DNA of 64,000 nt. Origin: Octopus vulgaris. Taxonomy: Eukaryota. Both the position numbers and the translations under genes were made by a program. Below, in pieces: positions 1 to 64,000 of the stretch. Each line of letters begins with the position of its first letter. Position 1 is the first letter of the stretch. The stretch is from assembly GCA_951406725.2 (NCBI GenBank), contig OX597821.1:95666001-95730000 (forward strand). The letters run 5' to 3'. A model generated the notes under the pieces. It ran no database searches and had not been told where the DNA came from. It was given only the letters and a program-made list of their open reading frames with translations.

Positions 1-72
1 CATTGTGGTAAGTTTGATGCTATAAATTCACTTTCTTTTTTGTTCTCGATGTTCTTTGATGCATGTTATGTA

Positions 73-1251
73 CAGGGTCTTGCAGATAAATTGAAACAGT
101 TCTTACGATACATAAAACTGGTTATAAATATTAAAATAATAGTAGTAGACCGATATAATTTTAATGTAACATTTATTACAATGAAAACGTTTATTACTCA
201 GTATGACCACCCTTTTGGGCAATTCCTGCCTCCATACGAGAATGAAATTTTGTTTGCAGCTGCCACAACCTCTGCCTTTTTGATTTTGTATGTCACATGC
301 ATGATGCAAGTCTTCAGGCTGTTGACACTCAAGTGTGATGAGGCACTGGTCCATGCTTGAAGTATGCCCTATAAAAAGTAATCAAGAAGGTTGAGTTCTC
401 GGCTATTATTGGGCCAGATGTTGGCCTTCACAAAAAGTGGAACCTTCTCACTGAGGACGGCCTGTGTTGCTTTTGACCCATGGCATGGTGCAGAATCCTG
501 GATAAGCACCACATTGTCAAGCCCAAACTTCTGCTCCATCCAAGGTAACAGTGAGTTCTTCAGGGAGTTCTTCAGAATGTCCAGATACTCTTTTGTGCTA
601 ATCTTTAAGCCAGACTCGATGAAGTGTGGATTCATGACACTTCCATCACAGAGGTAGAATTCTTAGTTTCAAACACAGTAGGGACGTCAGAAAAGTTGTA
701 TGCAATCACTTGAGAATTTCTGCGATTCAAGAATTTCTAATTTGCCTCATCGTCCACAGTGAACTTCTCATTCACAAACATATGTTTTTCTTGCACCTTG
801 ATGCTTGATGACTAACAGAAGCTTTGAGCATCTCTCGACTGATTGCTTTGGCCTTGGCTGTTAGGAAGTGACAGCATCGTCGAACATAGCTAGTTATGCC
901 AGGGTTCCTGTTCACAGCTCTGGACACTGCGGAAAGTGACACGTGTTTCTTTGCAAGAGTTGTCGTAGATGTGAATGGGTCGGCTTCAACTGAGCATTTG
1001 AGGCCTGCGAGAAACTTAGGATTGCACTTGGAATCACTTGGAGTCTTGTGTGCCCATTGCATGCCAAAACAACAATGATGAAACGATTCAGTTGTTCCAT
1101 GACTTTTTGTTGTCGAATCAGTTTGCTATTTACCTGAAAAATAAAGAGGAGAATTAGATTTTCCAGCAAGCAAAGTTTTGTCAAAAAATGAAATGTTAAA
1201 CTCACTAAGTCAACTGCTTAAAATTGGTCACAATTTCTCTGCAAGACTCCA
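73..1251 (-). mobile_element. Degenerate Tc1/mariner-superfamily DNA transposon, DD37D (maT-type)
   Basis: Imperfect 21-bp TIRs (cagggtcttgcagataaattg at 73; caatttctctgcaagactcca ending 1251), flanked by TA. Minus-strand ORF fragment 369-635 has IQDSAPCH...WPNNSRELNLLDY with 37 residues between the two Asp. HTH-like fragment at 772-1062. The frame is broken. Confidence 0.85.
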
Positions 1252-1781
1252 TAAAGTATGATAGTTTATAAATTTTACCCAAATGGATTGTATAAGCTTT
1301 TAACAGTGAAATTATAAAAAATTAATAAAGACAAAAGATATAAATTTACTTCACACGTTGCAAGTTAATGACTTCTCCCTGCCTTATGTGATCTAGCTAA
1401 ATTTTCTACATCAAGTCAAAAGACGTCATAAGTTTTCTCTTAGACTTACTGCAAATTTATTTCATTGCTTAGTCATAAATTGCAGCACCACTCTGAATCC
1501 TCTATATAATATAATTACTACTATAGGTAAAATTTAACATGTTATGTATATTGCCTCATTACCCCCTCCAATATGCCCCGTGTTTCCTTAAGGGTAGTAC
1601 CATCTATGTTGAAAACCTTTTTCTTCAAGCCTGCCTTTGGTTTCAACTACTACAACCGTCACCAATATACAGTGTGTTATCTGTTACTAAAATATCTACT
1701 AATGCTGATATCACAGTTATTCTGGTTATTGAAATAATAGATTTATTTAGTACTCATTCCACTGTATGATTTTTTTGTTAG

Positions 1782-1847
1782 GTTGATCCTGTCAGAACTA
1801 TATCAGCTGGCAAGGTGAATATGGGAGCTTTTCGTACCTACCCAAAG
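1782..1847 (+). CDS. COPS5: COP9 signalosome subunit 5, internal exon ([22 protein letters not shown])
   Basis: ttag|GTT acceptor, AAG|gtaagt donor, 66 nt, phase 0/0. The peptide matches the end of the CSN5 MPN+ domain. Confidence 0.95.
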
Positions 1848-2017
1848 GTAAGTTGCTTGACTTTATACAGAATTTCTACCGTGAAGTAAATAATGACTTC
1901 TTTCCTTGTTTTGTATGACATGATTTTGGTAACTATCTTGAAATATCTATTTTGTTTGATACACAACAAACCCTCAGTTAACAGGGAAAGGAATAACAAT
2001 GTCTTATATATTGATAA

Positions 2018-2465
2018 TCATCATCATCATCATCATCATTTAGCGTCCGCTTTCCATGCTAGCATGTGTTGGATGGTTCAACTGGGGTCTGTGAAGCTGG
2101 AAGGCTTCGTCAGGCCCAGTCAGATCTGGCAGTGTTTCTACGGCTGGATGCCCTTCCTAACGCCAACCACTCCATGAGTGTAGTGGGTGCTTTTTACGTG
2201 CCACCCGCACAGGTGCCAGACAGAGCTGGCAAACGGCCACGAACGGATGGTGCTTTTACGTGTCACCGGCACGGGGCCAGGCGAGGCTGGCAACGGGCAC
2301 GAATGGATGGTGCTTTTACGTGCCACCGGCACGGGGGCTAGACAGAGCTGGCAAACGGCCACGAATGGAAGGTGCTTTTACGTGTCACTGGCACGGGGGC
2401 CAGGCGAGGCTGGCAACGGACACGAACGGATGGTGCTTTTACGTGCCACCGACACGGGGGCCAGA
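2018..2465 (-). mobile_element. Abundant retroposon (SINE or LINE 3' end) with (GAT)n tail and internal ~60-bp tandem repeats
   Basis: Plus strand starts (cat)n-ttagcgtccgctttccatgctagcatg...ggctggatgcccttcctaacgccaaccactcc, then repeats of gtgcttttacgtgccaccggcacgggg...ggcaacggccacgaacggatg. Further copies at ~5892-6208, 6604-7020, 13658-13860, 17895-18085, 19871-20250, 62163-62880; decayed copies at ~37210 and ~40360. Confidence 0.8.
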
Positions 2466-4286
2466 CATAATAAATCTCACAAATTATTGTCACCAAATGC
2501 CAAAGAACATGGTGTAGCCTTGAAGAGCACAGTAGTATTTTTCAATATCATGTTTATAGATGCAGGTGTGACTGTGTGGTAAGCAGTCCGCTTTCCAACA
2601 ACACGGTTTCAAGTTCAGTCTCCCTGCATGGCAAACTGGGTTAGTCTCTTCATTTATAGTTCCAGGTTAATTAAAGTATTATGAGTGGAATGAGTGGATA
2701 TGGTAGTTAAGAAGCCGAAAAGAAGCCTGTCGTGTGTGTGTGTTACTGTTTCCTTGCCTTGACTTTGTGTGATAGTCGTAAGCATGTGTCACTATCATGC
2801 AAATGATGTCCTTTGTTTCCAGTGTTCTGAGACTTGTTTAGTTATTGGAGATGGTTAACAGCAGGAAAATCTGTCTCAACAAATTCAGCTCAGGCATGGA
2901 AAAGTGGGCATTAAAAAATAGTGATAAGGATGTTGAAAATTGATCTGCTGTGTTCATTGAATCAAGTACTCATGTTTCGATAAATGTGGTTTCACTGTAA
3001 GTTTTGTGTTTATGTGTAGTGGTCCTACAGCTTCACTGTACCAAAACATAATATGTGAGCCAATCTCTATGACTATGTATAAAAGAAAAACTAATAAGAA
3101 AAGTCTAGCGATGAATGGCAGCAACAATGTATGAAGGAGCTAATGAAAACGAATAACAAAAGAAATGATCATAAAAATATTTGCTGCATTTCCCTCTCTC
3201 TCTCTCTCTTTCGGAGAGGCACTGAGCAGCTATACGCACACATACACACACGGCAGTAACTTCCGCCTACCGAATTCAATCACAAAGCTCCGGTCGGCTC
3301 GGGGCTATAGTAGAAGACACCTGCCCAAAGTGCCACGCAGTGGGACTGAACCCGAAACCATGTAGCTAGGAAGCAAGCTCCCTAACCACACAGCCATGCC
3401 CGCGCCTGTTTTACTATATGTTGTGCTGCTTCATCATCTGTCTTGGAGGCCCTGCAAAAGGTCAACGATAATATCCTTTTCTGTGTGACTAAGTCTTGAA
3501 ACAAATACCACTTCTAAGTAGTTAGGCAAGAGATGCAGAGGAACCTCACACAACTTTAGGAAACAAGTCAACTTTTTACTCTATATAAGTATGGAAGAAT
3601 GGATGCAAAATGGAAGCAAGCAAGAAGGAAAGTACATGATGTTACTGAGAAGCACTTGTTCCTAAAGTCTGTCTTAGATTCTCTGAATGGGGAAGATCTT
3701 GGAGTATATTGATGAAATTAGCATGGTTAAATGTTCAGTTTGTAGTTTAGGAATTTTATTTACTAGGTCTGACAAATGTAGGATTTCTTTTCAGACCATG
3801 AAACTAGTGGTGGCCTGCATATGAATTGTATGATCCCATTTAACACACACACACGAGGCAGATTTTCTATGGTTGGATGCCCTTCCTGTTTCCTAGCTTC
3901 ATTTGTTTGTAGACAAGGTAATATTTTTCATCACCTAAAGGATTATATATTTATATACAAAGGGAGAGAGAAAGAATATTAGATAAATGAACCAATGAAA
4001 GAACCTCTCTTTGGATCCTCAACTTACCAGAAATAACTGCCAAATGTCCTTCAAATCACATGCTTCTGTCTGAAAAAAGAAGAGCACATAGATAAGATGG
4101 TTATACATAATGAATACCTTTGATTATAGGTCTGGTAAATGAGAACAACGCCACAAATTAAAATACCTAGAGATAATGCAGTCCAGCATTTGTAGAGGCT
4201 GTGAAAAGTTTTGATTGATATTGAAACTTGACAGAAATGTGATAAAATGAATAGTGTTTGAAACAAAACTCAATCTTTTTTCACAG

Positions 4287-4484
4287 GGTTATCGACCTGC
4301 TGACGAGGGACCATCTGAGTATCAGTCCATTCCACTAAACAAGATTGAAGATTTTGGTGTGCACTGCAAGCAGTACTATTCTCTCGATGTATCCTATTTC
4401 AAGTCATCGTTGGATCGTAAGTTATTGGAGTCCCTCTGGAACAAATACTGGGTCAATACATTAAGTTCATCAAGTTTTCTGGCT
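4287..4484 (+). CDS. COPS5: COPS5 internal exon ([31 protein letters not shown]...[17 protein letters not shown])
   Basis: cacag|GGT acceptor, GCT|gtaagt donor, 198 nt. Contains the hallmark CSN5 motifs [17 protein letters not shown] and [13 protein letters not shown]. Confidence 0.97.
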
Positions 4485-5544
4485 GTAAGTTACTTTTTTT
4501 AAAAATCTTTTTCTCTTCATTTGTTCCCCTTTACTACTATTTTTATTATGATGGTGGAGCATGATAAAAAATATCTTGATAATTAGGTAGCATCTGTTTA
4601 TTTTCTGAGTTTTAACCCTCTTTCTTGCAACCTTGCTGATTTATTCTTCCAGGATTGGTAAAAGTAAATATAAGTCAAATACTGTTGTTAATGTAATCGG
4701 CTGTACTCCTCTTGAAGGTTTATGGGCTTGTGCTTACATCAGAAATTATCATTAAGGCAGTGAACTGGCAGAATCATTGGTGCATCGGACAAAATACTTT
4801 GCAACATTTCTTGCAGCTCTTTTTTGCCTATCATCTTTCAGGCTTATCAAGTGTTGGAGTTGTTGTAATCTACTGACACCTTCCCCTCAAATTGCAGGCC
4901 TTGTGCCAAAACTAGGATTATTTTTATTACTATGCAGACTCATGCACTGTTCTTTTCCTGACGCTTGTACATTACCCTATGTACTATACATACACTTTAG
5001 ATGAGTTGTAGTGCACCTGAGCACTGTACACAATGTTTTATTATTATTATTTTTATTACTATTATCTTAGAAGCTACTATTATTAAAATATCCTAAGCAG
5101 TTGTTGTTACAGTGGTGATTGCAATGGTAGTAGTAATGTATCAGAATGAGTTGTGAAGTCGATATAATATCTTACAGTATTTATTTATGTACCTTTACAT
5201 TCTGAATTCAAAAACAACTTTTTTATATAAATTCTTATGGAGACTAAAATATGATGAGGATAAAGAGGAAGATAAACATTTTTTTTACTAGTTTCAGTCA
5301 TGCTGTAGCACTGCTTTCTAACATTCAATTGTTTATGTTGACACTAGTACTTATTTTTTTTTTTTTTTCAAACATGACAAGGTTTTTGTTCAATGCTCTA
5401 TCAATTCTGTGTTGTATCTATCACACAACTAGTATTTCACTGGCATTGAAACCATTGTGCATCATTGAACAAAAATGAAACTCTGTCTCATCAGCAATAT
5501 TTACGAAATGTATTGTCTGATTCTTTCGCATTGTTTTCTTACAG

Positions 5545-5693
5545 AATGCCGAATATACAACTGGCCAGATCTTTGATTTATCAGAAAAACTTGAGCAGTC
5601 TGAAGCACAACTGGGGCGCTGTGGTTTCATGCTTGGCATGGATGCCTTTGAGAAAAAATCAGAAGACAAATTATCCAAAGCTACTAAAGATGG
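5545..5693 (+). CDS. COPS5: COPS5 internal exon ([50 protein letters not shown])
   Basis: tacag|AAT acceptor, GG|gtaag donor, 149 nt, phase 0/2. Matches the CSN5 C-terminal helical region. Confidence 0.96.
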
Positions 5694-6229
5694 GTAAGAG
5701 AATCAATTCGTTTTCAACAACTAATTCTACTAGTGTATGTCACATTTTAATTATCATATTCCATGTAATGTCAAATTATGCACTATGACTATTATCCAGA
5801 TGATTGCATAACAGAATGCCTGCCATTCAATCTTCTCTGATTAATATTGTATTGGATATTAGTAGAATAACCTATCCTGCTACTACTAAGTCATCATCAT
5901 CATCATCATCATCATCGTTTAGCGTCCGTTTTCCATGCTAGCATGGGTTGGACGGTTCTACTGGGTCTGTGAAGCCAGAAGGCTTCATCAGGCCCAGTCA
6001 AATCTGGCAGTGTTTCTACGGCTGGATGCCCTTCCTAACGCCAACCACTCCGTGAGTGTAGTGGGTGCTTTTTACGTGCCACCCGCACTGGTGCCAGACA
6101 GAGCTGGCAAACGGCCATGAACGGATGGTGCTTTTTATGTGCCACCGGCACGAGGGCCAGGCGAGGCTGGCAACGGACACGAAACGGGGCGGTGCTGGCA
6201 ACGGTCACTGAGTGATTAATTATCTACTA

Positions 6230-6430
6230 GAGAAATACAGGCACAGGACTGCCCTGCCTGGCATAGCAGAAGTGCCACCTCCTATGAATAGAATAGGATT
6301 GTAGGAGCAGAGAGAGAACATGGGCTGTGCAAGTCCAGAGCCAACCCCTTGCTTTCATTCCCAGCAGACTGGTGCCTGACCTGCAGCAGAACCATCTGGC
6401 ATGCATCAGTCTGATCAGCCACAGCTGGAT
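6230..6430 (+). mobile_element. RTE-type LINE 3' remnant (C-terminal zinc-finger region)
   Basis: Frameshifted translation resembles CxTCxRT...I(G/S)LISH, the C-terminal C2H2 motif of RTE ORFs. Confidence 0.45.
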
Positions 6431-7358
6431 GCTCTTTGACCCGTCTCCTTTTCCTGTGTGAGGTCCTGCCATTGTCGACAACGACTGACAAACATTAAAG
6501 ATAGAATAGCACAGTTAAAATGGCAGTAACAATTTATAATACCTACTTTGAGAACACAGAGTCACAAACACTCTTTAGGGAAACTGGTAAAGTAGTCCCC
6601 TGGCATCATCATCATCATTTAGCGTCCGCTTTCCATGCTAGCATGGGTTGGACAGTTCAACTGGGGTCTGGGAAGCCAAAAGGGTGCACCAGGCCCAGTC
6701 TGATCTGGTAGTGTTTCTACAACTGGATGCCCTTCCTAATGCCAACCACTCCATGAGTGTAGTGGGTGCTTTTTACGTGTCACCAGCACAGGTACCAGGC
6801 GAGGCTGGCAACGGCCACGATCGGATCGTGCTTTTTATGTGCCACCGGCACGGGGGCCAGGCGAGGCTGGCAACGGCCACGAATGGATGGCGCTTCTTAC
6901 GTGCCACCGGCACGAGGCCAGTCGGGGCGGCGCTGGCAACGGCCACGTTCGGATGGTTCTCTTACGTGCACTGGTAACTCAGCTGCAATTTCCATTGATC
7001 GATTTCGATAGATTTCGATTCTGGCATATTATAGAGAAATAAAAGAAGTCCTGTTAGTGAGCCTGCTATTCTTTTCTGTTTCAAATTTGTGCTCATAATG
7101 ATGAATATCAAATTGTGTTGGTAAGATTAACCTAATCATTAAGATTTTAATAGTTAATTCATGTCTTATTAATTATACTTTTGTTTTAAGGAATACTGGC
7201 TGTGATCTTTAGTCTCTAAGGCTGGTGAGATTGATACTATCGGAACATCTGTCAGACAATGCAGCAATTGTTGTTAATATTTAAGTCTTTGTCTCATTAC
7301 ACTATAAATTCTTGATTTCTCTCTTGTATCACTCCTCTCTCTATCTATATGTCATCAG

Positions 7359-7536
7359 GTGTAAAACTACCATTGAAGCTATCCATGGATTGATGTCTCA
7401 AGTGATTAAAGACTGGCTGTTTAACCATGTACATGTTGGAGATAGGAACGAGTCGGCCACACTAGCTATTGACCAAGCAAAACCAGGGACATCTGATGTT
7501 GCCATGGTAGTTGATGAAGAGAAGATGTCTACATAA
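7359..7536 (+). CDS. COPS5: COPS5 terminal coding exon ([22 protein letters not shown]...DEEKMST*)
   Basis: catcag|G acceptor completes GGG (Gly). [18 protein letters not shown] is the conserved CSN5 C-terminal helix. TAA at 7534-7536. Confidence 0.95.
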
Positions 7537-8190
7537 GTGAATGAAAAACAAAAAAAAACAAAAAACAACACCACATCCAAAAATAAGACATTTTCAAAAT
7601 GAACTTTTATCACATCAAAAAAAACAAAGAAAAATCTCTAAAACATAAAGAAGACAAGTACTGCTATTAAGGATTATTAATATTATTGCTTTCATTGCTG
7701 ATATTTGATATTCTGAGTAAATGAGGTGATAAGATATTTGCTGACACCGTTTGGATATTGTTTCTATAGTGGTAAGATATTTTGATGAGTTTAACTGCTT
7801 GATAATGTGAGGATAGCTTGATGTATATTAAGGATAGATTAATATCTTAACGATAGCTTGATAATCTTGCGGATAGCTTGAGGTAAGGTGATATCTTAAG
7901 AGTCATATAGTTTAGTTAGACCATAACCTCTATTTGGTGCTTATTGCAGATTACTACTGACACTGTTAATGTGGACTTGATACTCTACTGAGCTACTTTA
8001 CATGCAGAATACATGTGTTTTATAGATCTGTATTTGTGTGTTTGTATACATGCACACATACATATATATATATATATATTTAAAAATAAGGATAAAATCT
8101 TTATAAGAAGTTATCAGTAGTTAGCGTGAAAAACCTCGTAAGAGAAAAAATATGTAAATTTTTTCAACTTTGAAAATACTTATTTATATT

Positions 8191-8473
8191 ATATAGAGGG
8201 TACTATTATTCATAGGTACCGCATGCTAGGAGAGACTTTTGCAGTCAAAACTACTAAAATAAACAAATTGAACCGAATGCAAAACTTCAAAGCGAGTCAT
8301 TTAAAAATAGAATTTAGTTACATATCACCTGTGATTTCGCAATCAATGCAGAATATGCATTCTATGACTCGCTTTGAAGTTTTGCATTCAGTACAATTTG
8401 TTTATTTTAGTAGTTTTGACTGCAAAAGTCCCTCCGAGCGTGTGGTACCTATGAATAATAGTACCCTCTATAT
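8191..8473. repeat. 110-bp inverted repeat (8191-8300 / 8364-8473), Penelope-like pLTR fold-back between (TA)n tracts
   Basis: The arms are near-perfect reverse complements. On the minus strand the spacer carries a GAAA-tcacaggtga-TA half-hammerhead. Confidence 0.8.
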
Positions 8474-9065
8474 ATATATATGCACACACACACATACACA
8501 TATGCATGTCTGTGTTAAAGTATCTACTATATGGTTAGAGTTGTCTAAACATGCCTGTTAATATTCTGCAAATGGAATAACCCTCTTTCCTTAAAAATCC
8601 TTAAAAATGTTTTAGCCTGAAGGCCGTGGCCATGCTGGGGCTTGACCATATTTGTAATTAAACACTGACAAGAAGGATTTGGAGGTATTTAGTAAAACAA
8701 TTTTCCATTTCATTTTGTAACTGTTGTTTGGGACACAAATGTGATGGGGAGCTTTAATTTCAATATGAACACTTTAAAATTCTAATGTCTTGTCATTCAT
8801 TTGCTAGGAAACTCTCTATTTAAAATACAACCAAATATTGGCAATGAATGGTACTAGTGAGTGCAGTTTGAGAAAATTCTTTGTCAAAACAAAAACATTT
8901 ACATGAATACTCTCTCTCTCTTTTTACTTTTCGTTCAAAATTTTACTGCTTTTTTTTTTTTGTTTCCTTTGGCTCAATAAACATTTAGTTTCAGTTGTAT
9001 AAAAAAAACCTTTTCTTTGTCTTTTATTTTGCATCATTGGGGAAAATACAAAAATGATCAATATG

Positions 9066-9430
9066 CTTACCAACCACATGGTTCCGGGTTCAGTCCCACT
9101 GCGTGGCACCTTGGGCAAGTGTCTTTTGCTATAGTCCCGGGCCGACCAAAGCCTTGTCAGTGGATTTTGTAGATGGAAACTGAAAGAAGCCCGTCGTATA
9201 TATGTATATATATATATGTGTGCATGTATGTTTGTGTGTCTGTGTTTGTCCCTTAGCATTCCTTGACAACCGATGCTGGTGTGTTTATGTCCCCGTCACT
9301 TAGCGGTTCGGCAAAAGAGACCGATAGAATAAGTACTGGGCTTATAAAGAATAAGTCCCGGGGTCAAGTTGCTTGATTAAAGGTGGTGCTCCAGCATGGC
9401 TGCAGTCAAATGACTGAAACAAGTAAAAGA
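9066..9430 (+). mobile_element. tRNA-derived SINE (major family of this genome)
   Basis: B-box-like ggttccgggttcagtccc, followed by cttgggcaagtgtctt...ggaaactgaaagaagcc, (TA/TG)n and a tail ending gaaacaagtaaaagag. Other copies at ~2562-2730(+), 3225-3408(-), 9905-10315(-), 10330-10495(+), 21915-22333(-), 29668-30035(+), 30040-30207(-), 51637-52043(-), 56180-56340(+). Confidence 0.85.
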
Positions 9431-10515
9431 GTAACAGAGAGTAAAATGCCCAGAAACTATTTGACGAAATAAATGGCTTTCGGTTGTGTCCCCTCTTTCA
9501 CACAACTTTTTAACTCAGTTGACTTCCTTTTGTCTTACCCCAGTATTGACAAAAGTAAACACTAAGTACTAGGATCAATAAATTGATTGCTCTGCAAATA
9601 TTGTGGACTTGTGCTGATGGGTTTTTTTCTCTCTCTCTCTGTGCCATCAGGTCAATGAATACAACTTAGTAAATTCTCTGATTAGCACTATGTTCTTGCC
9701 TTGGAATTTTTGTAGGAAAAATATGGTTGTTTTCTGTTACTTTCCTTTGGGTATTTTTTTTTTCACAAGATATCATTTTGATGACTTGATACAAATAAAT
9801 TTACCCACACACAAAAAGATGCTTATTTAAAAAATTATTGATAGGAAAGCTGATTGTTGAATTGGTTAAACACTAGACAAAAATGTTTGCTGTTACCTTT
9901 CTTTCTTTACTCTCTTTTACTCTTTTACTTGTTTCAGTCATTTGACTGCAGCCATGCTGGAGCACCGCCTTTAGTCGAGCAAATCGGCCCAGGACTTATT
10001 CTTTGTAAGCCCAGTACTTATCCTATCGGTCTCTTTTGTCGAACTGCTAAGTGACGGGGACGTAAACACACCAGCATCGGTTGTCAAGCAATGCTGGGGG
10101 GACAAACAGACACACAAACACACGCACACATACATATATATATATATACATATATACGACAGGCTTCTTTCAGTTTCCATCTACCAAATCCACTCACAAA
10201 GCATTGGTCGGCCTGGGGCTATAGCAGAAGACACTTGCCCAAGATGCCATGCTGTGGGACTGAACCCAGAACCATGTGGTTGGTTAGCAAGCTACTTACC
10301 ACACAACCACTCCTAGGCACAACCACTTGTAGGCACAGGTATGGCTATGTGGTAAGACATTTGCTTCCCAACTGCATGGTTCTTGGTTCAATCCCACTGC
10401 ATGGCTCCTTGTGCAAATAGCTTCTATTACAGCTCCAGGTTGACCAAAGCCTTGTTAGTGGATTTGGAAGATGTAAACTGAAAGCACCAAAGTTGTGTGT
10501 GTTACTTTGTTTTTG

Positions 10516-10885
10516 TGGAGGTGCAATGGCCCAGTGGTTAGGGCAGCGGACTCGCGGTTTCCATTCCCAGACCGGCGTTGTGAGAGTGTATTGAGCGAAA
10601 ACACCTGTAAGCTCCACGAGGCTCCAGCAGGGGATGGCGGTGATCCCTGCTGTACTCTTTCACCACAACTTTCTCTCACTCTTACTTCCTGTTTCTGTTG
10701 TATCTGTATTTCAAAGGGCCAGCCTTGTCACTCTCTGTTTCACGCTGAATATCCCTGAGAACTTCGTTAAGGGTGCACGTGTCTGTGGAGTGCTCAGCCA
10801 CTTACACGTTAATTTCATGAGCAGGCTGTTCCGTTGATTCGGATCAACCGGAACCCTCATCGTCGTAACCGATGGAGTGCTTCCA
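10516..10885 (+). mobile_element. Second tRNA-derived SINE family
   Basis: A-box-like tggcccagtggttagg at the 5' end. Related heads occur on the minus strand at ~14425-14713 and ~14940-15238, as a tandem pair in (TA)n. Confidence 0.75.
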
Positions 10886-11364
10886 TCCACTTTGTTTTTG
10901 CCTCAACATCCAATGATTGCTGTGAATGAATATCACTGTCATGCAAGTGATGTGCTTTGTTCCAGATCCTCTGTGAAAACATGTCTGATCACAGGGAAAT
11001 ATTACCTTGGAAGTAGGTGAAGGTTGGTGACAGGAAAGGCATCGGGTTGTAAGAAAATCTATCTTAGCAGAATTCTGTCTGAACCATGTCAGCACGGAAA
11101 GGTTGATGTAAAAATGATGATAATTTTTCATGCCAAAATTTCAAGTTATTAGAATTGGTGCAACATTGGATTAACTCCTAACAGCAATTACTTAGATCCA
11201 TTCTTTGTCCTCCGTTCAAATCCTGCTGTTCTTTTATTCTTTTATTTGTTTCAGATATTTGACTGTGGCCATGCTGGAGCTTCACTGTTATAGCCAACTT
11301 TCATTCTTTTGGGTTTATAAATCAAGTACCTGTGATATATTGAGGTTGACAAAACTATCAATTT

Positions 11365-11420
<56 letters not shown>

Positions 11421-12296
11421 TAGACTAGACTACCCATGACCCATTGGGTCCCTGGGGAAGTCTAAGTTTTCCAGCAATGGACTTTTGTTCTTTGGGTTTT
11501 TTTCTTTTCCATGTTATTTTGCATGCTTTCAATGAATGTGACATCAAAATCATGCGTAAACAGCTCCTTTTCCCAGTAAAGGGAAGATTTGACTGCTATT
11601 TCTTGCACGTAACAGGTATTTTGGGTCCTTTATCACAAATAGCTGTTACATTGTGGCAGGGTGTGTTAGAAATAGCAGCCAAATCTTTGGAGGCGAGATA
11701 TGTTGAATGCACTCAAAAGAAACCCATGGAAAAACACTTTTTCACACTGAGATTACAAACTTGTCTTTTACAAAATATTTATTGTATTTTTAAAAATCAG
11801 TTTCGCTTAAAAAATATTTTGCACATCCTAATGTGTCTAATGGAAAGGTTAGAGTTTCTTCTCTTTCAGGGTTAAGATATTTTTGGAGTATTTTCCTGTT
11901 ATGCACCGTTTTCGGCATTCATGCCCCAAAACCCAGAATATTTCAGCTACTTGTCTGATTTATGTGAAACTTGTTTTATTCTGTTTGTATTCAGATTTCA
12001 GGGGCACTTTACTTTCAAAGTATTTTCCCATTATGTGCCAGTTTGGTTGTGTAACATTGCAAGCAAGCAAGCAATGTATTATAGATACAAAACCTTGTAT
12101 TTATACATATCACTGCTTAGTGCTGCCACTCTGTAATTTGTGGTAAGCACTATTAGCACAGTTGTTGTACACTGATGGGAATATCATGAGAGACCACTAT
12201 AAATCCATTATATCACTCATATTATTTCTCCCCATGATAAAAACTGTCTTCAGGCGACATGGCAAATAGAATCCACAACTTGAAAATAATTGGTTA

Positions 12297-12361
12297 ATTT
12301 CTTATTGCAATTTCGGCATTAGGGACCACTTAAGGGACCCATTTGCCTCGTCAGGGGAAAT
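12297..12361 (-). ncRNA. Minimal type-I hammerhead ribozyme motif (Penelope-type), stem I junction imperfect
   Basis: Minus strand: atttccc-CTGACGA-ggca...tgcc-GAAA-ttgcaa-TA-agaaat. Intact core, palindromic stem III (TTGCAA). Confidence 0.6.
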
Positions 12362-12519
12362 ATTCCTATAGATAGAAATCAAAACAAGACTTTACTTTGG
12401 GGCTAGCATGAATCCTGACCAGCAATAGAAATGTTTTCACCTCTATCTACACAATCAAGTTTTGAATTCAAATGCCTCTTAGTTATAATTATAACTTGTT
12501 CATAATTATAAACGTTTTA

Positions 12520-12554
<35 letters not shown>

Positions 12555-12609
12555 TATAAAAAAACATAAATCAGAAAGCACACTTTAAAGAAAAGAACAG
12601 TAATTGTTA

Positions 12610-14405
12610 CAACAAAATTTTATATCTTGACCATAGCATAGAGTTACCCAAAGTTTCACATCCATAAAGCCAAAGCCTTGTGGACAGCTCGTGAGACTAT
12701 ATAAAAAGACAAATTTTTTAAAATTTCTACATTGCGGATGTGAAGAAATACATCTTAACAAAAGAAAAAAGGGTAATGAGGACGGGTTATTTCCCCTGAG
12801 CCAGAGGTAAAAAAAAAACAATTCTCTTGTCACCACCCTACTGTTTTTAAGAACCTTGTGAAAGGTGTAAGCAAGAGGATCTTGAATCTATCCTTGAGAC
12901 AAGATATCTTTGATGCTGCTGCCCCCTACTTCAATGATGCACTGGCATTGAGTGGATTTAAGGACTGTATCTCCCACATGCCTGGCCCTAGCACCTGGAC
13001 AAGGAGGCATTGAAAAAATGTCATTTGGTTTGCTCTGCCATTCTTGCTCAATGTCAAGATTTTCCTTAGATTGATACACAAACATACAGGCATTTATTTA
13101 ACAGACACAACATAAGAGTCTCCTTTAGTTGTGCACCTAACATGAAAACATTTTAACAAGTACCTAGAGTACAGGGGAGGAGGCAGGTTGCTCTTTCAGG
13201 GTATATAATAATTGTCCAGTAGGAGGCGGATAAAAGGTTGAAGGAGTAATCTATGAGGCTCATGTGATACCTAGACCTGCTAACAGCAGTAACAGCATTG
13301 TAGCATCCAACAGCAGATTAACCAGACTCACACCAATACAATTGCTACACCCAGAGATAATAACCAGTCCGGGACCAGCATCACAGAGAGCGTCACCAAT
13401 GAGCCCTGTACCACCACCACAGATAATGAACATAGACACAGATAAAATGACCAGGCTTGCAATGTATGTTACCACCAGTATAATCACTGCATCTAGAAAT
13501 GATGACCAATCCAGGACCAACAACATGGAGGAGGAAGTATTTGCTGTTCCCAGTACTGTCACCACCATGGATGATGACCAAATACTTAGTTTTGACACCA
13601 ATGGGATGACCAGCCCCAAACCATATGTTACCAGGGGTGCGATTAGGGCCACAGCCCATCATCATCGTTTAACGTCCGTTTTCCGCGCTAGCACGGGTTG
13701 GACAGTTCGACTGGGGTCTGGGAAGCCAGGGCTGCACCAGGCTCCAGTCTGATCTGGCAGTGTTTCTACAACTGGATGCCCTTCCTAATGCCAACCACTC
13801 CGCGAGTGTAGTGGGTGCTTTTTACATGCCACCTGCACAGGTCTGGCATCGGCCATGACTGTAAATATATTGGATCTGCGAGTACTTCCTTCAAGCGACA
13901 TTTTCTTAACCTCCAGTCATCCTTCAGAGTCCCTAAAAGATGGCCCACCATGTGCGTCACTTCAAAGATGAAGGGACTCCGTGTGACATCATGTGAACAT
14001 TAATTGATCATCTGGGCCCATATATTAAAGGAAGTGGTTGTTGCAAGATCTGCATCGCAGAGAGATCCTAAATTCTTAAGGACTGTACAAAAACCTGGCA
14101 TGTTAAATAGTCGGAAAGAAGTGTTTTCTAAACGTGTCCACTACTTACTGGAAAATTGGATCTCCCCATTTGTTAGTTAGGCCTTCTTGGGTCTATAAGA
14201 GTTGTTTTTTTATCTCTGGTTCAGGGGAAATTACCGGTTTTTAATCAAGATGTATTTCTCATCCAAGTGTTTCCTTAATTCTGTGATGTAGAAATTAAAA
14301 ACTTTTTGCTCTTTTATATAGAGTCTGATAAGCTGTCCTGATGGTTTTAGCTTTGTGCTTACAAAACCTTGGGTAACTCTACGTCCAAGATATAAAATTT
14401 TGTTA
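12610..14405. mobile_element. Decayed Penelope-like fragment bounded by diverged ~120-bp inverted repeats
   Basis: 12610-12735 and 14285-14405 are diverged reverse complements (acaaaattttatatcttg...gagttaccca...ggacagct...tttctacat). Each holds a mutated hammerhead motif. Flanked by (TA)n; a SINE is inserted at ~13658. Confidence 0.55.
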
Positions 14406-14887
14406 TAAAATATATATGTATATATCACCGTGACCGACCAGGCTATCAGATTTTGTTACACATCGCTGGTCACAATGCGCTTCACATTGTTTTAGCCTTC
14501 AAATGACGCCACCCCGCTGGCTAAATGAGCTGGCCAACAGAAGAAAGAGCGAGAGAAAGTTGTGGCAGTGATCGCCACCACCCCCTGCCGGAGCCTCGTG
14601 GAGCTTTAGGTGTTTTTGCTCAATAAACACTCACAACGCCCGGTCTGGGAATCGAAACCACGATCCTACGACCGCGAGTCCGCTGCCCTAACCACTGGGC
14701 CATTGCGCTTCCACATATATATATATATACATATATATGTATATATACATATATATGTATATATATATAGAAGTAAATATATGGCACAACGAAGTACTGG
14801 TATTTACTGGAAAATAGCGAACGTAATAAATACGACGCTAATGTATAGCGAACTGGAAAGCAATACTCTAGTATTGCATTACTATTT

Positions 14888-14932
<45 letters not shown>

Positions 14933-15274
14933 CGTAATGACCGTGACCGACCAGGCTATCAGATTTTGTTACACATCACTGGTCACAACGTGCTTCGCAT
15001 TGTTTTAGCCTTCAAATGACGCCACCCCGCTGGCTAAGTGAGCTGGCCAACAGAAAAAAGAGTGAGAGAAAGTTGTGGCGAAAAAGTACAGCAGTGATTG
15101 CCACCATCCCTGCTGGAGCCTCGTGGTGCTTTAGGTGTTTTTGCTCAATAAACACTCACAACGCCTTGTCTGGAAATCAAAACCATGATCCTACAACTGC
15201 GAGTCCACTGCCCTAACTACTGGGCCATTGTACCTCCACATATACATGAATACATGTATATATATATATATACT

Positions 15275-16370
15275 CAAAATAAACAACAAGAATGACTCTG
15301 GTAATTTGGTACAATTGTTTCGCACTACATCATTTTATTAAATGTTGTAAGTATTACAACAGATTTAAGATGCCGAGTACTCATCAGCCAATTATAGAGG
15401 TTTTCCATTAATACAAAAGTTTTCAAATCAAGTGGCAACATTATAGAGAAGGTAGATATACAGACAAAGATGTAGATTTAAATTTTAAGAACATATGATG
15501 TAGTGAAGTCCAACCAGTGACTGACCAAGCTATGGCTGTACCTAACTGCTATAAGGTTAGAAGTAATAAAGATTTTTTTAATAGTAGGAATGGGGTAAAG
15601 GAGGTTTCAGAATACCATATAAGGAATTCATGTTGAAGACAGTAGTTGCCACTAACAAAATGCCAATTACTACTATTTGGTGAGAGAAACTTGGTCAATG
15701 TCAAATGGTCATTAATCCCATTTACAGAGAGTGTAAATTAGAGAAAAAAAGGGAAAAAAACCTATCACTTATTATTATGAGTAGGCATAGTATTTTATAA
15801 CTGGGGGAAAGCCTTATTAATTTTAAAGCTAGATTAGATTTAGAAGAAATTCCAATTTCAAGTTTGCAGTGAAATTTTTTTAGTCATCTATGAAAGTTAA
15901 ATTGAAAGCTAGTATAGTATATTTCTTCTTATTATTATAAAAAGTTAAAAGTTTAAAAATATAGGAATACTCACAATTTTTATATAAATTATTTAAATGT
16001 TTGGGTTGTGGAATGTATACAAGATTCTCCCAACTCCAGACGATTATTCAACAGATTTATATTACTCTGATGTTTCAAAATTTCATAAGTTTCCATAGAA
16101 CAAAGTTGACAACCTTCCCTGCTATTTCTATAAGGTTTTGCCCTTCTAACTATATCCCATTTTAGGTTGAATACTATATTATTTGTTTTTAGTTCCCAAA
16201 TTTTGCTAGATTGTGTTGTGTAACCTGCCTTATGTTTGAGTCTAAAAGAGGAAAAATGATTCTTAAGACGTCTTTTAAGATCCACCGAACATCCGAAATA
16301 AAGAAAGCTATTGTTAGAAGTTATTATCGTGCATTTATAAATTACGTTTTCATTCGAATCTAAATTTTTG
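15275..16370 (-). mobile_element. 5'-truncated Penelope-like retroelement: GIY-YIG endonuclease (15989-~16370) plus 3' pLTR with hammerhead
   Basis: Peptide NVIYKC...LYFGCS..LKRRLKNHFSSF...CQLCSMETYEIL...LLNNRLELGESCIH is a GIY-YIG domain of the Penelope type with a C-terminal CxxC...CxH. Both ends sit in (TA)n. Confidence 0.85.
15303..15393 (-). ncRNA. Type-I hammerhead ribozyme motif with intact core and long stem II
   Basis: Minus strand: aattgg-CTGATGA-gtact...agtgc-GAAA-caattg-TA-ccaaatt. GUA cleavage triplet, palindromic CAATTG stem III. Lies ~600 nt downstream of a GIY-YIG ORF on the same strand. Confidence 0.8.
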
Positions 16371-17607
16371 CTATATATATATACATACACACATATATGC
16401 ATATGTATTATATATTATATATAATATATATATGCACACACACATATATATGTACATAGAAAGCCTTGTAGATCAAGGCTGACCCTGGCATTAAACATCA
16501 GTAACAACAAAGAGTAAAGATAAAATGTGAATTTCTTTGTGAAGAAGAGAAATAACAGGCTTTTTGGAATAAAAACAAAAATTCATTTTATTTTGGAATG
16601 TTATTTAATTAGCATTTCCCACATCCTTCAAATGTGAGAAGTGCAATTTACGAGCAACATTTCGTTGTTAGTTTATTATGATGAACTGAAAACTATGAAT
16701 ATGAGTAGGTGATGGGGTATAAGGGTATTTTATGTTAACTGGTACCAGTCATTACAACCGATCAGTCCAACGTTGAATTGATTCACAAATGTATTATATA
16801 TGCAGGCATTGCAGTCTGGTTATGAAGTTTACTTTACAATTACCTGGTGCTGAATTTGCTCCTATTGTGCAGCACATTGCACAAGTGTCACCTGTCTGCA
16901 CTGGATTGACCAATGCCTTATTAGTATTGAAGCCTATTGTAGGAATTTCAACCATGTTTCATGGTCTGCTACCACAACAGCTCCTTTATAGGATCCAGTT
17001 AGCTCTAGACATCATCAGGAGAAACCACGTCCGGTTTCGGCCTCTACTCCTCTACCGTTTTGACTGGCGGGGCCCCATCCTTTCGGAGGTGTCTTCAGCT
17101 CTGGTGTTGAGTGCATGTCTTCTTTCTCCTTCTTTCTTCTGTTCCCTGGCCTCTTCGATGTAGCATCAACGAGTGTCAGTGGGCGACTGACTGTCTTATC
17201 AAATATCCCTTTAAATACCTGCTGCTAGGCTCCAGCAAGCAGCCCCAGCAAGTTGTCATGTAACACTGTCTAAACTTTAACTGACCAATTGTGGGTTTAT
17301 ATATACTGTGATTATGTCTACCAGTGTAAATTGCTATGTCAAGTTATGTCCTCTTTTTGTCCAAAAACAATAACCTAACCTTTCAATAAACAGAGATCAA
17401 TAAAATAACTCAGTCTGAAACAGTTGAAGACAAAACTCTAGCATAATCAAAGTGGAATGACTGATACCAGTAATATATATATATATATTAATGGCTTTTG
17501 TAAACATTGATGAGAAATGAACTAGAGTTAACCAAGAAATATTTAGGTTGAGTTGCATCAGTGAATAACAAATTTGATGTTTTAAAGGGTAAAATGTGTT
17601 GTGTTTG

Positions 17608-17643
<36 letters not shown>

Positions 17644-18699
17644 TGTGTCTGCATAAATGTATGTGCACAATATATTCTTCACTTGTCTATTGTTCTTATT
17701 CTATGTCCATTGTCTGAAATCTTAGTCACACACTTGTGACCTCTTCAGTGACTCTCCATCCCAGGTGTTTCCTGTTCTGGTCAATCCATTCTGTCTATCT
17801 ATGGTGTATACCCTTGCACATGCATTTGTGTCTGTATCTGTGTGTTTGTGCATGCATATGTGCACGTACGCATCACTATGTCTTTTGTATGTGTATCATC
17901 ATCATCATCGTTTAATGTCCGCTTTCCATGTTAGCATGGGTTGGACGGTTCGACCGGGGTCTGGGCAGCCCGACGGCTGCATCAGGCTCCAGTCTGATCT
18001 GGCAATGTTTCTACAGCTGGATGCCCTTCCTAATGCCAACCACTCCGTGAGAGTAGTGGGTGGTTTTTACATGCCACCAGCACCGTATGCATATGGGTTT
18101 GCTCACTATACTGTTTACATCAATATTTTTTATTCATTTATTTATTTTCTTATATATCTCTCTCTTTTTTCTCCATTTCATCTTAAGTATGTGTGTCTTT
18201 TGTGTGTGTGTGTGTATAGGTTTATATATTTTGCTGTTTGCTTGCTACATGCCCTCTCCCCATTGTAAGTTGTCTTGTTCTGCACCGTCCTTCTATACTT
18301 ACTTGTACTTGTGATGGCATTCACCCAGGGCAGGTTGAGCCAGCTACTCTAAAGTCCAACCCCTCTTCAAAGCGGTAGGGTGGTGTAAACGGGCAATGTC
18401 AGAGCAATGCTGGTGGGAACTTCGGTTTTCCCAAGGTGGATTGATTTGGCACCGAGCGGTATTAGGGCCACAGCCTGGCCAACGGGGTTCTAGTGAAAAT
18501 TCCAAGAGGCATCTGATCAGCAGCCGGCGGCTTCGAGGTTGTTCTGACCCTGTGTCAGTGGAGACTCCACAGCAAACAGGGCATCCCATCACTCGGGATA
18601 TGCATGCAGGATGTCAGGGACCGCTTGTGAATTCAATATTCCCACAAAACTTCTATGAATCCTACTACTACTGTGGCACCGTCCTTCTATAACTACATA

Positions 18700-19530
18700 G
18701 AAGGAATGTTCTGTAGACTACATTCCTAATCTTACAGTTAATTTGTGGGTTCATCCTACATACTTTACAGTTATTCTCTGTACATGGGGACCTATTGAAT
18801 GGTTATGTTTTACAGATCAAGGATTTTATGGGGGTTCCTGACCTTTCTGCTACTTTAATCCATAGATTTACTCTATCTAATGCTTTCCTAAAAAGACACA
18901 CTAGTTTGCCACCAGGGATAACATCAACGAACATGACTCTGGTATTTTTGGTTGTCATACCATGAGTAGGCTTTACCTATCTTCCTTTTGGTACTTTCTA
19001 TGCTGTTCCAGAGCATTTACTGCTGTATAGCAAACAGATTCCATTTGCATCATTCTCTAAAATGACATTGTACTTAACCCAGGCTCCTTTGTTCACTTTA
19101 ATGCTGTCCATTTGGCTGCAGCCAGAGAACTGCATGTAGTGGTTGAAGTGTTGTATGTGTCTTTCCAATTCTGTTGGGTTACATGATAGGACACATTTCT
19201 CATCACTCTTACCAAATCAGCTCTTAGGATATTGAACTTGGCATTGTCTGCAATAGTTGTGTTCTTGTGAGCCAGGTATTTAGAGGCCATGGCTTTGGCA
19301 TAGAGGGAATGAAGGATCTGGACCTTATCATTCTTAGCTTCCTGCCAGAGTTTCGTGTCTAAGATCAGAAGCCTGTAGTTAGGTTGCTTGCTAACATAAT
19401 CTGCTGTTACCTTAATGGAGTTAGCTATTTGGTGGATGCTCTCCATAGTGCTAGCTTATAGTTCATAGACACTGTCTTGTGGGGGTGCTTTAGCCACTAT
19501 GTTCAAATCATCCATATATTGAGAGTACAT
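18700..19530 (-). mobile_element. Penelope-like reverse transcriptase remnant
   Basis: Minus-strand YSQYMDDLNIV (RT YxDD motif), then SIKVTADY...LLILDTKLW...HSLYAKAMAS...ADLVRVMRN, resembling the RT thumb of Penelope-like elements. Contains stops and frameshifts. Confidence 0.7.
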
Positions 19531-21108
19531 ACAAAAGACATAGAAACATGTACATACATATGCACACACACACACACACACAAACACACACAGATATAGA
19601 GCAAATGAATGTGCAGCTAAGGATATACACCATAGGAAGAGAAAATGAGCTAAACAGAACAGGAGGAGACATGTGGGATGGAGAGTTGTTGATGAGGTCA
19701 CATGTGTGTGACAAAAGATTTAAGACAATGGACATAGAACATAGAATAAGAACAATAAACAAGTGAAGAATGAATATATAGTGCATATACTTATTTAACA
19801 AGAAAAAAATGACCATCGCAATACCTGTTTCAACACACAATTCCACATCAGGAATTTTGCAAAACAAATTCATCATCATCATCATCATCATCATCATCGT
19901 TTAGCGTCCGCTTTCCATGGTAGCATGGGTTGGACGGTTCAACTGGGGTCTGTGAAGCCAGAAGGCTGCACCAGGCCCAGTCTGATCTGGCAGTGTTTCT
20001 ATGGTTGGATGCCCTTCCTAACGCCAACCACTCCGTGAGTGTAGTGGGTGCTTTTTACGTGCCACCCACACAGGTGCCAGACAGAGCTGGCAAACGGCCA
20101 CGGACAGATGGTGCTGTTTATGTGCCACCTGCATGGGGGCCAGGCGAGGCTGGCAACGGCCACGAACGGATGGTACTTTTTACGTGTCACCGGCACGGAG
20201 GCCAGTCGGGGCGGCGCTGGCAACGGCCACGATCGGATGGTTCGCTTACTTGCGAGGACTTGTTATCATATACATTTTTTTTTTATTTTGTTTGTAAATG
20301 ACAAAAATTTGCAGTTTTATTGTTATCATAATAACTTTCTGCTCCAGTTGTTGATATGCTGCTCACTCACTCACTCACTCATTCACTCTCTATTTTTTTT
20401 ATACTTCTCCTTGCACCTTCTCTCTCTCATTACCTTTGTCCTTTATTTTCCCTCTATGGGCATGACCCACAAGAAACGCAATGCATTTTATTGTATGTCA
20501 GGTTAAATGTGTCTGTGTGTGGTGTCTATGTATGTAAAGCTGATATAGTTTCCGAAAAAATTTTACATTCAAGTTAAAAGACTGGTGACTCCAGAGCTCG
20601 TTACAGTTCACCTGCATTTAACACCTCTGACCACCACTCACTCTCACTCCATTGGTTGTTTTAGTATCACTCTCTGAGCATGTCTAGTAGGACACATATT
20701 GAATTCATTCTATGTAAAACCAATATAAAAGAGAAAGAGAGAATGTATATGTGTGATCAAGTAGGTGAGATAAAGTGGATGAGTAAGTGGGTGGGACAGA
20801 ATAAATGAGAGAGAAAGTGGGTGGAACAGAATGAATAAGAGAGTGAGAGAGAGTGGGCAGGACAGAATGGATGAGAGAGAAAGACAGAGAGGTGGGGCAG
20901 AACAATGGAAGAGAGAAAATGAAAGAGGTAGAAAGGTGTAACAGTGTGTTAGTAACGCTTTAGTTTGTTCATAGATGAATTGTACACAGGCCAACATCTT
21001 GTAACACTATTATATGATACTTGACCAGTCTATCGTTTTGACTTTTTAGAATATATTTACAAACAACAGTACTCAGTTTTTAGCTTTTTAAGCTGTGATT
21101 TTCTCATA

Positions 21109-21633
21109 ATGGCAGCTACATTTTTTGTTATTAAATTGCCAAAGCAAGAATCATGTTTGTCAAAACTTGAACGGAGCACTTCATCAAGTTCTGAGCTGTT
21201 GTTAGAAACCACACCTAACTCTGATTTATTATTAGGGGATAACACCACTCGTTCTTTTAATAATAATGTTTCTTCCACAAAGCTTTGTGAAACACCCAAA
21301 ATTGGCTCTCCAAAATCAAGCAATGACAACACTATTACAACTCTGGTTTCTAACAATATTGATGTTTTGGATCAGGAGTACAGCAGATTGACAGGAAACG
21401 ATGATGTTGACATGCAAATCAAAATCAGTGGTTTGGACATTAAAGGTCAGGATAACAATAAAACAATGGCTCTCTCAAGTTCCGTATTAGGTAACTTGAG
21501 TAAGGTGCCACCTCAGCTGGGTGCAAATTCTCAAGGTCAAATAGCAAAACCACAGAATAGATTCCAAGTAACACCTATAGAAGAACCTGGACATGAAATG
21601 CTGGATTTTATCCCTAAGGAAACTCCTGAAACG
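21109..21633 (+). CDS. DUF389-family membrane protein, first coding exon (175 aa, Ser/Asn/Thr-rich N-terminus with RFQV motif)
   Basis: Long non-repeat ORF starting ataATGG, ACG|gtaaga donor, phase 0 compatible with exon 34796. A probable acceptor at 21049 implies an upstream 5'UTR exon. The link across the 13-kb intron is inferred. Confidence 0.75.
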
Positions 21634-22395
21634 GTAAGAGAAATATTTTTTCTTTTTGGTAGACCTTAAGTTTTTGACACCAAACTCCAACAGGTGCATG
21701 ACGATATGTCTATATATGCTGACATATAAATATACATACTTATATTCATACAGTGAAGGTGTGTGGCTTAGTGAGTTGCACTTATGATTTCAAGATTATG
21801 GTTTCAATTCTTGGACCAGGCAATTTGTTGTGTTGTTGAGCAAAACACTTCCTTTGATATAACTCCAGTCTACTCAGATGGCAAAAATGTGTGTGTGTGT
21901 GTGTGTGTAGTCTGTTCTTTTATTCTTTCATTTGTTTCATTCATTTAACTGTGGCTATGCTGGAGCACCACCTTAAAGAAATAAACCCCAGGACTTATTC
22001 TTTGTAAGCCTAGTTCTTATTTTATTGGTCATTTTTGCCAAATTGCTAAGTTACGGGGATGTAAACACACCAACATCAGTTGTCAAGCAATGGTGGTGGG
22101 GACAAACACAGACAAAGACACACACATGTACACACACAAATATATACATACACACACATATATATATATACACAACAGACGTCTTTCAGTTTCTCTCTAC
22201 CAAATCCACTCACAAGGCTTTGGTTTGCTCGAGGCTGTACTAGAAGACACTTGCTCAAGGTGCTATGCAGTGGAACTGAACCTGGAACCATGTGGTTGGG
22301 AAGCAAGCTTCTTACCCCACAGCCACGCCTGTACCTATCTACTATCTATCTATCTATCTATCTATATATATATATATATTTATATATATATACAT

Positions 22396-22432
<37 letters not shown>

Positions 22433-22542
22433 CACACACATTATATATATATATATATAATAATAAATATTAGGGAATAAATCCAAATTTACAAGGAAAA
22501 ATCAGATTTAAGATTGAATCCAATTTATAGTAAAATATTATA

Positions 22543-22875
22543 TTATAATAAATTAGAGACAAAACCACTATTATGCAAATCAAACAAAGAAAGACTTAAG
22601 CCAATACATAAAATAATTTATATAAATTAAAATTTAACAAATGTATAACCACTACGATCGTTTCATGTCAGCACATCTTAGACATTCTTCAGGTGGTTTC
22701 TAAACCTTCTTAGCGAGTTATAAACTATGAAGTCATAACTTCATAGATGTGCTGACACGAAACGATTGTAGTGGTTATACATTTGTTAAATTTTAATTTA
22801 TATAAATTATTTTATGTATTGGCTTAAGTCGTCTTTCTTTGTTTGATTTGCATAATAGTGGTTTTGTCTCTAATT

Positions 22876-22880
<5 letters not shown>
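22543..22880. repeat. ~135-bp inverted repeat (Penelope-like pLTR fold-back) between (TA)n tracts
   Basis: 22543-22678 is nearly the reverse complement of 22745-22880. Confidence 0.85.
22647..22698 (-). ncRNA. Minimal type-I hammerhead ribozyme motif, apparently intact
   Basis: Minus strand: aaccac-CTGAAGA-atgtc(taagatgtgct)gacat-GAAA-cgatcg-TA-gtggtt. 6-bp stem I, 5-bp stem II, palindromic stem III, GUA triplet. Confidence 0.85.
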
Positions 22881-22920
<40 letters not shown>

Positions 22921-22966
22921 CATACATACATACATACATACATACATACATACATACATACATACA

Positions 22967-22997
<31 letters not shown>

Positions 22998-23164
22998 GGA
23001 TCTTTCCTTCTCCTATGTTTCCGCCGAAGAGATCTGCTTGAAACGTTAAACCCTCCTTCTTTCCTGAGCATCCAATAATACTATATTTGTTCCATGTCCT
23101 CGCGTTGTTGTGTTTTTTTGTGCTTTCATGTTTGGATTAACTTTATATACATACATACATACAT

Positions 23165-23247
<83 letters not shown>

Positions 23248-23761
23248 GAAATATATAGTAAAAGAAAAGACGAAGACAGGTGACTAAACAACAAGCAGGT
23301 GTATTAGTTTGACACTCAGGAAGGTGATATATATATATATATATATATCTTGAGCGCTACAGCTAACACGTAACCCAGTACAACCTGTTGCATGGTCAGG
23401 TCATTGGCGACTAAATTGGTAACCCCACCAAGCTTACTTGGTGAGGAGGGTGATTGTTGGATATCTTGCAAGATGAAATGTAAGGCCTGTTAAAGGGTGG
23501 AAGAACTCATGTGTAATCAACAGTCAGCCAACATTAAGTATAAATAGTTGCGTATGTATTTGTACATATGCGTTATATATTTATATATATTTTTATATAT
23601 CTTTTTTTTATATATCTTTCTATATATTTACATATATATATTTATATATCATTTTTATTTTATTTATATTCTTAATTTTGAGTTTATTTATTTTTTATTT
23701 AAAACAAACCTTTTGAATTGTAAAAATTTCAAATTTTATATCTTTTTTTTATGTATAGATA

Positions 23762-25036
23762 CAAGAGTTGGACAAAATAATGGAAACACCTAACAACATA
23801 GCATCATAATTTTGAAATATCTATAAAAACCATCAAAAGCTTGTTTATTTTTTATATTTTTTGATTTATTATTAGTGTTGCTTAATATGTTTTGCTAAAA
23901 TTGCTGTTTCTTTGCAGATATCATCAGAAAACGGTAATTAAAATTCATTAAAATGACAGATCTATTGAACTTTCAAAGAGGTTAAATTGGTGGTGCTCGT
24001 ATGGCAGGTGCTAGCATAACAAAAGCAGTCGAAATGTTTTGTGTATCAAGAAATACTGTCACAAAAGTAATGACACACTTTGAAAAAGAGGGAAAAACTT
24101 CTTCGGTGAAACAAAACTCTGGAAGGAAACCAAGCTTTCAGATAGGGACTGTCGGACTCTTACACAAATTGTTAGAATGGATCAGAAAAGTACAGCTCCA
24201 AAAATTGCTGTAGAGCCTAATGACCACATTGAGAACCCAGTTCCATGAAAACTGTTTGCTGGGAGCTGCACAAAGCCGGATTTCATGGGAGGGTTGCAAT
24301 CAGAAAACCACTACTTTCAAAAACAAACTTTGCAAAGTGTTTAGAGTGGAGTAAAATTCTACAGAATTGGTCCCTAGAGCAGTGGAAGAATGTTATTTTC
24401 TCAGATAAGTCATCCTTTACCCTATTTCCAACCACCGGCCGAGTATATGTATGGAGACAGCCAAAAGAAGCATTTGACCCAGATTGCCTTCTTCCAACTG
24501 TTAAACATGGAGGAGGATCTGTAATGATCTAGGGGGCTATATCTTGGAAATCCACCGGCCCAATGGTTTCCCTTCATGGCAGAATTAATAGTCAAGACTA
24601 TTTAAGCATTTTATTTGATCAAATTCATCCTATGGTTGTGGACCTGTTTCCAGAGGGAAACACAATCTTTCAAGATGATAATGCACCAATTCACACACCT
24701 CAAGTTGTTGCTGCATAGCATGAGGAACATTCTAGTGAAGTTGAACATCCTATCTGGCCAACACAGTCCCCAGATCTCAATATTACTGAACATTTATGGT
24801 GCATTTTAGAAAAAAAAAAGTAAGGAGTCAATATCCTCCACCATCATCGCTACAAGAACTGGAGACTGTTTTAGCTGAAGAATGGACAAAAATTCCTTTG
24901 GAAACATTTCAAACTTTGTACGAGTCCATACCTTGTTGAATTCAAGCTGTAATTACTGCCAAAAGCTGTCCTATCCCATATTAAAATATATTTGTTTGAA
25001 ATTTTAAAGTGTTTCCATTATTTTGTCCAACCCCTG
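23762..25036 (+). mobile_element. Full-length but inactivated Tc1-like transposon with DD36E spacing
   Basis: TIRs caagagttggacaaaataatggaaacac / gtgtttccattattttgtccaacccctg with TA target duplication. Transposase ~23952-24983 has FSDKS, FQDDNA and SPDLNITE, plus several stops and frameshifts. Confidence 0.92.
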
Positions 25037-25079
25037 TATGTATATATTTTTTCTGTGTGTGTGTCGGTGGGTAGATGAG

Positions 25080-27115
25080 GCTGATTAGCTGTGGTGAAGG
25101 CAACTCTTCTAGGAGAAGGACACTCTGACCTAAAGCCAGGTCATAATAATGATAGTCTCTTAATTGGTTGCACTATCAAAGCCATGACTCTTGATGGAGG
25201 CAGACTGGGCTCCTGTTTTGAAACAAAGCCATGATTTGTATTGGAAAATAAAACTCTGAATTCAAATTGACTTACCACTGCTTGCTTGCAGTCTCCTTTT
25301 GAGGAAAAGCCTAGGAGAAGGTATCCCAATATAAAACCTGCAGTCAACTTAGTTCTAGTCATCTTGCTTTGTTTGTCTCTAGAATCTACTATTTTGACCG
25401 AGAGAGTGGCAAAAGTGTTGCACAAGCATTTGTCACTGAAATCCAATGAAGTACAGATGTCCCTGACAAAACACCATCATTGTACAATCATCATTTTTCA
25501 AAAGTCCTATGGAAATAGAGGCATGGCAATGTAAGCAGACTTGACCAATTGGAAGCATACAATTACAAATCTGCACATAAGGCGGCAGGGTTCTTATCTT
25601 AACATTGCTAACATGTTTTCAGGGATAGGAACTGTTTTCGGTGGAGAATCTGAGCAGTCTCTTTAAAGAGAACACTGTTCATCTGAATATACTGTGAAGA
25701 TGCTAGAAAAGGTACACTAAAAATTGACTGTCCTTTCTCTGCTGGTTAGTTTACTGCAGCTAATGGTGTTTCAATTTAGCAGGAATAAACAAAGAATTGA
25801 TATAAATGATGATAACAAGTATGCAAGGAATAAAGTTTCTCTTAACCTGGCCTGTTGGAATGTGAGAAACCTTTTAGATCGAGCAGATAAACCTGAAAGA
25901 AGAACAGCTCTAATACCTAAGGAACTAAGGCATATTAATGTTGATATTGCAGCTCTTTCTGAAACAAGATGTTGTTGAAAGAGCAGCAAATTTCACATTA
26001 TTCTGGGTTGGGAAGCCGAAGGGAGAGAAAAGGGAAGGTGGTGTTGGGTTTACAATTAGAAGTGATTTGCTAAAAGACCTAGAACAACCACAAAGCATAA
26101 ATAAACACATAAGGAAACTCTGAATCCCTGTTTCTTGTGGATATTTTGTAACTGTTTTCTCCATTATGTTCCTACACTTTCAGCTAGTGAGAAAAATATC
26201 CATGCATTTTGTGTGGAGCTTAGAGAAAGTATTCTGTTAGTCCCTTTGAATGAGAAATTGGCTGTGCTTGGTAACATTAATGTACGTGTTGGTAGAGACT
26301 ATGGTGCTTGGAATGTGCTTGGGCATTACAGAATAGAAAAAGTGAACAATAATACGTTGCATCTGCTACAAATGTGCTCTGAGCTAGGGTTGGTTGTTGG
26401 GAATACTTTCTTTCATCAAAAGCTGAAACATAAAGTTACCTGGATTTACCCAAGATCAAAGCAAGGTCGCATGATTGACTTTGTATTAACTGAGAAAGCA
26501 GACTTACAAGATTTGTGCAGTCTCAGAGTATTGTGAAGTGCTGATTATGATACTGATTATAAGATGGTTAGGGCCAAGTTCAAGTTCAGGGTCTGCAAGA
26601 AAATTTATAGTGCAGGTGTACGAGTACCAAAGAGAATTGATGTAGAGCAGCTAAAACAACAAATTTTGCAGTTATTTCAGGAGAGATGCAGCAATGTTCA
26701 TTATGAAGGTTCATGGCAATCTTTTTAGGATGGAATATATAAAATGGGATCAGAGGTGTTAGGTTTTAGGAGGAGACAACACCGAGACAGGTTTGATTCC
26801 AATTTAGTGATAAATGTGCTTTTTAGCAACAAAAAGGTCCACTCATGAAAAGTTTCTTGACCCAAACGTTAAGAACAAAGTGCAACTAGAAAAGTTGTAC
26901 AAGTCTCAGAAAGCTTAAAGACACTTGGTGAAGAAATTTGTCTGAGGAAGTATAGGTGGCTTATGGCATGAAAGACATGAAAAGGTTTTATAGTTTATTG
27001 GGGGAAAGCTTTGGACTGCAATCTTCATCATATGTTCCCTTGAAGTCAAAAGATGGAAATGAGGTTATTAAATCCTCCTGAAACACTGAATAGATGGAGA
27101 GAGCATTTTTCAGAT
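25080..27115 (+). mobile_element. RTE-clade LINE, 5' part (APE endonuclease), degenerate and 3'-truncated
   Basis: LACWNVRNLLDR...ERRTALI.KEL...VDIAALSETR, GGVGF, LGNINVRVG, NTFF, TWIYPRSK..MIDFVL are RTE endonuclease motifs. Confidence 0.88.
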
Positions 27116-27869
27116 CTATACGTATCCTACATGGGTTTTATTTACACATATTTTTTATGTATATTTATATTTTATAAATATTTAAAAAAATATTCATATG
27201 TGTTGATATGTATTAATATATGTATAGGCATTTTAAGTCAAATGTATAAATATATGAGTATGATTTCCTAATTAGAGTTTATATCTTAATTCTTATATAA
27301 TATATATATATATGCACACACATTTATGTATTTGTTTTGCAAGATTCCTGATGTGAAATCTTGTGTTGAAACATTTATTATATATGGGGATGGTCATAGA
27401 TTTTGCTAATTACCCACACACACTATGTACTCATTCTTCACCTAAGCTTTATTATTATTCTTATTTTAGTGTCCTTTGTGTTATTTTAGTGTAATCTTTC
27501 ATTACACATTCAATGACTTCTTCAGCGACTCTCCATCCTATGTGTCTTCTCCTGTTCTATTTAGTCCACTGTGCCTTTTAGTAGTGTGTATCTTTATTTG
27601 TGAATGTGCTTGCATCTATGTGTGTATGTGTGTGTGTATTTGTGTGTATGTGTGTGTGTGTGGCTTGGTTTGTCTATTACTATGTAATCTAAGTGTTATG
27701 TCAGTTCTATGTGTTGGTAATATATTAACATCTATATTATTATCCATGCCTCCATGTTTTAACTGAGCATGTTGGTAGAGCACTGATGAGCATTTCTCCT
27801 CTTTGAGCTCTCACCAGTGTCCACCTATACGTTCTCCTATGCTATGTGCTGTCTTTCCACTGTAAGTTG

Positions 27870-28330
27870 TCCTGTAACTGTTCTGTCCAGAAAGAAGCTT
27901 ACTTCCCATCCATATAGTTTTGACTTCAGTCCCACTGTATATCATCTTGGACAAACTATAACAATGCACTGCAGAAATCACAGGCTGTTAGTCATGGTTT
28001 GTTAGAAGACTGCTACAGATGGTGGAACATTGTGTTTGGTTCTCAATTATAATCTCATGTGGAACCCAAATTTTCTCTTTGCATGTTTTCCCAATTTGCT
28101 TGAGATATTCGTGGATAGTTGAATATGACATTAAATTTTTGCACCAAATCTCAAGTGCTTTGACACGAATCCAATACAATAGTCTCATTCAAAAGGTCGT
28201 CATTAAGAGTGAGTCACCTTTCAGAAAGAGGCTTGTCAGATATGTCACAATCACCATCTTTAAACCTTCTGAACTGCAGTTGTTATGTACGAGTCTTCAT
28301 AGCATCTGGATAAACTTCAGAAAATGCTTT
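27870..28330. mobile_element. Rearranged mariner transposase remnant
   Basis: Minus strand has IGKT....WVPHEI (mariner WVPHEL motif). The adjacent plus-strand HPYSFDFSPTVYHL resembles HPPYSPDLAPSDYHL. Confidence 0.65.
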
Positions 28331-28817
28331 TCATTGCTTCTGTAGCAGTACTTTTCTTTCAAAACTCATACAGTAAGCAATGGGAAATATGTTGTTTCAT
28401 AAAGTTCTTATCCTCCACGGGGTTAATTGCTGTTTTAACTATGAATGACACACTGCCAGATAGAAAAGTTGATATACTCTCTCTAGACAGTTCTCACTCA
28501 TTTGATCTTAGCTCTGACGTGATTGGTTGATTCATATTTCATAGTGGTATAAAAACAATTACACACACACGACACACATTTGTGTGTATGTGTATACATA
28601 CATATGCACATACACGCATGCACGCAGCCACACGCATGCACGCACACACTCGCATGCACGCACACACACACATGCACACACACACACACATGCATGCAGA
28701 CACACGCATGCACGCACACATACACGTGCACGCAGACACATGCATGCACACACACACACATGCATGCACACACACACACAGAGGAAGCTAGGAGACAGGT
28801 ATATTTAGTTAGGGGAG

Positions 28818-29052
28818 CTAATGGTGGTGAGCTGGCAGAAACGTTAGCACGCCGGGCGAAATGCTTAGCGGTATTTCGTCTGCCGTTACGTTCTGAGTTC
28901 AAATTCCGCCAAGGTTGACTTTGCCTTTCATCCTTTTGGGGTCGATAAATTAAGTACCAGTTACGTACTGGGGTCGATGTAATCGACTTAATACCTATGT
29001 CTGTCCTTGTTTGTCCCCTCTATGTTTAGCCCCTTGTGGGTATTAAAGAAAT
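28818..29052 (+). mobile_element. SINE with Nin/Deu-like central domain, inserted into a LINE fragment with ~20-bp target duplication
   Basis: ggtgagctggcagaaacgttagc...gagttcaaattcc...gactttgcctttcatccttttggggtcgataaattaagtacc. The sequence aggtatatttag(t/c)taggggag occurs on both sides. Confidence 0.7.
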
Positions 29053-30904
29053 AGGTATATTTAGCTAGGGGAGTAGCAGATGGAGGAGAGAAGGAAGTGA
29101 GGAAGATGGTGAAGATGTGACAGAGAGGGAGGCAGACACCGTACACTCAAGTTACAGGGTGGCATATATAGTGGGCAGGTGGGTGAGTTCACAAGATTTT
29201 GAAAGGAAAGTGGGAGTTACACATTGTGGGAAGGGATTTAACTCGGACATATTGTGTACAAGTAGGCAGGTGAACAAGTGAGGGAGAACTGAGGGGAGAA
29301 ACATCAGTGGTGAGCATTGGTGAGTTGTGAGGGAGGGAGTAGGGTCATGAACATGGATTTTACTTTGCTGGGGAAGTCTCCTTAAGTACAGCATATTACC
29401 AGTTGTCTTGACCTTTTCTCATTTCCTCTCATTTCCTTAATAACTGAAGATCTTTTCTCACCACATCCTTCCATGTCTTTCTAGGTCTACTGCTTCCACA
29501 GGTTTCTTTGGCAGTTAGAAATTGGCATTTCTTTATGCAGCTGTCCTCATCCATACACTTCATATGACCATATAAGTGCAGACTTCTCCCTTGCACACTA
29601 CAACTGATGCTTCTTACACACAATTTCTCTCTCAAAACATTTACATTTTGTTGTATGTGCACACTAACAGGTGCAGGAGTGGCTGTGTGGTAAGTAGCTT
29701 GCTAACCAACCACAAAGTTCCGGGTTCAGTCCTACTGCGTGGCATCTTGGGCAAATGACTTCTGCTATATCCCCGGGCCGACCAATGCCTTGTGAGTAGA
29801 TTTGGTAGACGGAAACTGAAAGAAGCCTGTCGTATATATGTATATATATGTATATGTATTTGTGTGTGTGCGTTTGTGTGTCTGTGTTTGTCCCCCTAGC
29901 ATTGCTTGACAACTGATGCTGGTGTGTTTATGTCCCCGTCACTTAGCGGTTTGGCAAAAGAGACCGATAGAATAAGTACTGGGCTTACAAAGAATAAGTC
30001 CTGGGGGCGATTTGCTCGACTAAAGGTGGTGCTCCATATATACGACAGGCTTCTTTCAGTTTCTGTCTCCTAAATCCACTCACAAGGCATTGGTCGGCCC
30101 GGGGCTATAGCAGAAGACACTTGGCCAAGGTGCCACGCAATGGGACTGAACCCGGAACTATGTGGTTGGTTAGCAAACTACTTACCACACAGCCACTCCT
30201 GTGCCTGTATTGATTTTTAATGAAATCAGATCACAGCTAGTCACATAGAGTCTTAGATGATTTGAATTGACCCACTTGTTATAATGACCAAATAACCTTC
30301 AAATTATTTTAAAAACAGACAAAACAAACTGAAATCAAGATTAAGAGAAAACGAGTCATGACTAACACACCTTTGATCATGGCTCCATTCAATCAATCTA
30401 AACATTACAACCCTCTACCTTTCTCTTTTATATGTATGTGTGGGTGGGTGTATATACAAGAATATATCATGTAAATGTACAAGTTTTCATATACAATAGA
30501 TATTGTGCATACTATACTCATGTTACATGTTAGGCAAGCATCTAATATCCTTGACATATTGTCGAACAAAGAAGTTTCTAAGTATTTGCTTAGTTTGCTA
30601 TAAATAACTTACGTTTAATAAAACACAAATTATTTCACAGTCCAGTCATGCGAGTAGAGAGAAATAAAGACAACAAATGGAGTGAGAGTGAGTGATGGTC
30701 AGAGATGCTAAATGCAGGTGAACCATAGTGAGATGTTTTACTCTGATGCAGCTGGTATTTTTTTTATTAAAATGAAACTGGAAAGTTTTATTGTAAATTA
30801 TATTAATTAATTTCACACATATATACATATGAAATTAAATATCAAACTCTTTTCAAAACACTATCATTCATGCAATATTTATAAATTATACATATATGTA
30901 AGCA

Positions 30905-31068
30905 TGCATACATACACACACATACATACATACATACATACATACATACACACATACATACATACATACATACATACATACATACATGCATGCATGCATA
31001 CATACATACACATATACATACACACATACATACATACATACATACATACATACATACACACACACACA

Positions 31069-31102
<34 letters not shown>

Positions 31103-31200
31103 CATACACACATACATACATACATACATGCATACATACATACATACATACATACATACATACATACATACATACATACATACATACATACATACATACA

Positions 31201-31230
<30 letters not shown>
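30905..31230. repeat. (TACA)n tetranucleotide microsatellite
   Basis: Direct reading. It generates the spurious HTYI/MYVC ORFs. Confidence 0.95.
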
Positions 31231-31231
<1 letters not shown>

Positions 31232-31269
31232 GCATCTTTGGTATGGTCTTCATGAGGAGCCACATTTCC

Positions 31270-31750
31270 GTTCAATAGAGGAGAATGGAGAGAACTGACA
31301 CATTGTAGATGTGGAGCTTCATCTTCTGGAAGATAGAGTAGTGGTATCAAAGGGGATTTCATAGGAAGTATATGACCTCAGCAGCCAGACTATATCTGTG
31401 GTTGACCTCTGACATCAGGTCTCCACTGATGGTGATTTGTGAAGCCCAGGTAGATAAAGGAGCCAACAAACTCCACAATATTGGGGCCAATATGGAGAGG
31501 TAGGTTGTTCAGTCCATCACCGTCATGCATCAGCTTTGTCTTCACCCAACTCACCTAAAGGTCAAGTTTTACTGATTTCTCTTGGTATATGGTCAGTGCA
31601 TCCTTGAACAGGTTGATTGAGTTGGTGAATAGGGAGGTATTGTCCACATACTCCAGGTTGGTAAGATGATAGTTCCCAAAGGTCATGTCAGAGACTCACT
31701 CACAGACCTTGGTCATCAGATAACACTGGTCAACAAAGAATTTGTCTCAA
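31270..31750 (-). mobile_element. RTE-type LINE RT remnant
   Basis: Minus strand reads HLTNLEYVDNTSLF, a decayed YADD region. Confidence 0.5.
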
Positions 31751-32009
31751 GTAAAAGAATACCTGTATCTTATATGTTTTTGCATGCAGAACTGAAAAAT
31801 AATGTCAAATTATCTGTATCACCCACAGTTTCTCGGTTCCATGATATCCCTCTCAGTTCCTGCTACATGGGCAAGATTTCAGTTAAGCTGTTGAAGCTAA
31901 TAGTTTAAGAAATACTCCTAATTTAAATGTTTATGAATAGAAATAACCTAATGAAATCATAAATCTAGCTATATATATATGAATGCATGTATATATATGT
32001 GTGTGGGTG

Positions 32010-32340
32010 TGAAGGCGCATGGCTCAGCAGTTAGAGCATTGAGCTTATGATCATGAGGTTGTGAGCTTGAATCCTGGACCGTGCTGCGTGTTGTGTTCTT
32101 GAGCAAGACACTTTATTTCAGGTACTTCAGTTCACTCAGCTGTAGAAAGGAGTTTCACCGTCACAGGTGCCATGCTGTATTGGCCCTTGCCTTTCCCTTG
32201 GATAACACTGGTGGTGTGGAGAGGGGAGATCGGTATGCATGGGTGACTACTGGTCTCCCATAATCAACCTTGCCCGGACTTGTGTCTGGGGGGGTAACTT
32301 TCTAGGTGCAATCCCATGGTTTGTGTCATGACAGAAGTGG
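32010..32340 (+). mobile_element. tRNA-derived SINE (third family)
   Basis: tggctcagcagttagagc A-box-like and gagcttgaatcc B-box-like motifs, then a gttcttgagcaagacactt core. Confidence 0.65.
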
Positions 32341-32349
32341 GGCCTCAAT

Positions 32350-32684
32350 ATATGTGGGATATAAATGTAAGATAATAGTTTCACTTTAATAGTTTCATTA
32401 TTAATAGTGAAACTATTAAATTGAAAGTATCTAACCTTACAATAGAGATGTTATGGTTTCACTTTTGACACATAATACTGAAATAGTGTAAGAGATAAGA
32501 GATTGGTCTGGGCTTGCTTTAGGCAAGAAATTGAAAATTGTTTGGCCCATGACACTATATGGGCCCTAAGTAAGGCATGAGTAAAATTTGAATGAAATCG
32601 GTTGTAAAGGTCTCGAGTTTTAAGGATTCACACAAACAGATAGACACACACACAGACACACATTCTCAGTTTTATATATTAAGA
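32350..32684 (-). mobile_element. Helitron 5' end remnant
   Basis: Minus strand begins TCttaatatataaaactgag-(TG)n, like the Helitron at 53603. The left boundary is approximate. Confidence 0.55.
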
Positions 32685-32709
32685 TATATATATCAATACA
32701 TACATGCAA

Positions 32710-32740
<31 letters not shown>

Positions 32741-32747
32741 AATGTAT

Positions 32748-32795
<48 letters not shown>

Positions 32796-33059
32796 ATACG
32801 TTATACAGAGTCCATCAAAGAAATGTTTACACACTTCAGGAAAAGAAATTTTGTAGAAATATTTGAACACCCCAGCCAATTTTCACTTCTTTATGTACCT
32901 TTTTTTAATCCCTATTAGGATTACATTGAATTTTCTCAGTATAATCAGCCCTAGCTAAGGTGAAATTGTAATGTTTCATTCTGTCTAAGTATGTTTTCCT
33001 TTGCTGTAAGTGTGGAAAATTTATGAGAATTCCCTAAAAAAACGAACTGATAATTGCTT

Positions 33060-33136
<77 letters not shown>

Positions 33137-33738
33137 CACATGCTTGTTTGCTCACACAAACATAATCTATCTACATCACAATACTCTTATTTCTTGCAAC
33201 ACCGGTGCGTTAGTCACAATTAGTAACAATAAAATTTTCCCTTTGTAGTATTATATTGTGCCTAGCTGTTTGAATTAATTTTTAATATATGCATTAGCAT
33301 TTTGCTAAATCAACCATAAATTTTGATTGTAAAATATATATATATTGACATCCATGTTCAGTCAACAATCAAATGTTTGAAAAGTCACTATTGACAAGCC
33401 TACTACAGGTAGGTGGAAGTAGTCAAGCCTAGTGATCCTAGAGATGCTCATGGGGTAGTTATCTCCGCTGTCAGTGTGTATATATATGTGTGTATATATA
33501 TATATATATTGCATGTCTTGTACAGCAGTAATAGCTTTTAACTCTTATTTCTTGCAATATAGGTGCTTTGGCACAATCAGTCATCAGTGATGATAAAATT
33601 TTTCCTCTATTTTATTATATTGCATCTAACTGTTTATATTAAGTTTTTCTTTTCCTGAAGTGTGTACACATTTCTTTGATGGACTCTTTATAACATATGT
33701 GTATATATATATACATATATATATACATATATATATAC

Positions 33739-33801
<63 letters not shown>

Positions 33802-33808
33802 ATACATT

Positions 33809-33853
<45 letters not shown>

Positions 33854-34795
33854 ATGCTTTAGCATTTCCCTAAATCATCCATAAATTTTTATGGTAAAAA
33901 TATATATACTGACAGCCTGATTTTGAGTATTCACTACTGACTAGCCTACAACTAATAGGCATAACTAGTCTAGTGACCCTAGAGATGCTCATAAGGTGGT
34001 TATCTCCCTTCTCACCGAATATATGTATTGGGCAATTCTTACCGCATTAAGACTATCACGGGTGCTACATTACAAAACCTCCCACAGAAATAATTAAAAT
34101 CTAAAAAAATATAAATTGGCCGCAGAAATGCATAATATACTGAGGAGTCTGCGATACAAATCTACATATATTAGCCAGAAAAATCCATAATGTACCGAAT
34201 GCATGATAGAGTGTGTGTACTGAGTGCATGATAAGGGTTAAGTTAGCCTAAAGTCCGGATTCACAAGAAACACGGTTGCAAGCTGCCTGAGAAAGGATTG
34301 CAAATATAGTGCATGGATCAGAGAGGAATAGCGAGAAAATATTATAAAATGAAAAAAAAAAAAAACCAACCTCGATAGAGATGTAAAGAAAAGAATATTT
34401 AAAGGAAGCTAAACTTTGAACACTATAAAAATGCAAATCATCCTTTCTTTCTTAAATAGGTCCACTTAATTTTTTCCATTCCGTGGAATTTTCCTAGGTC
34501 CCATTAGTATATATTATTATACATAACATATATATTGTCAATGTATATGCATACAGCTAACACGTTCTCTATCAAATTTCTTTCATAAGTTGTTGATAAA
34601 CTTAAAGCTATTCCAAATTGTCATTCATTTAAATGAAATCCAGAACCATGTGGTTGCAAAATTAACTCCTTCACCACATTGTCATAAATAATATTCCATT
34701 GGCATTCTGTGCCTTTCAATTTTCTTCCCATTTTTCCTGTTATTATTGTAATGTTTAAATTTATATATAATAATGTTTTTTGTTTATTTTTACAG

Positions 34796-34867
34796 ATGGT
34801 GAAGGATATTCTGGAAGAATTTTCAGTAAAAAACGATATCTGGACAGATTCTGATGCTTATAAGCAA
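34796..34867 (+). CDS. DUF389-family gene exon (MVKDILEEFSVKNDIWTDSDAYKQ)
   Basis: tacag| acceptor, |gttagt donor, 72 nt, phase 0/0. Confidence 0.8.
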
Positions 34868-34929
34868 GTTAGTATCTTTTTGATATCATATTAGCAATGT
34901 ATTGTCAGTAACAATCATTTAAAAGAAGA

Positions 34930-35290
34930 TAGTTTCCAAGCAAATTGCTTATTAGAGCTGTACAAGCCATGTATCGGGATGCTGTTAGTAAGGTGAGAGC
35001 CAGTCATATGTACAATGATGAATTCAGTGTACAAGTAGGAGTTCACCAGGGCTCAGTTCTCTGTTCCATTTTATTCATCATATTTCCCCAGGCCATAACA
35101 AATTTAAGACTGGCTACCCTTTGAAACTAATATATGCTGATGATCTCACTCTTATAGCAAAACCGTAAAAGAAATTCCAGGTGTGGATGCAAAACCTGAA
35201 ATCAAAGCAATTAATCTAGTGAAGACCCAAGTTGTAAGCAAGAAACAGATAAGCCTTTCTTTCTGTCAGGTAAATAGACCTGTTTAATAT
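34930..35290 (+). mobile_element. RTE-type LINE RT remnant
   Basis: VGVHQGSVL and YADDL motifs. Similar remnants at ~39440-40350(+), 44100-44990(-), 29400-29640(-), 62880-63130(-). Confidence 0.7.
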
Positions 35291-35706
35291 TGGAAGGGAA
35301 TGCTTTGTGTGTTAAGTACTAATCAATGTGGTAAGCCATAACCTGGAACATAACTGAGAGCTTCTATGGTATCCGTCTGGATAATGTCTCCCTCTAAACA
35401 CACACGCACACATATACACACAATATATAATATAAATTGTGTGTGTGTGTGTGTATAATGCTGTTATGTTGTTCAACGTATAACAATGTTAACCAGCAGA
35501 TCTATGAAGGAACTCATTCCAGTCATAACTGTGCTGTCTTTTTTTTATTTTAATATTCAGACACATATAACACTACATTGTTTAATCTTTACTTTTCTTC
35601 TGATGGCAGAGTGAAAATATATAGAGGTGTGACTGCTACCTCTAGCCAATCTCACAAGCACATAGGAACTCCTTTGTTGCCTCATGTAATGAATAATGAT
35701 TACATG

Positions 35707-35760
<54 letters not shown>

Positions 35761-35809
35761 GGTGTAAAGGTGAAGCAATCCTTTATGATGTTCTGAAATT
35801 TCAATTTAG

Positions 35810-35910
35810 ATTACATTTATTGATTGTGGTGCTCCTGCCAGAACTGAAGACATATTGAAGAGACTAATGGCAATTGGAATTGGTCAGAAACTCAAAGATT
35901 CTTCCATCAG
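35810..35910 (+). CDS. DUF389-family gene exon (ITFIDCGAPARTEDILKRLMAIGIGQKLKDSSI-S)
   Basis: tttag| acceptor, AG|gttagt donor, 101 nt, phase 0/2. Confidence 0.85.
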
Positions 35911-36424
35911 GTTAGTACAAATTAAACATTTCATTGACCTTTCTGAAATTTCATTATGTTTGTCATCCAAAGCAATCCTAAGTTTTGACTAACATGGACC
36001 AGATACAAATATTTAGTTTGTCCAGCCAATCACTTCTCTCTTAAGGTTGTTGACTGAAAATTGTGTTAGGACCTGGTTAGATAGGTTCTTAATTCATGTG
36101 CCATTTAGCAGGGTATATAATTTCCCTATTTCACTGATATTCAAACTTACATCATAACAAATCCATCTTGCATGATAGTGATCGTTATTTTCTCTGTTTT
36201 CCCTTTCTAATTTAAAAAAAATTTATATATCACCTTTCTTTACATTTTTCTATTATTTTTCCCTGTATTTTTCTAGTATCTTTTTCTTTGCATATATTTT
36301 GTGTTATTTTTGTTTCATCGATTTTCTCTCCACTGTTTTTCTCTACAAAAATTCTGTATCAATTTATTTTTTTTTCTGTCTATGCTTTTGTTATATATAA
36401 TTTTTCTATTTGCACCATACCCAG

Positions 36425-36490
36425 TGTTTTCCCAGCATCAATACATGTTGAGACTTTTGACCAAAAAAATTCTAAAGAGGAAAGTAACAG
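36425..36490 (+). CDS. DUF389-family gene exon (VFPASIHVETFDQKNSKEESN)
   Basis: cccag| acceptor, AG|gtatgt donor, 66 nt, phase 2/2. Confidence 0.8.
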
Positions 36491-37667
36491 GTATGTATAT
36501 ATTATCACATTATCACGGAATTCTTTATTCTCCATTTTCTCTCATTTCTTATTTTTCTCTTTATCAATTTTTATCATATTTTTCTTTTTTCACCTTTCCT
36601 TATTTCATTTATTTTTTTATTCTAAGTCAGAGCAGGAGTGAGAGAAATGCTCGTGCCATGTTAGCTCTCCCACACTGCAGTTAGAATATTTGTTGAGTGA
36701 TGTCTAGAGACAAAAAAAAGAAAAGAAAAATGGCTAGGAAAAGAAATAATAGGAAGAAAAAGCTCTACCCATGGCCTTTGCGGGCCCTCTAAGACTGGGT
36801 TCTGAGTAGACAAGACTCAGCAAAGTGTTTTGTTCTGTTTTTAGATGTGGGATATAGTAAGGATAACATGAAGGAGAGGAGAAAATGTTCTAACAGGGTG
36901 GAACTTGCTGGTTCAGTGGAGCAGAGGCTGATGTAGTAGCAGTACAACAGACTGTGAGAATAAACATTTTACATGTGTGCTAGTAGTTGTAGCATATTAG
37001 TGAGGGATTTTTCTTGACAATTAGCTGAATGAACTTCTTTTGGATGTTGTCATGGATGCTAGTGTGTGTAGTAGCAGCACCATTTCATATATGTGATAAC
37101 AAGTCTAATGTAATCAACTATATTCCTTGTCTGAATCCGAATAATCTTTAATGTGCTTGAAGTAGTCAAAAAGGTCTCACTTTCAAACTACTGAATATGC
37201 ATCACCATTATCATCATCATCTTCCTTTAATGCCCATCTTTCAGGGTGGCAATGGGTTGGACAGTTCCTGGAGGCTCTGACAGGTTTGAGGACTGCATTG
37301 GGCTCCTTTGACTATTTTGGCATGGTTTCCATGGCTAGATGCCCTACCCAATGCCAACCACTTTACGGACTGTATTAGTTGTCATTTTTTTTCAAGGAAC
37401 CACCACTAGTGACATCACTGTGCAACTCACAAGACTACAGTCCCCTTCATCAGTGTGGGGTTACTGCAGAGAAAGGTGGGTTTATGCTAGATGAAAGATT
37501 AATGATGCCTCAAGTGGTTAGATTTGCATTTCATCTCCTTGGGAGCTGAGCTTGATATTGCAAGTACCAGTTATATATTGAGTTCAGTTCAATCAACAAT
37601 ATTCTCATCTCTATAAACTTGTAACCATATACCTTCTGAGGAAATTTTATTATTGTTGTTGTTGCAG

Positions 37668-37731
37668 TATAAAGAAAGAAAATGAAAGCAATTTCAAGAA
37701 ATCTGTGAAGTCCCGTCTAGTTGTGGCACAG
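37668..37731 (+). CDS. DUF389-family gene exon (IKKENESNFKKSVKSRLVVAQ)
   Basis: tgcag| acceptor, CAG|gtcagt donor, 64 nt, phase 2/0. F..SVKSRL.V.Q motif precedes the membrane domain. Confidence 0.88.
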
Positions 37732-37999
37732 GTCAGTCCCTACAGTGTTTTATTATTGTTATTACAAAAGAGTGGGTAAGGCAGTGGGTTGGCAGAATCA
37801 TTAGCATGCTGGGCAAAATGTTTAACAGCTTTTCAAACTCGCGGACTACAAATTTGTGATCAGTACAGTTGACCTAGAGCTACTTAGAAGGCAAGGACCC
37901 AATTACTGGAAGCTGATCACGACATTCCTGGTGTTTCAAGCTTACAGAGATTGGATTAGAGAATTAGTTAAGCGGGCACTGATGGGGAATGGGGGAGAG

Positions 38000-38860
38000 G
38001 GGCTGGGAATCATCAACAACAAATGGTAGTTTGCCGGGAAAAGGACAGTTAGAGTAGAATCAGTTAGGCTTCGTAAGACTTTAGTAATAGATAGAAATAA
38101 AGTAGAAGGGAACTTAGAAACTTAAAAGATGTGCTTGGGAAAGGTGTTGCAACCGATAAGCTGGCTGCAAGATTGGCACGGGACCAATTCTTCAAAGCTA
38201 AACACAAAAGTTGCATTATCAGGGCTAAGGTGTCTCCTTTAAGACAAGAAGAAATAAAGGCCACTCTGTGGGCTCGACTGGCAAAGTTGCAGTGTGGCAG
38301 CAAAGCCACAATTCGGTCTTCGGTGGACCAAAATGGGCACACGGTACTTGAGCTCGAGCAGATGTGTGTGGCATTTCAGCAGCACTTTGACCAACAGAGA
38401 ATGCAGCATGGATTTCAGGTGAATGGTGTTTGGTCCATCAAAGATGTCTCCTCTCATCTCTTCTGAATGTACTGGCTCTAGAGCCACTACTATAGAAATG
38501 GGAAGCATTGAAAGGCATTCCATGTGAACTAGGACATGGGATAACTGTCTCAGCATATGCAGATAATGTCACTGTGATAATGTCAAACATCAGATACATA
38601 GTCCTGGTCAGCACTGCTCTAAAAGAATACGAGGCAGAGACAGAAGAAAAATGTCAATGGGCCTGCAGCTTGGTACCTGGAGAGGCAGGTTCATGCCATC
38701 CAACAATGTCGTGAAATGCTGGATAGTAGAACTGGTTAAATTGCTTGGGGTCTGGTTTGGTCTGAATCTCTAGGTGAAGAAGAATGAGGTTATGAGCAGG
38801 GTAGTCAAACCCACCCAGAAATGGGTCAAGAGAAAGCTGTCTCTGAAAGTTTTATATCCT
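38000..38860 (+). mobile_element. L1/Tx1-like LINE remnant
   Basis: CIIRAKV..LRQEE region and VSAYADNVTV RT motif; heavily degraded. Confidence 0.55.
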
Positions 38861-39215
38861 AGTGTTGGATATAGAATTTAGCAAAGCTGGGGGGAAAGAA
38901 GTATTTAAATGATTCACTACAATTACTGTTGCACAAGGTAACATGCTCTCTGCCAACAGCTCATGGTTTCTACAAGCTGCTCTTGGAAGTTCCCCTCTTT
39001 TGGGTATTTTGATTGTTGTAATTTTCTTTGTTATTCTGTATTTACATGCTTCAATCCCACTCTATTTGTATTGTATTGTCCTGTACCATCTCCAGTTTTT
39101 AAATGAACCCTCAGTGGTTAATAAATGAAAGATTATTTTCATCATTGTTGTTGTTGTCATCATCATCATCATCATTGTCGTTGTCATCATCTTCAAAATT
39201 TCTGTTTTCTTCCAG

Positions 39216-39283
39216 GTGGTAGATTCCGTCCATACTGGTGCTGTTTTTACATTTGACTATTGTATGCTCATAATTTTAGCAAG
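39216..39283 (+). CDS. DUF389-family gene exon (VVDSVHTGAVFTFDYCMLIILA-S)
   Basis: tccag| acceptor, AG|gttagt donor, 68 nt, phase 0/2. Start of the first TM helix. Confidence 0.9.
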
Positions 39284-41257
39284 GTTAGTATATGCAAAAG
39301 AGAAATAAGTACACCTCAATCACTAGTTGTGTAAATCCTCGTAGTTCCTCAACTGACTTCTAAGTAGAATATCAGTAATCAAGACATAAGAGGTACAACA
39401 AAGAAACTATGGTATATACATATAAGAATAGTCTGGAAGCATAAAGATCCTCTGAATGGTCAGAGATTTAGAGATATGTTACTTGAAGCAGTTGATGAAA
39501 AAGAGGAGGATATAATGATGTATAATGTGTAAGTCAACTGGAGGTTCCAATAGGACACTTTGCTGGGGGCATTTGACCAAATTTGTGGCTGGTGCAAATT
39601 CCCTTCTTGACCTAAGGTGACATAGTGGTGGAACAGTGTAGTTGACAGGTCCATTAAAGTGAAGGAACAGACCTGGAAGGACTGGAAGTATGGGTGTAGC
39701 AGGGAACTATGTCAAATAGCCAGAAGGGAGGCTAGGAGACAGGTATATTTAGACAGGGAAAATGCAGAAAGGAAGAAGTTTGCAATGTTCTATGGTGTGA
39801 GGATCAGAGGCTTGAAGTGTTTGGGATTTCGAGACAATGTGTAAAAGAAAATCATAATGTTGAAGGAGAGAAGTGTGTCTCCATGGATGATGGTTCACTT
39901 GCAGTTAGTGATTCTGAAAAGAGGCTTGGAAATATATTTATGAAATGCTGCTAAATGTAGAGAATGCATGAGAGAAGGAGAATTTGCCTATTGGAGACCC
40001 AACTGAGGAATCAATTATCTAAATTCACAATAGCTTATTAGATAAAGTAATTAAGGATATGAAGACAAGGTTGGCACTGAGTATAGCTATGAATTTTGTG
40101 TATATGTAGGTGTTCCCCAAGGATCAGTTTGAATCCCCCTCTTGTTTACCATAGTCCTCCAGATCATAAGAGAGGAATACAAGACTGACTACTCTTGTTC
40201 TTAGAGCTGAATCAGTACCTGATCTAGAGAAGAAATTTCAGGTGTGGAAACAAAGCCTGGAATCTGAAGACCTCAGAGTTAATTTAGCCAATATCTAGCA
40301 AATCACAAGTCCCTTCAGGGCGATAGTCCTGCTTGTTATGTAAGAAGGGTATAAACATCCATTTTCCATGCTGGCATGGATGGTTTGGCAGGAACTAGCA
40401 AGCCAGATGACTGTGCCAAGCTATACTGTCAGCATTGGCATGGTTTCTATGGCTAGATGCTCTTCTTAACATCAACCACTTTACAGACTGTATTGGGTGC
40501 TTTTTACGTGCAACTTTGGTGACATTACCGAATATTTTGCAGGACAAAGGTCTCTCAACTGAGAGGGGGAGTTGTATTGAGTGATGTGTCTTTGTGACAG
40601 GTGATGAGAAGTTAAAAAATATGAAAGAGGGATAGGGGTCAGTGTCTTTTTATTGAGTACTTTACTATAGATTTGCCTCATTTTGGGATGAAATGAAATG
40701 AGATGTGTAGCACATCTTCACTTCTCTCTCTCTATATAGATTGTTACTTTTGTTGTTTGAAAACCTCTTAGTGATACCTTCTATACAGAGAGCCTATAGT
40801 TAAGCACAGACTAATGACATTAATATAATGAACCATAAAGTGTTTAATCAATTAAAACGAACAACAAAATTAGTGCTACTGATAAGTCTCTTCAAGAAAG
40901 GCAAGCAAGACAACTCTGAAATTCAAATTGTTTAAATATTGAATGGTAAAGGGGCATTGAATGGGAAAGTGTGATTTATTTTTGCATGCACAATGACAAC
41001 TCTTAGTATGTTTCAGTCTTGTTAAACCTCTTCAGAAAAGCTAACTTTTAAATCCCTGAGAAGATAAAGATTTTGAATAGACAAAGCATTTAGTGATCAG
41101 GCAATTTATAAGAACATGGGAAACCATGTATTTTCAATAGTTGATATGATTCAACTAAAGGCAATTTTTTTTTAGTTTGAACAGAGAATCTCATTATTTC
41201 TCTTGCCAAATAAGTTCAACTAAAGAGTTTAAGTTATTTCTGTTTCCATTCTTGCAG

Positions 41258-41333
41258 TATGATTTCTGTTCTTGGTTTGGTAGAAAACAGTTCAGTTGTT
41301 TTAGTAGCCAGTATGTTGATATCACCATTGATG
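41258..41333 (+). CDS. DUF389-family gene exon (MISVLGLVENSSVVLVASMLISPLM)
   Basis: tgcag| acceptor, ATG|gtaagt donor, 76 nt. GL..NS.V.LVASMLISPLM is the DUF389 N-terminal signature. Confidence 0.93.
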
Positions 41334-41415
41334 GTAAGTAAACCTTCATATATAACTGATATTTGAACAGCTTGTTAGGTTTACTAAAATAAAATATCTG
41401 TAGTTATTATTATAA

Positions 41416-41752
41416 ACAATTGCAGCGTGGAAGGTGTTTGTAAGCCATTTAAGAAACACACAAAAGCCATTCAATTACTTCAACATTTAAGTTTAATTTG
41501 CCAAAATATTTTCATCGCTAAAATCCGAGACCTGTTTACTGACAAAATCCGTGCTGCATCTGGATTTTTGTCAGTGAACAGGTCGCGGATTTTAGCGACG
41601 AAAATATTTTGACAAATTAAACTTAAATGTTGAAGTGAATCGAACGGCTTTTGTGTGTTTCTTAAATGGCTTACAAACACCTTCCACACTGCAATTGTTT
41701 TCGTTTCAGCACATGATCTCAGATCAAATCACTTGCTATGCGAGTACATCGC
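41416..41752. mobile_element. 337-bp fold-back non-autonomous retroelement (Penelope-derived) with 14-bp TSD
   Basis: ~140-bp inverted arms spanning 41414-41700. Direct repeat agttattattataa at 41402-41415 and 41753-41766. Each arm carries a hammerhead-like motif. Confidence 0.85.
41567..41616 (+). ncRNA. Minimal type-I hammerhead motif with swapped G3:C8 core
   Basis: tttgtca-GTGAACA-g-gtcgc(ggatttta)gcgac-GAAA-atat-TT-tgacaaa. 7-bp stem I, 5-bp stem II, palindromic ATAT loop. Confidence 0.65.
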
Positions 41753-42592
41753 AGTTATTATTATAATAACACAGTAATACCCAAATATTGAAGCATTTAA
41801 TTGATGGTTCTCACTTTGTCCATCCTAACTTTATTTTGTTTGCAGCTGTTGAAAGATTTTAAATTCACATGTTATGGTCAAGAAAGCAGGACTAAAAGGC
41901 CGTTTTATGTGACATTAAAATTTGTAAAGAAAAATTCGAATGTCTTCAACAGTAGATATATCAAAAATTCCATATCATCACAGTAAGATAAGATAGATAT
42001 CACAAAAACATAACAGTTTATCAGTTCTATGATTAATCAAAAACTGATGTTAACTTTATGTTATGGTTGCAAGCTTATCACATATATAATTGGATGCTTT
42101 GCAATATTTGTAGCTAGAAATAATATACCTTTTCAAAAACTTACATATCGCATAAAATGACCTTTCACTTAGTTAGAGTTCAGATTTTAGGTGGTAGGCC
42201 TATCATATCTGAGTGTATAAAAGATGCATATTAGATGATCCCAGGTTTTAGCATATTCAGGAAAATAAGTTTTTAGTGCATCAAAGTATGTAATATAGCC
42301 ACAACTTCACATATTGGATCTAGGGTGATTTTTTTTTGAGACTTTTTTTAATTAAAAATGTGCATTTTATATGCCATCAAATATAGTAATCTATCCTCCA
42401 GTTTAAAATTACCAAATGACCTTTGGGTGCCATTAGTGGAGGTCATTTGTGTTACAATTGCTCTTGGTCAGGTCGTCAGTCTGAGAATAACTTTCTTACC
42501 AATCTTGGAGGCTAGACTTTTCTTCCTTTATGCTTTGTGTATTGTAGGTTTATGTATATTTTAAAATTGTTTTTCTCCTATTCTTTTGTCAG

Positions 42593-42698
42593 GGCCCAAT
42601 ACTGGCAGGGACTTTTGGTATTGTGATCCAAAATTACTCTTTACGAAATCTTGGTCTGAGATCGGAATCAATTGGTCTTGCATTGTGCATTATCTGTG
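42593..42698 (+). CDS. DUF389-family gene exon (GPILAGTFGIVIQNYSLRNLGLRSESIGLALCIIC-G)
   Basis: gtcag| acceptor, G|gtcagt donor, 106 nt, phase 0/1. Continues SPLM-GPI. Confidence 0.93.
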
Positions 42699-43280
42699 GT
42701 CAGTTGGTTACTTTTTTTCTTTGTTCAAGTTGGATATGTACAGACTGTGTGAAACATGTGGAAGAAGTGTGATTCTACATGATTGTGAGATATTGATGTT
42801 TGATGTGGAATATCAGAGGAGAGTCTGAAGAGAAATGAGTATCAAGTATGATATGATGCATGTGTAACAATAAAGACATCTCCCTGTCTTACATCACTAC
42901 CTGAACCACAGGTACTTTTGATGGGATTTACTCACTAGCAAGCATTCATTAAATCAAGTTCTCTAAGTGTGTGAATGTGTGTGTGTGTGTGTGCATGCAT
43001 CCATGTGTGTGCGTGTCTCTTTGTGTTTGTATTTGTCCCTCACAGCCACTTGACAAGCAGTGTTGGTGTGTTTAAATCCCTCTGTCTTAGCCATATGGCA
43101 AAAGAGTTTAATAGAATAAGTACCAAGCTTTAAAAGTGCAAGTGCTGGCATACTTTATTTGGCCAAAAATTATTCAAGGCAGTCCCCATGATGGCTGCAG
43201 TCTAATAACTGAAACAAGTAAAAGATAAAAAGACATATATGCATACACCCACATACACATGTATATATATTTTCATCTAG

Positions 43281-43371
43281 GGTTTATCTTCGGACTAATC
43301 ATTGGTTCCATCCAACTCCAAGGAATGACAGGATATATTGATGAATGGCCCACTATGGAAATGAAGTCCAG
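43281..43371 (+). CDS. DUF389-family gene exon (FIFGLIIGSIQLQGMTGYIDEWPTMEMKS-R)
   Basis: tctag| acceptor, AG|gtaagc donor, 91 nt, phase 1/2. WPT.EM.SR motif. Confidence 0.92.
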
Positions 43372-45913
43372 GTAAGCATCATTTCATATTTTCATCTATT
43401 AAGACTGTTTGACAAATCTCAGTTGCAATGTCATTTTAAACATTGTGACATTTCTAAAGTACTCCCACCATTTTTTGTGACTCCTCAAGAAAATGCCTGG
43501 AAGTCAGGAATGTGGATGGAATTGAAACCAATCTTTATTCAAGTGTGCAGTGTTCAAGGAAAAAAAAAAAAAAATAATAATTTCAAATTTTGAGACTAGG
43601 ACAGCAATTTTTAGCAGGAGATGATTAGTTGATTACATCAATCTACTGCTCACCTGATAATTATTTTATCAAGCCTGTAAAAGATGAAAGGCAAAGTTGA
43701 TTTCAATGGGATTTGAACTCAGAATGCAAAGAGCTGTTGAAATGCTGTTAAGCATTTCCTCTGATATGCTAACAATTCTGCCAGCTCTGAACCTTTCTTA
43801 TAATTTCAAACTTTGGTTCAAACTTTGGTTTTCAGTGTAGGGAGTTTGTCAGTTTCCATCAACCCCAATGCCCTATAGGTACTTATTTCATCAAATCCTG
43901 AAAGGATGAAAAGCAATGCTAATCATGTTAGTGTTCAAACACAGAATGTAAAGTGTCAGAAAATATGATGTTAAGCATTTTGTCATTAATGCTAAACACC
44001 TTAATGATAATAATAATAAACCTTTCTAGATTCTAGATTTTTGCTCTCATATCTGGAATTTCTTCTCTAAATTTATTATAGATTCATCTAAAAGAGTCAG
44101 ATCATCAGCATATAGAGGTTCTTATGGATAGCCAGTCCTAAACTCCTTTGTGATAGCCTGTGTGATGTACCATGATAAATAGGAAGAGCCAAAGATTGAA
44201 CCTTGATAGACTGCTTACTTTCACTTTACTGACTGTGCATTCGTATGTAGTTTATGCAGCCTTCACAAGCCATTTATCTACATCTTATTTCTTTAATGAC
44301 CACCACATCTCTGGCCATGATACCCTTTCAAAGGCCTTCTCTAAATCAACTTATATTAGATAAAACAGCTTGCTCTTAGCTAAGTACTTTTGAAATTACC
44401 TCACTAATAAGATGGCATCTGTGGTACCTCTACCAGGCATAAAGCCAAACTACATCGTATGTAGGCTAATAGTACTATGATTCTTTCTGTGACTTTCATA
44501 GCCTGGTCCAACAATTTGATGCTTCTGTAATTCCTCTCTCTAATGCCCCTCCTTTGCTCTTCTAGCAACTTTCAATGACACAACTATGCCAGTCATTGCT
44601 TATGACAATTTCCTGGTTAACTATTTAGCCCATCAGACATAATTGTTGATGGACTAACAACTTTCAGACCTATAATTGCTTTATATATCATATTGCTGTC
44701 AACTTGAATTGCCAGTTCCTCTGTTGGGTCAGCATGAGATTAGACTTTCTTTATTCTATGCATTCTCCTTGTTCAACAACCTTTCATAAAAGCACGACTA
44801 AGCTTCTGTTTTGCCACTAACATTGAAGACAAATCTGCCTCTATTTTCATTTCTAACACTCTTTTCTCTTATGCTAACTTGGTTTTCTGCGACACATTAT
44901 CTTGCAATCTGCAACAGTTCATGCTTCAAATCCTCACATTGAGGAACATGTTCAAATCTATTCTTTTCTGCTTTCCTCATAGCTTAGTATACCTAATGTC
45001 TAGCTTCCCTGACTGTCATCTCAAGTTAAACAAATTCCTCAGTCTCTTCCACCTCGTTGTTGCTGATTTTTACATGAGCTTATTGTCTGGCATTATTCTG
45101 TAGTGTTTTACATTTTTCTGGGTTGAGTTCAAGGCTAATTCTGTCAGTGTTCTCTGCCAGTCTGTGTGTCTTGCTTTAGATATATTCATAGGATGATGAT
45201 AGCAACACTAGGTTGTCCACAAAATTGAAATCTTCGATCAGGCTCATGAGGTTCCATCGAATGCCATTCCTATGCCTTTCTGTGTGCTTCACATGACCCA
45301 GTCTATCACCATGAGAATGCTTTCTACTTTCAACTTCCTTCCAGACTCTCCAAGAGTGTCTCTTAGTTTTCATAACTCTATCTATTGTGTCATTTCCCTA
45401 ACACAACAGCTTCTGCTAAGCCAAGACCTTGCATCAGTCACATGTGACTTATAGCCCACAGCGGGTTATCTTACAAGAATTCCAAGTTGTTGTCTATCTT
45501 CCCCGTCCAAATTTCATGCACATCAACTAGAATTTCTCTAAACTTATGACCTAGACCATCTGTTGGACTCTTTAGCTTCTCGTCTTCTGTCTCTGCATCT
45601 CTAGTTCTGGCTCAAAAGTCACTAATCACTAATCAGATTTAAATAGAGCATTCTTCACAGGAAAAGGTTCCAGCTTTTACAAAGGCCCACCTGTCGCGTT
45701 TCCTGATGAAAATTAATTCTGATTTTTCTGTTGTATGATTATTATGTCTAATATTATTTGCTACCACCTGGCCCACAGGTACTTTTAGTGAAGCTCACTC
45801 AGATGTAAGCATTTGGTCTGCGGATAACAGTCTCTGCCCAGCAGTTAATTTCCAAGAAGCAGTTTATCATTTACTTGCTATTTTTTATTTCTTTCTTTCT
45901 CTCCTCCCACCAG

Positions 45914-46058
45914 AGGTATGGGTCGTAGTCTGTTGTTTGGTATCTTAATAGCACTCCCATCCGGTGCTGGAGTGTCTCTGTCTGTTCTGGGTGGCAACTC
46001 TGGGCCACTGGTTGGAGTTGCCATATCTGCCTCACTACTGCCACCTGCTGTCAATGCT
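45914..46058 (+). CDS. DUF389-family gene exon (GMGRSLLFGILIALPSGAGVSLSVLGGNSGPLVGVAISASLLPPAVNA)
   Basis: accag| acceptor, GCT|gtgagt donor, 145 nt, phase 2/0. LVGVAISASLLPPAVNAG is the DUF389 C-terminal signature. Confidence 0.95.
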
Positions 46059-47999
46059 GTGAGTAGACTTCAACCTCTTTGGTCTTCTCTCTTTGTCTGT
46101 CTGCTAGTCTGCCAATTATAACTTACCTTCTCTTCCTTCACCTACCATTCTTCAAATGTCTGCTCTTCTAATTAATTAACTACTAAATTACCTTCAGTGT
46201 GATTATCATCATAACTAACAGCACTATTGCTGTCATTATAATCATCATTATCAAAATTACCTTATCCCTTGACATTATTGTGAACAACATCAGGGTCATA
46301 AACATCCTTACTCTCATCATCTTTTCAACATCACCAGTAGCAATAATCATGTTAATTAAACCACTTATTGTCTACAATATTATAACCCATTAGCACATTA
46401 TCATCACAATTCTGCTCATTATTCTCATTACTTTTTTTTTAGGTTAAAATTTCAAATTAACAAAATTAAGATATTTTCATTTTAATAAATCATTATTATA
46501 CACAAATAAAGAAAAATCTTATTCAAAATATATGCTACTATTTTATAACCATTTAAAATAAATTATTTCATAAAAACTGAAAATATTAACTGTTTCATAA
46601 TAACTGAAAATATAGTTAAATATAGTTCAAATATGTTTGAGGCCTATTTTAACTAATAAAGGCTATTTCATTGCAGTTTAAGGTGGAGAAAAAAGTCTTG
46701 CTAAGGTAAAAAGGTGTTAGAAGACCATTGTCAACTTCAAGCACCCTTTGGACTGAGAGATGCATTCTTACATGCTTCTACTTACATATTTGACCCAGCC
46801 TGGTGTCTTATGCACACAAATAAGTAAATATTATTTGCTGATTTTTAAAAATAAAGCTAAGGCTTTCCAACCAGCTCAGAGTTGCTTCTCTTAGTACTTG
46901 GTATTAAAGACAGCTTACAAACTAGAAATTCATGTATTTGTCCAGAGGGTGCTTTAAACTGACAGTGGTGTTCTTAGACCTTTTTACTTCAAGCAAGAAT
47001 ATTTTCTCCATGGTAAACTATAGTGAAATAACTTTTACAAGTTGAAATATGTCTCAAACATATTTGAACTGATCCTAAGTTTCTTTATTTCCTATTAGTG
47101 CTTCATGCTACTACTTACATAGAGTAAAAATAATTTATTTTACTTGATATGATATTAAATAATCTTTTAGTAATTTGAAGTATACTCAAATATTTCATAA
47201 AAATCTAAAATATACTAAAATATTCCTAAATAACTTTTTAGTGAGTCTGGCCACTAATCTATGGTATGAAAGTGTTTGTGGAAAAGTTCAGTAGATGAGC
47301 TTTTGAGAAGCATGTGTAATGGAATATCAGAAGGCATTTTTTAAACAAATAATTAAATTCATTAAAGGATAGTGAGAGCTGACAAGTCATATGAGCATAG
47401 CTGGTGTATGTTTATAAGTCAGAGAAAGCTTTATAACTTACATTTGAAATATGGATTCAGCTGGAAGTCCTTATGAGGTAATTGTTTAGCTAGCGTATAC
47501 AAAAATATACTGCTCATAACATGACCTGAGTAGTGGGCTGATGTCCTCCAGAATTTTGCAGAGCTAAGTTGGCATAAAGGAAATAGGCTGTTCATGATGT
47601 GAAGAGTTGAGAGCTGGTATAATTCAGAGCTAGCAGCACGAAGTTGGTGTGAAAAATAAAGACGCTGTTCCATGTTGAAATAGAGATGTGGCTCATCTGC
47701 CATCTGTCCGCAAACTGGTTAAAAACGTGTTTTTCACTTCATGGGCTGAGGACTACCTCTAGCATTCATATGTGCCCAACCCTGATTGGCTGGAGAATGC
47801 CATAGCACAACTTTGCTATGACGCAACAACTAAAATAGCTCTCCTGACATGCTAGAACTTAATATATCTTACAGTATTTCAAAATACGTTCAAATATGTG
47901 AAAATATTTCCAAATAATTTAAAATACATGTAGTATATTCAATATCATGATTTATATTAGAATATTTTGTTTTATTTTAACTTCCTAACTTCGAAGATG

Positions 48000-49125
48000 A
48001 TATCCTGGACAAACTTAAATTCATAAAAATTCTTTACCTTTCATGCAACACCATCCCTATCTTGCAACCCATGGACCAACAGGGGATTTCTAATTTTAAG
48101 AATTGTACACCAAACACCAGTTTTGTCAGTACTTTGAAGTCACTGAAAATACAAATCCAATCCTTCATGAATTTTGGAAGGAGCACTACAACATTGTTAA
48201 CTGCCTGAAAATCATCGATATTGCCTGGCAGGGTGTAATAAAGAGAATGCTGAACTCTGCATGGAGGAAACTGTGGCCTGACTGGGTATCCAAAAAAGAC
48301 TTTGAGAGTTTTGAGTCTGAGACACATGTAATCGAGCAGATGGTGTCTCATGGCAAGTCCATGTGCCTTGAGGTTTATGATGGGGACATTAACAATGTCG
48401 TCGATGAGCTGATGACAGATGAACTCTTGCAGATCAGGAGCAGCAGCATTCAGATGCAGTGGAAGAGTTTGATTCCCCAGAGGAAGACAATGTAGCAGAG
48501 AAGGCTATCTCTACAAGTGACATAAAGGCAGTATTGGCAAAGTGGCGGAATGTTTCTGAATTTGTAGTAAAATATCATCTTGAAAAAGTATCTACAATTT
48601 GTGCAGTTGCTTTATTTAAATGCTCTGGTGCATTTTCGTCACATTTTGAAAGGCAGGAAAAAGCAGATTTCTTTTTATATGTTTCTAATGAAACGACGTG
48701 CAGGTGTGAAAAAGTGAAGAAAGTGTGTCCAAAGAGCCAAAATTAAGCGAAGTGAGAGAGAAAACACCAGAAATTGTTCTTCCTGAAGTCTTAATGGAAG
48801 GAGATTCACCTTCCAAGCAATAATCCTCCTTCTCCCCTCTACTTCGTATTCCTCACACACAAATCTTTGAGGTAATAAAATCAATAAAACCAGTTTACAT
48901 ATTTCTTTTGCATTCTCTTTTATTATGTTTTTTATAATTGCCATTTTTCTTGTAACTGCACCTTTTCTATTTTAAAACTCATAAAAAATTATTTTTGGGT
49001 GGTTTTGTGGGGCTGGGAGGAATTAATTATATTTTAATTAATTTCAATGGGAGAAAATTGATTTGTAAAATGAGTAAATCATGAAAAGACTTGGTCATGG
49101 AATGAATTAAACTAGTACTGCGAGG
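48000..49125 (+). mobile_element. Tigger/pogo (DDE_1) transposon 3' remnant
   Basis: NTIPILQPMDQQGISNFK and FWKEHYNIVNCLKIIDIAWQGV...LNSAWRKLWP match pogo/Tigger transposase. Degenerate. Confidence 0.8.
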
Positions 49126-49362
49126 TATATATATGCTTTCGGTGTGAATGGTTTTTTTTTTATACAACGCTGAGTTTACAATCCTGTAAATAATGATAAT
49201 GGTATTTTTATATAAGCTTAAAGCTTATGGTGATAATTGTGCAATGACTAAGGAAAATAGTCTAATAAAGGGGCATATAAGCCTTCTACAGAAAAAAGAA
49301 GGCTTTCTTATCTGTATGGGACTTGAACCCACATCCCTTTGTTAATGCAGCTGTGTTACCTT

Positions 49363-49406
<44 letters not shown>

Positions 49407-49899
49407 CAGACCGACAGACATACAGACAGACGGACAGACAGACGGACAGACAGACAGACAAGGTGGTTTAAAAGAAATCTTTTAGCAATTAAACAATCAC
49501 ATAATCACATAATATCTTAGCAGTTGAGGTTCTGAAGATTTTATCCTCTTTTACCATTTCTAATATCACCCAAACACCACTTGAAGGTCTATACCAAGTG
49601 GTCAATCTGTTGTTGTTTAATCTCAGATCAGTTCTGATTCTTCAGCAAATCTTTAATCAAAGGTATTCCAACAATAACCATTCTGCTGTTTTATTTTTCA
49701 CACATAGTCTATCTTGAGTTATATTATCTAATGTATCTTACCTTTTTTTTTTAAAGAACATAGAATGTTTCATGGGAGATTTGTCTGTTATTTTTAGCAG
49801 ATCAAGACATTTCATCTGATTGTTGTTGTGTTGCTGTTCTAAGTTTGCTGAAATATAACAACCCCCTAAATCTGTACACGTTTCCAAATCTCTCTTCAG

Positions 49900-49974
49900 G
49901 GAATGCTGTGGTCATTTGCTTTACTTTCAGTCATCAGTCCACCAAAAACAACTCCACATGACAATACCACTGCT
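49900..49974 (+). CDS. DUF389-family gene exon (GMLWSFALLSVISPPKTTPHDNTTA)
   Basis: ttcag| acceptor, GCT|gtaagt donor, 75 nt, phase 0/0. Continues VNA-GMLW. Confidence 0.9.
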
Positions 49975-50766
49975 GTAAGTACTTTGTCTTCTTGACTTTC
50001 TCTAGTTACCTACGCATCACATGATGTCTCCCAGCCTAACTAAAAGATAAAAACATAAGCTTGTCCTCTCTCTCTCTTCCGCTTTCTCTCTCTCACTTCA
50101 TCTCTGTCTGTGTGTCTCTCCCTCTCTCTGTGTCTGTCTGTCTCTGTTTATATGTTTATCTCAATCTATCTGCCTGTCTTTCCTCACACACAGAGACGCA
50201 CACACTCACACCATTCTGACCTCTAAAGACCATCCCCATATCCACTGAACCGTGAAAGGGAAGTAAAATCTTCTTTTTAATTCCACATTGCCCTTCCTTC
50301 CCCCCACCCAAACACACCTCCTAAACTGTCCCTTGAAAGTAGAAAATAATCTTTTACAGTAAAATTGTGAAACAGGTCAGTTGATTCTAAATTCTTTGTA
50401 AACTAGATATACCTCTTTCTGTGTATATATATACTACCAAAATATGACCTTTTTGAACTTATAATTTTCTGTGTATTTTCTGCCAAACAAACATGATTTT
50501 TAATGAAATCCTAATAGGTTTTATGAACTTGTTAATTTCTCAAAAAAGTTTTTTCTGAAAACTGTTTTTAACATGTTATTATTATCAAAGAATGTATATA
50601 AGTATTGCACTTTTTGTGCCCAATATTTTAATGAACTTTTTTATATTTTCCCAAGATTTTTCCTTGTAAACTGTTTTAAACATGTTCTTATTATTATCAA
50701 AGAATGTATATATGTATTGTAATATTTTGTGACAACCAGTACCTATTACAACAAAGCTTTTACATG

Positions 50767-50812
50767 TTACTTTTGACAATTTTTTCCTAAAAAAGTGAAA
50801 CCGGTCAAGTAA
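50767..50812 (+). ncRNA. Minimal type-I hammerhead motif with U3:A8 core
   Basis: ttactt-TTGACAA-tttttt(cct)aaaaaa-gt-GAAA-ccgg-TC-aagtaa. 6-bp stem I, canonical GAAACCGGUC. The base of stem II is imperfect. Confidence 0.6.
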
Positions 50813-50892
50813 ATAAACATCCTTTAAAACTGCATTTTCAAACCCTTCTTTCATATATAATTCTACTCGTGCGGCACCTTACAACTTCACTT

Positions 50893-50943
<51 letters not shown>

Positions 50944-51057
50944 ATAAATCTCTGAACGAGATATAAACAGTAACTGCACAACAATGTGAGGTATACTAGC
51001 CATATTGAGATGGCTAGTATACCTCACATTGTATATATATATATAGACATATATATA

Positions 51058-51121
<64 letters not shown>

Positions 51122-51129
51122 TATATATA

Positions 51130-51180
<51 letters not shown>

Positions 51181-52285
51181 ATCTTTTCCACCCACTCTTC
51201 CTGGAAGAGTCATGGGGATAGCATTTTCAGATACCTCTTCCATAGAGCCCTATCAGAAGCAATTGTTATTAAATTTTCTGGCTGGATTTCTAGCATTAAA
51301 TGTACAATTTGATGAAGGAACCTCAATGTAATCTTTAGAGCTGCTAGAAAAAGTATCAAAATCCTCCTAGAATCACATCATACTGTTTTATAAAAACTAG
51401 GAGGAGCCATTTAGAGAACAACTCTACAGAACTCTTTTGATTATAGATCTGTAGAAACCAAGTTGACCAGGAGCTAATCAATAACAAATGATACATTTGA
51501 TAATGCGACTCTAGATATATTATGAATGAATAAAAGACGAGATGATCACAGTTGAGATGCCTCTTTATCATAATTGTCCATGATCATGGTGGTCAAAGGA
51601 CAGATGAGCACGTTCTGAGCCAATGGCCCATCCACATACTCTTTACTCTTTTACTTGTTTCAGTCATTTGACTGTGGCCATGCTGGAGCACCGCCTTTAA
51701 TCGAGCAGCTCGACCCCAGGACTTATTCTTTGTAAGCCCAGTACTTATTCTATCGGTCTCTTTTGCCAAACCGCTAAGTGACGGGGACGCAAACATACCA
51801 CCATCGGTTGTCAAGCAATGTTGGTGGGGACAAACACAGATACACAAACATACACGCACGCATATATACATATATATTTATATACGACAGGTTTCTTTCA
51901 GTTTCCGTCTACCAAATCCACTTACAAGGCTTTGGTCGGCCCGAGGCTATAGTAGAAGACACTTGCCCAAGGTGCCACGCAGTGGGACTGAACCCGGAAC
52001 CATGTGGTTGGTAAGCAAGCTACTTACCACACAGCCACTCCTGAGTGATGTCTCATAAAAACATCCAGTACATGGGCTGGCAAACCATGCAGCTAGTCCA
52101 AGAACATAGCCACAAAAACTCCATGAAAGACATATGTACTCTTGAGTTGAAGTCAACACCCACAAGTGATGCGTATAAAGTGAGAAGGACTGATATGCCA
52201 AACAAATCAAAAACAAACAGTCATGAACACTGGAGACATGTTTTTCTTTTAATCCAGTTTTTTTCTACTTGTTTGTATTTTGAAG

Positions 52286-52456
52286 GTTTCAATTAATGCC
52301 CACCCTTTAGGGTGCTTGCCATTTCAAGACAATGCTTATACACCAATGTACAGCTGTGACATGGCCAAAGAAATGGGAATCATGGGAACAATAAGTCTCC
52401 TGCTCACTCTACTTAACATCGTCTGCATATTCCTAGTTGGTGTTGTCATGTTGAAG
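52286..52456 (+). CDS. DUF389-family gene exon (VSINAHPLGCLPFQDNAYTPMYSCDMAKEMGIMGTISLLLTLLNIVCIFLVGVVMLK)
   Basis: tgaag| acceptor, AAG|gtaaat donor, 171 nt, phase 0/0. Last TM helix with SL.LT..NI..I. Confidence 0.9.
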
Positions 52457-52807
52457 GTAAATGATCTGATACATTCATTTGGTTTCACATTCTTATTCTC
52501 TCTATGTTATCTGTTTTTTATCTTTTGGCTTTGATTATGTGTTTTGTTAATGCGTGTGATTGTGCATGTGTGTGTGAGTGAGTGTGTGTTTTTTTTCATC
52601 TCTATTTGTTTTTTCTGTTTATTGCAGTTAGTCTCAATTTATATGTTTTGAATTTGAATGAATTTATCACTACTGTTATAATCACTAATATCTGGAACAT
52701 ATTTTTGCTATGCATTTATTATTTTAAAGCACATTTGCTGATGCTATGGCTCTACACAGACAGTAGAGCCAAATTTAGTTGGAAGATCAAGTTGACTGAG
52801 GTTTCAC

Positions 52808-52850
<43 letters not shown>

Positions 52851-53450
52851 TCTTGCAACAGTTTGATAAGTACCCTGTACCACACTCTTTGCCCTTGAGT
52901 CACTTTGTAACTTCTACCAATTTGAAATAATATATATATATAATTCATTTATATTATGTTTACAAGTAGTTTTATGAACAGAGTAAACATATAATTTAAA
53001 ACTCATATTAGATATTTATCTTAATAGAGTTGTTAACTTACCTTCTATAACTTTTCTTTAAGTTTCATATCAAGAAAAGACACAATCCTCAGATATTCTC
53101 TACAAAAGAAGTAAATCATCTGCTGGTTCTCCTCCACTACTGGTTTTTCTTTCTTTTGGTGGGGAGTGTTTTTGAGTCTGTGAGTACACTTTAGCAGTTT
53201 CCCTGGAAGATTCAAAAGTGATAACCACATGGTTATTTATTTATTTTTTTGTATATGCCTAAAAATAACAATAGTACAACCAGTGAGAGAGCCATAAACA
53301 CAAAACCATGTGGCACCTGCTTTTACTTCTTCCGGGAGTATAGTTAGGGGAAATTATCCCTGCTAAAGTGTGGTTGTTGGTTCAAAGAATTAACGCTTCC
53401 CAATTTTTTTTTGTGTGTATTTATTCAATTCTTTTTTCTATTCTTTGAAG

Positions 53451-53516
53451 ATGAAAGAATTTGTGCCACTGGCTTCAACAGATGAAACAGCAGAATTTTG
53501 GGGGCATGATATTAAA
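53451..53516 (+). CDS. DUF389-family gene exon (MKEFVPLASTDETAEFWGHDIK)
   Basis: tgaag| acceptor after a polypyrimidine tract, AAA|gtgagt donor, 66 nt. FW..DIK-VAR continues into the next exon. Confidence 0.88.
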
Positions 53517-53602
53517 GTGAGTTCTTTTTATATCTGGTCATCTCTTTCCAAAAAAATCACTGATGTGTGTGTGGTGGGGGAGAATGTATTTATATAAATA
53601 AA

Positions 53603-53906
53603 TCTTTATATATAAAACTGAAGTTGTGTGTGTGTTTGTCTACTCCGATTTAGATTCCTAACTACTCCCACATTTTGCGGTGCAGTTTAACCAAAAGTGG
53701 GTATCTTATAGTCGTGATTCATATCGAGCTCTTCTGGGTACAAGCGCGTGTCTACGATGAGTCTATGATTTAAAAAAAAATTTACCATCATTTTTCCACA
53801 TTTTAATGCATTTTTTGCTCGGTTTATATAAGGGAAGTAACTCTCTAAAAATGCTTATATAGTTATTTCCCTTATAAACCCAAGCAACGCCGGGCGATAC
53901 TGCTTG
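53603..53906 (+). mobile_element. Non-autonomous Helitron
   Basis: 5' TC, subterminal GC-rich hairpin cccaagcaacgccggg, 3' CTTG (CTRR-like), inserted between A and T. Confidence 0.75.
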
Positions 53907-54444
53907 TACAGATATACAAAGTTAAATATTTGAAGGACTTAACTGGCTGTCTATTTTGATAACACCAGTTAATGCTCGTCTGCATTTGATTCCTTTCTGC
54001 CATCATGGACACTTCTGAGCAAGTGCATGTGTGTCTGCATGCATAAATTGTATATATGATGTATGTGTGTACCATACATAGCTCAAGTGTCTCAGTTTTG
54101 ACATGGTTCCTATGACTAGATGGCCTTACAAATGCCAACCACTTTACAGAGTGTATTGGGTGCATTTTTTCCTTGACACCAGCATTAGTGGTATCACCTT
54201 TCAGCTCAGAAAATTAAAGAATAAAAATATGATAGAAGCAACAGAATTTTTGCAATGGGAAGTAGAAGAGAGAGTCACAGAGGGAACAGTGTCAATGGAG
54301 AAAAATGGAAGAGACAAAAGAGAAGAGGAAGAGCAATATCAGGGATGCATGAGATCAGTTAAGAGAAAGCTGTAGGGGAAAGATTAGCAAACAATGTTGG
54401 GAAGGAGGTAATGGGAGGGAAAGAGAAAAGTAGCATGAATGGAT

Positions 54445-54512
<68 letters not shown>

Positions 54513-54934
54513 ATTAAAAATAATAAGGATAGTATGATAGATTGAGTTGAAAGAGATGCAATATTAACTGCACTTTGTATGTGGGTTGGTAGAGGTTGGT
54601 GTTTGAGGGAAAGATGATGAAAAGCCACAGTGTATCCTCAAGTTAGCATATCCAAAAGAACCTGGTGACAGAGAAATCAGGAAGGGTAGGTAAGGGTAGA
54701 TATAATTTGCCAGAGTGCAATTTCCCACCCTACTCAAACACCATGATTCAGGTGGATAGAGAAAGGAAAGGAGCAAAATATGGGTGGTGAATGTAGGAGA
54801 GAAGAATATTCAATGTGCACAGATCAAGCACTTTCTTTTAAATTACTGGTGGTATTGCACGATAACAACATTGATTAAGTTTTGTGCAATGACCATACTC
54901 GATAATGAGGGGGCAGCCACCATGTATATATATA

Positions 54935-55433
54935 TATAAACAATTTATAAATAAGGGTAAACGAAAAAATTTCTAATGCCAAATATGCCGAAAATTGGAC
55001 ATATTGTCCATTTACCATATAATTTTTTTCCCAGTACGCACGCTACTTGAAAAAAGGTCGACAGAAATCTCTAAAAAATTCCATTATTACCATATCGGAC
55101 CAATTTCAGGGTTAGTTCAAAAAGAATCTTCCCTTCATCAGTGATACATGTGGCAAAGAAGTAAATGAGATACTTACTCATATCCATGGAAGAAGCAAAC
55201 ACTAAGTCATGAGCACAACTAAGTACCCCAAATAAATCCAAAATAGAAATACTCCAGCCCATTCAAGACAAATGCGATTTGAACTGAGGCACTCACAGAG
55301 TGGGAGAGTCCGGAAGTGAACACTATTAAATCTATATCTAATGTAGGATAAAATTTTTTCGAAAAAAATTTTATCAATGGCATATTTGGCATTAGAAATT
55401 TTTTCGTTTGCCCTTATTTATAAGTTGTTTATA
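54935..55433. mobile_element. Penelope-like fragment with 55-bp inverted repeats and a minus-strand hammerhead motif (55093-55146)
   Basis: 54935-54989 is the reverse complement of 55379-55433. Minus strand: tatca-CTGATGA-aggg...ccct-GAAA-ttgg-TC-cgata. Confidence 0.7.
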
Positions 55434-55884
55434 ATTTAACCTTTAAAGGTATTTTGCATCCACATTCCATGGTGCCATGAGTTCAACATGTTATCACAGT
55501 TCAAGTCAGTTCTTAGAGCTACAATTTGACTAGATGGGTTGGGAAACACATTCTATGTACATGTTCCATTTCCATCATCGTTTCATGGTGATGATCCTGA
55601 AATGGACTTAAGATCAAATACTAGTCAGTTGAGCCAGTAGGCCAGGCCCCACGTTAGTTATTTGAGTCATTGCTCTGTTAAGCCACGAAGGGGGAGGCTC
55701 CAAAAATGGTGCCCATTCTCCCCAAGTGACCCCTGAAACCTACTGGCATGCTACATGTTGAGTTTTTCACTGACTGCATTTGTATAAACAAGCTGTCTCC
55801 AAGTCTCTACCTGGATGTTGTTCCTATTGTCAACCACCTTCCTGAGTCAACAAGATAGATTTCATCAAAGCAACAGCACAACAG

Positions 55885-55915
<31 letters not shown>

Positions 55916-56055
55916 TTGGTGTTGGTGGTGTTGGTGTTGGTGGTGTTGGCGGTGGTGGTGGTGGTGGTAGTAGTAGTAGTAGTAGTGACTGTTTCAGGGA
56001 TCAGAATAAGTTTTGTTTCTTTGTTAATAAACAAGTGTCTTTTTCTCTATTACAG

Positions 56056-56100
56056 GTGGCCAGGGATACCTACAAGACTGTGAAGGGCCCTGAATGTCAG
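56056..56100 (+). CDS. DUF389-family gene exon (VARDTYKTVKGPECQ)
   Basis: tacag| acceptor, CAG|gtgagc donor, 45 nt, phase 0/0. Confidence 0.85.
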
Positions 56101-56563
56101 GTGAGCAGTACTGCACGTATATAGTTCTGTCATATTCCAATTTGTACTGACTATTTTTTAATGTTACATTGCTTATATAGGTGCAGGCATGGCTGTGTGG
56201 TTAAGAAACTTGCTTTGCAACCACCCGGTTTCAGGTTCAGTCCCATGGCATGGCACCTTGGGGAAGTGTCTTCTAATATAGTGCCAGGTCAACTTAATGT
56301 CTTGTGAGAGAATTAAGTAGACAGAAACTGTGGAAGCCAGATATGAAAGCATTAATCATGACATTTTTTCCTCTGTCTTTCTCTCTCTACTTTTTTCCTT
56401 TTATCCTTTTCTGTTGAAGAGCATAGACTTGAAAAGCCAAACACTTTTCCATTCTTCTTGAGACACAAATTAATACACCTGCTTGTTGTTCTCTCACCTG
56501 TCTTTGTCTTTTGTTTTCTGTACATTTGAACTACACACATACATGCACACACACATTCACACA

Positions 56564-56604
<41 letters not shown>

Positions 56605-57251
56605 ACACACGTATATATATATCTGTGTCTATGCCTTTGTGTCTGTGTTTGTCACCATCATCTCCTTTATCTGTTGCTTGACCACTGGTGCTGGTTTGCT
56701 TACACCTCTGTAACTTAGCAGTTTGGCAAAAGAGAGCAATAGAATGGGTACTAGAGTTTAAAGAAAAGTTCTACTAAAACACTTCAAGGCAATGCCCCAG
56801 CTGGGCCACAGTCCACTGAATGAAACAAGTAAAAAATATACATACCCCTATATTGTGTTTGTGTTATAGCATATTATATTCCATGTTGTGTTTACATATG
56901 GCTATATTATGTTATGTATGTATACAGCTATATCATGTTGCTTATATATGGTTATACCATGTATATGCATAGTTACATCATGCGTTTATCTCAGTATATT
57001 GTTTTATGTTATGGAGTTATATTTTACCATGTGTGTTATATGCAAGAGTACCAGACTTGACTTCCAAAATTAACCATATTTTTAAACTAAAGACAAATTT
57101 ATAGATTTATTTTTGCATAATTGCAAAGTTGTTAATCCTACAAATTTAAAATTCTTGCAGTTGAATAATTTTTGAAAAATAAAATTTATTTGCATTGGCT
57201 TTCAGTTGATTTGCTGCATTAATTCCATGGAATATTTATGTTCTGTTTTAG

Positions 57252-57275
57252 CCATACTGCCGAAAAATGGCTCAG
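57252..57275 (+). CDS. Candidate 24-nt microexon of the DUF389-family gene (PYCRKMAQ)
   Basis: ttctgttttag| acceptor, CAG|gttttc weak donor, frame-preserving. Confidence 0.4.
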
Positions 57276-57841
57276 GTTTTCTATTTATTTTTTTACTTTT
57301 TACAAGTTTTAGTCATTATACAGTGGCTATGTAAGGGCAGCTCATTTAAGGGGGTTAGCTGATCATATCAACCCCAGTACATAATGTATAAGGATGTTTC
57401 CTTTAATTTCAATAATATATCAAGCTATACCTTTTTACACACACACACACACAATGCATGCATGCACACACACACACACACACACACACCTTTCCTCATT
57501 CTTTTCCTTTTTTTTCAGAACTTTAGTTAATAGCTGAGCCATTTTGGGCATTATTTCTATGCATAACATCTCAACCCTTTTGGACCCCTTTTCTGTCCAA
57601 ACTAAACCTTGCTGGCTCTTATAAAACCATTCTCCTATCTATAGTCACCAAATGGGACTGTTGATGGAATCTACTATATAAGTAATTACTACTCCTTTCC
57701 CAAACACCAATCGTTTACTATATAACTATAACAATATCGTTTACATTTTATTGACAGATTGCTTACAGACTGCTTAGCCAGAAATACTTGTCTTGTCAGC
57801 AATTTCTGTTTGTGTTCAGACCTGTTTTTCTCTATTTGCAG

Positions 57842-57901
57842 AAACTTTTAGAGAAAGAAAGAAACGAGTTTAAATTGAGGTGCATGAATCAACTGTCAGG
57901 G
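57842..57901 (+). CDS. DUF389-family gene exon (KLLEKERNEFKLRCMNQLSG)
   Basis: ttgcag| acceptor, GGG|gtaatt donor, 60 nt, phase 0/0. Confidence 0.7.
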
Positions 57902-59249
57902 GTAATTAGTCATACTTATATATTTTCTTTCTTTCTTTCTTTCTTTCTCTTCTTCTCTTTCATTATTTCTTCATCTATTTCACACACATATTGACATTAC
58001 CAAACCTGCTTCCCAAAAACTAATCTTCTCCTTCATGGCCAAAAAATACTTTAGCCCTGATCTGTTACTGCCTCAAAACATCAATTCCACCTTCACTACA
58101 TACAGAAAGAAAAAGAAATCTCTGGGGTTTTAGTCTTTGTTTCATTTTAATAAACAACTGACAAAATTTCTCTCACCACCTATGGTGATTTTGTATTTAT
58201 AACACTATTATTAAAAGCTTTGTTAAACTTAATACACTGATTTGCCTTAAAGATAAATTCTCAGTTGCTGGTTTGATTAAAAAATTGTTGACGTATTAGC
58301 AGTGCTAGGTTTATTATCATATTAAACCTATAGACAATAAATTTATAAATTTCAGTAATAAAAATGTGGATTTTAGTGATAATCATTATTGACATTGTCG
58401 CATCATTCAAGGCTGAATCTTTGGACCTACATTTCTGGTGTTAACACTTGTTAATTGTCTTTCCAATCAAAGTGTTACTGTCGTTGTAATAAAATATGCC
58501 CAGTAGCAAGATAAAATCATGGCAATTGAATTTGTGTAGAAATACAGATTTCCAAAGTGGCTGAAGAGATCTCCAGACCTCACAGTACCATCTAACATGG
58601 TGTGTGTCCAGACCATGAAACATCATTCCAGTTGTTTGCACTGATGGGCCAAGGGCTTTTCCTGACTTCATAGCCTTAATTGCTTTATCTACCAGGGTGC
58701 TGTCTATTTGTAATCCTCCTCCTCCCCTCCCCCAGTTCTCTTCCTTAACCCATTTGATACCGACCTGGCTGAAATCGGCTCTGGTTCTGTAGTACAAATG
58801 TCTTGTTTTCATAAGTTTTGAATTAGAATCTTCCATCAAACCTTAGTCACAAATTATGTTTGTAACACTAGCTTAATCGTAACTATGCTATTTTACTAAA
58901 TTTTTGTTATATTTAAAGTAATTGAAAGAAACACCTGCATCCCCAAATAAACATGATAACGAAAGGGTTAAGCAACAGTGATTAGATAGGGCTACAATAA
59001 ATACAGGAAACCTTCCAGATAACTTAGCTCTGTCTTATCTCTTTCGTTACATGCAATATCCCTGAATATCTTCATAACATTTCCTTCTTCCACCTTTTTG
59101 TATGTTGAAATCCCTTCCTTGAGTTGACTCTCTGAACCTACAAGGTGTTTGGGCTAAATTTGACAGTTGTTAAGTCTCCTTTTTTGAGGAACAGCTTGAT
59201 GTATTGGTGAAAAGTTAACAACATTGGAAAGCATTAAGATTAAAGATGT

Positions 59250-59700
59250 AATTGAGAAAAAGTTAGCTCACATGGAGGACTGAAAGTCATATTAGAAAAG
59301 AGTTACTTGTATCATGATGGTTTCAGCTGGGTATCAAAATTCTGACACCATGATTGCTGCTCAATGCTCTGCAAACACTGTAAAGGTTGTAAGACATGAC
59401 CTGACATCATGATAACTAAGTTCCCTCAAATTGTGATGGTCTTTGGGATGTCTCCTGTGAGAGTGACATCATACAATTACACATCTTTGAACAAGGCCTC
59501 AGGCTCAATTCAGATGCCTATGTGAAGCTGCTGGAGACTTGTCAAACACTGGTTGCAAGGGGTTGCTGCTGAAAGGCCATACATAAAGCAGCAGGATTCA
59601 GTTCCTTGTCACACCTCCAGAAAGAGTTAGAAGTAGCGGTTGTTGGAGAATTTCTATAACTTCATCTGTTCCTATTTCTGACCTCTTAATTCCTCCATAG
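59250..59700 (+). mobile_element. Degenerate maT/DD37D-like transposase remnant
   Basis: Readable fragments: KFPQIVMVFG, HIFEQGLRLNSDAYVKLL, QQDSVPCHTS. Confidence 0.6.
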
Positions 59701-60229
59701 GCATATATCTATGGGTATGTGTGTTTGTTTGTGTATGTGTATGTGCATATATATATATATATATATGCATTTAAGTTTAAGTTCATAAGTATGTGGGCCT
59801 ATATAATAGTGCATATACACATGCATGTGTATGTGTGTGCCCCCACTATCACATTAGCCACTACAATAAACACCTCCATCTATTTTTAGAAACTTGACCA
59901 TTATATCTTAATATTCTTCCCTTCCTTTTTGAGATTTTCTACACACTTTAGTAACCCACCCCTTTACCATTTTCTGTACCCATCCCTCCACCCTAGTGCC
60001 TTTCAAACATATCACCCCACATCCACTCCTCACACATATTTATTCCTTACATTCTTATCTCTTCCTATCTTTCCTCTACTCCTCTCGCATCCCCCTCATA
60101 ATATCTTGACCACCAACTAACACTCCTTTTTAATTTTCTCTTCCTCTTTCTTTCTTTGTTCTTTCCTCACCTATTCCTTTTGACCATTCTCCTCATTTTA
60201 ACATACACATTCTTTCTCTCCTCTCTGTC

Positions 60230-60660
60230 TAATTAATACCACCACTACATTCTCAAAATTTCACTCACATCACAAAACCCCTTTGAATGAACAGCACATG
60301 GAATCTACATCTCCACATTTTCCATTTGTAATGACAAAATATGAACACCTACCAAAATTTACATACCATGTACAAGAAGTATTTCTACCACTTTCCTTGG
60401 ATAATGGAACTGGAACTATAACATCTTTATATATATTTTAATTTTTACTTTTATTCTCTTATTGCTATTTATACTTCTTATTTCCATCCTTTTCCAAATA
60501 ACTCCTTATATTGAACTCTACTATTTCCCTCTATTTAACCATATCATATCGTCTCTGATCAAGGGATATCCCTAATATCCCAGAAATGGCATAAGACTAA
60601 CTTTCTCTGTATAAATGTCCTGAAAATTCCACACAGCCTTGGCTTTGTTGTCCCATTTTA
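60230..60660 (+). mobile_element. Penelope-like 3' remnant with mutated hammerhead (60551-60597)
   Basis: gtct-CTGATCA-a-gggata(tccctaa)tatccc-a-GAAA-tggca-TA-agac. G8 is mutated to C without compensation. Confidence 0.55.
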
Positions 60661-61310
60661 TTAAAGACACACACATATTAAGGTATTTATATACTTACTT
60701 ACATACATATAAATAATCTATTAGAAAATCTCTGTATGAGATAGAAGAAGTATACAAACCAAAACGGTAGTGTTTATCACCATTCTAAGAGACAATGATA
60801 CTGCATTTTAACCCCAGTAAAACACCTCCTCCAGCTAATTATTACTGTGTGCTTACGCACTCGCTATTCATTGCATGGAGGAGAGAACTCCTGTTACCCT
60901 AGTCTCAAGACCACTAGGCACATGGGTTCAATCTTTTTACATCTCTTCAGTGGTGAGCACTTGTTTACTAGGAGTGCCATTAGACTAACCTTACCTGCAA
61001 TATATAAAAAATACCGTGTCACAATCAATGATATTGCAACTGGCAATCACATCTGTTAGAAAAGTCTCTGCATGAGGTAGAAGTGGTATATGAACCAAAA
61101 AGGTAGTGTTTATTGTCACTTTAATATGAGTGTTCTTTAAGAGACAAAAATACTTCTATTTTAACCCCAGGAAGACATCTCCTCCAGCTGATTATTACAC
61201 TGCACTTTCACACTAATATTCATTGCAACTGGGAGTGAAATCTCTTGTAATCCTAGCCTTGAGACCACCAAACTATGTGATTTTGATCATCTTGGAGTTG
61301 GATGTCCTCA

Positions 61311-61354
<44 letters not shown>

Positions 61355-63311
61355 TATATATAGATAGAAAGATAGATAAAACTTACTTGGAAAAGGATGC
61401 GTGACGTTCGATCATATAATGATATAAATAATATATAAACATATGCATATATACATGCATATATGTACATACCTACATATATATGTATATATACATACAT
61501 ATATGGGTACAGGACATCAAAAAAACGTTGAACATAAAAACAAACTTTTTTTCAAACAGTGAAAAATACAGGGAAACGTGACATACAACATAAAGAATAT
61601 TCCCCTTCTTCAGTTGTCCCTGTTTCATGTACTCCACATTTCGAAGGCAAGGACAAGACACCACTTCGTTGAAGCAGTCCTTCCCGCAAAGCAAATTAAA
61701 TAAAATTTGGGATTTTTTGCGGATGGTGAAAGTGGTAACAGGAACAGGACAGTGAGAACAAAACAGTAAAAACAAACAGTGAGGGCTGTTAAGCCAAGAT
61801 GATGGAAAAATTAATCTGAACGTTAAGGAAGACGAGCTTATGAAGAGACAGTATAAGCACGTTTAATCTTTACAAAGGTTGTGGGTAGAAAGGTAGATTC
61901 TCTTTCGTCACATGTCAGCGAAAAGAGAGTCGAGGAGGAGGAGTGAGAGAGAAGGAAGGGTGAAGAGGAGAGGAGAAAAATATGGAAGGGTGGGAGAGAA
62001 AACCAGAATGTATGAAGAACAAGAGGGGGAGAGAGATAGACAGAAAAGAGATAGTAAAGATAGAAGAGTGCGCATCATAATTATTAGGATAAAACTTACT
62101 TTGAAAAGGATGCGTGGCGTTCAATAATATAATAAAATTTAAAATATATAAATATATGTGTATCATCATCATCATTTAACGTCCGCTTTCCAAACTAGCA
62201 TGGGTTGGACGATTTGACTGAGGACTGGCGAACCAGATGGCTGCACCAGGCTCCAATCTGATCTGGCAGAGTTTCTACAGCAGGATGCCCTTCCTAATGC
62301 CAACCACTCTGAGAGTGTAGTGGGTGCTTTTACGTGCCACCGGCACAAAGGCAAGTCTGGCGGTACTGGCAACGGCCACGGCCACGCCTGAAATGGTGTT
62401 TTTTACGTGCCCCCTGCACAGGAGTCAGTCCAGCGGCACTGGCAATGACCTTGCTCGAATGCTTTGTTCACATGCCACTGGCACAAGTGCGAGTAAGGTG
62501 ACGCTGGTAACAATCACACTCAAATGGTGCTTTTTACGTGCCACCGGAATGGAAGCTAGACAGCTGCTCTGGCAGTGATCCTGCTTGGATGAAGCTGTTA
62601 GCACACCATTGGCACAGGTGCCAGTCGTCGAATTTGGTTCAATTTCGATTCCGATTTCACTTTCCCCAACAGGTATTTGCAAGCAGAGTTTAGTATCCAA
62701 TGAAGGGAGGTTAGCATGGGTGCTAGTCGTCGAATTTGGTTCGATTTCGAATTCAATTTCGATTTCACTTGACTCAACAGGTCTTCGCAAGCAGTGCTTT
62801 GTGTCCAAAGAAGGAAAAGTATGCATAGGTGGGCTGGCTACTTCCCTGTTAAAGGCCACGGGTAATGGTCTCACTTGTCCTGCTGGGTCTTCTCACACAC
62901 AGCATATTTCCAAAGTTCTCGGTCACTAGTCATTACCTCGGTGAGACCTAATGTTCGAAGGTCATGCTTCCCCACCTCATCCCAGGTTTTCCTGGATCTA
63001 CCTCTTCCACAGGTGACCTCAACTGCTAGGGTATGGCACTTTTTCACACAGCTATCTTCAGCCATTCTCGCTACATGACCATACCAGTGCAATCATCTCT
63101 CTTGCACACCACAACTGATGCTTCTCAGGTCCACAAGGTACTTAAACTATGCATATACATATATATTTGTACACGCCTACATATATATGTATATATACAT
63201 GCACATATGGGAACAGACTATCTCTTCTCTGTCTATCTCTATGTATGTATATAAATATATTCATTCACCCTTCTACTGTGTTCAATTTAAAAGGATATAG
63301 AATAAGTAAGT

Positions 63312-63342
<31 letters not shown>

Positions 63343-63685
63343 ATTTATATTAGAAAAGATGACACAAGAAAAATATAGTTTGACAAATTAGATAGCTGAA
63401 CACTCTAAAGAAAACAAATGCCTAGATTCTACACATAGTTCTCCCTCATTTTCAATTTAAAATTGAAACTTCTAATCCTGCTCAGAATTATCTAGAAATG
63501 ATTTTCACATTTACAATAACTGGCCGCTAGGGTACACCACAATTCTGAATTTGCTATAATGCTTTGAATGTTAATCCTTCATCAAAAGCATAGGAGGGGT
63601 AAGAGAGAGTGTGGGGTGAAAAAAAATTAAATTTTCTTAATTTTTCTATTTTTTATTTACTTTTTTTTATCATTTTCGTTCATAG

Positions 63686-64000
63686 GATCCAACAGGCAAA
63701 TTTGACTCCAGTTCGAAGGTACATGAAACCAAACCAAACAATAAAGTCACCCATGACAATACTCATACTTTGCATGACTCAAAATTTCCCAACCCTGGGG
63801 CGATTGAGCTATCCCCAGGGGTTAGAGTAGCACAACCATTATTTCCTACTTCTCCAGAGCACATTCCCGTTGAATTCTTTACTTCGCGAAGGCATTTTTC
63901 CTATGAATTACAACACAGCCGTAGCAACTCTGAAGAAGCGAATGATAAACATCAGAAATTTCGGCTAGAACCACTTTTCCGTGTGGTGAGCAAGGAAAAA
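63686..64000 (+). CDS. DUF389-family gene, probable terminal coding exon (DPTGKFDSSSKVHETKPNN...EPLFRVVSKEK), runs off the window
   Basis: catag| acceptor after a T-rich tract. 105 codons without a stop in phase 0. Absent from the ORF track because it has no ATG or stop in the window. Confidence 0.75.

What the first reader, a model, noticed from the sequence alone, without database searches (positions are those of the whole stretch)
41402..41766. G3:C8-swapped hammerhead in a TSD-flanked fold-back retroelement, sense-oriented in a gene intron
Seen: a 337-bp insert bounded by a 14-bp direct repeat (agttattattataa), made of two ~140-bp inverted arms. The right arm reads tttgtca-GUGAACA-g-gtcgc/gcgac-GAAA-atat-UU-tgacaaa: the core CUGANGA is changed to GUGAACA, exactly the compensatory C3G/G8C swap. 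The left arm holds a decayed mirror copy (GUAAACA), so G3 and C8 predate the inversion. Established: the engineered C3G/G8C double mutant rescues hammerhead activity, and the natural core variant I know of is U3:A8. Inference: this may be a natural G3:C8 hammerhead family mobilised by target-primed reverse transcription. It sits ~230 nt downstream of a DUF389 exon on the sense strand, where the fold-back could mask it. Caveat: the cleavage triplet would be UUU, normally a poor site.
Basis: partly seen in the sequence, partly recalled or inferred. Interest (0 to 1): 0.8.

Follow-up and report, generated by a model that had tools for sequence, protein, structure and literature searches.

The report
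Penelope hairpin with swapped hammerhead core
This intron insert is a short fold-back copy of the front end of a young Penelope-type jumping gene, and it carries a small "hammerhead" RNA motif with two paired core letters swapped (C-G to G-C) in thousands of copies; the motif likely still cuts RNA slowly in the parent element (untested), while this copy is predicted to be masked.

Summary
Confirmed and extended. 29 of 30 ORF-bearing loci carry the same motif about 1 kb past the stop codon. The motif has the layout of Penelope minimal type I hammerheads. In one fixed 17-base frame the genome holds 7,725 G3:C8, 627 C3:G8, 280 G3·G8 and 42 C3·C8 matches. The C3:G8 form is a homologous sister family that also differs by paired changes in stems I and II, so the swap is real and compensated. 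Cleavage is untested. Against a need for it: only 0-3 of 95 copies begin near the cut site, and an unpaired G3·G8 sub-lineage also multiplied. In this copy the fold-back is predicted to mask the ribozyme. I found no natural G3:C8 hammerhead in the papers searched (one key paper was not available). This scan noted G3-C8 before in phages and in protist Penelope-like elements (unchecked). New variant of a known kind; interest 0.55.

The parts
41402..41415 (.). Left target-site duplication (14 bp)
41416..41561 (-). Inverted arm without tail: copy of pseudo-LTR positions about +1 to +147, read on the minus strand
41533..41539 (-). Mirror core of the left arm, G3 and C8 kept, G5 changed to A (private change: 27 of 29 left arms keep G5)
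41562..41700 (+). Direct arm: pseudo-LTR, slightly 5'-truncated at the junction
41567..41616 (+). Minimal type I hammerhead motif: stem I 41567-41573 with 41610-41616; core GUGAACA 41574-41580 (G3 41574, C8 41579); extra G 41581; stem II 41582-41586 with 41595-41599; GAAA 41600-41603; palindromic stem III AAUAUU 41603-41608; U17 41609; predicted cut after 41609
41666..41752 (+). First ~29 codons of the parent element's ORF (ATG at 41666; a stop by point change in this copy, read from the sequence)
41701..41752 (+). 52-bp Penelope-type tail, present on one arm only (40 of 45 hairpins have it on exactly one arm)
41753..41766 (.). Right target-site duplication (14 bp)
41258..41333 (+). Host exon upstream of the insert (DUF389 gene, by frame and splice sites; no Pfam hit alone)
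42593..42698 (+). Host exon downstream of the insert, Pfam DUF389

Best explanation
The insert is a head-to-head duplicated 5' end (solo pseudo-LTR with tail) of a young Penelope-like retroelement, likely made by target-primed reverse transcription of uncut element RNA, and it carries a hammerhead-type motif whose C3:G8 core pair is swapped to G3:C8 across the family; the motif likely still cuts slowly in the parent RNA (untested) and is predicted to be masked in this copy. Steps. (1) Shown: the same sequence flanks an RT/GIY-YIG ORF, and its tail runs into the ORF start. (2) Inferred: the pseudo-LTR is an internal promoter (TATA-like box at -30, start at the A of AGATGC); the transcript has G3 at +23, the cut site after +58 and the ATG at +115. 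(3) Inferred from copy ends and from the published Anolis element: the enzyme nicks AT-rich DNA and starts copying inside the RNA at two places (+147 and about +206), runs back to the RNA 5' end and often adds one extra G (likely from the cap); the two products join head to head and give arms, a one-sided tail and a 10-14 bp duplication. (4) Shown: the swap is old in this lineage and comes with paired changes in stems I and II relative to a C3:G8 sister family; inferred: selection kept a working fold. (5) Inferred: cutting needs a dimer through the palindromic stem III or help from the element's protein, is slow, and is not needed for insertion. (6) Predicted: in the host pre-mRNA the left arm pairs with the right arm, so this copy is a 135-bp double-stranded stem and not a ribozyme. 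Odds: Penelope by-product 0.95; true hammerhead homologue with a compensated swap 0.9; measurable cleavage of the parent motif 0.6; cleavage of the host pre-mRNA by this copy 0.05.
For: Parent: 29 of 30 ORF loci carry the identical motif about 1 kb downstream of the stop; open frame of 1,025 aa in L121 with YVDD, CxxxCxxC and GIY-YIG (Pfam GIY-YIG E 1.8e-5; RVT_1 in 4 of 35 aligned relatives; profile hit to a solved RT, E 1e-4); tandem pseudo-LTR/ORF/pseudo-LTR in L124 with the tail continuing into the ORF. Target signature: 17 of 27 copies sit in (TA)n, and 9 of the other 10 have exact 10-14 bp duplications. Swap: 7,725 G3:C8, 627 C3:G8, 280 G3·G8 and 42 C3·C8 matches in one frame, controls 0-3. 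Sister homology outside the ribozyme: 7 of 47 rows at E<0.01 against 0 of 940 shuffled rows. Tree with positions 3 and 8 masked: the 15 C3:G8 rows form one side (100/100), and G3:C8 occurs in all three deep groups of the other side. Pairs in 30 chosen rows: 3:8 CG 15, GC 11, unpaired 4; stem II pair AU 15, GC 11, GU 3; first pair of stem I is G:C in the sister and A:U here. In the 30 rows U4, G5, A6, A9, G10.1 and G12-A15.1 are invariant while N7 and loop II vary. Copy ends: 40 of 95 arms begin at +1 to +4, 12 of the 18 at +1 have a G in front; TATA-like box at -30. Papers: extra base after A9, G10.1-C11.1 and palindromic stem III define Penelope minimal hammerheads (PMC4209133); C3G/G8C partly restores a Penelope hammerhead, which is protein-assisted and not needed for insertion in vitro (PMC11167929).
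Against: No cleavage data. Only 0-3 of 95 arms begin near the predicted cut, so cut RNA leaves no clear trace. An unpaired G3·G8 form has 280 matches, about 7 times the C3·C8 background, and is nested among G3:C8 copies of a middle-aged subfamily: a predicted-dead core also multiplied. The covariation rests on few independent events (about one per pair between two families); the tool warns that related rows beat shuffles anyway, and the stem II change sits on CpG sites, where decay could mimic part of it. In the predicted fold G3 pairs with U17 and lengthens stem I, a possible inactive state. All relatives were found with patterns built from this motif, so the samples are biased. The start-site and cap reading has a rival: the DNA before AGATGC also looks like a splice acceptor. 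How the inversion forms is open: arms agree at a variable site in 31 of 33 hairpins (one template or one source locus), yet a few hairpins have arms of different subfamilies (L147, L190, L200).
Confidence: 0.68

Rival explanations
1. The motif descends from a hammerhead but no longer cuts; its stems are kept for another job (a binding site for the element's protein, or 5'-UTR/promoter structure), and G3:C8 arose through an unpaired stage without selection for catalysis.
For: 280 G3·G8 matches; no pile-up of copy ends at the cut site; a cut after +58 would remove the cap from the element's own mRNA (inference); hammerhead mutants of the Anolis element insert normally in vitro (PMC11167929); Naiad elements thrive without hammerheads (PMC8557442).
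Against: G3:C8 outnumbers G3·G8 27 to 1 and holds in three deep groups and in the youngest, ORF-intact family; the unpaired catalytic bases are invariant while N7 and loop II drift, the pattern expected from selection on catalysis (though part of that invariance was built into the search patterns).
Confidence: 0.24
2. This intronic copy acts on the DUF389 host gene, by cutting the pre-mRNA when the hairpin opens or as a double-stranded editing substrate near the 5' splice site.
For: Sense orientation, 83 nt from the exon end, intact right-arm motif; long intronic stems are typical ADAR substrates (own knowledge).
Against: Pair probabilities of hammerhead stems II and I in the whole insert are about 1e-17 and 1e-37, against 0.996 and 0.93 in the parent context; the left arm is transcribed first; the copy is one of thousands and shows ordinary decay; no promoter part is included.
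Confidence: 0.05
3. The insert is a MITE or fold-back DNA transposon and the hammerhead likeness is chance.
For: Long inverted arms, short length, high copy number.
Against: Variable-length duplications, a one-sided tail, a junction that differs from copy to copy, solo direct copies, an RT/GIY-YIG parent and a canonical-core sister family.
Confidence: 0.02

Closest known systems
Minimal type I hammerheads in pseudo-LTRs of Penelope-like elements (Cervera and de la Pena 2014, PMC4209133)
   Same: Position in the pseudo-LTR, extra base between A9 and G10.1, G10.1-C11.1, tiny palindromic stem III, U17 common, thousands of dispersed copies, pairs on opposite strands.
   Different: 3:8 pair is G:C. 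In that paper's alignment of 56 motifs position 3 is C in 53, U in 3 and G in none (my count); the only covariation it reports is U3-A8.
Poseidon element of Anolis carolinensis, PAc (Frangieh et al. 2024, PMC11167929)
   Same: Pseudo-LTR overlaps the ORF start; two internal start points of reverse transcription give the tail; AT-rich targets; uncut RNA is the template.
   Different: There C3G/G8C is an engineered rescue, here it is natural; here the motif lies wholly in the 5' UTR, the tail is 52 bp, and the protein has the CxxxCxxC linker of the Neptune/Nematis type.
Neptune/Nematis-type EN+ Penelope-like elements (Craig et al. 2021, PMC8557442; Arkhipova et al. 2013, PMC3846280)
   Same: C-terminal GIY-YIG, CX2-5CxxC linker, partial tandems, inverted 5'-truncated copies, optional tail, (TA)n bias, TATA-like box before an initiator-like start.
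   Different: Clade not fixed (no labelled references here); tail longer than the usual 30-40 bp; ORF-free hairpins are very numerous.
Natural U3-A8 core variants (Perreault et al. 2011, PMC3088659)
   Same: Compensated change of the same tertiary Watson-Crick pair.
   Different: Double transversion (purine and pyrimidine change places) instead of two transitions; animal retroelement instead of microbes and phages.
Non-LTR retrozymes (Li et al. 2026, bioRxiv 10.64898/2026.07.22.740005)
   Same: Non-coding, type I hammerhead, derived from Penelope pseudo-LTRs.
   Different: Retrozymes are head-to-tail tandems; this is a head-to-head hairpin made afresh from the parent (junctions differ between copies).

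Membership tests
Penelope-like element (EN+), pseudo-LTR derivative | Same sequence flanks a single ORF with RT and C-terminal GIY-YIG | tested here: met
   29 of 30 ORF loci; GIY-YIG E 1.8e-5; RT by YVDD motif, RVT_1 in 4 of 35 relatives and a profile hit to a solved RT
Penelope-like element (EN+), pseudo-LTR derivative | Partial tandem and inverted 5' copies; pseudo-LTR includes the ORF start | tested here: met
   L124 tandem; L121, L051, L052 inverted
Penelope-like element (EN+), pseudo-LTR derivative | Optional tail on one end | tested here: met
   Tail on exactly one arm in 40 of 45 hairpins; 52 bp against 30-40 bp in the papers
Penelope-like element (EN+), pseudo-LTR derivative | Variable-length target duplication at AT-rich sites | tested here: met
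   10-14 bp in 9 of 10 non-microsatellite copies; 17 of 27 in (TA)n
Neptune or Nematis clade | CX2-5CxxC linker between RT and endonuclease | tested here: met
   CQSNCAVC in the ORF; definition from PMC8557442
Neptune or Nematis clade | Placement in an RT tree with named references | not testable with these tools
   No labelled reference set was held
Hammerhead ribozyme (minimal type I) | U4 G5 A6, A9, G12 A13 A14, A15.1-U16.1, H17 | tested here: met
   Sequence; first eight positions invariant in 30 rows
Hammerhead ribozyme (minimal type I) | Literal C3 and G8 (CUGANGA) | tested here: not met
   G3 and C8 in 58 and 57 of 58 arms
Hammerhead ribozyme (minimal type I) | Watson-Crick pair between positions 3 and 8 | tested here: met
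   8,352 paired against 322 unpaired matches in one frame
Hammerhead ribozyme (minimal type I) | Stems I and II with compensatory changes; palindromic stem III | tested here: met
   few independent events
Hammerhead ribozyme (minimal type I) | Rfam covariance-model match | tested here: inconclusive
   No hit, but none for canonical sister loci either
Hammerhead ribozyme (minimal type I) | Site-specific self-cleavage | not testable with these tools
   Needs an assay; only assembled contigs, no raw reads, were offered
MITE / fold-back DNA transposon | Terminal inverted repeats at both ends, fixed duplication length, transposase partner | tested here: not met
   One-sided tail, 10-14 bp duplications, RT partner
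Non-LTR retrozyme | Head-to-tail tandem units each with a hammerhead | tested here: not met
   Head-to-head hairpin here and in the 45 hairpins scored; tandem arrays elsewhere in the genome were not searched

The most novel reading that the evidence does not exclude
An animal retroelement lineage has carried an active G3:C8 hammerhead for a long time and spread it to thousands of sites, next to its C3:G8 sister and an unpaired G3·G8 offshoot. This would be a natural series for how a catalytic tertiary base pair flips, with U17 perhaps kept because C17 would trap G3 in an inactive pair. CUGANGA-based surveys would then miss whole high-copy ribozyme families in animal genomes.
Probability: 0.45. 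Interest if true: 0.7.

Novelty: new variant of a known kind. Interest (0 to 1): 0.55.

Why it matters
The C3-G8 pair became a textbook proof of the active hammerhead fold through an engineered swap; the natural change in print that I found is U3-A8. Here the swap is fixed in a young, ORF-intact animal retroelement family with thousands of copies, and the same genome holds the C3:G8 sister and an unpaired form. That makes two open questions testable with natural sequences: what Penelope hammerheads are for, and whether a catalytic core pair can flip through an unpaired stage because cleavage is dispensable for single rounds of transposition. It also shows that pattern searches fixed on CUGANGA undercount these ribozymes. 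The copy in this intron is probably of no consequence itself.

Tried and rejected
Rfam scans: no hammerhead hit for the window stretch or for three canonical sister loci; only generic hairpin matches below gathering scores. Expression and RNA ends: no RNA holder listed on record; the one laying of reads used assembled contigs of four runs with four organism labels, which cannot show starts, ends or strand; no other letter was listed at positions 3 or 8 among the 40 rows shown, 7 rows hidden: weak, not used as evidence. A second hammerhead on the minus strand at the arm/tail border, suggested by a weak match to another repeat (E 0.017), was dropped: no core 5' half, and this stretch codes for the ORF start. 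Single-sequence search of solved structures gave nothing. The automatic triplet count was mis-registered for the G3:C8 rows and was redone. The two 'discordant' flags (L107, L267) are point changes, and the C3C8 label of L132 is a deletion; neither is used. For the tree most near-identical young loci were left out on purpose (62 rows kept). Two RNA templates per hairpin as the rule: not supported (31 of 33 concordant). The idea that U17 is co-adapted with G3 is weakened, since U17 is common in canonical Penelope hammerheads (24 of 56) and occurs in a few C3:G8 sister copies; kept only as a test. No empty-site check: no related genome is held. Papers not held: Lunse et al. 2017 (RNA Biol, about Penelope hammerhead variants) and Przybilski and Hammann 2007; either may already describe G3:C8. 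One supplementary file of PMC4209133 could not be searched, and figures are not held.

Full report
OBSERVATION. The window is G000:C8:95666001-95730000 of a 2.8-Gb genome, probably an octopus, since the best named relative of the parent protein is an Octopus protein at 58% identity. The 14-bp direct repeat, the 337-bp insert and the inverted arms are there. The right arm reads stem I TTTGTCA, core GTGAACA, an extra G, stem II GTCGC/GCGAC, GAAA, ATAT, TT, TGACAAA; alone it folds with stems I and II. The left arm keeps G3 and C8 but has lost G5. The last 52 bp (41701-41752) lie outside the arms. The host gene is a DUF389 gene on the + strand.

A FAMILY. The insert has 3,904 first-look candidates; the 40 scored places match at 92-100%. 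In 29 of them (58 arms) G3 is in 58, C8 in 57 and the four-T run in 57; these were chosen by likeness, so the count is biased. An exact 34-mer has 1,873 matches, control 0, and the 100 listed all read GTGAACA. 17 of 27 copies lie in (TA)n; 9 of the other 10 have exact duplications of 10-14 bp. The centre junction differs from copy to copy, so hairpins are made afresh and do not copy themselves as a unit.

THE PARENT. Two inverted copies 2.6 kb apart enclose an RT/GIY-YIG frame (L052). Its protein finds 114 places; the top 30 are 96-100% identical, and 29 of those 30 have the same motif about 1 kb behind the stop. L121 has a 1,025-aa open frame, cut at its 5' end, with Pfam GIY-YIG; RT support is the YVDD motif, RVT_1 in 4 of 35 aligned proteins and a profile hit to a solved RT. 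The CxxxCxxC linker points to the Neptune/Nematis type (PMC8557442, passages). L124 is a tandem pseudo-LTR/ORF/pseudo-LTR (its ORF is broken) in which the tail runs on into the ORF; the window's right arm and tail match it over 189 bases with 8 differences. So the insert is the element's 5' end, duplicated head to head. Inverted pseudo-LTRs with an optional tail, ORF overlap and a TATA/initiator pair are described for Penelope elements (PMC3846280, passages).

HOW IT WAS MADE (inferred). I took 95 arms from the first 100 of 3,570 matches to an anchor downstream of the cut site (5 fetched earlier were left out). 23 reach further upstream (a few only by chance extension of the alignment), 40 begin within 4 bases of AGATGC, 29 begin between there and the cut, and 3 begin within 6 bases of the anchor, none exactly at the cut. 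12 of the 18 that begin at AGATGC have a G in front where the parent has T or C, behind varied letters (some of these Gs may come from the partner arm; 22 of 37). A TATA-like box starts 30 bases upstream. I read this as a capped transcript from an internal promoter, with G3 at +23, the cut after +58, ATG at +115 and copy ends at +147 and about +206; a splice acceptor at the same place is the rival. The Anolis element starts reverse transcription at two internal sites that define the tail, nicks AT-rich DNA on both strands and uses uncut RNA (PMC11167929, parts 1-2 of 4 read), which fits. The tail is on exactly one arm in 40 of 45 hairpins and the arms agree at a variable site in 31 of 33; a few have arms of two subfamilies. 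Whether the second arm comes from fold-back or from second priming is open.

IS THE SWAP REAL? In the frame GTCA-N3-TGA-N-N8-AGGTCRC there are 7,725 G3:C8, 627 C3:G8, 280 G3·G8 and 42 C3·C8 matches (controls 2, 1, 0, 3; arms, not elements). The frame undercounts the C3:G8 family, whose main form has G at 2.1: 456 further matches, 88 of the 100 listed C3:G8. That family is homologous beyond the ribozyme (7 of 47 rows at E<0.01 against 0 of 940 shuffled). It mostly reads G2.1:C1.1, GTCAC/GTGAC and UUC; the G3:C8 families read A2.1:U1.1, GTCGC/GCGAC and UUU. A pattern aimed at other loop II sequences gave 116 more G3:C8 matches, with N7 = A, C, G or T and loops of varied length. In a tree of 62 rows with positions 3 and 8 masked, the 15 C3:G8 rows form one side (100/100); G3:C8 is in all three deep groups of the other side, and G3·G8 is scattered among a middle-aged subfamily (the direction C3:G8 to G3:C8 is taken from the near-universal state, not from a rooted test). 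On 30 hand-picked rows the 3:8 pair is CG 15, GC 11, unpaired 4, and one stem II pair AU 15, GC 11, GU 3. These are few independent events, and part of the invariance is built into the patterns.

DOES IT CUT? Untested. For: catalytic bases are kept while N7 and loop II drift; the engineered swap partly rescues a Penelope hammerhead and hammerheads in general (PMC8495972, passage); U17 is in 24 of 56 Penelope-type motifs, an oyster one with UUU (PMC4209133 supplement, parts 1-2 of 3, my count). A G3-C8 variant was reported to be more active with G17 than with C17 (data not shown; PMC3884650, Discussion), so U17 may suit G3; this is a guess. Against: no copy ends at the cut site, 280 unpaired G3·G8 matches, low activity of this class even as dimers (PMC4209133, parts 1-2 of 4), and a predicted G3·U17 pair. 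I put activity at 0.6. In this intronic copy the hammerhead stems have pair probabilities near 1e-17 or less, against 0.93-1.0 in the parent context; it is predicted inert.

WHAT IS KNOWN. Natural covariation at 3:8 is given as U3-A8 in Perreault 2011 (passages and one section) and Cervera 2014; none of the 56 motifs in the latter's alignment begins with G. Full-text searches for hammerhead with G3-C8, G3C8 and C3G/G8C, and for octopus/Penelope/hammerhead listed only engineered cases in the passages I read. Lunse 2017 and Przybilski 2007 were not held and may bear on novelty. Also seen: a retrozyme preprint (part 1 of 5) and a review (passages). Earlier notes of this scan report G3-C8 in phage hammerheads and, with an added base, behind protist Penelope-like RTs (AI notes, not checked by me); none matched this sequence or genome.

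VERDICT. The structure is an ordinary Penelope by-product. The ribozyme core is a real, family-wide, compensated natural variant with a canonical sister in the same genome, and its activity is unshown. New variant of a known kind; interest 0.55.

Noticed in passing
window 22545-22880 (- strand core at 22692): A second fold-back repeat with a canonical CUGAAGA hammerhead (GUA triplet, palindromic stem III) at its centre; likely a hairpin of another Penelope family.
   Followed up: partly
window 15989-16414 (-) and 15387-15310 (-): GIY-YIG fragment of Penelope type (Pfam E 1.4e-4) with a CUGAUGA...GAAA hammerhead-like motif about 600 bases downstream.
   Followed up: partly
window 55141 (-): Third hit of the loose hammerhead scan (CUGAUGA core, AUA triplet); may be chance.
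   Followed up: no
L063:3964-4509 (+); same junction in L194 and L195: An intronless dCMP-deaminase frame (Pfam E 5e-28) is joined head to head to the 5' end of this pseudo-LTR; the same junction occurs twice about 6 kb apart. Looks like a host mRNA retrocopy made with this element.
   Followed up: partly
L065:2129-3815 (+): The 3' part of this family, with its G3:C8 motif, follows a GIY-YIG frame of a different Penelope family: nested insertion or template switch.
   Followed up: no
L147, L190, L200: Hairpins whose two arms come from different subfamilies (G8 against C8, or different loop II), which suggests two RNA templates or later conversion.
   Followed up: partly
L006 and L012: Hairpins with the tail on both arms.
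   Followed up: no
L121:797-1147: Hairpin with both arms complete and a perfectly palindromic junction, each arm starting with the extra G.
   Followed up: partly
L156, L158: A small related group with an unpaired C3·C8 core (three rows cluster 97/86), so part of the 42 C3·C8 matches may be a tiny sub-lineage and not only decay.
   Followed up: partly
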